63,975 bases of DNA from Octopus bimaculoides (lineage: Eukaryota), in the NCBI RefSeq assembly GCF_001194135.2, contig NC_068989.1:76763189-76827163 (forward strand), in the 5' to 3' direction. Below the pieces are notes generated by a model. That model worked only from the letters and a program-made list of their open reading frames with translations, was not told where the DNA came from and made no database searches. The position numbers and the translations under genes were made by a program. This document shows positions 1 to 63,975 of this stretch, piece by piece. Positions within the stretch are counted from its first letter, which is position 1. The number at the start of each line of letters is the position of its first letter.

Positions 1-657
1 AAGGACTATAAAAACCTAGTATTATCCATACTAGAAAACGAGGCCTCCTACGAAAAAGTTATGAACTATAAACAACTAAAACAATGAAAAAACTTGTATC
101 CCTAATACTTTTATATGGAAAAAAAGCCTGACAGAAAAAGAAACAGACTACATCACGAACTTCAGTCTTTTTTTAGGGCCTTCCTAAAATACACAAGACC
201 AAGATAATCAATGAAGCCTGTAAACAATCACCAGGCAAATACATAGATATCCAAACGCCAGAAGACTTAAATTTAAGGCCCATTATAGCTGGCCCAGCCT
301 GTGAAACCCACCGCCTAAGCAATTTTCTAGACATCCTACTGAAACCCTTGCTGAAATATATGAAAAGTTTCATTAGAGATGATTTAGACATGCTAGAACA
401 CCTACCAAAACAATTAATGAAGCGGCAATATTGGTTACCCTCGATGATATCAATCTTTACACCAACATCCCACATGACTATGGAACAGAAGCAATCAAAT
501 TCTGGTTGGAAAAGTACCCTGAAGTTCTCCCGGAACTGATAAATCATATATTTATTATTGAATCTTTAAAATTTATACTTCAGAAAAAAATGCTTCCTAT
601 TTGATGACACATGCTATCGTCAGGAATGCGGAATTGCAATGGGAACGAAAGCGTCAA
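1..657 (+). mobile_element. Penelope-like element (PLE) reverse transcriptase fragment, decayed, running off the left edge
   Basis: Manual translation across frameshifts gives GLPKIHK...LRPIIAGPACETHRLSNFLDILLKP...LVTLDDINLYTNIPH...CYRQECGIAMGTK, the typical PLE RT motifs. It stops after GIAMGT. Confidence 0.88.
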
Positions 658-918
658 ATAGATTTTTCTTGAAGCTACTTGGATATTCCTCAGCGAGTAC
701 AGTAAAGGTTGTCTCTCCATTGCAAACTGTTGGTCAGACGTTTGTGAATGGTGCTCAACAGAGTTTGGAGCAATTGTACGAGTAAGTAAACAAATGAAAG
801 AAGAGTATTCAACACATTTATTGGGAGTTATATGTATAGATAGAAATGGCAAGACAACAAAAGAATTAAAGAGATCTCGATATTATGTAAATAGAGTAAT
901 ATATCTGTAAATGTAATA

Positions 919-1080
919 TGTGAGAGCCCTGATAAAACTCCGAGTTTGGGATGTAGTGGCGGAAACCCACGCCGGCATCACTTCAGTTATCGGGCCATCG
1001 AAAAGAATGCTATGAAAATCGCCCGACATCCGAAACTCGGCGTTATATCATGGCTACCGAGCTACCGAATAATTGTCACA
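919..1080. mobile_element. Small GC-rich MITE-like or solo-LTR-like insert
   Basis: TGTGA...TCACA ends flanked by TA on both sides. Internal 15-bp inverted repeat with 1 mismatch (940-954 vs 1026-1040). Confidence 0.3.
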
Positions 1081-2338
1081 TACTATATATATATATAAAC
1101 GTTTTCTTCTTTGTAGAACCTCACTGAAATAACTTATCATAACAGTATCATATTTAATAGCTGAATGTAACACGAGGCATTTAAGAAACGTGTGTTATTA
1201 ATCCCCATAAATCTTGTCATCTATATAGTTTAGTACGCTCAATGAACAGCGTTAACTTTATTCTCCGCCGTTTCATATCTAGCTAACTAACTGATTTAAA
1301 ACAGTGAAGTCAAGGTAATATATTGGTCACCATAAATATTTCGTATCATTTGATATAATGGCACTATTATTACATGTAGATTAAATATCATTTCATATTA
1401 TTTAACAAAATAACATAAAAATGTCAGAATATAAATTATTGGTATTGTTACGTACAGGCTATTTAATGTCATGTTATGGACTTTGATCTGCCACAGACTA
1501 AAATGTCATCTGCAATATTAATCATGTTAGATTGACATTTGAAAAGGCTTCTAATGATATCGTAATGTTTTTCAAGTACAGAAGATATTTCAGTAGTCAA
1601 ATACTTTTAAAAATTGTTAAGCTGGATAAACAAAAATATTGTTGCATCACGCTATGATGGATCAAATTCTACTTGGATATAATCCATATTATGCACCGGT
1701 TGTTAGATGAAAAATCGAATAATTAGAAGGCCAAGCACTTCATCATCAGTAGTTATTGCATATTCTCACATTTACGTACGTATGTTGCTCAGTGCAGGGG
1801 CATACACACGCAAATGCCGTTTTAATTCTTGAGTACCTTAACCAATAATGAATCCCATTTTATGAAGCATTCAACTTTCTCAATAGCTTTATATTTAAGC
1901 ATTTAAACTCCTATAATGGCATACTATTCTGTCTCACATACTTTTCTGAAAGTTTGACATAACAGGTCATTGCCAATTTTATATAATTATTTTTATACCC
2001 TTATTAATTTTCATTCAATACATCGGGGAATTCTTAAACTATTTTTGGCTGCTGAAAGAGAATCAATGTAGTTTATTTTGATTACACCAAGAGCACAAAC
2101 CATGTCACAAATATTGAACATCCACTAAGGCATCGATTCACTCATAAATATCTTTTGATTATGGTGGAATGAAATGGGCTAGCTTTAAATACAATATGAA
2201 TGCCGCCATGTAAAGTTAAATCAGCAGTTTATGAGTTTATGAATATATTTGGCCCCAAAAGAACGCGCATTGATTAATCTTTACGAAGTCTATTCTTTTC
2301 TCAGTACAAACACACATTAAACACGCACACACACACAC

Positions 2339-2373
<35 letters not shown>

Positions 2374-2519
2374 AAGTATGGGGATTTAGTTCACAGGTAC
2401 TTTAAACGATCAGGTACACTAGATAATACTGTAACGGATTACCAGGGCTCCAAGGTTGTAGCCAAGACGCTAGTTATGGAGCCATTGTAGATTTCCGATA
2501 TAACGGATATATAATTATT

Positions 2520-2622
2520 AAAGAGGACAACAAACGTTAAGGCAAGACAAACATCTCAACTCATATAGTTATTAATTCATGATAAATTGAAAGCCTTACA
2601 GCTGTTTCTGGGACATCCCAGT
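2520..2622 (-). mobile_element. Probable PLE terminal (pLTR) fragment carrying the 3' half of a hammerhead motif
   Basis: The minus strand reads TGGG-ATGT-CCCA GAAA CAGCTG TA AGGCTTT: stem II, GAAA, palindromic stem III and a UA site. The upstream CUGANGA is absent. Confidence 0.45.
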
Positions 2623-3175
2623 GTATGGGGGTAGGGGCAGCCTGAACGTAGGTTTAGTCAGCGTCAGATTGCGCGAGACATCGTTTTACAATTCACCAGT
2701 AAAGGATAGGGATCTACAACATCCTGCTGAAGCCGACCTGTGCCCTCTGACTTCTGCCTGTCTTCGGGCTGTCAAGCGGATTATCTTCTATCTTTCATCG
2801 TTTACTTCTTTTAGTTTATGGATTGAGGGGCACCACCTTCAGCCCCAAATTGTTGAAAATAATCCCTGTTCTAAGGCGCTTTGTGCTGAATAGCTACTCA
2901 AAATGAATTGAAATACTTCTGTAAGGTTATCTGCATCAACTTAGGTACTATGGCAGACCAGCTAGAAAGAAATCTCTTCTTCAATCAGTAATAACTATAA
3001 AATAAAGTATTACCTTTAAAATAAGTGATTATGCCTATATACCGTTGCGATAGCTGTATATAAATATATGTATGGATGTATATGTGTGTGTGTGTATATA
3101 TGTATGTATGTGCGTTTATGTGTGTGTATGCGTGGTTGTGTTTCTGTGCACGCGCGCACGGGTGTGTGCAAAGAC

Positions 3176-3514
3176 GTATGGTCTCATTCTTTAAAACAAA
3201 AGGAGACACATTTAATATAATCAAGGAATATCTGAAAACAATTATTTATTCCTGAAAATACAAGTTATTTTCTAGAATATTTAGTCAGAGGCGTTTTACA
3301 TGAATATTAATTGATTTACAATGACAGAAGAGATATAAATTTACCTGATCTAGTATGAAAATATTCAAATCTTGCAAAATACTAGTAAATTATCATCTCA
3401 TGAAATTTGCGTATAATAGTCAAGATAAGCTAACTGTATGAGTATATATATAACACCAAATATACAGTGCGTGTGTTTTTATTGGCTAAACTGGCAATAT
3501 GACCATCCCCAAGT

Positions 3515-3551
<37 letters not shown>

Positions 3552-4066
3552 NNNNNNNNNNNNNNNNNNNNNNNNNNNNNNNNNNNNNNNNNNNNNNNNN
3601 NNNNNNNNNNNNNNNNNNNNNNNNNNNNNNNNNNNNNNNNNNNNNNNNNNNNNNNNNNNNNNNNNNNNNNNNNNNNNNNNNNNNNNNNNNNNNNNNNNNN
3701 NNNNNNNNNNNNNNNNNNNNNNNNNNNNNNNNNNNNNNNNNNNNNNNNNNNNNNNNNNNNNNNNNNNNNNNNNNNNNNNNNNNNNNNNATATATATATAT
3801 ATGCAGTTAGCCTGTCTTGTCTATTATACACACATTTCATGAGACGATAATTTACAAGTATTCTGCAAGATTCGAATATTTCCATACTTGATGAGGTAAA
3901 TTTATATCTTTTCTGTCATTGTAAGTCAATTAATATTCATGTAAAACGCCTCTGGCTAAATATTCTAGTGAATAACTTGTCTTTGCAGGATTAAATAATT
4001 GTTTTCAGATATTCCTTGATTATATTAAATGTTTCTTCTTTTGTTTTAAAGAATGAGACCTTATAC
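3176..4066. mobile_element. Foldback / long-TIR element with ~260-bp inverted arms
   Basis: 3176-3440 is the reverse complement of ~3800-4066, roughly 85-90% identical by eye. The centre holds a short unique stretch, (AT)n and an N gap. Confidence 0.8.
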
Positions 4067-5228
4067 TTCTCTACCATCAATAATGCATGACGTGACTATT
4101 CCATCAACTTATAACTGTTTTTTGTTTAAGTTAATCACCTCTCTTTAGTCTGAAATATAAATTCAACATCACGGACCGACAATGCGTTTTTATGTAGCCG
4201 AATGAAACTGCGTTTCATATTGGTGTGAGTAGAAATATTTATTAAAGTTTGGAAAGAGCTGTTTATTTTTATATGTGCATATAAAATGACCTAAATTTTT
4301 ACATGAGTTTTATATTTATTTTTGCAATGCCGGACACAGGGCATCAGAAAAGATATGAGATTTAGAACTTGACAAATCATTTGTGATAACCATTAATTAA
4401 ATTGATATTATTCAGATAATTAATAGGTATACTGTCTTCTATGCACTTTCCTCGCTAGAGCATGTGTCTGCATAATTCCTCTCACTTGTACAGGTGCAAT
4501 GTTCGGTGACTGCAACAATTTTAATATCAAAGTGTGACTTGCCACCGCAATACATTATTTCACTATTGGACTCTCATTAAAATATATAACAAGTCACGTT
4601 TTATTCGTTTATATTTTTGTTTATACTCCGGTTACAGTAGGAACTTATTCCCGAGAAAAAGTAGAACATAATTTGTTCAACTCATAAATAAGTTTCTGGT
4701 TTTGGCAGAAAATGATGTCATTAAGTACTTTGCGATCGAGTAAATTTGTTTGGTCTTATTCTGTGAATGACAACAAACGATTGTATTCGAATGAATTGCA
4801 CTGACAATGCTGTCTCTAATATATAATGATATTCCTCTTTTACTGCTGCAATCTATCACAACCGCCCCAAAATATTAATTTTTCCAAGTAAGTGCAATGA
4901 CGTGATGCATACACTCTTATTTATAAATTTACTTGCTCTGAGATCCAACCTGGCTATCTATGTGTGTGTGTGTGTGTGTGCTGTAAGACTGTTTGTGTAT
5001 GCAAATATGGATGTTTCTAGGTCTTCACAAATTTTCCAGCCATGATGTATGTTGGATAAAGAACGCCCACGAATTAACAGCTTAAAATTCCCACGTGACA
5101 AGAAGATTATGAAAGATTAAAGTAAAGAAACTGATAAGGAAACATATATAGGCTGAAACATAAACCTTAAAGCTATGTGTTACTGACAATTCTGATATTC
5201 ATACATATAGATAGATATATACTTTCTC

Positions 5229-5333
<105 letters not shown>

Positions 5334-7487
5334 ATACAGATACACACACACACACACAAGGCCTCACATCCTCTCAATGTATACTAAATTTATCAGAATT
5401 CTAGCTTCGAAAATAAAAGAATGTCCCCATAACTCCTCTTTTTCTATGGTCATGTGTCCGATAAAATGAAGAATCGACTAAATTTGCGTGTATTGAAGTG
5501 TGTGACGCTTGGGTCGTGCCAGGATATTCGAAACGCATGTATAGGAGCACTTTGAATATAAAACGGAGCGATAACTGTGGCAAGCGTGAAATTTCATGCA
5601 ACGGAAGTCGAACCATAACAACTATGTCACGTGATTTCGGTGTGTCTTGCGCCTCATCAGCAATGAATGCTTGCCAACTCAGCAAGCCTTGTTATCGGGA
5701 ACCAACGACGCTGGTCACTGGTGTCGCTAAGAACCGGCGAGCGTCGGTACATGTCAAATGTGGAAGTATTCGAAAGACATGTTTCACACGGGTTGCACGT
5801 ATATTGTATTCCTATAGTCTTTCATCAATCATTATTTTACAACATATAAGAAATTTCTATACGGTTTACAGTGAAATTAACGTTATATCTCTTCTATTAT
5901 CAATTCTAATTGCTGTACAATTGGCTTTTAGAAGAATTCATCAATACGTTTTCTTTCTTATTTACCTGAAGATCTAACATTATTGTGAAAAAAATCATTT
6001 GTGATAAACAGCTAAAATTAAATATGTATAAGTTTTGTTTCTCTCCAGGAAATGTTTTGAAATATTTTATTCACTAATTTTCATTCATTTTTTATTACCT
6101 GCTGATGTTTTATTCTCTGGTTATCCGAAAGATAAATTCCAAAACTTCTGTTACTATTTTAATCACGTCAACTATATCTTTTATTATTCTTATGGCACGA
6201 TATTTTTTTAATTTTTGCTTTATATGTCTTTTCCGGAAAGTATTCATTGAAGGTTTTATTATAACATTATTTTTATATTTTCTTTGGTTTTATTTCTCTT
6301 CTTGCAGAAAAAAAATAACATCCTTTCAGTAATTCCTAGAATCAAACAACTGAGTCTTCCGTATGACTAAAGTTTCAAGATATTATTTATTTTGCATAAA
6401 CCGGTGAGTTGATAATCATAGGTTGAACTATAAAAAAATATATGCATTATTATAATAATATTTTAAATGAAAATATGGTTTAGATTATCAAATACATTAA
6501 TTTCAATAAATGAGAAGTAAATCAAGAGTGACTAATACCTCGCAGTAGCTCAGGATTCTGCAGGTCTATCTAATGCATTTTTACAAAGACCAGTACCTGA
6601 CAGAAATAGCAAATTAAGAAAGTAAGAAAGTACAGAAAGTCAACATTTATTTGGAACATGTACTATATGTTATAAAATTCACGAGTGAATGAATTGAAGA
6701 AATTGAAAGTCCAAGAAAATTCACAAGGCATTATTCAATTTTTGATACAAAAATAATTTATTTTACAATTTCGAAACGAACGCTGAACCGAGTGTATAGA
6801 AAGGATGATGCGGCTGCTGCTGTGAACGTTAATCTAAAATATTTGCTGAAGGACGTATGTAGCAAGATTTGACATTACAATATATTTTTTAACTGTGGAA
6901 CGTTATCGGCTGTAGAATGAATAATAACTCAATAAAAAGGTCGTGCAACGTTGATACACACATTGATGAAGAAGCATTGGAGGAAAACAGTGACTGTAAA
7001 AAAAAAACAAAAAAACAACAACATTATCTTGAAACTGGTTAGAAGGAGTGGAATAACATTTCTGTAACCATATTAAAGAGCCGCTGCGGCTTTCTACGTC
7101 GCGACATTTCAGAATTTGTTATAACTATAATAATTGTTTTTTCAGGTATATTTGCAAGTATTGTGAGTGGTGTTAAATCAACCAAATCTTCATGTTGGTA
7201 GTCAATAAAAGTGAACGTTGTTGTTCGTTTAAAGTCCAGGCCACAAGTAAACTTTCAATACAATATTGGTGTGTGTGTATGTGGGGGTGGGGGTGGGGGA
7301 AGTTACATACCTAAACTAAGACACACAAACACATTAACACACATTTAAAGCCTATCTCTGTCCCCGCCTGTGCATGTCTCTGTCTTTAGATGTGTGTGTG
7401 TATGTGTGTCAGCGAATACACGCATATATATATATATATATATGTATATATATGTGTGTGTGTATATATATATATCTNNNNNNNNNN

Positions 7488-7536
<49 letters not shown>

Positions 7537-9289
7537 CAGTGGGCAGGCGAATGTGGCTCTCCGCATATTTGGTGTGGGGCCATTCACCCTTTGGCATTCA
7601 CAATTTAATAGCAGTTTACTTCGTCTAGGTGCAACTTAAAATCTCGTAGGCTATTCAATCGAATCTATCCTGTTAGGCATGTAGAAATCGAATGAAACAA
7701 ATCCAAGGTAGCTGTTAGATATCGGGCCGCTATTGGTCGAAATAGATCACGTGTTCTTCTTGATTTGTTTTTTGAAAACTTATTCCTACTAAATCAATAA
7801 CAACATGTGACTTTGCTTGTCCAATAGTGACCCAGAATCCATTTTAAACTTGTCTCATTCACTTTCTACAAGCTTCACGAGAGAGGTACAACTGACGAGC
7901 CTACGAAATTCTTGGTAACAGGGACTGGAATCAAATTGGTAAATACTGACATACCATACATACATACATACAGTTGAGACATTCCTGTCACAACATGGTA
8001 CCTTGAAGACTGCTAGAAAGCAAGAAACTATACTAGTCATTTAATACTTAATTTTCAATATTTCATTTATTCAATAAGACATTCAATACTTCATTTCATT
8101 TTACTATATATACTATATATTCCTATTCTATATCTTACATTATAAGAATATAAATAAAACATGAAAAACAGAGTTGTAATTCTTTTGAATAATATATTCC
8201 TCTANNNNNNNNNNTATATATATATATATTGATAAGTGTACGCGTCTTTCTATTTTTCTCTTTTTCAACTGACGTCCGTACACGCACACATATAAGATGC
8301 TCTCTATAAAGTATTTGCTAAAGATTGAGCAATCGTTGACAGAATGATAAATTTAAGTGCAATATTGAAAGTTTGTTTAACCTCTGTCATTGTTCAGCTG
8401 AGAAGAAAATCAGAGAACAGTGTTAAAATTTTCGAAATATTAAAAATGATGATACAAGTGATCAAAATGACAGCTCAGCTACGACAGAAGCTTTTAAAGA
8501 TTTTCATGAATTTCACGTAGTTTATACGCTTCCCTACCCGCCTTATTCATATGCGGCTATCGCCACTGTATAATGTTTCTTTCGACAGTTAAAAGTTGCT
8601 TCAAATATGTCTAATTTCTAATATTTGTTATATCTGCAACATCGATCACATAACTTCTGCTCTTTCTGCTGAACATATAATTTGGAAACCTATTTTACTA
8701 AGCCTTAAAATGCGTTCGTCTAGATAAATATAACATAACGCAACATATAACTATTATTCCTGTCAATAAATTTTTATAACGTCGCATTTGTTAAAGAGAC
8801 AAAGAAAATTGAATTTCTTACTAGTTTATTCTTTATTATATGAAGAGAAATTTGTGCATTTGAGATATGATATATTACCAGCTGAATGCACATCTGGTTA
8901 ATTTAATTTCAAAATCGCTAATATCTTCTTGTCAATGAATATGTCATTAGCAATACATTAATGCCTTCCAATATAATCAAATGAAAATAGAATAAATAAA
9001 TACTTTACTCAAAGTACAACAACGTGTTTTTACATCTGCGTTATTATATAGATTAATAGGAAAAAATGTTGTAGCAACTCTTGACACACATCTAATCATT
9101 GAAACAAAAGGTGTTAAATACAATATCAAGTGGAGTCTTGTTAAAATGTCTGTTTTATATAAATGGCAGTAAAAATGTGCTCTCTGCTCAGGGAGAATTA
9201 ACAAAACTTGAAAAACGCATTATAACAAAGATATGTATTAATATTTAAATGTTCGGCTACAGCAGAAAAAATATTTATTACTTGTTATA

Positions 9290-9525
9290 TTGAACCGCAT
9301 GGGAACAAAATATATGCTGTCAGAATGTGTAGTACAAGGCTGAGTACAGACGGAAAGCGACAAAATCGAGGTAAAAGAGTACATGTACTTAGAGCAGACT
9401 GTGAATGTCCGCTTGGATATAGATTCTGAAATCTCAAAGAAAATAAGGCTGGATAGAAGGCGTTTAACTCAATAAATGATGTGATGCCAGCAAAGCTAGA
9501 CAATGTCATACATGCCAGATTGGTT
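9290..9525 (+). mobile_element. RTE-clade LINE RT/thumb fragment, decayed
   Basis: Translation ...KIEVKEYMYLEQTVNVRLDIDSEISKKIR / AG*KAFNSINDVMPAKLD resembles the RTE pattern IEEV.EY.YLGQ...D...EI.RRIRAGW.AFN. Confidence 0.75.
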
Positions 9526-10139
9526 GGTATTTTGGTATAGGGTGTAACCATCCTGAATTAGATATGTTGATCATGCAGTCCAGAGATTGTATCTATGCCT
9601 GTAATTTCTTCGAATATCTGATTCTTATTCAATTCTATGTTTGTTTTGCCGTTTCTTATATTATCTAATTGTTTATGCTTTTAAAATTATGTACTTTGTT
9701 ATCTAAACTACAATTTTATGCCGAACAGAAACACACTGAAATTGTAAAGTACATAAATTCGCAAACTTATAAGTTTGCTATCATTCTTTTAAATCATTTA
9801 CCTTATTCAGTCACCGTAACACTTTAACCATAAATTATATTTGAAAATGGAAGAAAGTATCTTTTTCCAGGATACTCAGAATACAACCCAATGGCGTAAG
9901 GGGAACATATATGTATTTTGTGTTCTTGGTAGAAGAACTACAATGTACGCCTTAAAATATACACTCAAACTACTCTTAGGAGATTCTACAAATAATAGTG
10001 ACTCTGGATTGAAGAGGTTTATACTAATTAAAATAATTATTTATTACTTGTTATATTGGACTGTATGAACACAAAATACATCCGGTCGAAAGATATATAC
10101 ATATTTTTCCTGTGTATACAATTTGAGGTACCATTGCTA

Positions 10140-10406
10140 CAAATGAATTTAGCCAGATATTATCATTTATCATTTGGAGGGAAAAAATTTGAAGTCCGTA
10201 GACGAGGTCGGAACAGTACTGCAGGAGTATTTTTCATCACGGACAAGTGAATTTTGGAAGAGGGGCCTTGGAGGTCTACCAGATAGGTGGCAGAGCATTA
10301 TAGAAATGAGAGAGAGTATATTTTAGATTAAAAAATAACTTTGTTTATATTAATTTTGAAAAATAAAAGCAATATTTAAAAAAACGCATTATTTATGGGT
10401 GATCCA

Positions 10407-10409
<3 letters not shown>
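10140..10409 (+). mobile_element. Mariner transposase 3' end with right TIR
   Basis: Translates to LEGKNLKSVDEVGTVLQEYFSSRTSEFWKRGLGGLPDRWQSII. It ends in ...GCATTATTTATGGGTGATCCAA-TA and is homologous to the copy at 25752-26335. Confidence 0.85.
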
Positions 10410-10460
<51 letters not shown>

Positions 10461-10827
10461 ACACACACAGACCTATAGCATAAAAGAAATATGTGGTAAT
10501 TGGCAGAAATATGGCCGATAAAGCGAATGGGGTTTTGTCAAATACCATAATTCTTGATAAACGCTTCATTTAGTGAAATCATTCTCTCTCCGATTGATGA
10601 GATAACAAATGACCTGTGCCAATGCCGAAAAACTCTATGGAAGGGAGATAATTTCAAGTATCAATAAATTTCATGAATTGACATTGCCATTAAGCAAACA
10701 GTCTGATTGTCTGGAGATACGAGTGTAGTTGTGGATGCCATTAACTGAACATTTTACTGTCATGAATCCAAATGTTGAGACAAATACAAAGAGTATTACC
10801 CAATTCACATGTTTTCGAAAGAGATTC

Positions 10828-10845
10828 TGTATGTGTATGTGCGCG

Positions 10846-10884
<39 letters not shown>

Positions 10885-11030
10885 ATGTGAGTGTGTGTAT
10901 GCGTGTGTCTGTGTGAGTGTGTGTGTGTGTGCGTGTGAGAGTGCGTGTGTCTGTGTGAGTGTGTGTGTGTATGTGTGTGTGCGTGTGTGGGCGTGTGTGT
11001 GGGTGTGTGCAAGTGTAGAAGTGTGTGTAA
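10828..11030. repeat. Degenerate (GT)n microsatellite
   Basis: Direct reading. Confidence 0.9.
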
Positions 11031-11411
11031 AGCTTAAGGAGGAGAGACAAAAGTAGATATGGGTTGGGAGTAAAATTTTTTTAAATGGAGATCGATAGGG
11101 ATAGAAAAAGAGGGGTCGGAAACGCATCTGCAAAACAGCAATTGCGATTTATCAATCGATTCATGAATACATCTTTAAATTTATCTCTATTTATATATCC
11201 GCTTATGTCTCTATAAATGCATGAGTTGATAAACGGAAAACATAACCACACGTACACAACCCAGACACTCACACACATTCAAACGCATTGGTACGTAAAA
11301 CGCTAATTGCGCATATAGGACTCGCTGGTATTTATGAATGCGTTTGTGTGTGTGTTTGTCTATGCGTGTGTGTGTGTGTGTGTGTGTGTATGTATATGTG
11401 CGTGTGTGTAT

Positions 11412-11451
<40 letters not shown>

Positions 11452-11455
11452 CTAT

Positions 11456-11518
11456 ATTATTTACATTATTTACATTTGACGGATATTATTTACATTTGAC
11501 GGATACATTTGACGGATA
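11456..11518 (-). repeat. Stub of the hammerhead-element tail with internal reiteration
   Basis: ATTATTTACATTATTTACATTTGACGGAT matches the arm ends at 21385 and 41262. ACATTTGACGGAT occurs three times in tandem. Confidence 0.65.
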
Positions 11519-11524
11519 GAACTG

Positions 11525-11555
<31 letters not shown>

Positions 11556-12450
11556 TCATACAGGCATACAAAATCGCATTTATGCTACGTGTAGTAAAAC
11601 TTGATATGTAGATAGCTGTTCTTCTGTTCAGTTCCCTTCTAGGTCTATTGTATATTTTTACCTATATGTTGGTAAAGGAGTAGATGCAGCAGAAGTAATT
11701 GACTATAGCGCAACCTATAAACGAAAGACGTGGACCACTATCTGTTCAATAGAAATAAATATTCAGTATTTTAGCTTAACATCTACTTTAAAAGAAGAAA
11801 AAAAAACACATACTCACTACGCAAATCCTCAAATACTTAAAGACACAGAAACACAGAAATAGACAGATGATAAGCATTAGAGTAAAGTCTCCGAAAACGA
11901 TTAGTATTTTGGTAATAAAAAGAAACATCTTAAGTACTATTTACTGAGATACGCATTATTAATATTATGAACGTCAAGCCTTGCAAATACTGAAAACAGA
12001 ACTAATATCCTATAACTGCTTTCCCTGCTGTTGCCGTTTATTGAGATTTAATTCTTTACGAATCAAAGACAGCATCATCTCGTCTTAACTTTATTTACAG
12101 CTTTCTGCATTCAACTAAAGGCGTCCATATTAAACAGATGTGAGATTATATATTATTACGGAGCCGGCAGATTTTTAAGTTTTGTCTCGATCGTATTCTC
12201 TTTTCCTCAAATGTATCTATAGTCTAATAAAAAAAACAATCCCGCACATGAATTCAGACTCGCACGCGCGAGCTCACACACACACATACACACACACACA
12301 CACAGACAAACACGCCCACTCATTCACTCACTATCACGTACCCTGAAACCATCTGTCTTTCTCACACACATACACTCGTTTTCTCTCTCTTCTGTTTATC
12401 TGTGTGNNNNNNNNNNGTCCCTCTCTCTTTCTCTCTTCCTTCTTTTCTTT

Positions 12451-12485
<35 letters not shown>

Positions 12486-12608
12486 CCTCTCTCTCACTCC
12501 CTGTTATCGTACCTTCAAAAGTGGAATGAAGTTCTTTTCTGAAGCTCCGATTGAGCTATAGTTTAATGCATAAGCACTCAACTATGAGTGTATTGCACAT
12601 GGAAGTTA

Positions 12609-12838
12609 TAGACAAGCGAGATAACTCGCATCAGGTTGTGTTTGAATTGTTTCGGTGGTATGAAACGTTGAGATATACCAGTACACATACCAGTTGACAC
12701 CATTTTTCATATAGTCATAGACAGCGATTTAACTTGAATCTGTCCTCGTTCGAGTACGAGTCACAAAAAAAAAAAAAATGAAATATCTGTGGTTATTGCT
12801 TCTGAATGGGATCTGATGCGAGTTATCTCGCTTGTCTA
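12609..12838. mobile_element. MITE with perfect TIRs and probable TA target duplication
   Basis: ATAGACAAGCGAGATAACTCGCATCAG (12608-12634) is the exact reverse complement of 12813-12839. It parses as TA|GACAAGCG...CGCTTGTC|TA. There is no coding capacity. Confidence 0.8.
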
Positions 12839-13214
12839 TGATTCTAGATAGATAGACCAGAGGCAAGAATGAGAGAGAAAGAGAAAGACTATGTCAGGTA
12901 CGAGCAACTCAAATATACATATATGGAACATGCATGCATGAACGTCCGTTCCGCGTGCGTGAATACATCTATTAATATATTCTCATTATAAAGACGAAAT
13001 TGTCAGTGAACATATTAAATTAAAATATTTATATACTTTATATACTATATTAAATATATATATACACTATCGTTATATAAGTGCTAGTTCCAAGGATGTA
13101 GGTATAAGAAATTTCTAAACTTGAACAGTCGATGGTAAGTATGAAAAGAACAACGTTCAGGAACAATAATGCGTAATTGAGAAATTATTACATCATAGGA
13201 TCAGCTATCTAGGA

Positions 13215-13292
<78 letters not shown>

Positions 13293-13774
13293 GAGAGATG
13301 TGTGTCTATGTTCATGTATAAACACACATTAAGAATGCTGATCACGAGGTGAATTGTATACCTTTTGTTTCTGCTCACGTTTCGTCATCTCCTACAATGA
13401 GCATTCATAGCACAGTTGGATTCAAATATCTAACGATTCTTCAAAAGCTCTAAATTCATTTGCAGCAATGGTACTTCAAATAGTACACACAGGGAATAAT
13501 ATGTGTGTACGTCTGTATCTATGTGTGTTGTACATGAAGCAAGTCTTGTGTCCCTATTTTTTGGTCACCGTAGAATATTTCTCGTTCTCCTATCTCTGAA
13601 TTCCTTATCCTGTTCTGTCACCTTCTTTATAATAAAGCCTATCATCCGAGACGCCAGACACACTTTTGCTTCTCTCTTTGGTCTGTCAAGCGTAATTGCA
13701 CAATGTAGTGTATGTTATTACTTTGCTTATACGTGTATATGTTCATGTTCGTGATTTCGCTTATCTGACTGTAC

Positions 13775-13841
<67 letters not shown>

Positions 13842-15356
13842 ATAGATACATACGTACAAATACATACGTATGTTTGTGTTTGTGTATGTATGCGAGTGTG
13901 GGCTCGTAGTAGCTCATTTATTTAATCAATACAGGTGATTATTTATTTGTATATGTATGCCAGTCACCGAAGATATATGTATAATTCATAACCATAGTAT
14001 ATTTCTAAAACATTGCGTATTTGGTTGAGATGATAAATAATCAAATACATGTTGATTTCAGAATAAAAAATATATATTGCAGCAGTTGTAAAAGAACGAA
14101 ATGAAATTTTCTATACTTTAGCGTCGTCTGTAGATTTTGTGACTATATGTTTAATCAAATGGAAGTTATTAGATCAAGAAAGAGAGGGGGGAAACTGTCA
14201 AGGAACTTCTCTGATATATGACGTTAATGTAATAAAATTGTCCACTGGTGTACATCATTTGGTTTAAATGGGAGTTAAGATAAATTGTGTTCATTCTGCA
14301 TTTCTGAGATAATAGGCAATTTATGTCACGCATTTCTTTGGGACTCAGCAAAACGTATTCAATATAAATATCAAATAATTACAAAATAAAATAAACACTG
14401 TCAATTCGTTTGCAATGACTTTCCCGAAGAAAATTTGGGCTTCTGAATCATTGACTAGATATAAGTTACGAGATAGATATAAAAAGTGTTAGTGTTACTG
14501 AAAATTCCAAAATCAATACTGATGTCAACAGAATTTATTTCTCTAGTAAGGCTGATGGCTGTGATTTACATCTGTTTTAACATCATGTGAGATTCGGTTT
14601 TAATAGTCGTGCAACAACGTGTATACCTAGTATTTATTATTGGGCAATCTTCGCGAATTAAACAGCACAATATGTGCTAGGAATACACTTTGCCCTTTCT
14701 CCACTTCCTGTCGCAGATTATAGTATGGCATTCTGTCCATTGTGACTGACCTTCATTTTGAACTCTAAACACGTATTACAATACAATTATCGATTATCCG
14801 TTATTGATAACAATTCTCTGCGTGCTTGCTTTAAACATCATTTCCCTACCACATGCATTTGTGTACTTATGTATCTATGTCACAACAAGCATAAAGTTCT
14901 CTCTATCCATTTCTATTTATATCTGAACAAGCTGTTTCCTGATGGCGACAGTCATTCCCTTTCATCTACCAATCGTCTACAAATCTCTACATCGTGCACC
15001 ACGCACATTAATCAAACAAATATATCACTTCAAATGGCTCAATTATTTTCTTTTCTTTTTCATTCTTCATTCATCACACAGAATTACGAATTTCGTACAG
15101 TGTATCAGATGTGCTTCCAAAGTGTTTGCTTCTTCATAATTTTATTCAAACCTCAGCAAAAACACACTTGTCGATAATGGGCACGTGATATACTAAAAAA
15201 AAAAACATTTGACTACACAAAAGACTTCTCATGCATTTGCCCATATACCTTTATATAAACACATACCTGTTTCAGCGGTCTTAATTTTCACGTACATATA
15301 CATGCCTACATACACACACACAGATGTATGTATGTATGTATATATGTATGTGTGTG

Positions 15357-15393
<37 letters not shown>

Positions 15394-16457
15394 TTTATAA
15401 AATCATAACAACCAGAAAATTTAACAGGACTAAATGGAAAATTTGACACGACCATAAGATATATGGACAATTCGTAGCTAAGTCCTCATCAGTCAACGTG
15501 CAAAAGATCATAATAGTGTCGCGCTGTTATAGTTGAGGCTATTCCTTCTTGGGGGTGCCAGTGCAAACAAGCCACAGGGATTAGCTTATGAACATGCAGG
15601 ACAATGATGAAAACAAACTTGATGAAGACAAGCTAAAATGATTATAGTAATTATACATATACAAAGCAAAATTCATTCGTACGCGGACACTTAACGAATA
15701 TTCTTACGCCTATATTGTTAACAGAATAGATGCAACATTTGTACTGATCCATGTCTGATCTCATGGAGATAACGTACAATATTTCCTGGTCCGTTTCGTA
15801 ATACACACAAACACACACGATTTTGAAAGTATTTCATTCAAGTTCTATACCTGTTATATCAGAGGAAAAGTTTCACTTACTATTAGATCCCAACTGATTA
15901 GTATCTTCAAATTACTTTAAATCTTTACCGATTTACACAAACATTTTACTTTGCCTTCTTGATATATTATGGTATTACAAGCAATTCTTAGTTTTCTCAA
16001 ACTACCCTCTCCTGACTATTTCACTTCCAGCCACAGAATGCTTCTTTGCATTACTTTCATTTGTACAGTATTTTTCAAGAACAAACTATTTTCAACACCT
16101 ATCGGTTTAATACATTTTAGCACGTTTATCACCGGTCATTATACTTCATCATTATTCACTATTTATCCAATTTTATTTATCTTATCTCATTTTTGTAATC
16201 TCATCTATTTATTCATTTCTCATCCAACTTAATTCATTGCTTTGACGTAAATTTCATTACGTATTTAGTTTTTCAAATGTCTCTTACCAGATACATTGAG
16301 CCTTTCATCAAAAGTTCGTGTGATAATGATTTTCTATAAGAATCAGCATACATAACTGTATGCCTTAAAATGCGTAAACACAGGTGAGTGGGCTTGTTCC
16401 ACGTAGAAATCCGTGAATAATTGTATGTGGGTAATATCTCTTGGGTGTGCTAGAGTT

Positions 16458-16842
16458 ACGTTGTTGGCACTTCGTCACTTACGACGTCGAGGGTTCCAGT
16501 TGATCCGATCAACGGAACAGCCTGCTCGTGAAATTAACGTGCAAGTTGCTGAGCACTCCACAGACACGTGTACACTTAACGTAGTTATCGGAGATGTTCA
16601 GCGTGACACAGTGCGACAAGGCTGACCCTTTGAATTACAGGCACAACAGAAACAGGAAGTAAGAGTGAGAAAAAGTTGTGGTGAAAGAGTACAGCAGGGT
16701 TCGCCACCATCCCCTGCCGGAGCTTCGTGGAGCTTTAGGTGTTTCTGCTCAATAAACACTCACAACGCCCGGTCTGGGAATTGAAACCGCAATCCTATGA
16801 CCACGAGTCCGTTGCCCTAACCACTGGGCCAGTGTGCCTCCA
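16458..16842 (-). mobile_element. tRNA-derived SINE, full-length cephalopod-type copy (probably Ceph-domain family)
   Basis: The minus strand begins TGGAGGCACACTGGCCCAGTGGTTAGGG...GGTTTCAATTCCC (A and B boxes). The 3' segment is shared with 45361-45435. The family name is from memory. Confidence 0.8.
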
Positions 16843-17637
16843 CTGGAGTTACGTAAACGTATACATTCATGCGTATTGATATAAGCGTTTATATTCACAT
16901 ATATGCGATATGGAAATATGTATACGTCTATCTGTATGCTCGTAGAAATATGAATAAAAGTTCGCCTGCCTACATGCATACTCACATGAAAATATTTGTG
17001 AAACAAGATTAAAATGTAAATGTTGGCACAAAAGGTATCCAGCAGGACCATTAGTAACTGGTTTAAATTCCCCAAATTTGTTGCACAATTTTCCTGCTCT
17101 GTCATTTCTTATATAACTTTCCGTGTATATATTATCAGTTGACTTTATCATATCATCAACAAGTCATGTAGTCTTGGATGATTTTAACAGTATTCGCTTG
17201 ATGAAAATAGGTCGATAGAACTTTTCCACTCTCCCTTACATATAGCATATTGCCACGAGGCAAATCCTGAAAATTTTTTAGTCACTAAACTTGGTTCATG
17301 TAAATTTTCGTACATGTTTTGTGCTAAATCATCTCCTAATAAAACTGAAGCAGTTTTCACATCCATAACGTTTCTCGATGTTTAGCTTGCGATACAAAAC
17401 AACAACAAAACCAGAAAAAGAAAGACAACAACCAGTCTCAGCATCCAATCCAGGCACACAAAAAATTCAGACACGCTTCTCAATACCCACGTATTTTCAT
17501 TCTGTGTGCATGTATTTCTACGTGAGTTTAAATTTGACGGAAACAATGTGATCTAAGATTTCTTATTCTATTCGCCAACACTGAATATACATGATAAATA
17601 CAATGATAAATACATACCACATATACTTCAAATATAT

Positions 17638-18334
17638 CGTGAAGTACATTTGCCACCTATATGTGGCGGAGCCATAGGGGACGACGCTACTGTTGTTTAT
17701 AGCCTCAGGGAGAGACCCAAACACAATACACTATATGCTTTTTCCAGTGACAAACTGTCGCCGATCTCGAAAAACGAGAAAACAAACAATAATAAATCTC
17801 TGAGCGAGATGTAAACAGAAGCACTACAGAATCGTGAAATATTTTTCCAACCTAAATGAGGAGGATCCATAGGGGACGATGTTACTGTTGTTTATAGCCC
17901 CAGGAAATCATCTCATCCAGGTGGCTAACGACACACTCTCTGTGTTCGATTAGTGTTTGCGATGGGAAATCATCCATGGAAAATCAACTGTCGGTGATCT
18001 CGAAAAAGGAGAAATAAACAGTTTGTCACTGAGAAAAGCATATAGTATTTTACATTTGGAATGAGTTCTCATCACTAGCTGGTGATTGTCACACGCTGAT
18101 GACAGTTTACTACCCAGAAACCCGGGTTTGTATGTATCACGTAAGGTTACAGAGGGGAACGATGATTTCCCATCCCAAATACTAATCGGACACAGTGTGT
18201 CGTTAGCCAGCTGGAGATGTCTTTCTAGGGAAATAAACAAGAGTAGCATCATCCTCTATTGGTCCGCCAAATTAAGGTGGCAAATATATTTCGCGATTCC
18301 GTGCTGCTACTGTTTACGTCTCGCTCAGAGATTT
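17638..18334. repeat. Mosaic of inverted and direct copies of one repeat family
   Basis: 17794-17974 is inverted relative to 18161-18334. A partial direct copy lies at 17638-17716. 17731-17757 is inverted relative to 18019-18045, and 17753-17787 is direct relative to 17986-18019. Confidence 0.8.
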
Positions 18335-19214
18335 GATATATATATATATATATATATANNNNNNNNNNNNNNNNNNNNNNNNNNNNNNNNNNNNNNNNNN
18401 NNNNNNNNNNNNNNNNNNNNNNNNNNNNNNNNNNNNNNNNNNNNNNNNNNNNNNNNNNNNNNNNNNNNTATATTTATATATATATATATATACACACACA
18501 GACACATATACGTACACACGCAGATACACACACACACACCCACATACACATATCATTCTCCATCATCTTTTTTCATCTAATGGGCTCTAATCTCCTGATG
18601 AATCCAACGATGAAGATTAATGACAGCCATTTAAATCGCTATATTTCCCAAACATTGTTCGGGTCATTAAAATAACCAAAATAGTGTCAGGTCAGCTGAT
18701 GATCAAGAAAAAAATTTATAGAATAAAATATCTAAATTAAGAACAAATCGATATTCCGATTTATGAGCACATTGCACCCTATGGGTTATTTATTAATACT
18801 ATATTACTTTTAGGCGATCTATTAATTTGTACGCATAATATCACTTCAGAGCCAGCAGCTTACCGGTGATGATTTGCCACCGAGGTTTTCCGCTTCAGAA
18901 CTGTGATGTCTGGTTTATGATTTAATGAACAGGTTATTTAGTCGTATCATTGACTGTGCGTTTGCATATATTTTGTTCTGCTAATATTAAGACGGCCGAT
19001 GTTTCTCGTTATGGAAAACGACACGTAGAGATACGGAGTACGTGAAGACTTTTAAAATCATGATCAAGGCGCTGGGGACTGTGGTGATAACTACGACGAT
19101 GATGATATGAAATGAAATACGTAATTGTATGTGTAAATAATTGATTTTTATCATAGACACGATGTCGGAAATTTTATAGGGGTTGGGTTTTGTGTTGTTT
19201 CATTCGCCTCTAGT

Positions 19215-19350
19215 AAGTATCCGGTACTTTATTGTATCCACCTCGGTGGAATGAAAAGCAGATAGTTCCCGGTGGAATTTGAATTCAATGCTGAATGAAC
19301 CTTAAATATTTTTTCCGACAATTTTATAATTCTTCCAAACCTTCAGGCGC
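19215..19350 (-). mobile_element. Degenerate copy of the tRNA-SINE family seen at 20400
   Basis: GGTACTTTATT..ATCCACCTCGG..GAATGAAAAGCA...GGTGGAATTTGAATTCA aligns loosely with the family. Confidence 0.5.
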
Positions 19351-20106
19351 CATATAAAAATAAAACTGTCTCTCGCCTGCTGTTAATTATAAACTAAAAG
19401 TGTATATATAGCACTAATTCAATTTCAGATAATTCTTTCCCAAAATAAGTGGTCTTAGCATCACCGCACGCAAAATCGTCACAGATTTTTTTTACCAGGT
19501 ATTAGGTCATTTAGAAAAAGATCGTTTAATGTTTTTTGAGAAAATTTTACATTTTATGTGATTTAAGAATATTCACATAAATTTTCATTTTTAATCTCTA
19601 CTCAGGAAAAATGCCAGTAACAAAGATCCGTTAGTGGATCCCATGAATTGTGGGAAGCAAAGGAAGAAGGTATCCTGAAACCTGTGATTTGGTCTGGATA
19701 CTTGATACCGAGCGGACTTTGCTAAATGCACCAAATAATGCACACAAAAAGAGAATTCGTGATACATACATATAGTCCTAATTCATAGGTTCCGTAGCTG
19801 CAATATCCATTGAGTGCAGTTAAGGATTATGTAAGGAAGCAGTAGTACATACACTCAAACCTAAGATAATACTGTCCATTGGCTGCATTATCCCTAAAAC
19901 ACAGACAAAACTTATATGAGAGGAGAACACTGTATTTATACAAAATATTATATCACGACACGTAAATGAAAAGACTGTATCATCTTGAAAACTTGCATAA
20001 GCATATCTTTCCTCTCTTGCATAATCTTTGCGCTTTTCCTTTCTCTCTCAGCCTGTCGCTCTGTCTGTCTCTGTCTTTGTCCCTCTGTCTGTCTCTGTCT
20101 TTGTCC

Positions 20107-20158
<52 letters not shown>

Positions 20159-20399
20159 CTGCCTATCTCTCTCTTTCTGTATTTATGTATGTAGGTTTTT
20201 ATTTTCTTCCATTTTCATTTAGAACTTTAAATAAACGTGGTTAAACTCCTTCGATTCCTCTCTCACTCATTCTTTTCTCTTGCTTGCCATTCACCTTCGT
20301 CTCCAACTCCATAATAACGAAAGACAAATGGCAAGTGTCACTAGCAGAACACATGATATTTGTGTGGATTGGCAGGGATATAGATTACATATGCATGTG

Positions 20400-20617
20400 A
20401 AGGCGGCGAGCTGGCAGAAACGTTAGCACTCCGGGCGAAATGCTCAGAGTTATTTCGTCAGTCTTTACGTTCTGGGATAAATTCCACCGAGGTCGACTTT
20501 GCGTTTCATCCTATCGCCATTGATAAATTAAGTACCAGTTGTGTACTGGAATTGAGCAAATCGACTGGCCCCCTCCTCAAACATTTCGGACCTTATGCCT
20601 AGAGAAGAGAAGCTTAT
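20400..20617 (+). mobile_element. tRNA-derived SINE (Meta-like central domain), full-length
   Basis: Head AAGGCGGCGAGCTGGCAGAAACGTTAGC and core GAGGTCGACTTTGC.TTTCATCC...GATAAATTAAGTACCAGTT. There are at least 8 related copies in the window. The domain name is from memory. Confidence 0.85.
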
Positions 20618-21440
20618 ATATCTACGGCTATACTGCGTTCGAAATATTACTTTCTTGTCTGTAAAATACAAAACACATTCGACGCTTCCAGTCTTTGTTT
20701 ATAAAATGTTATTGAATTATATATCACAGTATTAAATTATCACGAATTGCTGGCTGGTAGAATAATAGAGTGTATGGCTGTTGAAACACTAATCTCTCAT
20801 AGAAAATCTTCGTATAAACTTCAGATTGATGACAAGTTTAGTGGCCACCCACTGTACACGTAATTAAGCATTTCTTAGAGTATTTCTTTAACCAGAGAAA
20901 TCCAGTCTCCTTCGTTATCTGATGTGTGCTAACTGTTCATTATCAAAAGTAAATTAATCGTTAGGGATGCCGGTAATATAACCTAATTAAGCTAATCTGT
21001 ATAAAAGCTTGTCCAGTTTTAGTATTGAATGCAAGTAAGACGGTAAAGTTTGTAGCAAGATATAATTAAATCCCGGTCAGGATGAGTGAGGATTGAACTT
21101 CATACACTCAATTACTGGTAAGCTGTCATATCAATATCAGGAACCAATGATACACAGCGTATTAAATGCTACCCTATTCAAAACTAGATTTTGCGTATGG
21201 ATGACGAAAGGGTCAAGAGAGAAAGAAGCTAGTTGGTCAGTCCTTACAGAAAATATGACTTTCAGACCTCTTTTAATTGTCTAGAGTTAATGGTTTATAA
21301 TCAGCAAAAGAGATAATGTAACACAGCTCAACCACTTGCGGATATTATGTGAATAAGCTGAATTATACCAGTTGCTACTAAAGGACATTATTTACATTAA
21401 TTACATTCGACGGATATTTGTCCTCATCTTGTTTGTTGTT

Positions 21441-21486
21441 AACTCAACGTTTCGGCTGATGTACCCTCCAGCCTTCTTCAGGTGTC
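21441..21486 (-). ncRNA. Minimal type I hammerhead ribozyme motif, copy A (core intact, one stem I mismatch)
   Basis: GACAC CUGAAGA A GGCUG-gagggtacat-CAGCC GAAA CG UU GAGUU. Confidence 0.65.
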
Positions 21487-21634
21487 TTCGGGAAATTTCG
21501 AACCTGGGTTAAGAGCGCGGGCTACTAACCCCAAGATTCCGAGTTCGATTCCAAGCAGTGACCTGAACACTAATAAAGATAATAACATCGAAAAATACCT
21601 TAGGAATGAGAACCCAGGGTCGAAATTTCCCCAA

Positions 21635-21680
21635 GACACCTGAAGAAGGCTGGAGAGTATATCAGCGGAAATGTTGTGTT
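21635..21680 (+). ncRNA. Hammerhead motif, copy B (degenerate)
   Basis: GACAC CUGAAGA A GGCUG-gagagtatat-CAGCG GAAA UG UU GUGUU. The stem II closing pair and the stem III palindrome are broken. Confidence 0.5.
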
Positions 21681-23965
21681 AACAACAAACAAGATGAGTA
21701 CAAATATCCGTCGAATGTAAATAATGTAAATAATGTAAGTAATGTACAGAATTCCTCATCTCTTAAATATAGAACTGTGCTACTAAAGGAGTCAAAAATA
21801 TCATTTCTCTACACCACTGTGTTTATTAACGAGAAGATTAAATGAAAAATATTTTCCACCATACTTTTTCCTTCGTCATGGATTTGCACCAAGTTAAAAG
21901 TTCACAACGATCTTCATTACACTGAAAAAAGTAAAATCTGTCAATCTGCTTTTGATCATCCCAAGCCTGCTTTTTGTGTGCCCGGTCAATCGCCTTAACT
22001 GACGTTAACGTTTATTATTTAGTTTTATCATTGGCTGCGTGTTTGGGAAACAACGTATTGGGGGCCGGACTGCGTGGAGCCTTTCAAAATCAGTCTTACG
22101 ACACATTAAATGTTGTGATATGGTCGAAGGAACACGTTCATGAAGACACTGGAGTATTGGGACAAAATTGTAGATATTCATCGTACTACAATTCCGTCAA
22201 TTAAATTAATGAAGCAAAGAAAATAGCTCCTTACTGTCCTTAATATTAACTAGAAATATCTCAGGAACGTAGTAGACGTTAAAAGAATATAAATCTACTC
22301 GTCTTTTCCAGCCAATGAATTCATGGATAAGGCGTTCCCTTTGCAGCTAGAGTGCTACCAGCCTGGAAAACGCTATGTGACACAATAGACAGGTATATTC
22401 TATCATAACGTTTGGTTGAGCGGTGTGTGCCCGCTGTGTGTCTGCCCATCTCTCTCGTAAGTACAAACACAAACACACGCACGCACACACGCACACACAC
22501 ACACACATAGACACACACTCACACACACACATACACACACACACACACTCTCTCTCTATCTCTCTCTCTCTCACACACACACATACACACAAACACACAC
22601 ACCCGACAGACCCCTATGTCTATATAATATATTCTGTGATAGTGATATTCATTGTGCATAAAAAAAAATAAAACTCACTGATTGTACTTCATAGTTATTT
22701 ATTTGGTTGATTGACAAATGCCTTTCGCAATATTCTGCAAGTTTTCAAAGAATTTTCTTGAGGCGTAGATACACATACATATTTAGAAACAAATATACGC
22801 ATACGAAGGCTAATACACACATACTATATATGTATGCCTCTGAGTTTCTGTGTGAGTGTTTATGGGCAGGTCAGTTACGTGTGTATTTATGTATGTGTGA
22901 TTTAAAAACAGATTACTTATTCATAGTAACTCAAACAAACAAAATCTTTACGAATGAGACTATAATGCATTCTAAGATCATATTATAACAAATTCTATAC
23001 ATTCCTAACACTGTTCCATTTGAACTTATGAACAAAAACAAAATAGAGCAAATGCAAGAAGGAACGGATATAAAGTACCTGTGACATTCGCAGAAATTAA
23101 ACGAAAAACGTTGTTGTTACCTCATATTATTTGTAAAGTTTAATATTTCTGTGTGAGCTTTTTAATGTTTGGTTATATGAAATTAATTTCCAGATACACC
23201 AGCAATACTTATCAACTTTCGGTTCTTATATTTGGATGAAGTGATTGGTGATAGCCTGTCTTTACCAATATATTTCATTATCAGCGCTGATTCCGCTGTT
23301 GGGGGATGTTATCGACACTAAGACTTTTGAGCATTAGTATTTTGCTTCCCAATTCAGAAAGTGTTTTATTTTATTTTTGCTAACAAGCCAATGCTGTTTA
23401 TATTTATTTTCACATTCTGCTCGTATATCAGCATTGCTTCTATACCTAGTATCTTATTTCTCTAGCGAATTATGTATAGGCTTAAGCGTATCTAGTTTCA
23501 TTTATGTCCATGTCATTTCATGGCATTATGAACGTTCCTTGTTTCCAATATCTAGTGACCTGTAGTATATTTATAAATGGCATAAAAATTGGGATCGTCA
23601 AGTACCAAACCTTTGCGATTGCAATCAAATTTGTGCGTAATATTGGTCATTACAAACGTCCTAGGTGCGTTATTAGCGTGGAACTTTGTTATAAGTAGAA
23701 CTATTTTAAGGTTGCTCTTTGAAAAAAAATATTATTGTTGCTGTTATATGTTCAATGTATTTTCGCCCCTTTCAGACATTTAAAAAAAATTATTTATTAG
23801 TTCTTGAGTCACGAAGAATTTGATTCAGGCAAGAATGTTTTAATGATCTGTGTTTAGTAGTAGCACCTCAGCCGCGTTTTGCAAATAGGTATTTAAGAGT
23901 AAATTACATCGTCAGATACATATGCATTTATATATAATACATAAATATATACAAGTATATTTGTA

Positions 23966-24011
<46 letters not shown>

Positions 24012-25751
24012 NNNNNNNNNNNNNNNNNNNNNNNNNNNNNNNNNNNNNNNNNNNNNNNNNNNNNNNNNNNNNNNNNNNNNNNNNNNNNNNNNNNNNNNNN
24101 NNNNNNNNNNNNNNNNNNNNNNNNNNNNNNNNNNNNNNNNNNNNNNNNNNNNNNNNNNNNNNNNNNNNNNNNNNNNNNNNNNNNNNNNNNNNNNNNNNNN
24201 NNNNNNNNNNNTTCATCCTTGTCCTCTGTCGTTTCCACGTGCTTTCTCTTTCTTTTTTGTTTTTTCGAAAAAGTCCGCAGCATCGCAATCTCACTTGATA
24301 ACATGAAAATCATTAAGAAAATTTTATATCGCATTACGGGATTTCGCGTTACAGACAGAACTTCAGGAACGTATTACTACCGTAATGTGAGGGATTCCTG
24401 GAACTTCGGAAAAGTTATCTTCCCTTCTGCTCTAGATACTAAAGAGAGAAACCTCTGAACTTAGTTTCTCATAGGGGGGAAAAAAAAAAAAAACAAGACT
24501 CTCAAAGTTATTGGCTCTTTTTACACCGTTTCATGTCCAGCGAGAAAATTTCCATGGGAAACTGTAACGAAGATTCTTATCGGTTCTAATAACGGACAAA
24601 TCTATTTGAACTGCTATCAAGTATATTTTCCTATCATTCACTGTTTCCCGTATCTGCTCATGAACATACGCACATACACGCTCTCCCTCTCTATCTCTCT
24701 CTCACACACAACACACACGCACATATGCGTACGCTAACTATCTATCTCTCTCTCTCACACGCACACACACATGCGCGCGTATTAGTCAGCATACGGGGCG
24801 GGAATGGGCAGGAAACAGCAATAAAAATACTATCAGTAGATGTTGACATCGCACTTTTACACAGATCAATTGATTCCTAACATCAACATCACACATCATA
24901 TAATTATTTGGAATTAATACCAATACATTTCTCCAAAATGGTCAATGTTTATCACTCATTGAAGTCTAACTCTAACCATAAAGCATCAATGAAAAACTCT
25001 ATTGATATCAATAGTCCTTCCTAATACAATATAAATATTTATCATTATGAGATATAACAGTACGTGTGGACATTTTATCATGATGTATGTTTGTATTAAC
25101 CTTCAGTAGAAAAGAATATAATGTACGTCGTAAAATCTCTTTTTCTAATGCCAACATAAATATTGTAAACTATTTTCAATGGCGATTTCCATGTAGTTTA
25201 CTATTAAGTAAACATACATATATATATATCAGTGTTTTGCTTGGCAAAAATCGATATTAAATATAATTTAGTGGTAGCCAATTAAGATTTGATAGTGATT
25301 CTGCTGTAATATACAAAACTGCTTTGCGATAATCTTATAAATGACATTTATGTTTGAAAGTTTGAGAGCTTAAATATGATTGGAAATTATATGATCATGA
25401 CATGGGATTATAATTATACAGGGAAATAAATATATTAATACTGTAGCAATTGCTTTAGAAATATTAAACTTAGTCATGGAAGATGACATTAATAGCTTCC
25501 AGGAAATTCTCATATTAGTAATGATAATTACACTTATTTAAAATTTGATTAGAACTTTAAAACTATATAACCACTCAAAGAAAGACAGGCAGAAACGTAT
25601 TCATATATACAGAGGCATATACACTTGAACTCACACGTGAACAAATTCAGGAATACTTACATATATATACATATACACACCAATACGTCCTGTACACACA
25701 AACACACACACACACGAGGCACACACATGTACACACGCAAATACATGTATA

Positions 25752-26335
25752 TATTGGGTCATACGATAAATATAGCGATTTTTTATACTTTTATGTTTCA
25801 AAATTAAATGAAGAAAGTTCTTTTTTAATCTAAAATATACTTTCATCCATTGTCTACAATGCTCTTCCATCTATCTGGTAGACTTACAAGGCGTCTCTTC
25901 CAAAATTCACTTGTTCGTAACGAAAAATGGTCCTCCAGTGTTGTTCTGACCTCGTCTACAGAATTCATATTTTTTCCGTCCAAATTATATTGAAGACTGC
26001 GGAATAAATGATAATCAAATGCGGTAGTGTCCACTGAATATGGTAGGTGGGGCATCGTTTCTCATTTAAATTGCTCCAGTTTTTGGAATGTCAAAATCGC
26101 AGTTTGTGGCCAAGCATTATCCTGATGGAAGAACACTTTTCGTCTTGAAACCAAAGATAGACGTTTTTCTTCTTTCGCAGGCGCCGATAAATGGTTGGAT
26201 GACAAAATCTAAGCTTCTCTACTAGTTCTCCAACAGTTACGATGGAATGTGGTTTCACTAGAGTTTTGCAGGACGTCCTCGTTGAGCTCTACAGATCTTC
26301 CAGGATGAGGCATGTCAATCATCGTTGACACTGGC
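25752..26335 (-). mobile_element. Mariner (DD34D) transposase remnant with internal deletion and one TIR
   Basis: Translates to ...RPGRSVELNEDVLQ... then SLVSRRKVFFHQDNAWPQTA...MPHLPYSVDTTAFDYHLFRSLQYNLDGK...LPDRWKSIVDNG. The TIR TA-TTGGGTCAT... starts at 25752. Confidence 0.92.
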
Positions 26336-26667
26336 TTACGCTTATTGTCCGATACCCATATACTGCATTAATATTCCTCGTACTTTCCGTTGCGTTGTTG
26401 CTTTTATTGAACTCATAAAGCATATGTTAATGCAGTATATGGGTATCGGACAATAATTGTAAGCCAGTGCCATTATATATATATATATNNNNNNNNNNNN
26501 NNNNNNNNNNNNNNNNNNNNNNNNNNNNNNNNNNNNNNNNNNNNNNNNNNNNNNNNNNNNNNNNNNNNNNNNNNNNNNNNNNNNNNNNNNNNNNNNNNNN
26601 NNNNNNNNNNNNNNNNNNNNNNNNNNNNNNNNNNNNNNNNNNNNNNNNNNATATATATATATATGTA

Positions 26668-26734
<67 letters not shown>
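26668..26734. repeat. (GATA)n microsatellite
   Basis: Direct reading. Confidence 0.95.
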
Positions 26735-26735
<1 letters not shown>

Positions 26736-26984
26736 ATGCATACATGGTGATTTTCATACATTTCCCTGCCTGTTACAGATTCGATATTTTATCTGCTATT
26801 GACCCTGAAATTGTTAATAGCATTGTAAATTTTACGTATTTAGAAACAAATACAGTACAAACTTTTGTTCAGCATTAGAGCAACAGCTCTACCAAAAATG
26901 TATTCGCGTCACAAATGAATTTTCAGCACGACACTTCTTGAACACACTGTCGAGCACAATACAAAGCAATGCTCTAAGCGGAAG

Positions 26985-27330
26985 CTGGAACTCTGTGCAT
27001 ACTGTCACATTCCATCGAGAACAAATCTCTCTTATCAATAAGTGATGCTTCCTTAGAGAATGCAGACGGGATACTTTTTATGCTAGTCACCATACAGAAC
27101 TGCAACAATCTGCAGTGTTTCTGGTTTACGCTTACCTATGTCGTGGACATCTTGCTGTTTATCAGACTGTAGATAGTTTTTCACGTCGTAGTAATCTGTC
27201 ATCGACAACTTCCACTCAGTGCGAGACTTTCTACATATTTAAGGAACATAGCTCTTTTCTTCTCAGTTTCAAAACGATGAGACGATCGAAGATATTAGCC
27301 AATGTACATAATATCGACTGCATTGCACCC
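26985..27330 (-). mobile_element. Possible decayed Sola2-like DDE transposase fragment
   Basis: Across frameshifts it reads IFDRLIVL, KLSMTDYYDVK, IGKRKPET and MECDSMH (26995-27015). The motif order recalls FDLQ.VL / RKL..YD / GKRG..E / MECDSMH. Comparison from memory. Confidence 0.35.
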
Positions 27331-29178
27331 AGATATGAAGCATTAGACAAATACGTGAATTGGATTTCCGCAGTCTATCATAGTTCAATCATTTGGCTAA
27401 ACAAAGACTGATCAACATATATACATAGAGAAGAAAAATAGTGAATCTATTTATGAATATCGCTAGCGCCGATAACGGAAAACACCGCAAGGGAAAGTTG
27501 TGTCTGGTAAATTTATATATCGATATATATATATNNNNNNNNNNNNNNNNNNNNNNNNNNNNNNNNNNNNNNNNNNNNNNNNNNNNNNNNNNNNNNNNNN
27601 NNNNNNNNNNNNNNNNNNNNNNNNNNNNNNNNNNNNNNNNNNNNNNNNNNNNNNNNNNNNNNNNNNNNNNNNNNNNNNNNNNNNNNNNNNNNNNNNNNNN
27701 NNNNNNNNNNNNNNNNNNNNNNNNNNNNNNNNNNNNNNNNNNNNNNNNNNNNNNNNNNNNNNNNNNNNNNNNNNNNNNNNNNNNNNNNNNNNNNNNNNNN
27801 NNNNNNNNNNNNNNNNNNNNNNNNNNNNNNNNNNNNNNNNNNNNNNNNNNNNNNNNNNNNNNNNNNNNNNNNNNNNNNNNNNNNNNNNNNNNNNNNNNNN
27901 NNNNNNNNNNNNNNNNNNNNNNNNNNNNNNNNNNNNNNNNNNNNNNNNNNNNNNNNNNNNNNNNNNNNNNNNNNNNNNNNNNNNNNNNNNNNNNNNNNNN
28001 NNNNNNNNNNNNNNNNNNNNNNNNNNNNNNNNNNNNNNNNNNNNNNNNNNNNNNNNNNNNNNNNNNNNNNNNNNNNNNNNNNNNNNNNNNNNNNNNNNNN
28101 NNNNNNNNNNNNNNNNNNNNNNNNNNNNNNNNNNNNNNNNNNNNNNNNNNNNNNNNNNNNNNNNNNNNNNNNNNNNNNNNNNNNNNNNNNNNNNNNNNNN
28201 NNNNNNNNNNNNNNNNNNNNNNNNNNNNNNNNNNNNNNNNNNNNNNNNNNNNNNNNNNNNNNNNNNNNNNNNNNNNNNNATATATATATATATATATATA
28301 TATATACACTCACCTGTATACTCGCACATACATATATGGTTAGACATAATTTATCATAACACATGTAAATATTTACATGTATATTTATGTCCCATCTCAC
28401 TCCAACATTTTCAAATCTGTTAATGACCATCAGCATTTACATCTTTGAAACATAAATATTTAATTTTTATCGGTAACAAATAGAATGATTCAAAATGTCT
28501 AGCTAAAGCTAATAAAATTTACACCATATTCAATGCTTTTCCACGTGTGTGTGGATGTGTATATATGTAGATATAAATGCATGAGAGTGCTAGTTTGATC
28601 GCGTATCCACATATATGTATTTACACGGTTCTGTGTTAATGCTACGCACGTGAACTCGACAGAATACAGCATAACTCGTCTTAGTCAAGAAGTAAATGTT
28701 GATCAAGACGAGATACTGTATTTGTTGAGTTGTACTTGACTGTTTTCAAATTATTATTAACGATTGTAAATAACACATGGCTAGAACCAAATTCCCAACG
28801 TGAATGTATAATTATGAGACTCAGTATGTGATATAAGCTATTGAAAAGTAGATACGTGTTCCATGCTATCACTCGTGCAGGCAATCCAAAAGAATAAGTA
28901 AACAGATGACCGTCGTGGACGTCGGTAACGTGGTATTGAAAAACAAAAATTATCCACGAAGGGAAAATATACAGAAATCATCGGTTTCATATTAAATATG
29001 TTAAAAATATTCAGTCGAATGTGAAATCTCTAAAATTTCCAACATGGAATTGAATATCTGGCTCTAAATTATATGTGGTTATAAAATGCATATAAAGTCT
29101 ATGGCCACTGAATATATAGCAGTCACAAATATGGCATTAGATACACGAACCACCGTGACTGAAAAATAGAGCGATATG

Positions 29179-29330
29179 AGGGGAGTTATTTCAATCAGGA
29201 TCTATACTGTAAATCATGCAGGGGTTGTTGTATCAATCGGGCTCTGTAGTGTATATCATGGAAGGGGTGTTGTATTAATCGGGCTCTGTAGGATATATCA
29301 ATCGGGATCTATAGTGTATATCATGCAAGA
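29179..29330. repeat. Minisatellite, ~40-bp unit, about 3.5 diverged copies
   Basis: Unit approximately GGGGTTGTTGTATCAATCGGGCTCTGTAGTGTATATCATGCA. Confidence 0.8.
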
Positions 29331-29460
29331 GAAAACTCTTTCAACGCACAGAAAAAAAAATTCTGGGGTTATAATCTGTGGTTTTACCTACCATTCACAT
29401 AAACTTAACAGTGTTATGTAAATATATGTATGCATATATAGTTTATATACATATATATAG

Positions 29461-29500
<40 letters not shown>

Positions 29501-31719
29501 CTATATACATACATACTCATATATGCATAGATATATATGTATAATCATATACATATATGTATATAAACATACACGTGTATGTGTTATGAGATGGTGTTTG
29601 TGTGCTTACTGCGAAGGTGTTGGTGTAATTCAATATCATATAAGTAAATAATAGAATTGATGTATATCGATTGTGTAAAATATTGATGGTAGAATTACTT
29701 ATTTCGACAAATACTCAGACAATATCTGGAAGTTTTTTCTTGAATGTGGTTGCATATAATTCGTTTATCTGAAAAATATATATATATATATATATTCATT
29801 CAACACATACATCACTATTGTACATAGGCTGCAGCTAGGTGCCGGCTAATATTGATAAATACGACTGCTTATATTATCTGCATTTGAATTACTCACATTT
29901 TTATCGTATCTACCTACAATAGATGCACTCTGGTTTCGGAGCGTTCGATGCAAAGCAATAATAACAAAACTAATTTTATGTCAACTCTATATCTTGACCT
30001 GACTGAGATGCATTTTTTTTTTTGTAAGTGTTCGATATTGTATCTGTTGTTATTTTACTATCTATTCTGTCTATATATAATTGATGAAGCAACTGAAAGT
30101 AAATCAGACTTGCCAATATTGTACTTAACAGCCACCTGAGTAATAGCTTTTTGCAAAATTAGACATAGTATTATTATCTATATTTGAGCTTGTATTAACT
30201 GTGTCTAGACAACATACATTGATTCGTTTTAGGTGGTATCTATTAACTGCATCTTCAATATGCACTCGATCGCTGGCAAAGGTTAGGAAATGGCAAAGTT
30301 ATCAAAAGTAAGTTGGATGAAAAATGGCTTGATATACAAATGAGTAATTAAGTTAATCGATTCAAATACCACTTGTGAATAATCTTTACTAGGCTGAAGC
30401 TCAAAGCTCCATTTGTATTCAATTAGATGTTTGAATTCAAATAAATATACTTATCATAAGAATAACTACCAACTCACATTCAGATTCCTACGCACCGTTC
30501 CTGTACACACTTTAGATATACATAAATGGTTTACACAAATACGCTTATAAATGTGCGACTCCGGACTTACGCCCACCTCCACTAACACACACACATATAT
30601 ATATATATGTATATGTGTGTGTGTGTATTTGTATATATGCATATATATCGCTCTTTCGTAATTCAAAATAAATTCATATACATATATTTATATATGTGTG
30701 TATGTGTGTGTATGTGTATATATATATATATTCATTTATAGACATTTGCATATATATTTATGTAAATATGCATATACTTATATACGTATATACATATACA
30801 CAGATACACATATACATAATAATATTTACATATATGTGGGGAGATATAGGTGTTGTATCATTTTATTTCAATGAGATTATATTCTCTTTGCATTTACTCA
30901 ATAGAATATAATCTTTTCCTAATACTTTAATGCACCTTTACATGTATTTCGAAGGTTTCAGCAATTTTCATTTCACATATTTTGGCACACAACATTCCAG
31001 TTATGAATCTCATATGTGTTTTGTCATAATTATTGCAAAAACTTTCAAAATTCCCTGATCCTGTTGATAGCTGGCAGTAACTTCGTTATTAGCGACAGAT
31101 GCTGTATTAGTTAAAAATAGCATTCTACGTATCCCACCTAACGTGGAAACAATCTAAGAGTACCACTACACATTTCGCTGCACTGCTCAGAAATGGAGCG
31201 AGCTATCATTTCCACCATCGCTGTTGAACGTTTTTCTTCTGCGACTGATATATCTTCTGTGCATTTTAGCACTAAAAGTCCATACTGGATGCTTTCTCAA
31301 GACGAATTCCGCAATGTTGCTTGTTTCTTAAAGAATATCAACGTTAAACACACTATATACAACGTTATACACACAAACAAAGACGCAGGCGCAGACACCT
31401 ATATGTGTATATAAATTTCACATATACCACTACTATCTTGCATATACATCAAATATGCATTATCCCCTTACATTAATTTATGTTTTTCCTTACGCGCCTA
31501 TTTTAATATCAATATAGAAGGCAAAGCTTAGATAATTTATAATATGACTTTTGAAACACAGTTTATGTGAAGTGTCACTCGTCATAATTAACTTTATGCT
31601 GCTGAAAATTTTGAAATGTTCATGAAACATCATGATGCCTTTTTCCCACTACTTTCATATGTGAAGCATTGTGATAATAGTGAATCAACATAAATGTGTA
31701 TCTATGTTTTGCAGGTACA

Positions 31720-31897
31720 TAAGAGGGGTGTTGAAAAGGCACCGGCTTTAAGGGTATCACCGAAGGCCTGGCTGGAGCCTCAAATTTCCGAATTGTTTTA
31801 CAGGGCTTAGAAAAACTGAAGGACCGCTGAAATATGTAACTGAACTTCTTGTATTTTCTGTTACCTAAAGCCAAGAAATTTTTAGCTCCCGCTCTTA
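31720..31897 (+). mobile_element. Mariner-derived MITE
   Basis: Diverged TIRs TAAGAGGGGTGTTGAAAAGG.ACCGGCTTTA and TAAAGCCAAGAAATTTTTAGCTCCCGCTCTTA. The internal stretch encodes GLEKLKDR, the mariner C-terminus. Confidence 0.75.
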
Positions 31898-31994
31898 TGT
31901 CTCTGTGTATATGTACCTACGNNNNNNNNNNNNNNNNNNNNNNNNNNNNNNNNNNNNNNNNNNCCCCCGCCACAATATGCTTAAGCCTACTAGG

Positions 31995-32150
31995 CTGCGA
32001 TTTGGCATAATCATTGGAGCGTCGGACGAAATTTTTAGCAGCATTTCTCCTGGTTCTTTGCGTTCTGAATTCAAATTATGCCATGGTCGAATTCGCCTTC
32101 CATTATTTCGTGAACGATAGAATAGATTACCACTGGAGCAATGGAGCTAA
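31995..32150 (+). mobile_element. Degenerate tRNA-SINE (family of 20400)
   Basis: GCGTCGGACGAAATT.TTAGCAGCATTTC...GTTCTGAATTCAAATT..GCC..GGTCGAATTCGCCTTCCAT. Confidence 0.65.
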
Positions 32151-35100
32151 TGTAATAGTAGCGTCTTCAACAGCTTTTGTCAAAGCTGTAAACATCAGGA
32201 CAAGCCTGATGATAAACTATGTACAGAAATAAAAGATCTCATTGAAAACAGATAATTATAAATGGTTAGTACTGTCAAGATGCGTGGGAGGAGAATAAAG
32301 TATAGCGTCTAGACCACTCGCGTAGCTTTAACGGAAGATAACAATAATTGAAAAGAAGTTTTCTTGATGCTTTGAACATAGAAAAAAAGCTATATTGAGT
32401 GTTGTGTATACTATGGGCTTTTATTCTCCTGTGCACAACGCCCTTCCACGGATTCAATTTAGTGTTGTTAAATTTTCTTAACTACATTGCTTCACTATCG
32501 ATATATATTTCAATAGAAATACAATTTTCTTCTTCTGAAATACATGAACGACAACTGAAGTTACTAAGTATTCACCCATATATATTTTTGCTTCCTCAAA
32601 GTTGTATTAAGCAGTCATTTAAGTGATTGTATGAAAATGGTTTCTCCGTTTTGTATGTAGTATGATAGTTCGTTTTGTTATGTTCAAGTCGAAAAAGAGA
32701 ATAAGAACGCCAAGCCTATGATTCACATTTATAATTGCAAAAATTCAGAATATTTCACTAAGTTAATTATTTCGCTTCCGATACGTACGTAATTAGGGAC
32801 CGATTTGATTTCTTAAACACTTTAAGGTGGTGATCCAACCTGTCTGCACATTCAGCGCGCAATCACACATACACCACCGCATAGATACTCACACACACGC
32901 ACACACACACACACACACACACGCACACACACACACACATACANNNNNNNNNNNNNNNNNNNNNNNNNNNNNNNNNNNNNNNNNNNNNNNNNNNNNNNNN
33001 NNNNNNNNNNNNNNNNNNNNNNNNNNNNNNNNNNNNNNNNNNNNNNNNNNNNNNNNNNNNNNNNNNNNNNNNNNNNNNNNNNNNNNNNNNNNNNNNNNNN
33101 NNNNNNNNNNNNNNNNNNNNNNNNNNNNNNNNNNNNNNNNNNNNNNNNNNNNNNNNNNNNNNNNNNNNNNNNNNNNNNNNNNNNNNNNNNNNNNNNNNNN
33201 NNNNNNNNNNNNNNNNNNNNNNNNNNNNNNNNNNNNNNNNNNNNNNNNNNNNNNNNNNNNNNNNNNNNNNNNNNNNNNNNNNNNNNNNNNNNNNNNNNNN
33301 NNNNNNNNNNNNNNNNNNNNNNNNNNNNNNNNNNNNNNNNNNNNNNNNNNNNNNNNNNNNNNNNNNNNNNNNNNNNNNNNNNNNNNNNNNNNNNNNNNNN
33401 NNNNNNNNNNNNNNNNNNNNNNNNNNNNNNNNNNNNNNNNNNNNNNNNNNNNNNNNNNNNNNNNNNNNNNNNNNNNNNNNNNNNNNNNNNNNNNNNNNNN
33501 NNNNNNNNNNNNNNNNNNNNNNNNNNNNNNNNNNNNNNNNNNNNNNNNNNNNNNNNNNNNNNNNNNNNNNNNNNNNNNNNNNNNNNNNNNNNNNNNNNNN
33601 NNNNNNNNNNNNNNNNNNNNNNNNNNNNNNNNNNNNNNNNNNNNNNNNNNNNNNNNNNNNNNNNNNNNNNNNNNNNNNNNNNNNNNNNNNNNNNNNNNNN
33701 NNNNNNNNNNNNNNNNNNNNNNNNNNNNNNNNNNNNNNNNNNNNNNNNNNNNNNNNNNNNNNNNNNNNNNNNNATATATATATATATATGTATATATATA
33801 CACTCATACATACTTGCATACATACATATACATATAAAATTCAAATAATAAAATAAAGAAATATCATAACATAACTTTAAATATGGTCTGACATTGTGTT
33901 AAGATATTTTTTTCTTTTCGGAATATATTATATTTTTCGCTAAATCTACGCAATGGTTTTACCGTTGTGAAACCAAGATTTTCTACGCCTGAAGAATTTC
34001 GGTATTAGACTGGAATCCAACATTGTTGATAGCCCAGAACTCGGGTTCAGTCCTTCATTGGAATTTCCCAACCTTTATACCGTATGCATACATACATACA
34101 TATATATATATATATTCATATGTATACACTAGTAATAAAATTCATTTCTAACATGCTTCATTAATTTCGTTATATCTTTCAACAATACCACTATGTGATC
34201 CGTCAATCTGTAGGAAATTATAGCTACATGTTCCACAAACTACCACCCTTCGCCGTCTGAAAATACAAGGAAGATACATTAAAGCTACCAAGAGTAAACT
34301 ATCGTCAAAGGTAGAAAGTATTTTATCACATATCTGCTTGTTTACGGTAGAAAATGGTCTTAAGTATAACAGCAAAAGTAACAACAACAGCACAAATCCT
34401 CACAAACTAAATATGAATGTAAGAAAAGGTAACAGTTAAAATGATAAACTTGGTTAAAATGTATACCATTTTAATTTGTCCGATCAGAGATGATCTGTTG
34501 CAAAAAATAAAACAAGAAGCAAAAAACATGGACAGGAGCTTCAGTTGAAACAATACTACTATTTTACAATTACACGTATATAATTGAGTAGAAGTGACTA
34601 TATGCTTTGAGTAGAAGTGACTATACACGTTGTAGTAAGTTTGGTCCTGTTGCGTGTCATCTGAAGCAGGTGACTTTTAAAACAACATCCTTTGATCAAA
34701 TAGATTTAAGAATGAGAGAATCTACGATATTTACGACACTTTATTTCCTATTTTACGTAATGGAACTAAATTTAATATGGGCTCGGTAAGATTTGAGCCT
34801 TTAAAGATTACACTAAATATTATAAGGAATTTAGTCCAGTACTGTTTTCTACTAACTATGTTCGTGTTTGTGAGTATTAATTGTACAACAAATAGGTTAA
34901 CAAGACGAAGATAATCATTAACATGGATAAAACTAATAAATTAAATATAAGACGTCTTCAAAAATAAATGGAATCTTGTCATGATCATAAATTTTAAAAA
35001 TTATTCTCATACCGTCAGCACATTTATACGGAGCGCAGTTTTCCGTGTCAGAATATCAATAAAACACAAGAATGATTGGATATTGTTAATTTGACTGTTC

Positions 35101-35705
35101 TTGTCGACAAAACTCTAAATGAAAATGTTCGAACTACAATTTTTAAGCTACTGTTTGGCTTTATCCGACGGGCACAAAAAGATAATTGTATATTAAATCA
35201 TACACCAATAGATACCGGAAAAAAATCCAATGAAATATAATTCGATAATATTTATTGATGTTGTAAGCCTAATGGCATTCGTGTACGTGATCTTTAATAA
35301 AAAAAAATGTGTTAGATTTAATAAAGAGAATCATTTGTGAATATTTTATTCCGAACGTTTTACCTTAGTAACGAAAGATTCATGATATTTACCTTTCAGT
35401 GGTAAATGTCATCAAAGAGCAGACAGGTTATTGACGAATAAAATCTCCCTCAGTTTTAATTTATTGACACTCTGGTGAAAGGAAAATGTGGCATAAAATC
35501 TTACGTTATCACAGACATGAACCTGACGTCTGGTGACAGGAAGAAATCAATATTCAAATTTCTCTCGGATGTTCACCTCTTTAGGAGAACAACAACAATA
35601 TAATGAAAACAAATCACCGTATTAAACGTATGCAAACGAGAAAGTTTTCTTAGTATAAACATCGTTAGCCATTGATATGATACAAAAAAGCAATAAAGAT
35701 CGACG

Positions 35706-35773
<68 letters not shown>
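35706..35773. repeat. (TATC)n microsatellite
   Basis: Direct reading. Confidence 0.95.
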
Positions 35774-35774
<1 letters not shown>

Positions 35775-35795
35775 ATTCTGTGTGTGCGTGTGTGT

Positions 35796-36085
35796 GAAGA
35801 AGCGTGGCTTAGTGGTTGGCACTTTTCAGTCAGGATCGCTAGATCGTGAATTCGATTCACGGATATGGTGTTGGTTTGTGTTCTTCAGCAAAACAGTCTT
35901 CACTTTACATTGCTCCAGCCACGTCAGGTGTAAATGGGCAACCTTGCGAAGGAATGGCCTTCCGATCGGGAGGAATGTCAGAATGCTCACCAGGTGAATG
36001 GGATGACGTCATTCGAAAACGAACGCAATGTTTAGCGCACTGTAACCTGCGATGCATAACATCCGATAGAGTGATCGATACCGTG
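35796..36085 (+). mobile_element. tRNA-derived SINE with CORE-like centre
   Basis: GCGTGGCTTAGTGGTT (A box), GAATTCGATTC (B box), then GTGTTCTTCAGCAAAAC...TTGCTCCAG...GTAAATGGG. The tail is related to 61591-61820. Confidence 0.65.
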
Positions 36086-36112
36086 GTACATATATATATA
36101 TATATATAAGGG

Positions 36113-36350
36113 TCAGATACTCTTTACTGGTCTTGTGCTTCGATCACTGTAGGACAGATAACCTACCATCGTGATGGAAAGGACATCACAAGGAGGAAGA
36201 AGGCCGAGATGAAGACTAAAGAAGACGTGGTACAGTACGATACAGGGTGAGATGATAGCGATTGGAGTCGGCCCGAGCGGAACAAAGAGGAAAGCAAGCA
36301 ATCGGGATGATTGAAGAAGGCTTGTTGCCCGTTGTGCAGACTGCACCAGG
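36113..36350 (+). mobile_element. RTE-clade LINE ORF 3' end, decayed
   Basis: ...PTIVMERTSQGGRRPR*RLKKTWYSTI...ASNRDD*RRLVA matches the RTE C-terminal pattern G.R.RGRP..RW...A.+R..WR.LV. Confidence 0.7.
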
Positions 36351-38336
36351 GTTTATAAAATTTAAGAACTAAGTGCTAATTAAATTTAAAAATTAAAACA
36401 AAAAGATGGAGGTATGGCAACTGTTTTAGTATCGTACCTGTAAAATTTCAAACCTGACCTTAACTCTAAAATTCTACCTTCTCCCAGCAGACATCTTTAA
36501 GCTGCAGTTAAAAAAAAGCAAAACAAACAAAAGAATAAATAAACAGATACACACATACGTCAACAAGCACTGTAGAATCACAAACAATGCAACAGTATCC
36601 TAAACTCTTAAATTGAAAAATAATATACATTCAACTACCGTCAATAATCTAATAAACGAAGAGTTGAAATTAAGTTTATTATAAATAAATCAATATTTTT
36701 CAAAATACAATAGCTAATGTCTTTAAAGAAAACGAACATGATTAAAAATAAACATAGCGAAATATTGGTGTGCTTCTTCGTCAAATACTCACAAATATAC
36801 ATATAGGTGTATGCGAAGAAATAAATAATCAATAATTAAAATAATATAAATAATACAAATAATACTGAATATAACTACTTATTGTAAATTAACACACACA
36901 CACAAATAGACATTCTTATGCTTATACATAGATGCATAAATGCATCTATCTGTATATTTACATATATGTTCGAGAATAAATACATATATGTATATGTATT
37001 TAAACATGCATACATACACATACATATACAGATATATGGAAGCCTATAGAAAATGTACTGAATACATAACATAAATTTAATGATAATAGTAGCTATACCT
37101 AATGTATCATACTTTTGTATAACATGTTTCACCTTACCGCTTCTGAAATCTGGATTGTAATTACGGAGAATATTGAGTACATGTATTTCTGATATAAAAT
37201 TTGACATTTTTAAATATGTTGGTTTTTAAAGCTTATAGTCATAAAAGTAGATGTTCAATTTAATGCAATATAAATGTACAGGGGATGTGTGCCACGCAAA
37301 AGAAAATGGTAGACGAGAAAGGAATAACAGAGAAAGATTAAAACGGAAAGAACAAAATATAGATAGAAAACAACGGAAAGGAAAATAGAAGAGCAGAGCA
37401 ATAAAAGTATGAGAATATATAGTATTATATGGATTGTACTGAAGTGTTATTAATGGTTTAAAACGTTGACTGTCTTTAAAACGCAATACTTTAATTGGAA
37501 AAAGTGAATACATATAAAGAGGTTCACCAACATAGGCTGAGTATCTGATAGTATGGGAACAATTAGAGAAGTAGAAGATAGAAAGCGAGAAACAAGCAGT
37601 CAAAATACGATAAAAGCAATAATTAGTCAGTAATTGCTCGGGCGTGTACCCAACTCCTACACGTATAAATATTGAAGGTTCTTGGAAGGAGTGATTCGAA
37701 ACCAAATTTCCACTCTCCGCTGCTTACCAAGTGCGGTTAGACACGGGGTAGCATATCTCTGGATATGTTAGTGTGCAGAATTCAAGCTATTTGATAGTAA
37801 TAACCACAAAAAACGTAATTGTTGTTCTACTCTTCATAAAACATATACTATTTCAGTAAACCAATTCTCATTGTTACGCAAGGCAATAGAAAATATTTCT
37901 CAATACAACTGAACATCTTCCTCGGAATTGTTAACGAAAAATACAAAGCTGAATAGTATTTTTACCTTGATATATTGTACTTAGGTAAATTACGTTCAAG
38001 ACAATATTATAAGTTTGACAGAATACAAATCAACAGAGTGCGAAGGTTTACGATGTCATCTCAACATCAGGTCTAATTCTGTTCTGTCCTGTCTGTTTGT
38101 TTTCAGACTATTAACTAATTGCTTAAAATAGTTCTTAACTCGTTAATAAATTGACAAATAAGAAATTACGAATAAAAATGTAGCCAGTGCGTGTGTTTAT
38201 TATTGGCATAGTGACTCTTCCAAAATTCAACAAAATATGTTTCAACACACGTGTTAACATCACGAACCATGCAAACCAATTACTAAACTTATATATGTAC
38301 ATACATATATACATATTCATAGATACATACATACGT

Positions 38337-38407
<71 letters not shown>

Positions 38408-38847
38408 NNNNNNNNNNNNNNNNNNNNNNNNNNNNNNNNNNNNNNNNNNNNNNNNNNNNNNNNNNNNNNNNNNNNNNNNNNNNNNNNNNNNNNNNNNNNN
38501 NNNNNNNNNNNNNNNNNNNNNNNNNNNNNNNNNNNNNNNNNNNNNNNNNNNNNNNNNNNNNNNNNNNNNNNNNNNNNNNNNNNNNNNNNNNNNNNNNNNN
38601 NNNNNNNNNNNNNNNNNNNNNNNNNNNNNNNNNNNNNNNNNNNNNNNNNNNNNNNNNNNNNNNNNNNNNNNNNNNNNNNNNNNNNNNNNNNNNNNNNNNN
38701 NNNNNNNNNNNNNNNNNNNNNNNNNNNNNNNNNNNNNNNNNNNNNNNNNAACATCCACCCTTAGGGGGTCAGCCACATTTAAATGGCAAATATACTTCAC
38801 TTTATCGTGCAGTTACTGTTAATACCTCGTTCAGAGATTTAACATTG

Positions 38848-38889
<42 letters not shown>

Positions 38890-40482
38890 TATATATATGT
38901 ATGTACACAAATCTATCAATATATGTGTGTTTGGACGGTTAGATATGCATGCAGATAGAGACCTAGATCGATAGTGTATTGTTATATTCCAATGTGTATG
39001 GACATATGATCTTGGTACTGAGCAGGGTTATGGCTATGTTCTGAAGTACATTCAGATTATTATCAAACATTAATAAACAAGACGCTTGTAAAAGCACGCA
39101 AACAGATATACTTTTTCTGTAAATGAAACAATAAAGATTACTTAAAACAGTCAAGATCCAAGATCGTTGTTGTAACTAAACTGTTGCCTTAAATATTTGC
39201 TTTATAAATATGCATTTAATGATTTGTATATATTATAAAGGAAGTAAGTATAACTACAGACCTGTTTAATAACGCCGCAAAGTACGTGGGGGGAAAAAAG
39301 AATACGTAACGCGACATTTAAATAAAAATGTCTCGTTAAGCCTGATATAAAGCAATTCTGAATAGTTTCAAAGAAAAGAAATACATCATATTGTAAACAT
39401 AAGCACAATCGATTTATTAATATACCATCTCACCATTATACAACTGAAAAGTATACATAACTTTGAACAGCAATATTCGCTCTTTATGTTACTTTTCTTA
39501 ATGGCATAAAATATGTAATGGAATATATCTTCTATTAAGCCTTTAATGTGTCTCTACGTAACATTTATAAATTTCATAAACTCATTAAATAGCTTCTATA
39601 GTCAATCAGAAGTGTGAGCATTTCATTGCGACAGAGCTCTTAAATTCTCTATACATGTATTGCTGCGGATTTATAAAGAAAGAAATAGAACATTGTGATA
39701 TACAATATGTTTTTTAACGCTTTCATTGCAAGGCATGGGAATTGTTATATTCGACTGAAGTTTACTCTTAGCTTGCAGAAATATTCTTTCCGTCATAAAG
39801 TTTTAATTAAATATTGTATTCTCAATGCTCATGTATAATTTCAGACTTCACCTACGTAGAAATAATATGTAGAAACAACTATGTACCTTCAGTGTCTAAG
39901 GCTTATACAAAACTATTCCTCTTTTTTTTTATTTAGAGAAATCCATAAGCGATTATAGCTATTGGTAGTCACACTTAGTGTACCGGAAGTATATAGAAAT
40001 ATCCAGTGAATATCTGGAGTATAGAACTCTCATAAAATGACTGAGGGCGTTGCTATTTTTCATTAGATGAAATGATTCTGTTATGAAATGACATATAATT
40101 GTATATTCCCTACATTTAACTACAAAATGCCTTAAAAGTACACGCAGCCGAATCAACATAACTGGACGATGATATTTTGTACGATAATATGTTTTGTACA
40201 TTACCAGACATTATGTATTGGATGATAATATTTTGCTAGGTCAATGTACAAATGATCTGAAAGATTATAAGATTGGATGTGCGTTAGGAAGTTAGTTTCC
40301 TAACTATTATGTTGTGATTTGGATCCACTGTTAGCGTCTTCTACAACTCGTTTCTTCAATTTATTCTGTTTGGCCATCAGATTATAATTTCAACTCTGTA
40401 AGCGGAAACGTTTTGCATGCCCATCTGTCTATGTACGTATGTATATATGTATGTATGCGTAAGTGCAGCTGTCTATCAGTCA

Positions 40483-40548
<66 letters not shown>

Positions 40549-41322
40549 NNNNNNNNNNNNNNNNNNNNNNNNNNNATATATATCTCAATAATAATGATAG
40601 TTTCTTATTAGGAACAATAGTGTTAATAGGACTGCAAAAGAAGTGTTGAAATAAATGAGACGACTATAACAAACTTTGGTTTTGTTCTACAACCAAAGTT
40701 TGTTATACTCATCTCATTTATGGTCATCCAACTAATATATCACATCTCGAACATTGAATCACAAATAAAGAAACATAATGCTTTTTATAGAATACGGATG
40801 CACAAAATCACAGCAGATGAAACAATACTTCATTTAGACAGGCATATATATATAAATGTATACCTGAATATAGAAATATATATATATGTGCGTGCGACTA
40901 TTTTCCAACATATAGGTAAATCCCTAGAGAAACAATACAGCATATTTTAATGTATTCGAATGTGAATCGTGGTAAGCGTTTTCTTATTTAAATGCAGAAA
41001 TGAGAGACAAATCGCTATAGTGACGTAACTTTGTTTAATTTGGAAATTCGGTGAAAAGCGATCCATAAAATGAATTTTAGACTGTATCAAATAAATTAAA
41101 ACCATTGAACACGGTGCTACAGCATAACGGTCGCTCCATAACGAAAAACTGCCGAAAATCCATTCAGAAGAGAGTTGAACCCAAAACGTAAATAGCGTAT
41201 CGATCACGGAGTTGGAGAAGAGATACAGTTCTATACTTAAGAGATGAGGAATTATGTACACTATTTACATTATTTACATTATTCCCAATTGATGAATACT
41301 TGTCTTCATCTTGTTTGTTGTT

Positions 41323-41368
41323 AACACAACGTTTCGGCTGATATACCCTCCAGCCTTCTTCAGGTGTA
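41323..41368 (-). ncRNA. Minimal type I hammerhead ribozyme motif, copy C (best preserved)
   Basis: UACAC CUGAAGA A GGCUG-gagggtatat-CAGCC GAAA CG UU GUGUU. The core is intact, with a 4-bp stem I, a 5-bp stem II and a palindromic ACGU stem III. Confidence 0.72.
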
Positions 41369-41458
41369 TTGGGGAAATTTCGAACCTGGGTTCTCATTGC
41401 TAATGTATTTTTCGAAAAATAACTTAGGAATGTGAACCCAGGTTCGAACTTTCCCCAA

Positions 41459-41504
41459 TACACCTGATGAAGGCTGGAGGGTATATCAACCGGAACGTTG
41501 TGTT
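41459..41504 (+). ncRNA. Hammerhead motif, copy D (degenerate)
   Basis: UACAC CUGAUGA A GGCUG-gagggtatat-CAACC GGAA CG UU GUGUU. GAAA is mutated to GGAA. Confidence 0.5.
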
Positions 41505-42187
41505 AACAACAAACAAAATGAGGACAATTATACGTCAAATGTAAATAATGTAAATAGTGTTGGAGAAGATATGTTGTTATTTTTTTTATTATCTTGATTT
41601 ATTTTTAATCCTACACATATTTCACTTGAGACAATAAAAAGTAAAGAATATTGTCAAAAGTTTGTAAAATTATGACTACAGAAAGGTGGTTAAGCAGTTG
41701 ATTTATGCTCGACCACTCCGTAAAATATATTGCTCGGATGACTACAGTTATGGGTTAACTAAAATGCTATGAGTGGCATTTTGGAGAGAGTATATATCAT
41801 CTATAGATGAGATCCAGAGGTTCCTAGTATAGAAGACACTTGGTAGTGCTCAAAAGATTCCAAATTAGACCCCGAGGTCTTTACAAGGGATCTACTCCGC
41901 AAAGTAAAGAATGGTTGTAAGAGGGATCAAGTTGAGCAGATAGAGAGGCAATTATGAGGATAACAAATAGATACATATATTTAATTTATATAATGTATCT
42001 AATTTATTTATCTACATAAGCGGCTCTCTTTATACACACACATACACGCACAGACATATATGTATGCGTATGTGTGTGTGTATAGTACAGTTGCGGCCGT
42101 ATGGTAAGAATTTGAAATCGGAAAGTAGAGACTCGGAAGCAATACAGGTATGAACGGTTCCCCAGCTAGATTATATCAAAAGTAATA

Positions 42188-42402
42188 ATCCTTTGTACTG
42201 TAGGCACAAGGCCTGAGATTTGGTGGGAGGGGACTAGTCGATTACGTCGACTCCAGTGCGTAATTGGTACTTATTTCGTCGAACCTGGAAGGATAAAATG
42301 CAAAGTTGACCTCGGCAGAATTTGAACCCAGAATGTAAGAACAGACAAAATGTCGTTAAGCATTTAGCCCGGCTTGCTGACAATCATGCCAACTAGTCGC
42401 GT

Positions 42403-42403
<1 letters not shown>
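42188..42403 (-). mobile_element. tRNA-SINE (family of 20400)
   Basis: Full-length reverse alignment to 20400-20617, followed by (TAG)n. Confidence 0.8.
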
Positions 42404-42440
<37 letters not shown>

Positions 42441-42734
42441 ATAATAACGCAAATATTTGAGCTTGTGCTTACACACGCACGCACACACAAACACACACAC
42501 ACAATATACATATTTAGATTGCTACATTTTCTTCTCACCATAGCGATGATATAAGAACCAGAATATTAGAATAAAGGAATGATTGCTGATGTAATTGATT
42601 AACATTTGTTAATGTACTACTCCAGTATGGCCACCGTGCAAAGGCTGGCACCAGTAAAACAATAAATGTCTGTATTTACATATATTGCAGCACATTCTAG
42701 ACGTTTCCTAGAATATTAGAACTATATATATATA

Positions 42735-42770
42735 GGCGCAGGAGTGGCTGTGTGGTAAGTAGCTTGCTTA
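42735..42770 (+). mobile_element. Head of another tRNA-derived SINE family, cut by a gap
   Basis: GGCGCAGGAGTGGCTGTGTGGTAAGTAGCTTGCTTA contains an A-box-like segment. Confidence 0.5.
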
Positions 42771-43370
42771 NNNNNNNNNNTATATGTCAGAACTTTTTCT
42801 GATGGATATCGTAACAATTTCTTCTTTTCTATTTAGAAAGTTACATTTCACTATTTATACAGCAAGATTTACTTATGCATTTATCTCTGTATATCTGTAA
42901 CGGTACACCATTCAAGACATTAATCTTGATACACGTTAAATTGCATTAGTATTCCTGAAAAATTCCAACTCTTAATATATGGCTTGCACTCAATACGTAC
43001 ACACAGTGTATATTACAAAGGGTAATGTTATTATTAGAACAAAGCAGGCAAACTTTGGAATGTACTTTCGTACAGAGATTCATTACTGAATACCAGCGAA
43101 AGATTGTGCGGCTCTTGCATCAACAATTTAATATAACAGTTGCCTTAGGAAATTTTGTATTTAAAACGTGCTGTGAAATGTGAGTTGATTATTGGATGGG
43201 AAATATTAACTTTTATGCGTACGTATATAGCGATAGAGTTATAGGCTTCTGCGAAATAATTATTCTTAACGTACATTTCTCATGTCAGTTGCTGATCTGA
43301 AAGATTGAAATTTCTAGAAGTAATAAAGAAGGTACCCTCCCGATCCCACAAACAAAAACAACCAAAAATG

Positions 43371-43410
<40 letters not shown>

Positions 43411-43565
43411 TAAATCGCCAAACAGTTCTTGCTACTATAATTCTGCTGTAAAACGGTGATATGATAATAACAGAAGCAATGATAATAGTAACAACAATAG
43501 TGATGATGATACTACTACTACTACTACTACTACTAATAATAATAATAATGATAATAATAATAATA

Positions 43566-43781
43566 ATCCTTTCTCTTATAAGCACAAGGCCTGAAATTTT
43601 TGGGGAAGGTTTGAGTCAATTACATCGACACCATTACAAAACTAGTACTTATTTTATGCGACCCCGAAAAATGAAAGGCAAAGTCATTCTTGGCGGCATT
43701 TGAACTGAGGACGAAAGGACGGACGAAATGACGCTGAACATTTTGCCGAACGTGCCAATGATTCTGCCAGCGCGCCGCCTT
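43566..43781 (-). mobile_element. tRNA-SINE (family of 20400) within AAT/AAC arrays
   Basis: Full-length reverse alignment ending ...TTCTGCCAGCGCGCCGCCTT. Confidence 0.82.
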
Positions 43782-43844
43782 AACAGCAACAGCAACAACA
43801 GCAACAACAATTATGATTATAGTCATAATCATAATAATAATACG

Positions 43845-43960
43845 AAATTATTAGATACCAAAGAAGAATGGACAGCATGGTACCATAGGCTGCTGGTAGG
43901 AAGCCCGCTACGCATGCAAGACTCCAGGTGTTCCAACAAAACCTGTGATAAAAAGAAACA
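43845..43960 (+). mobile_element. Probable 3' end of an RLE-type LINE
   Basis: Preceded by KLLDTKEE, similar to the RKVL ORF end. About 70% similar to 47514-47590, sharing GCCCGCTACGCAT. Followed by AAT repeats. Confidence 0.45.
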
Positions 43961-43982
43961 ATAATAACAGTGATAATAATAT

Positions 43983-44192
43983 CAAATTTTTGCCACAAGA
44001 GCAGCAATTCTAGGGGGTGGGGATGAGTCGATCACATCGACCCCATTACTCCGCTGGTACATAATTTATCTACCCCGAAAGGATGAAAGGCAAAGTTGAC
44101 CCCGGTGGAATTTGAACTCAGAACATGAAGACAGAAGAATAGGGCTCACCATTTCGCCTAGCGTTCTAAAGGTTCTGCTAGCTCACCGTCTT
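43983..44192 (-). mobile_element. tRNA-SINE (family of 20400, variant tail)
   Basis: CCCCGAAAGGATGAAAGGCAAAGTTGACCCCGGTGGAATTTGAACTCAGAAC. Confidence 0.8.
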
Positions 44193-44201
44193 AATAATAA
44201 T

Positions 44202-44300
<99 letters not shown>

Positions 44301-44358
44301 CCTTTCTACTATAGGTACATGGTTCTTAATTTATCGACCGGCGTGCTAACGATTCTGA

Positions 44359-44412
<54 letters not shown>
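44192..44412. repeat. (AAT)n arrays flanking an internally deleted SINE (44298-44358)
   Basis: Direct reading. Confidence 0.9.
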
Positions 44413-44413
<1 letters not shown>

Positions 44414-44669
44414 GCTTTGAATTTGTTACAGGGGCATCTAATTAGATTGATATCACCAGGGTGATTTACAATTTATTTGTGAACACCTGTCTCAAATATT
44501 AAACTCTGTTTTTGGCAAGTTTATTTTGAATGAAATTATTTATAATATCCTCTTTGTTGAAGTACATCTCTATAGTGTTAACAAGTCCTTACTCGTAGAG
44601 CTGGTAATTCTCCCGTTATCATGTAATTTGCGTGTAACATTTGCTATGAGTTCACTAAACAGCGGTGTG

Positions 44670-44830
44670 TAACAATTCAATTCACAACGCACACCATCCA
44701 AAATGAGTGATATGATCCTCGTGCAAAAACCCTTAACCTCCCATGTCTCTATTATAGTTATTTGTCCTTCACAGCGTAGTGTCTCTCACCCCTTTGCCAC
44801 GGCTGGCCATCGATTTAGGCACTAAACTTT
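44670..44830 (-). mobile_element. Possible decayed piggyBac transposase fragment
   Basis: Across frameshifts it reads NRWPAVAKG, YAVKD, NYNRDMGG (44736-44759) and YHSFWMVCVVN*IV. This recalls piggyBac V.RW...P..V..YN..MGGVD...WY.......VVN.W. Confidence 0.35.
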
Positions 44831-45360
44831 ATCAGCGTCTCAAAATTGTCACTTGATCTAAATAGTTAAACAAACTGCTGCCTGAACACCGTAGATATAA
44901 GGCTGGAACTGAACACCATGCGCTACTCCTCTGCTAAAGAATCTCTTGTGTTTCTCTATTGTGTCTCTCTTCCGCCTTCTGCATCCATCAAGAGATTTTC
45001 ATTTCTTCTTGCTATAGCGCACAAAATCTGAAGACGGGCATTTATTCAGGTGTGCTATGACTTTTAGAAAACGAATATCACAACTTTAGATGGCTTTGCC
45101 AGAAAAGTAGAGAGAATTATACATGCATAACATTGGTGAGATTTCACATGTGCTGTCATATTTTATAAATGATAATAATTTCATTTATAGCCACAAGGTC
45201 TAGAAGCGTTGCAATAAAATATATGACGTCAAACAAGCAGCTGAAGAATGGGTTGAGCCATTTATGCAAAGTTGTTGGGGTTGTCAAAGACTTTGTAAAT
45301 TTAGGTACACTTAATAAAAATTTATACAAACACAAAAATAATTATACAGACTGGATTATA

Positions 45361-45435
45361 ACGTTTGTTGTTGGCACTCCGTCGCTTACGACGTCGAGGG
45401 TTCCCGTTGATCCTATCAACGGAACAGCCTGCTTG
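45361..45435 (-). mobile_element. 3' fragment of the SINE family at 16458
   Basis: GTTGGCACTCCGTCGCTTACGACGTCGAGGGTTCC.GTTGATCC.ATCAACGGAACAGCCTGCT is nearly identical to 16461-16527. Confidence 0.85.
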
Positions 45436-46002
45436 TTTTCCGTTCTTCAGTTTTCATGTTTTTGTATTTCATGTTGTTTACGTTTTGTGACGTCCTATTC
45501 CCATATATGCATATATATATATATATATATATATATANNNNNNNNNNNNNNNNNNNNNNNNNNNNNNNNNNNNNNNNNNNNNNNNNNNNNNNNNNNNNNN
45601 NNNNNNNNNNNNNNNNNNNNNNNNNNNNNNNNNNNNNNNNNNNNNNNNNNNNNNNNNNNNNNNNNNNNNNNNNNNNNNNNNNNNNNNNNNNNNNNNNNNN
45701 NNNNNNNNNNNNNNNNNNNNNNNNNNNNNNNNNNNNNNNNNNNNNNNNNNNNNNNNNNNNNNNNNNNNNNNNNNNNNNNNNNNNNNNNNNNNNNNNNNNN
45801 NNNNNNNNNNNNNNNNNNNNNNNNNNNNNNNNNNNNNNNNNNNNNNNNNNNNNNNNNNNNNNNNNNNNNNNNNNNNNNNNNNNNNNNNNNNNNNNNNNNN
45901 NNNNNNNNNNNNNNNNNNNNNNNNNNNNNNNNNNNNNNNNNNNNNNNNNNNNNNNNNNNNNNNNNNNNNNNNNNNNNNNNNNNNNNNNNNNNNNNNNNNN
46001 NN

Positions 46003-46080
<78 letters not shown>

Positions 46081-46269
46081 GGAGAATTCACAAAGAAAAA
46101 CAAAAGACGAAGACAGGTGGTATAGAAAACAAACAGATGCATTAGTAAAACGCTCGGGAACTAAAACAGTCTTTAACGTTTCGACCTTACTCTCTTCCAC
46201 AGAAAGGAACAGAGAAAGACACAGAAAGAGAATCAAGGAGAGAAAAACAATCTGTGTAGTTATTATATA

Positions 46270-46586
46270 TATATGATGATTGCTTCATCTTCACAGATGA
46301 TACGTCCCATCAACACACACACTACACCCCATGATACAGCACAATCTCTCGGTTGATAAGCCTTTAGATAACTTTCAAGACAAGCTGCTGACTGAGAAGG
46401 TTCAAAACACAAGTGACAGATATTATTCAAGTTCCTTCTATATCTTTCTCCTTTGGAATCTGATCCTGAAGGAAAGTTTCTGTGAACTAGTATGAATCTT
46501 TTGAGCCCAGGTACTGTTTTACAACTTTTGTGGCATATGACACAAGTCGTAAGAGGTGGTTGGTGTCCAAGGTCATTACCTATCTG

Positions 46587-46590
<4 letters not shown>
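46270..46590 (-). mobile_element. LINE 3' end with degenerate C2H2-type zinc fingers
   Basis: [21 protein letters not shown] and [21 protein letters not shown], followed by a short UTR-like tail and simple repeats. The clade is not determinable by eye. Confidence 0.55.
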
Positions 46591-46659
<69 letters not shown>

Positions 46660-46877
46660 ATATATATATAAATATATAAATATGTATACATATATGTATA
46701 TATATATATGTATATAAATATATGTACATATATGTATATGTGTGTGTGTGTGTGTGCGCGCGTGCGTGTGTGTAAATATAAATAGCCACTTATGTATTAA
46801 TACTTTCCGAGTGAACCTTAGTCTAAGAAGCATCAACTGAGCCGAAGAAGCCGACATGAACAGATATAAATATCTTA

Positions 46878-47030
46878 CCGAATACAGCAACCTACGCAGT
46901 TAGTGAAGCAGTAAAATCTATAATGAAAGAAAACAAAGGCATCCAACCACAGCAAAATGGAAGAACAGGATAATAAAAATAGACAGGTTGAATGGATAAA
47001 CTCACAAAGCGAAGCAGAAATATGGTAATC
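46878..47030 (+). mobile_element. R4/Dong-type LINE N-terminal fragment
   Basis: [20 protein letters not shown]...AKWKNRIIKIDRL resembles the P.WK.RL..KI..LR motif. Confidence 0.5.
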
Positions 47031-47365
47031 AGTGTATGGAAATTATGATAGCAGAAATCATTAGATCATTACTTCATTAAACATCCAATCCTTGCCACGT
47101 CATTGGCCGTCATAATAATGATTTAATTGTTTAACTCTTTGTTTTAATAACTGAGATTTCGTAGAGAGGTTTAAGTCGATTGACCGACCCTGATACTTCA
47201 CAGGGTATTTTATTTTATAGACTCTGGAAATAAAGATGAGTGTTAAATCTGATCATTTTCTGGGTTGGAATCATAAAATTTATTGACGAAGCTAAATGTT
47301 ACGTAACATTTGTTCTTGTTCTCAACCAATTCTTCCATTTCCCCATCTTAATAACAAAAGCAATG

Positions 47366-47443
<78 letters not shown>

Positions 47444-47619
47444 GGAAATCGGAATAGAGTGCTCAATATAGTTGTCACAAAAGGTTTTCCTCCTCAGTTA
47501 GTCGACAAGAACAGATAGCATGGCACCGTAGGTTGCAGGCATTAGGCCCGCTACGCATCCTAAACCCCAGGAGTTACAAAAAAGCCTGAGTTGAAAAGAA
47601 TAAGTAATGATGACGATGT

Positions 47620-47677
<58 letters not shown>

Positions 47678-47680
<3 letters not shown>

Positions 47681-48025
47681 AAGAGAAACAAATACTGTCA
47701 GCTCATTGATGTAGCCATATCAAATGACATGAATTTTCTGAGTAAAGAGGTTGAAAAAATCACCAAGTACTCCGAATTGAAAGTGGAAATGGCAAGACTG
47801 TATGGAATGCGAGAGGGTAATGTGAAAATGATACCAGCCGTAATCGGAGCGTTGGGCTCAATCCCATTGAATCTTCATGTCTTCTTAAGGCAACTGGAAA
47901 TTCCATGCAAGATTGATGTCTTGCAAAAAGCAGACTTATTGGGCACAGCGCATATCTAAAGGAAAGTATTATCTGTTTGATATCCTTGTTGTGACTTGCA
48001 TTTTTACCCACACTGTGTTACGAAG
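47678..48025 (+). mobile_element. R4/Dong-type LINE restriction-like endonuclease (RLE) C-terminus plus 3' UTR
   Basis: DKRNKYCQLIDVAISND...EKITKYSELKVEMARLY...IPAVIGALGSIP...LQKADLLGTAHI*RKVLSV*. Confidence 0.9.
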
Positions 48026-48045
48026 GAATAATAGTAATAATGATG

Positions 48046-48096
<51 letters not shown>

Positions 48097-48169
48097 GTAA
48101 TATACTGATATGTGGTATATAATTTTATAATATTAGAGTAATGATAATATATGATATAATAATATAGAT

Positions 48170-48345
48170 ATGAGCAATAATTTGGAGCAATATAAGGTCA
48201 AAAGATTACTTTAACAGGATCAGTGAAGGCTTATCAATAGTTGAATGGAAAGGTTAACAACAGTGAGAAACCTGACACTGACGAAAATGAAGTTTTGGAG
48301 TAACATCTGGGATAACGGAGAAACATGCTTAATGGCTGAAGGAGT
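48170..48345 (+). mobile_element. R4/Dong-type LINE pre-RT fragment
   Basis: ...EKPDTDE..KFWSNIWDN... resembles the conserved FW..IW motif upstream of RT. Confidence 0.6.
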
Positions 48346-48351
48346 TTGCTC

Positions 48352-48490
48352 AGAAAACTGGCTTACTGGGAACAGCGAGGAGTTTGAGACTGGTGCATGG
48401 CTGTGCTGTTAAGTATCGTGGAAGAAGACCGTGTGAGATGGTTAACAGCAGGTTGTTGTCTGTTCTTACGGAGAGCTCTGAGAAGTGAAA
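48352..48490 (+). mobile_element. Short 3' end of an RLE-type LINE
   Basis: QKTGLLGTAR matches QK.ALLGTA.ILR. Followed by UTR-like sequence and simple repeats. Confidence 0.5.
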
Positions 48491-48655
48491 TGCCAACAAC
48501 AGCAGCAGTAGCAGTAGCAGTAGCAGCAGCAGCGACAACGCCAACAACCACAACTATAATAATAGTAATAACAACAAGAACAACAACAATGACCACGACG
48601 ACGACAACGATAATAATAATAATGATAATAATAATAATAATAAAAATAATAATCC

Positions 48656-48783
48656 GACGCATGACACTTTCAATACAGTAACCATAAGATCATCACAGCA
48701 AACCACAGCACATACCCAAGGTACACAGAGCTGAGCTCGGTTGTGAAGTGAAAGCCCGCTATAAAAATAAAAGTACTGAATAA
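48656..48783 (+). mobile_element. 3' UTR of a 5'-truncated R4/Dong-type element in (AAT)n
   Basis: It starts CGACGCATGACACTTTCAATACAGTAA (cf. LRKTLSIQ*), continuing the frame seen at 49010-49020, and ends AAAAATAAAAGTACTGAATAATAA. Confidence 0.6.
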
Positions 48784-48857
48784 TAATAACAACAACAACA
48801 ACAACAACAGCAACAACAACAACAACAATAATAATAATGATAATAATAATAATAATC

Positions 48858-49020
48858 TCGAATGTGGAATCTAAAAACAGAAACAATTCCTATCATAGTA
48901 GGTGCCTTAGGTATAATAAAAAAATATTCAGACAAATACATAACAAAAATAGCAGGACTTACAAATATATATAACATACAGAAAATTGCACTACTGGGTA
49001 CTGCACACATCCTACGCAAA
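48858..49020 (+). mobile_element. R4/Dong-type RLE C-terminus (second subfamily), cut by a gap
   Basis: RMWNLKTETIPIIVGALGIIKKYSDKYITKIAGLTNIYNIQKIALLGTAHILRK. Confidence 0.9.
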
Positions 49021-49629
49021 NNNNNNNNNNNNNNNNNNNNNNNNNNNNNNNNNNNNNNNNNNNNNNNNNNNNNNNNNNNNNNNNNNNNNNNNNNNNNNNN
49101 NNNNNNNNNNNNNNNNNNNNNNNNNNNNNNNNNNNNNNNNNNNNNNNNNNNNNNNNNNNNNNNNNNNNNNNNNNNNNNNNNNNNNNNNNNNNNNNNNNNN
49201 NNNNNNNNNNNNNNNNNNNNNNNNNNNNNNNNNNNNNNNNNNNNNNNNNNNNNNNNNNNNNNNNNNNNNNNNNNNNNNNNNNNNNNNNNNNNNNNNNNNN
49301 NNNNNNNNNNNNNNNNNNNNNNNNNNNNNNNNNNNNNNNNNNNNNNNNNNNNNNNNNNNNNNNNNNNNNNNNNNNNNNNNNNNNNNNNNNNNNNNNNNNN
49401 NNNNNNNNNNNNNNNNNNNNNNNNNNNNNNNNNNNNNNNNNNNNNNNNNNNNNNNNNNNNNNNNNNNNNNNNNNNNNNNNNNNNNNNNNNNNNNNNNNNN
49501 NNNNNNNNNNNNNNNNNNNNNNNNNNNNNNNNNNNNNNNNNNNNNNNNNNNNNNNNNNNNNNNNNNNNNNNNNNNNNNNNNNNNNNNNNNNNNNNNNNNN
49601 NNNNNNNNNNNNNNNNNNNNNNNNNNNNN

Positions 49630-49817
49630 CGTACAGTGAGGCCCATCGACTTATCTTTCGAGTTCAAGAAGACCAAACGTATCTAAAGATCCAGACCTTT
49701 ACTGAACAAGAACTCCAGCTTCCCCGCTGGAGTCGGTGCGTACAGTGAGGCCCATCGACTTATCTTTCGAGTTCAAGAAGACCAAACGTATCTAAAGATC
49801 CAGACCTTTACTGAACA
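49630..49817. repeat. Identical 79-bp direct repeat (period 109 bp) at a gap edge
   Basis: 49630-49708 equals 49739-49817. The spacer carries an 8-bp hairpin. Confidence 0.9.
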
Positions 49818-50376
49818 CTACCATCCCACTCACCATTACTGGTTGACTAAAAGATGCGAAAATCTCAAAGTCATCTAAAATAGGAGCCATTAACAAAACA
49901 TCTTAACGACACAGTCTCTCTCCTTACACCTTTAAATGAATATAATTAAGAGACAAAATATAATTGCGTTGTTAATTTTAATATTATTGACAGGACCACG
50001 ACCAATAGTTATATGCAAATAGGTCATTGGTAATGCTAGTGATAGACTGTGTATGGATGACAATTAGAATACATATTGTTGTATGGAAGGATGTAGGTAG
50101 GAAAGGCTCTACATAGAGACAGACGAGAACACGGGGAAACGAGGCACTAAATACAGCACATCGTATCTAGAAGTTGTAAGTGTAATAATAATTTGAAGAA
50201 ATAATCCTAACAACAGAAGGCGAAAGGATACGAAAAAAGATATTATATATGTGTGCGTGTGTTTGAAGTGTCTATATCTTTCTCTCTCACTCTTTCACTG
50301 TTTGTATAAGCAAATACATACACGCACAAACACACACAAACACACACATATATATACAAACATAAATACAACATAC

Positions 50377-50409
<33 letters not shown>

Positions 50410-50616
50410 NNNNNNNNNNNNNNNNNNNNNNNNNNNNNNNNNNNNNNNNNNNNNNNNNNNNNNNNNNNNNNNNNNNNNNNNNNNNNNNNNNNNNNNNNNN
50501 NNNNNNNNNNNNNNNNNNNNNNNNNNNNNNNNNNNNNNNNNNNNNNNNNNNNNNNNNNNNNNNNNNNNNNNNNNNNNNNNNNNNNNNNNNNNNNNNNNNN
50601 NNNNNNNNNNNNNNNN

Positions 50617-50657
<41 letters not shown>

Positions 50658-52467
50658 CAAAGAGAGTGAGAGAGAGAGAGACAGGGAGGGACGGAGTGAA
50701 AGAAAGAAATTGGTGTTCACTCACGCTAGCATCGATATGATCAAACATAATGCATCAACACCAAACATCTCACTAGAAAGAACTAGGAAAACAAATATTT
50801 CTTTTGAATGGATTAATAGGCAGGCGGAGAAAGAACGAAAATGAAATAGAAAGATATAAATAAAATAAAAGCAGAGATGAAAGTTGTATATTTAGAATGC
50901 AGACGAGAAAGAATAGGGGAAAATATGGGGGTGGAATTATACAGAATGGCAAATATGAAGTCAAATAAATGGCAGTGTTGTAGGTCTTTGTGCTATAAAT
51001 GTTACTTAGTATCCAAAAGAGACTAGTCGCTTTAATAAAAATCAATTATCATTTACATTCTACTGGAGTCAATACATTCACAATCAGTAATATACTTCAG
51101 TTATTTGAATTGACCATACCTATTTTAGTATAGCAAATAAGACTTGTAAAAGAAAAAAAAAATCAAGATAATTCATTGCAGTATAAATGAGGTGAAAATG
51201 ATATCTAACAGAATCTAGTAGAAAAAGAGAACTAAGAAATAGATTGAAAGAAAGTGTGATGTGGTTTTCCCGATGATGGACGTGATCTTCTCGGATCACA
51301 TCACAGAAGAGGAAATACCTTTCAACAGTAGCAATAATCGAGCAGTATCACTTAGGGGATACAGTTGGTGACACTGCAAAATGTTCTAGAGAATTAGTCG
51401 TATATATCACATATAAAGAAATCTAGCTATATGGATGTTCGCACTAGTGCACATCGTGTACAGAAATGCTGTCGAAAATGAAAACTGTACAGCGAATTAT
51501 GCAGTGCTGTCAGAAAAGACATTATAAATTCAATTATGTGGGAAACTTACCACTTTTAAGGGTATTCGGTAATTCACCACAGTATGATAAAGGTAATACT
51601 TATCCGCTATATATGTATACGAAAATAGGATACATAACGATGTAACGCGTTTATGGGCACTCAAGGAAATCTTTTCATGTACATACTCAAAAGTTCTTGA
51701 AGGTGTGTTATTTTGTATATTCTTACACTTAAACATGAACACACGGACACACACACACTCTCTCTCTTGTTCTCTCTCGCTCACATACACACTCATTCAC
51801 ACGCAAACCGGAGAACATTTGAACAAAATAGACTTTGGTATCATCTACAATATGGTACAAAGTAATACTCCAATAATCTCCACAATAAATAAAGATATTT
51901 GTTATAATTGAAAGCATGATCCGATTGGAACGCCCTTGCAGGAAGGAAATTATATGCATGTAAATACGTGCGCACGCGCGCGCGCGCACACACACACACA
52001 CACAAAACAAATGATACAGACGGATAATGGAATACACGGTAAACATTATTACTCACGGAGATCGATTTGACACATCCTGTATCGATCTCTCGTGGGTGGC
52101 AAACTATACAACTAGTTGTAGTGCATCCCTCGGGGCAGAAGCATCTCCTCACCTGATATAATAAGAGGTATCTCGTGAAATGAAGTTTGTTTCGCTCCGA
52201 TTTAATATAGCGTATTGTCAGTGACAGTAATTTGAAGCCGTTGGGCAGGAATGACTAGGAAAGATTCCGTTGCTAAGTAATAGATACAGATAGGGAGTAA
52301 TTAAGAAAAATAATATGACTAGTGAGAATAAAACATACAATAATTTTAAAAAAATAGGTGTGTCAGTACCCACATATAATTATGTCTATACCCACACCTC
52401 CGGTCATTTTGACACACACACACTCGCCCGTATGTGTAGTTAAGTATATATATGTTGTTGTTTTTTC

Positions 52468-52503
<36 letters not shown>

Positions 52504-52720
52504 NNNNNNNNNNNNNNNNNNNNNNNNNNNNNNNNNNNNNNNNNNNNNNNNNNNNNNNNNNNNNNNNNNNNNNNNNNNNNNNNNNNNNNNNNNNNNNNNN
52601 NNNNNNNNNNNNNNNNNNNNNNNNNNNNNNNNNNNNNNNNNNNNNNNNNNNNNNNNNNNNNNNNNNNNNNNNNNNNNNNNNNNNNNNNNNNNNNNNNNNN
52701 NNNNNNNNNNNNNNNNNNNN

Positions 52721-52760
<40 letters not shown>

Positions 52761-55036
52761 TGGTAGGTGAAAACATCCGTTGCTAACTTGTGATGTTTTC
52801 AATCATCAGTTATTCAAATACACTTCTTGAACCCTTTTGATATCGTAGAATCTCTGAAATATAGATTTTGTGCAACAGAAAATTTCACGGATGATGACAT
52901 TTTCAAATTATGACTATTCTCTGTCTATGCGACACTATTTGCTGCTGTAATATCTGGAGATTTTCATTTACTCATCACTTGTATATTAGGGGATTATCTC
53001 TGTAAGGATCATTATTCTTCTCGATGTTTCATCTTAGCGATAAACATTTCTATATATCTCCTCTGAGTATTCGCACGAATAACGATAGGGGTAAATTTTT
53101 TCCTGGTCCTTAAGGAGAATGACATTAGAAGGCCGAATTTCCTTTAAATGCAACTCATGGAGGATATAGATATTTATTTGAATATCTCCACATCGGAATA
53201 CGAACCATGAATGAGATTCTGAGAGGAATTTCGGAAATTACCACACAGCTATTTGAATGTCTTCTACTGCCTACATATTTTCGCTTCTGGTTCATTATCT
53301 GGAAAGCTATGTTATCCTTTCAATAATTGTCTTATGTGAAGATACCAGGCTCATGTTTGAATTAGGGGTACCTTAATTTCGAATGGTTGCTTAAACATCT
53401 GACTTGTAATATGGTGCATGAGTTTGACGGGTTCAGGATTCTTGTCTTTTGACATCTTTTTGACACACTAAAGCCAGGTCAAACAAACAATACGTTAATT
53501 TAAGTGTGGAACATGTTGAAGGCCTTACTCTCTAAGAATATATAAGGGGCTACCTACGTCTTATAATTCTGATGCAAGTATCATAATCACTTGGGTTATT
53601 TGGAATGCTTGTGATCACATTTGACTGCCAATAGGGGCTATACTTACCTGTGTTTAAATATGTTTTATATCTAAGTAGCTATCTTATGTTACGTTAATAC
53701 TAGTAGCTAGGTTAAATTGAATCCCTTTGAATAACTCTATGCTTTTCTTTATCTCTACATGGTGTGTTAATTCATGTTGTTTCGTGTCATCGGTATAAAA
53801 TCCCAAACTATGAGGTAGAGGAGCTTCTTAACGATGTCTAGAACGGGAGGAATATTTTTGTTTCAACTGACATACATAAACCAGAATTATTGTTGCAGTT
53901 TTACAAATTCCCAAGCAAAGTACGAAACAATATTCAAATATTTAGGCGAAAATAAAAGCTTTTTCCATGAAGAAAGGTTTATTTTCTACAATACTTGAAA
54001 ATCTAAAGAGATGCAGCTTTGAATTGTTGTCGCTAATGTCTACGGCAGCAATTCATTGCGGAGGAGGACATTGTAAATCTATTTGCTGCAGCTGTTAATA
54101 AACAATACATCCGATAATGTAATACGTTGGATGGAAAACATACGTGGGAGAATAGTGACAAGGTGGCTTTAAGGTATATAAATTTGTGCCAAATGTCTGC
54201 CAACCATCGGGAAATAAACAAACCAGCCATGTAATTAATATATTGACAATAATGACAATAATTTACATTATGATGGAACTAATTGTTGTATACTACAAGT
54301 TGTTTAAGTGAAAGACAAACACGTCGATAAAAAGAGGCAATAGCAGGTGTGTTAAATTAAAAGAAACAAAAGTGTCCATAAAAAAAGAGATCCTAGAAAG
54401 GAAAAACTGTTAGGGTGTATTCAGGATATAAAAGAACGATCAATATAAAACGGTATGTCTTGGCTCTCTCACAAGTATAGTGCCGTTGCAAACATTGGGA
54501 ATATATCTAAATAAAATAGAGATGAGAACTGAATGGTTCAGAGAAAATTACTATATATTGATGAAATTTCGATGCTTTGGATTGTGACATAGACCAAGCA
54601 GGTCCCAGTAAATCGGATCTGTCTAGACACTAGAGATAAACATCAGCATACCTATTGTTTGTAAATCATAACAAATGAAACAATCAAAGGATTTGAAAAG
54701 ACAAAGATGAAAAGCATCCCGCTAATAAATCAACATTATTGTGAATAGGATATGTAAAAATAGAAACATGTTTTAGTGAACTGTTGAAGGAGTATGCAAA
54801 ATATCGATAGATGCGATGCAATAATTGGTAAATATGAAACAATACGAGAAAAACTAGAAAATCATAAATCCAAAGATTTTTAGATAGCAAGAGAATTAAA
54901 CAAAGAAGTTTCATTTCCAATAGATATTTGCAAATGTGCGTGTGTTTGTTAGTGCATGTGTGTTTGTGTGTTTAAACATGTATATACGTAAATACATACA
55001 TACATATATATTTGTATGTATGTATGTATGCATTTA

Positions 55037-55127
<91 letters not shown>

Positions 55128-56329
55128 ATATATATGTATATGAGATCATATATAAAAGTTCCTATATTCATGTACGTACATGTGTATATATATATGTGTG
55201 TGTATGTCTATAAAAGCGTAATACTCTTTGCATAATGCATACATACATACATACATATATGTATATATATACGTATACAAACACTATTAGAGGGAGAGAG
55301 AAAGTTACATGCATGAATATGCATACTTTTACACATTTGCTTATGAATTTACTTAGTGTTAACTACACATACATTAACACGCATACATACTGCAGTTGCT
55401 GAACAAGACACATGAAAACAGACGCACATGTACACACACGCGAACACACATACTTACATACATACATATATACATAATATATACATACATATATATATAC
55501 ATATATGTATACATATATATGTGTGTGTGTGTGCATAAATGTGAGTATATATATATATATATATATATATANNNNNNNNNNNNNNNNNNNNNNNNNNNNN
55601 NNNNNNNNNNNNNNNNNNNNNNNNNNNNNNNNNNNNNNNNNNNNNNNNNNNNNNNNNNNNNNNNNNNNNNNNNNNNNNNNNNNNNNNNNNNNNNNNNNNN
55701 NNNNNNNNNNNNNNNNNNNNNNNNNNNNNNNNNNNNNNNNNNNNNNNNNNNNNNNNNNNNNNNNNNNNNNNNNNNNNNNNNNNNNNNNNNNNNNNNNNNN
55801 NNNNNNNNNNNNNNNNNNNNNNNNNNNNNNNNNNNNNNNNNNNNNNNNNNNNNNNNNNNNNNNNNNNNNNNNNNNNNNNNNNNNNNNNNNNNNNNNNNNN
55901 NNNNNNNNNNNNNNNNNNNNNNNNNNNNNNNNNNNNNNNNNNNNNNNNNNNNNNNNNNNNNNNNNNNNNNNNNNNNNNNNNNNNNNNNNNNNNNNNNNNN
56001 NNNNNNNNNNNNNNNNNNNNNNNNNNNNNNNNNNNNNNNNNNNNNNNNNNNNNNNNNNNNNNNNNNNNNNNNNNNNNNNNNNNNNNNNNNNNNNNNNNNN
56101 NNNNNNNNNNNNNNNNNNNNNNNNNNNNNNNNNNNNNNNNNNNNNNNNNNNNNNNNNNNNNNNNNNNNNNNNNNNNNNNNNNNNNNNNNNNNNNNNNNNN
56201 NNNNNNNNNNNNNNNNNNNNNNNNNNNNNNNNNNNNNNNNNNNNNNNNNNNNNNNNNNNNNNNNNNNNNNNNNNNNNNNNNNNNNNNNNNNNNNNNNNNN
56301 NNNNNNNNNNNNNNNNNNNNNNTATACAC

Positions 56330-57020
56330 GATGATCACTCACCACGAGGAGCTGCATGCACTCTAACATTTCCTTGACCTTCGATCCAACACCCAACGTG
56401 ACGCATCCACACTCCTTCGTCTGGCCGAACTTGTCCTCTCACTTAACTGCTTCTCGTTCGCGGGTGATTTTTACCGGGTGTCAGGAGTGGCCATGGGAAC
56501 GAGAATGAGCCTCAACTATGCGAACCTCTTCGTTGGCTACGTTGAGGCCCAAATATTCTCAAGTTTCACTGGTCCCACTCCTGAACTATACGGTCGTTAT
56601 ATTGACGGCTGTATCGTTGTGATTTCCCTCTCCCGTGAACATCTAGACTCTTTACTCTATTTTGTCAAGTCTTTCCATCCTGCCTCCATTTCTCCTGTAC
56701 TATTACCGACACCTCAGTCGGCTTTCTCAACATTTCGGACAACATTCATCATTCCACTCTCACCTCATCCATCCACTACAAGCATACAGACTCACACTCA
56801 TACCTCATCTTCTCCTCCTCCCACCCTAAACAAATCAAGCTCTCCATCCCCTATTCCCAATTCCTCCGTCTACGCAGGCTCTGCAGTGACAACCATGACT
56901 TTGAGACTCAGTCTTAACTCATGGCTCGCCACTTTATCCAATGTGGATATCTGCTCACCACTATCCACACCGCCCTTGCCAGAGCACGTTCCGTGGATCG
57001 TGCATCTGCTCTCTCCCATA
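56330..57020 (+). mobile_element. Penelope-like element RT fragment (GC-rich, distinct lineage)
   Basis: LLRLAELVLSLNCFSF..FYR..SGVAMGTRM..NYANLFVG...YGRYIDG...HYKHTDSHSYL.FSSSHP...SIPYSQFLRLRRLCSD. Confidence 0.92.
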
Positions 57021-58884
57021 CATATAAGAACATATGTATAGGAAAATACATATAGGAACATATGTATATGTGTGCGCGCGCATATGTATGTGTAATAGTT
57101 GTTTATATATTTTTACAGTGAAATTTCTCTAGCAAACGTTCGAATCACCTGCATGTTGAAACCGGAATGTGAATGTCACATTTTATGATATACAATTTAT
57201 ATATTGTCTATTTCATATTTTGCATACAGTTCTACATTTGACAGAGTGTATTCACTGTATAGCACCTAGCATGTTAAATACAGCATTGCCACCCGTTTAT
57301 ATAGAAACACACGCACAAAAGCACACACACACTAACACACATGCACACACTACACACACACAACGAATACACATGCACACTGGAAGCACACACACCCACA
57401 CAAACCGCACGCACATAGATACTGCCCACACACCCAGCACACACACATAAACACTGCCACTCGTATATACACACGTACACACATATATATGTGTATACAT
57501 ATACATGTATATATTCATATATAAATTAAGCTTAACCCGTGATGTATGTAAGAAATGAAAATAAAATCAATGTTTAAATAAAATATAACTGAAACCAATC
57601 ATTATACAAGCTGAAAGTTCATGAAATTTCTCACAGACAACTCCAAAATAATTTTCTTTTCCTCAGTCGTTAAACAGTACTTTTCTCCATTCGGATTGCA
57701 TCTGTTTATTCGTTTCAATACAACCATGAACAAAAAGGTACTTCAGTGTCAGACATAAATTTTATATCTCACAAAGCTGCAGTGTCGAACAATGGATTGC
57801 ACAAAAAATTATTGTATACAACGTAGAGAATAATGCGTATCTCATACGAAACAATATATAATGGTGCTATTATATACACAGAAAACAACTTCACCAAGTA
57901 TTCCAATATTCACAAGAAAGTTGATATATGTGACAGTAAAAGACAAAACAGCATAAAACATACGAAGATTACATTAATTGTGCAAGTGCATTTGTATGTC
58001 TATTTGAATATTTGCACATCAGCAATATTCGTTTCAATCATATGCATACAATCACAAACTCATAATTTTACAATCTGGAAATTATGCTGTGATGATAAAT
58101 ATTATTGGTACGTCTAATTTACATTTAACCTAGACGCCTTCTTTAAATTTCCTATTATTTTAAAGTATTTCTTGATATATTTATATATCTTTCCGAAAAT
58201 GAAATTTTTGCACACCTATACACCTTTGCAAAGAAGTATTTAACAACGTATTGGTTTTGCTCTTCTTCTTTATCATTTTTCCTTTACGTTTTAATATTTC
58301 ATGTTATTGACTTTATTTTCAATGTAACGCCTTTGTTGTCTTCCATATGAGTCCATTGTTATTACTTTCATCTTGAGGTAATTAGACAAACGTTAAGTCA
58401 AATTACGTACATACATATACATATACACACATATGTATATAATGTAATATGCACGTGCACACAAACAAACACACGTCACCCCACACACATGCATATGTAT
58501 ATATATATATATATATATNNNNNNNNNNNNNNNNNNNNNNNNNNNNNNNNNNNNNNNNNNNNNNNNNNNNNNNNNNNNNNNNNNNNNNNNNNNNNNNNNN
58601 NNNNNNNNNNNNNNNNNNNNNNNNNNNNNNNNNNNNNNNNNNNNNNNNNNNNNNNNNNNNNNNNNNNNNNNNNNNNNNNNNNNNNNNNNNNNNNNNNNNN
58701 NNNNNNNNNNNNNNNNNNNNNNNNNNNNNNNNNNNNNNNNNNNNNNNNNNNNNNNNNNNNNNNNNNNNNNNNNNNNNNNNNNNNNNNNNNNNNNNNNNNN
58801 NNNNNNNNNNNNNNNNNNNNNNNNNNNNNNNNNNNNNNNNNNNNNNNNNNNNNNNNNNNNNNNNNNNNNNNNNNNNNNNNNNNN

Positions 58885-60198
58885 GTTCCTCATTTGTTGT
58901 CTCTGGACTCGTGAGCGTCCTGATACATTCCCTGTGGATCAAATTTCTGCTTTAGCAGTTCATATCTGCATTTGCGAAAATCTGTCCATTTGTTGTGCTA
59001 ATGGATCTACCCGTATGCATGTATTGACACGTCCCACATCTGTTATCATTAAACTTGGATACTGTGAAAGATTTCTTCTGTTTGTTCATCGAATTTCTGT
59101 TCGCTGAATTTTGCCTTTATTAATAGTTTCTTTAGGCTATGTGTTTGCCGTTTACGTAAGATAAGTGTTTGATTAGCTATTATGTCTTTTTTTTTTAAAG
59201 TTTCGCTTTGTTTTATGATTGGCAAATTTGTTTCATGATGTTAAAAATGTTGTAGTAGTGCGGACTGTGTGTTACTAGAAATGGCATTGTGTTCTCTTGA
59301 TGGGTTTGTCTTTTTTGTGTTGCCCTAATTTGTTCTATCGGTATTTGTTTTGCTCGCTGTATGCTAGTTTCTATAAAGTACGAGTGGGTAATTTTGCTTT
59401 AGCAGAAATCCTTTGATTTCTATAAGTCGTGTGTCTCTGGTATTTGTATCATCGACTATAATATAAATTTTCCTGGCTACACATTACGGGATGTTGCGTT
59501 TTGTGTGTACTGGGTGGCATTATTTGAAATTTAGGTACCGGTGTATGTCTGTGCTTTTGTAAGAAATATCAGTTGTGATTGTGGTATTGTTTTTATCATT
59601 ATGTCAAGAAATGGCAAATGTGTGTTGCTCATTTCTCTTGTGAATTTGAGACTGGGGTGTAGATTATTGAGGATGGTGCTGAATTCTTCCAGATTTTCTA
59701 TGGATTTGGTTCAAATTAGGAAACAATCATCTAGGTATCTTTTTTACGTGTCATCTATTTGTCTTTTAAAGGTTATACTGTTGTTCTCTTCTATTGTTTT
59801 AATACAGGTTTTGTTCCACTTCTCCCAATACTGAGTTCGCGAAAACTGGAGCAAATCGCATACCCATAGCTATGCCTTGAATTTGGAGGTAGATTTTCCC
59901 CGTTGAAAAGGAATGTATTGTTTTCGAGGATGAAGGTTATAGTAAATCTACTGGTGATCGCTTCTCTATGTTTCTCGGCCCAATATTTTATGGCAGTAAG
60001 TCCCAAATCATGTGGAATGTTTGTATATATGTTTGATACATCAAAGCTAACTAACAATGAATGAGGTTCTGTTACTTTGGGCAGCTGTGACAGGAAATCA
60101 ATGTAATCTCGAATGAAACTGTATACGTGACTACATAGCGGTTTTAAGATAATGTCAAGGGTGTTGCTCAGACGATGTGAAGGGCAGACTAAGAGCAT
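58885..60198 (-). mobile_element. Penelope-like element: RT, thumb and linker towards the GIY-YIG endonuclease, decayed
   Basis: HRLSNTLDIILKP...SFDVSNIYTNIPH...GIAMGMRFAPVFAN...LDIMI...YLNF..CHP.HTK.NIP... followed by RCGTCQYMHTG..MNC*SRNLI, the Cys linker preceding GIY-YIG. Confidence 0.92.
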
Positions 60199-60858
60199 TC
60201 AAAGAGGTAATAAAGTTGTCAAGAATTCAACTGTCGGTTAAATACATTAGTGCACTTTGTATTACTTAATTCCAGCTTGTGTAAGCATTCCAAGTATCAC
60301 TAACTTAACTACTATTTCTTCAAATATAACAATAAAAGTTGTAAAAAGACTCGGAAAGACGTATGCTGTTTCTGTAATTGATGAAGTGTGACGAAAACGA
60401 AGCATACATCCTACAGTCTAAAAATGCCATTCGTACCTAATCTTTGCCCCCCCCCCCCCAAATATATGTCTGATTCCCTTCCGAGACAATGCTTGCAGCA
60501 TAGGTTCTTATACTGGAATGTATATGAATATAGTTACACACAACTTTATAAGGAAATTCCCAAATTTTGTAACACGATGAGTATTCCGCAGAAAAATTCT
60601 GGCTTCAGAATATAATTCCAGTCAGCATTGTTTTACAGAATTGTTCGGAATCTTATACACATTACACTTCCCATTTTCTCTTAAGATCGGATCAATAGTG
60701 TTAATTGTAAATTGGCCGATAATTCTGATTAAGAAACATTGACAAAAATCCTTTGATGTTCGACTAAATTAGTCCCATCACACTTATCTAAGATAAATTA
60801 ATATTGACTGATTTCGCTTTCAGAAAAAAATCCTGTGTACGTATGTGTGTGTGTATGT

Positions 60859-60893
<35 letters not shown>

Positions 60894-60998
60894 TATANNN
60901 NNNNNNNNNNNNNNNNNNNNNNNNNNNNNNNNNNNNNNNNNNNNNNNNNNNNNNNNNNNNNNNNNNNNNNNNNNNNNNNNNNNNNNNNNNNNNNNNNN

Positions 60999-61029
<31 letters not shown>

Positions 61030-61441
61030 CACACACACATATATAAATGCATACATACACACACTTAAACACATTATATAAAACAGAGTTTGTCTGTGTG
61101 TGTGTGTGTGTGTGTGGTGCGTACGTTGCTTATGGATACGAAAACTGAGTTGTCGATTTCAACGTATGAGACATCAAAAGATTCAATAATCTTTCGGCTA
61201 CGAAATGTTGAGTTTGCTAATTTTGATGATTGGGCTGGCAAGCTAAACAACGCAATTGCTCATTTCAGGAAAAAGCAAGCAATAGTTAATGGAGATGTTG
61301 AAATGATTAACTAGCTGCCTGACAATGTTAATGATAAAAATAATAAATGAACCATGACCCGTAAGTGTGATACATATTATTGACGACATACACTCCCAGC
61401 ACCTTTTTACATATTTGTATGTATACCTATAAACGTGTGTG

Positions 61442-61489
<48 letters not shown>

Positions 61490-61527
61490 GACACACACAC
61501 ACACACNNNNNNNNNNGTATATATATA

Positions 61528-61586
<59 letters not shown>

Positions 61587-61590
61587 ATAC

Positions 61591-61820
61591 AATGGGCGTG
61601 GTCTAGTAGTTGGGCTGCTGCGATCACGATTGCTAGATCCTGTGTTCGATTCCCTGCCTGGGCAGCGCGTTTTGTTCTTGTTCACGTTGCTCCAGTCCCC
61701 ATTTTGATCAGGGGAAAATGTTGACCTGCTCACTTAGCCAGCATCGTCATCTGAAGGCTAAAACAATGCAAAACGCATTGTAACACATCTGCTAACCTGG
61801 TCGGTCATGTTGTCATCTGA
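61591..61820 (+). mobile_element. tRNA-derived SINE, internally shortened CORE-like copy
   Basis: GCGTGGTCTAGTAGTT (A box), GTGTTCGATTCC (B box) and TTGCTCCAGTCC. The tail AAAACAATGCAAAACGCATTGTAAC is related to ~36020-36080. Confidence 0.65.
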
Positions 61821-62605
61821 TATATATATACTCCCACACACACCCGTATGAATTTTTCGGTCAAAACAAATCTCTTCAATCCATTGTTTTGTGTATAAAT
61901 ATAATGATTTTAAATCTGAATGCCAAGTCTGTCTGGATCGTAGTTCACAACTTTATTTCATGTTACCTGGGTTTTTCTCTCATGTCATTTGTTAAAATAA
62001 ACATTCGTAAAAGAACATTTTACTCAACAAAATTACCATACCATTTTTATATCGATAAGCATTTCCTTGAATTGATATAAAAAAAATCTTACCTGTATAT
62101 ATTTTAATACTCCTTATGTGACTTAGAGTACATAAAGGGTATATCATTTCTTAAAGAAAATTATATTCACTCCATAGTAATAATTTACCTTTTGCTTATA
62201 TTTTAAATCCAGCTAACGTGAAACAGCACTAACTTGCAGGTCGAAACCCTGTATGGTCGGGCTTTATTGAATGATCGAAGCATATATTCCATTGTATGGA
62301 GGCATGATAAACAGTTTCGTCAACCGTCTTTATGATGCTGCCGTTGTATGCTTCTCTTGCTGCAGAAATTCTGTATTTGTTATGGCTTTACAGTTTAATT
62401 TATCTCGCACTGAAAAATGTTCAGGATTAAATTGATATATATTTGTATTCTATATCTACTTTTTAATTTATTTGTTTTCATAAGCAACCGCAACTTAAAA
62501 TCTGAAATTGGATTTGGGAGTGGGGTAGGTTAATTTAAAGAATCTTGGATTTGCCAAAAGGTATGTAATGCTATGTAACACCTATAAATATTGACTTTAT
62601 ATATT

Positions 62606-62658
<53 letters not shown>

Positions 62659-63418
62659 GTCTCTTAAAGGATAGAGCTCAAAATCAATGCATTGAAGATA
62701 CTTTATTGCAGCAACAATTATAATAACAGAAACAACCACAAGACTGTTAACAGATACTATATATTTTGTAAAATTTGTTTTATAAAAGTATATATTTAAT
62801 ATATATATATATACATATATATATATTGCACTGGCACAATACAGATTTTTTCTGACCACGTAATAACCTTGTATTTAATACCTGCTCACGTATTACTGGA
62901 ATATTTTGTGATTGTACATTCAAAAATTTTTCTCATAAATTTCATATGATACAACTGCGCCTAGATAAGGGAAACTAACTTTATCATATGAACAATAAGA
63001 AATAACATGCATATCTTCATCAACTCAAAAGACTGTGATGTAAAAGCAGAATAATGATAGCTGTAGAACAATATGATTAAAAGATGTTGTTACATGTGTT
63101 AAAACTTTCATTATATGACTGTTTGATTAAGGCTGCCCTGGAGTTAAATGTAAAAAAAAAGTGTTTGTTTTGTTTGTTTCTTTTTTTGTCGCTGTTTCAT
63201 TTTCTTAAAAAAGAATGAAGGGACGTGTATACATAGTATTTCAAAAACAAATATACACGGCTACTACCAACGGGACTTTTTGTGTGGCATGATTTTAAAT
63301 ACTTGCAGAATAGTCTCACATGTTTCCTATTCAGATAATGTATATTAACCATATAGTAATTCTACACTCTGTTTATCTTGGAGATTTCTTCTGAAGCGAA
63401 TCTTCAGCTTTTGCATAA

Positions 63419-63633
63419 TACCTTTTCTACTATAGGTACATGGCTTGAAATTTCGTGGGAGGGTGTTAGTCGATTAGATCGACCCAGTAACTGACTGGTA
63501 CTTATTCTATCCGCATTGAAAAGATAAAAGGCTAGAGAACCTCTGGAGAATTTGAACTGAATACGTAAAAACGGACGAAACCGTGTTACGTATTTCGTCC
63601 GCAGTGATATCGCATCAGCTAGCCCGGTGCCTT
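63419..63633 (-). mobile_element. tRNA-SINE (family of 20400), diverged
   Basis: CCTTTTCTACTATAGGTACA...GTCGATTAGATCGACCCAGT...CTGGTACTTATT...GAATTTGAACTGAATACGTAAAAACGGACGAAA. Confidence 0.75.
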
Positions 63634-63975
63634 AGCAACTTTTGTATAATATAGTCAACCATAATTGTTACCCAGGTTATAAAACAAAAGGTTTCAACGA
63701 GTATCCACTTGGTTACAGAGTAATATGTTAAGTCTGCAATTGTCGATTAGTTAGGTCGCGGAACATTAATTCCCATTTGATATGAAGCACCACAAACAAA
63801 ATGGAAACAGTGACCTTTCTGCTCTTCCGATTGCAACATATCGTTCTGCTAATTTACTTTCCAAAGCAACAATACGTTATACTTGAACATTCTATTTGAA
63901 ATTGTATATTCGTATAATACCCACATAGTATATATATATATCTATATATCTATATATATATATATATATATATAT

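What the first reader, a model, noticed from the sequence alone, without database searches (positions are those of the whole stretch)
41323..41368. Intact minimal hammerhead ribozyme in a short non-coding repeat (four copies in the window)
Seen in sequence: the minus strand folds as a type I hammerhead with stem I ACAC/GUGU, core CUGAAGA, one extra A, stem II GGCUG/CAGCC, GAAA, and stem III reduced to the palindrome ACGU. Predicted cleavage is after GUU. Homologues lie at 21441-21486 (-), 21635-21680 (+) and 41459-41504 (+). The copies differ at the freely variable core position N7 (CUGAAGA vs CUGAUGA). Established knowledge: Penelope-like elements carry minimal hammerheads whose palindromic stem III is stabilised by dimerisation, and an extra A between A9 and G10.1 is tolerated in the chrysanthemum chlorotic mottle viroid hammerhead. 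Inference: this is a ribozyme-bearing non-autonomous retroelement family that is probably abundant in this genome. I do not know whether it has been described.
Basis: partly seen in the sequence, partly recalled or inferred. Interest (0 to 1): 0.85.

Follow-up and report, generated by a model that had tools for sequence, protein, structure and literature searches.

The report
Penelope-type minimal hammerhead in octopus repeat
The hammerhead ribozyme motif is really there, but it is the already-described "minimal hammerhead" that Penelope-like retrotransposons carry, sitting in two decayed head-to-head insertions in what is probably an octopus genome, so it is a new example of a known thing rather than a new kind of element.

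Summary
The minus strand of 41324-41367 reads ACAC-CUGAAGA-A-GGCUGG(8-nt loop)UCAGCC-GAA-ACGU-U|GUGU, a complete type I minimal hammerhead. A strict descriptor expects 0.0025 such hits per shuffled window.

The "four copies" are the two arms of two insertions of one repeat. Only one arm is intact. The other three carry private mutations, including A13G and C11.1G. The majority consensus of the four arms is the intact ribozyme.

Each insertion has three parts: an inverted 5'-truncated copy, a direct copy, and a 42-43-nt tail at one end only. The flanking target-site duplications are 12 and 13-14 bp. This is the published insertion signature of Penelope-like elements (PLEs).

The motif also has every feature that defines PLE min-HHRs:
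- helix I of 4 bp
- a long helix II
- an unpaired nucleotide between A9 and G10.1
- a G10.1-C11.1 pair
- a palindromic 15.2-16.2

PLE reverse-transcriptase relics lie in the same window. A peptide translated from the repeat matches an Octopus bimaculoides protein model.

Verdict: a new member of a known kind (Cervera and de la Peña 2014). The copies here are probably inactive relics. Three questions are untested: whether the source is a short non-autonomous element, how abundant the repeat is, and whether it cleaves.

The parts
41324..41367 (-). Intact min-HHR. Helix I is ACAC/GUGU. The core is CUGAAGA, followed by a bulged A. Helix II is GGCUGG/UCAGCC with an 8-nt loop. Then GAA, helix III palindrome ACGU, and U17. 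Predicted cleavage is between 41328 and 41327.
41225..41266 (-). 42-nt tail of insertion A. It is present at this end only and ends ...ATAGAACTGT.
   Evidence: PLE tail as described in PMC8557442 and PMC11167929
41267..41413 (-). Direct copy (arm) of insertion A. It carries the intact HHR.
   Evidence: (I15)
41414..41558 (+). Inverted 5'-truncated copy (arm) of insertion A. It is 88% complementary to the direct arm. The palindrome centre is at TTCG|AA. The HHR remnant at 41460-41503 has A13>G, U7 and helix II CAACC.
41211..41224 (.). Target-site duplication of insertion A, left copy: GTTGGAGAAGAGAT. The right copy is GTTGGAGAAGATAT at 41559-41572 (13/14 match).
41559..41572 (.). Target-site duplication of insertion A, right copy.
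21386..21510 (-). Inverted 5'-truncated copy (arm) of insertion B, with no tail. The HHR remnant at 21442-21485 has a helix I A:A mismatch.
   Evidence: (I18)
21511..21587 (+). Centre of insertion B. It is 77 nt, absent from A, and contains GGTTAAGAGCGCG...GAGTTCGATTCC, which looks tRNA-like by eye only. It is either upstream sequence of the source element or filler. The junction shows GGTT microhomology.
   Evidence: not recognised by ARAGORN or the Rfam tRNA model
21588..21735 (+). Direct copy (arm) of insertion B. The HHR remnant at 21636-21679 has C11.1>G and ACGU>AUGU.
21736..21778 (+). 43-nt tail of insertion B, largely identical to the tail of A.
21374..21385 (.). Target-site duplication of insertion B: GCTACTAAAGGA. 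It repeats perfectly at 21779-21790.
21779..21790 (.). Target-site duplication of insertion B, right copy.
11453..11524 (+). Third, vestigial insertion inside a (TA)n microsatellite. About 30 nt of the outer end of the inverted arm is partly reiterated and joined to the last 7-10 nt of the tail (..GGATAGAACTGT). It has no HHR.

Best explanation
The motif is a genuine Penelope-type minimal hammerhead (min-HHR). It belongs to the 3'-terminal (pLTR) module of a Penelope-like retroelement family in an octopus genome.

The two loci are independent, old insertions made by the PLE RT/GIY-YIG machinery. Both strands of a staggered target cut (12-14 bp) primed reverse transcription of the same RNA variant. 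Priming started from two internal start sites about 42 nt apart. Both cDNAs were 5'-truncated and then joined. The result is an inverted copy, a direct copy and a one-sided tail.

In the source element, two sense copies of the ribozyme occur on one multimeric or tandem transcript. They would pair through the ACGU palindrome to form a double hammerhead and cut after GUU, which trims the element RNA.

The genomic copies here are relics. Each transcript would carry only one sense ribozyme, buried in a hairpin of about -200 kcal/mol. Three of the four copies are mutated.

Shown: the motif, the insertion architecture, the target-site duplications, the intact consensus and the PLE relics nearby. Inferred: the insertion mechanism, dimeric cleavage and the role in RNA processing.
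For: (1) Every non-descriptor trait listed for metazoan PLE min-HHRs is present. Helix I is 4 bp. Helix II is 6 bp. There is an unpaired A between A9 and G10.1, a G10.1-C11.1 pair and a palindromic C15.2-G16.2 (against PMC4209133). That paper also reports dual min-HHRs 100-700 bp apart on opposite strands.

(2) The architecture matches PLE insertions as described in PMC8557442 and PMC11167929. There is an adjacent inverted 5'-truncated copy. There is a 42-43-nt tail at one end only, in all three insertions and always on the direct copy. The target-site duplications are 12 and 13-14 bp.

(3) In the four-arm alignment the diagnostic sites group by insertion (columns 48 and 126, partly 117 and 121). 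None group by arm type. Both arms of an insertion therefore came from one single-arm template, not from a palindromic master.

(4) All eight substitutions in the HHR are singletons, and the consensus is the intact ribozyme.

(5) Chance expectation is 0.0025 per window.

(6) PLE RT relics lie in the same window at 58952-60198(-) and 56478-57041(+). Of 10 full-length relatives of the former, 8 carry a C-terminal GIY-YIG domain and 7 hit RVT_1.

(7) Octopus genomes are reported to hold many PLE families (PMC13282606). An octopus-assembly contig with a PLE RT ORF also carries a min-HHR-like motif (L005).
Against: - No RT/GIY-YIG ORF adjoins either insertion, and no autonomous element with this 3' end was found. 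The link to PLEs therefore rests on architecture and motif class.
- The PLE relics in the window have no detectable HHR and share no sequence with the repeat.
- Rfam hammerhead models do not score the motif.
- The fold energy is ordinary (z = -0.81).
- The predicted double hammerhead (-19.7 kcal/mol) is no more stable than two monomers (-21.4).
- Published min-HHRs cleave poorly in vitro, and the anole PLE does not need its HHR for insertion in vitro. The processing role is therefore weakly founded.
- With four arms there is no covariation evidence.
Confidence: 0.8

Rival explanations
1. The source is not a truncated autonomous PLE. It is a dedicated short non-autonomous element of roughly 200-290 nt, possibly with a tRNA-related head, that carries the min-HHR and borrows PLE enzymes. 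It would be a PLE-dependent SINE or retrozyme-like parasite analogous to schistosome Sm-alpha. This refines the best explanation rather than excluding it.
For: - Both arms of A stop at the same nucleotide, the palindrome centre TTCGAA. A run-off at a defined RNA 5' end would produce that.
- The direct copy of B is preceded by a segment with D-loop-like and T-loop-like strings and a B-box-like AGTTCGATTCC.
- The arms contain GGTTCGAAA.
- No ORF remnant flanks any of the three insertions.
- Animal retrozymes have been argued to derive from PLE pLTRs (bioRxiv 10.64898/2026.07.22.740005).
Against: - The equal arm lengths in A are also explained by snap-back at the TTCGAA palindrome.
- The 5' boundary of B cannot be judged independently, because A has nothing beyond its centre to compare with.
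- The tRNA-like piece is not recognised by ARAGORN or by the Rfam tRNA model even at E<=10.
- No further copies were available.
Confidence: 0.3
2. It is a metazoan non-LTR retrozyme. That would be a tandemly repeated 170-400-bp unit whose canonical type I hammerhead cuts multimeric transcripts into monomers, which are then ligated into circRNAs.
For: It has a type I hammerhead, low GC, target-site duplications longer than 4 bp, and occurs in a mollusc (PMC7229834).
Against: - There is no head-to-tail tandem anywhere in the window. The copies are head-to-head.
- Helix I is 4 bp, with no loop 1 / loop 2 architecture.
- The termini do not coincide with the cleavage site. The direct copies extend 47 nt upstream and 98 nt downstream of it.
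Confidence: 0.05
3. It is a foldback or MITE-type DNA transposon, or a hairpin RNA gene such as a miRNA precursor. On this reading the hammerhead-like string is a coincidence.
For: - The inverted repeats are 126-147 nt long.
- Rfam long-hairpin miRNA models match at E = 1e-16, although far below their gathering scores.
- The predicted hairpin is about -200 kcal/mol.
Against: - The target-site duplications differ in length (12 against 13-14 bp), and one end carries a 42-nt unique tail, so the termini are not symmetric.
- The arms have decayed to 88-93% without compensatory maintenance.
- Chance expectation of the motif is 0.0025 per 64 kb. The motif also has the extra, non-required PLE min-HHR traits.
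- The miRNA scores are 79 against gathering cut-offs of 200-230.
Confidence: 0.05

Closest known systems
Minimal hammerhead ribozymes (min-HHR) of metazoan Penelope-like elements (Cervera and de la Peña 2014, PMC4209133)
   Same: - Type I topology
- Helix I of 4-5 bp without a defined loop 1
- A longer-than-canonical helix II
- One unpaired nucleotide between A9 and G10.1
- A G10.1-C11.1 pair
- No real helix III, with palindromic 15.2-16.2 implying a dimeric active form
- Occurrence as opposite-strand pairs a few hundred bp apart and as scattered, degenerate single copies
   Different: - This particular sequence family and host (octopus) were not found in the literature I could search.
- Helix II is 6 bp rather than the 7-8 bp of the schistosome families.
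- No adjoining PLE ORF was seen.
PLE insertion architecture: pLTR, inverted 5'-truncated copy and one-sided 30-40-bp tail (Craig et al. 2021, PMC8557442; Frangieh et al. 2024, PMC11167929)
   Same: An inverted 5'-truncated copy abuts a direct copy. The tail is present at one end only. The target-site duplication is variable. One vestigial copy lies inside (TA)n.
   Different: Both copies are very short (125-147 nt), so nothing but the 3' module is left. The tail is 42-43 nt, slightly longer than the quoted range.
Schistosome Sm-alpha SINE-like elements and metazoan non-LTR retrozymes (Ferbeyre et al. 1998; Cervera and de la Peña 2020, PMC7229834)
   Same: All are short non-coding retroelements that carry a type I hammerhead working as a dimer. 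They are probably mobilised by PLEs.
   Different: Those carry canonical hammerheads (helix I of 6 bp, helix II of 4 bp, loop-loop contacts) and occur as head-to-tail tandems that give circRNAs. Here the motif is the minimal variant and the arrangement is head-to-head.
CChMVd (+) hammerhead with an extra A between A9 and G10.1 (De la Peña and Flores 2001; cited in PMC4209133)
   Same: It has an extra unpaired nucleotide at the same core position, and this is compatible with catalysis.
   Different: It is a viroid type III hammerhead with stable helices and is unrelated in origin.

Membership tests
Hammerhead ribozyme (catalytic motif) | Invariant core C3 U4 G5 A6 N7 G8 A9 / G12 A13 A14 / A15.1-U16.1 / H17 not G | tested here: met
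   All are present in 41324-41367(-) and in the four-arm consensus. 21442-21485(-) keeps this core and is broken only in helix I. One copy has A13>G, and another has C11.1>G and ACGU>AUGU, which lie outside this core.
Hammerhead ribozyme (catalytic motif) | Helices I and II flanking the core | tested here: met
   Helix I is 4 bp. Helix II is 5 Watson-Crick pairs plus one G-U. The MFE structure equals this fold.
Hammerhead ribozyme (catalytic motif) | Stable helix III in the monomer | tested here: not met
   Only the ACGU palindrome is present, so helix III can form only between two copies. The double-hammerhead energy is -19.7 kcal/mol against -21.4 for two monomers.
Hammerhead ribozyme (catalytic motif) | Match to Rfam Hammerhead_1, Hammerhead_3, HH9, HH10 or Hammerhead_II covariance models | tested here: not met
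   No hit at gathering score in the window, and none at E<=10 in the two loci. These models were not built for min-HHRs.
Hammerhead ribozyme (catalytic motif) | Site-specific self-cleavage giving 2',3'-cyclic phosphate and 5'-OH ends | not testable with these tools
   This needs in vitro transcription or RNA end mapping.
PLE min-HHR (Cervera and de la Peña 2014) | [quoted passage not shown] | tested here: met
   The A is present in all four copies.
PLE min-HHR (Cervera and de la Peña 2014) | G10.1-C11.1 closing pair | tested here: met
   G-C in three of four copies and in the consensus.
PLE min-HHR (Cervera and de la Peña 2014) | Palindromic 15.2-16.2 (and loop 3 if present) | tested here: met
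   C15.2-G16.2 gives ACGU. One copy has decayed to AUGU through a CpG>TpG change.
PLE min-HHR (Cervera and de la Peña 2014) | Short helix I (4-5 bp) and enlarged helix II | tested here: met
   Helix I is 4 bp and helix II is 6 bp.
PLE min-HHR (Cervera and de la Peña 2014) | Location in the pLTR of an element encoding RT and GIY-YIG | tested here: inconclusive
   No ORF adjoins the insertions. PLE RT relics lie 15-19 kb away but share no sequence with the repeat.
PLE min-HHR (Cervera and de la Peña 2014) | Genome-wide consensus families with compensatory changes in the helices | not testable with these tools
   Only four arms were available, and no octopus genome could be searched by DNA. Pattern scans of metagenome and viral contigs found nothing.
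Penelope-like element insertion | Inverted 5'-truncated copy adjacent to a direct copy | tested here: met
   Arms of 125-147 nt, 88-93% complementary, in both insertions.
Penelope-like element insertion | 30-40-bp tail present at one end only | tested here: met
   A 42-43-nt extension on the direct copy only, in A, B and the vestigial copy at 11453-11524.
Penelope-like element insertion | Target-site duplication of variable length | tested here: met
   12/12 bp for B and 13/14 bp for A.
Metazoan non-LTR retrozyme | Head-to-tail tandem repeats of a 170-400-bp unit with canonical type I HHR (helix I 6 bp, helix II 4 bp, loop 1 / loop 2 contacts) | tested here: not met
   No direct tandem. The arrangement is head-to-head, and helix I is 4 bp with no loop 1.
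MITE / foldback DNA transposon | Fixed-length target-site duplication and symmetric terminal inverted repeats | tested here: not met
   Target-site duplications of 12 against 13-14 bp. One end carries a unique 42-nt tail.
tRNA-derived SINE (Sm-alpha-like) | tRNA-related head with pol III A and B boxes | tested here: inconclusive
   A B-box-like AGTTCGATTCC at 21542-21552 (one mismatch) and GGTTCGAAA in the arms. There are no ARAGORN or Rfam tRNA matches.

The most novel reading that the evidence does not exclude
The repeat is a dedicated, short, PLE-dependent non-autonomous retroelement of octopuses. It would be a hammerhead-bearing SINE-like parasite with a tRNA-related head. Its obligate head-to-head insertion mode seeds the genome with 125-150-bp perfect hairpins. 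When transcribed (one copy is already exonised in the dystrobrevin-beta model XP_052825882.1), these hairpins would act as dsRNA substrates. They could feed A-to-I editing or small-RNA pathways in an animal known for extensive RNA editing.
Probability: 0.2. Interest if true: 0.5.

Novelty: new member of a known kind. Interest (0 to 1): 0.3.

Why it matters
The finding adds a cephalopod example to the class of minimal hammerheads carried by Penelope-like elements. It gives three compact natural insertions that each show the full PLE signature in under 400 bp: inverted copy, direct copy, one-sided tail and target-site duplication. In all three, the tail sits on the direct copy. That fits the two-start-site, both-strands-primed model proposed from in vitro work on the anole element. 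Such insertions could be used to test that model genome-wide.

It does not open a new question about ribozymes. The biological role of min-HHRs remains as uncertain as before.

Tried and rejected
- Rfam at gathering score on the whole window, and at E<=10 on both loci, gave no hammerhead. Only long-hairpin miRNA models matched, far below their cut-offs.
- Exact-pattern scans with the HHR core plus helix II, and with the conserved downstream block, found nothing. I scanned metagenome contigs twice and viral contigs once.
- Protein-word searches with the window's RT fragment, with a spurious ORF across the repeat and with a LINE-type ORF were meant to fish out octopus contigs. They gave one octopus hit, XP_052825882.1. 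Its 132-kb gene range was too long for the DNA to be returned.
- Seven loci were fetched through RT relatives, from mussel-type assemblies, metagenomes and one octopus-assembly contig. None holds a copy of the repeat.
- Pfam and PDB sequence searches of the window's RT fragments themselves gave nothing. Classification came only through full-length relatives.
- The tRNA-like look of the centre of insertion B was not confirmed by ARAGORN or the Rfam tRNA model.
- I first read the shared 5' boundary of the A and B direct copies as evidence for a short template RNA. I rejected this because A has no sequence beyond its palindrome centre with which B could be compared.
- The sigma-70 promoter scan is irrelevant to a eukaryote and was ignored.

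Full report
**What the window is.** The window is a draft eukaryotic scaffold. It has 21 N gaps (5,461 N), about 34% GC, and is dense in TA, CA, CT and AAT microsatellites. It holds no tRNA gene and no Rfam family at gathering score. A 23-residue peptide translated from the repeat under study is 91% identical to residues 10-32 of XP_052825882.1, 'dystrobrevin beta isoform X1 [Octopus bimaculoides]'. The host is therefore probably an octopus. The exact species is not established.

**The observation.** The minus strand of 41324-41367 reads ACAC / CUGAAGA / A / GGCUGG-AGGGUAUA-UCAGCC / GAA / ACGU / U | GUGU. It has all invariant hammerhead nucleotides, G10.1-C11.1, A15.1 and U16.1, and H17=U. Helix I is 4 bp. 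Helix II is 6 bp (5 Watson-Crick pairs plus one G-U). Helix III is reduced to the self-complementary ACGU. Predicted cleavage falls between 41328 and 41327 on the minus strand.

The MFE fold of the isolated 55-mer is exactly helices I and II around an open junction (-11.2 kcal/mol). That energy is ordinary for its composition (z = -0.81).

A strict descriptor of my own finds this single site in the window. It hit once in 400 dinucleotide-preserving shuffles, a mean of 0.0025 per window. The same descriptor finds tandem hammerheads in mussel-type PLE loci fetched later, so it works. At genome scale, roughly a hundred chance hits could still be expected, so the context matters.

**What the four copies are.** They are the two arms of two insertions of one repeat.

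- Insertion B spans 21386-21778. It is flanked by a perfect 12-bp duplication, GCTACTAAAGGA (21374-21385 and 21779-21790).
- Insertion A spans 41225-41558 in the opposite orientation. It is flanked by GTTGGAGAAGAGAT and GTTGGAGAAGATAT, a 13/14 match.

Each insertion is a long inverted repeat with arms of 125-147 nt that are 88-93% complementary. Each also has a 42-43-nt unique extension...GTACAnAATTCCTCATCTCTTAAnTATAGAACTGT, at one end only. The sense strand of the hammerhead points outward in both arms.

Insertion A is a palindrome right through its centre (TTCG|AA). Insertion B has a shorter inverted arm and 77 extra central nucleotides.

A third, vestigial insertion lies inside a (TA)n tract at 11453-11524. 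It consists of about 30 nt of the outer end of the inverted arm, partly reiterated, joined to the last 7-10 nt of the tail. In all three insertions the tail is on the direct copy and the inverted copy lacks it.

**State of the ribozyme copies.** In the four-arm alignment, 8 of 44 hammerhead columns vary, against 16 of 81 flanking columns (Fisher p = 1). The copies are therefore decaying neutrally.

All eight changes are singletons:
- N7 A>U
- two changes in loop II
- G11.3>A
- C11.1>G
- A13>G
- C15.2>U
- one helix I U>A

The majority consensus equals the intact copy at 41324-41367. Pairwise identities are 88-93% in a star-like pattern.

Sites that distinguish the insertions group by insertion (columns 48 and 126 fully, 117 and 121 partly). 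None group by arm type. This argues that the two arms of each insertion were copied from one single-arm RNA variant at the time of insertion, not inherited from a palindromic master copy.

A read-through transcript of either insertion is predicted to fold into a hairpin of about -200 kcal/mol that buries the ribozyme. It would also contain only one sense copy. The genomic copies seen here are therefore unlikely to cleave.

**Comparison with what is known.** Cervera and de la Peña (2014; PMC4209133) defined 'min-HHRs' in the pseudo-LTRs of metazoan Penelope-like elements. Their traits are:
- helix I of 4-5 bp with no clear loop 1
- an enlarged helix II
- a conserved G10.1-C11.1 pair
- a palindromic 15.2-16.2 that implies a dimeric active form

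They found thousands of heterogeneous copies per genome, mostly as single truncated elements. They also found pairs 100-700 bp apart on opposite strands. The motif here meets each of these traits.

Craig et al. (2021; PMC8557442) describe PLE insertions as highly 5'-truncated. These often have an inverted 5'-truncated copy abutting the unit and a 30-40-bp tail at one end only. Frangieh et al. (2024; PMC11167929) showed that a purified PLE protein cleaves and extends both target strands. They also showed that it starts reverse transcription at two internal sites whose spacing corresponds to the tail. The loci here reproduce that signature in miniature.

By contrast, metazoan non-LTR retrozymes are head-to-tail tandems with canonical type I hammerheads (PMC7229834), which is not what is seen. 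A MITE or foldback transposon would have fixed-length duplications and symmetric ends, which is also not seen.

**PLEs in the neighbourhood.** The window holds RT relics on both strands.

On the minus strand there are three pieces:
- 59791-60198, with ...LVSFDVSNIYTNIPH...
- 59744-59854, with ..RQIDD..
- 58952-59089, a CxxC linker running into an N gap

On the plus strand there is one piece: 56478-57041, with GVAMGT...YGRYIDG.

Pfam and PDB searches of the fragments themselves gave nothing. An exhaustive HMMER search with the first fragment found 1,892 relatives. Of 10 full-length relatives (698-817 aa), 8 carry a C-terminal GIY-YIG domain and 7 hit RVT_1, which is the canonical EN+ PLE architecture.

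These relics share no sequence with the repeat and have no hammerhead nearby. They show that PLEs lived in this genome, not that they are the parents of the repeat.

A contig from assembly GCA_006345805.1, which I recall to be Octopus sinensis, carries a PLE RT ORF. On the same strand, 3.8 kb downstream, it has a different min-HHR-like motif with the helix III palindrome ACUGCAGU (L005). Published repeat annotation reports dozens of PLE families in O. vulgaris (PMC13282606). I found no paper describing hammerheads in octopus.

**What remains open.**
- Whether the source RNA is a full-length PLE or a short non-autonomous derivative. The equal arms of A could reflect run-off at a defined 5' end or snap-back at the TTCGAA palindrome. 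The extra centre of B looks tRNA-like by eye, but neither ARAGORN nor the Rfam tRNA model recognises it.
- How abundant the family is. No octopus genome could be searched by DNA with these tools, and 12.8 kb of another octopus assembly held no copy.
- Whether the consensus cleaves. Published min-HHRs cleave weakly and only as dimers or with an extended helix III. The anole PLE does not need its hammerhead for insertion in vitro.

**Verdict.** The sequence observation is correct and not due to chance. The interpretation as a ribozyme-bearing retroelement related to Penelope-like elements is right in kind. The element is a new member of a class described in 2014, and the copies in this window are mostly dead relics. 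Interest is modest.

Noticed in passing
window 56478-57041 (+) and 58952-60198 (-): These are relics of Penelope-like element reverse transcriptases on both strands, interrupted by frameshifts and N gaps. Full-length relatives of the minus-strand fragment carry RVT_1 plus a C-terminal GIY-YIG domain. No hammerhead core lies nearby, and there is no sequence similarity to the repeat under study.
   Followed up: yes
window 3177-3451 / 3789-4063: A second, unrelated head-to-head inverted repeat. Its arms are 275 nt and 90% complementary. Its centre is (TA)n plus an N gap. The outer ends read GGTCTCATTCTTTAAAACAAAAGG.... It has no hammerhead core. It may be another PLE-type or foldback insertion.
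   Followed up: partly
window 11453-11524: A vestigial insertion of the same repeat inside a (TA)n microsatellite. It contains only the two termini of the element, with short reiterations (TTATTTACATTTGACGGATA). This fits abortive double priming and the microsatellite bias reported for some PLEs.
   Followed up: partly
window 21511-21587: The centre of insertion B has strings resembling a tRNA D-loop (GGTTAAGAGCGCG) and T-loop (GAGTTCGATTCC). It joins the truncated inverted arm through GGTT microhomology. ARAGORN and the Rfam tRNA model do not call it. It is either upstream sequence of the source element or filler from template switching.
   Followed up: partly
XP_052825882.1 (Octopus bimaculoides, assembly GCA_001194135.2); compare window 41267-41370 (-): The first ~33 residues of this 'dystrobrevin beta isoform X1' model (MPMGIWHSGEGWRVYQPKCCVNNKQDEDKYPSK...) are a translation of the hammerhead-sense strand of another copy of the repeat. 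At least one copy therefore appears to be transcribed and annotated as a coding first exon. The R>C difference corresponds to ACGU>AUGU.
   Followed up: partly
L005 10639-10698 (+) (GCA_006345805.1, contig VCDQ01011892.1): A min-HHR-like motif of a different sequence family. Helix I is 5 bp, the core is CUGAUGA, helix II is 5 bp with a 21-nt loop, and GAAA is followed by the CUGCAG palindrome and UA. It lies 3.8 kb downstream of a PLE RT ORF (5983-6825) on the same strand. It ends about 165 nt before a (TA)n tract.
   Followed up: partly
window 61595-61670 (+): A SINE-like head follows a (CA)n tract. By eye it has A-box-like and B-box-like strings (GGGCGTGGTCTAGTAGTTGGG...TGTTCGATTCCCTGCCTGGGCA). 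The Rfam tRNA model does not match it.
   Followed up: partly
window 47591-47959 (+) and 48862-49020 (+): Two ORF fragments share a C-terminal motif (..IPxxxGALG...LLGTAHI[LRK]) that I recall from invertebrate non-LTR retrotransposons. They are embedded in (AAT)n/(GAT)n tracts. Their homologues in the protein collection are unnamed.
   Followed up: partly
L003 376-419, 13387-13430, 13963-14006; L007 47041-47794: Mussel-type assemblies fetched through RT relatives carry hammerheads next to or inside PLE gene models, including head-to-tail tandems of 355 nt and 576 nt. I used them only as a positive control for the descriptor.
   Followed up: no
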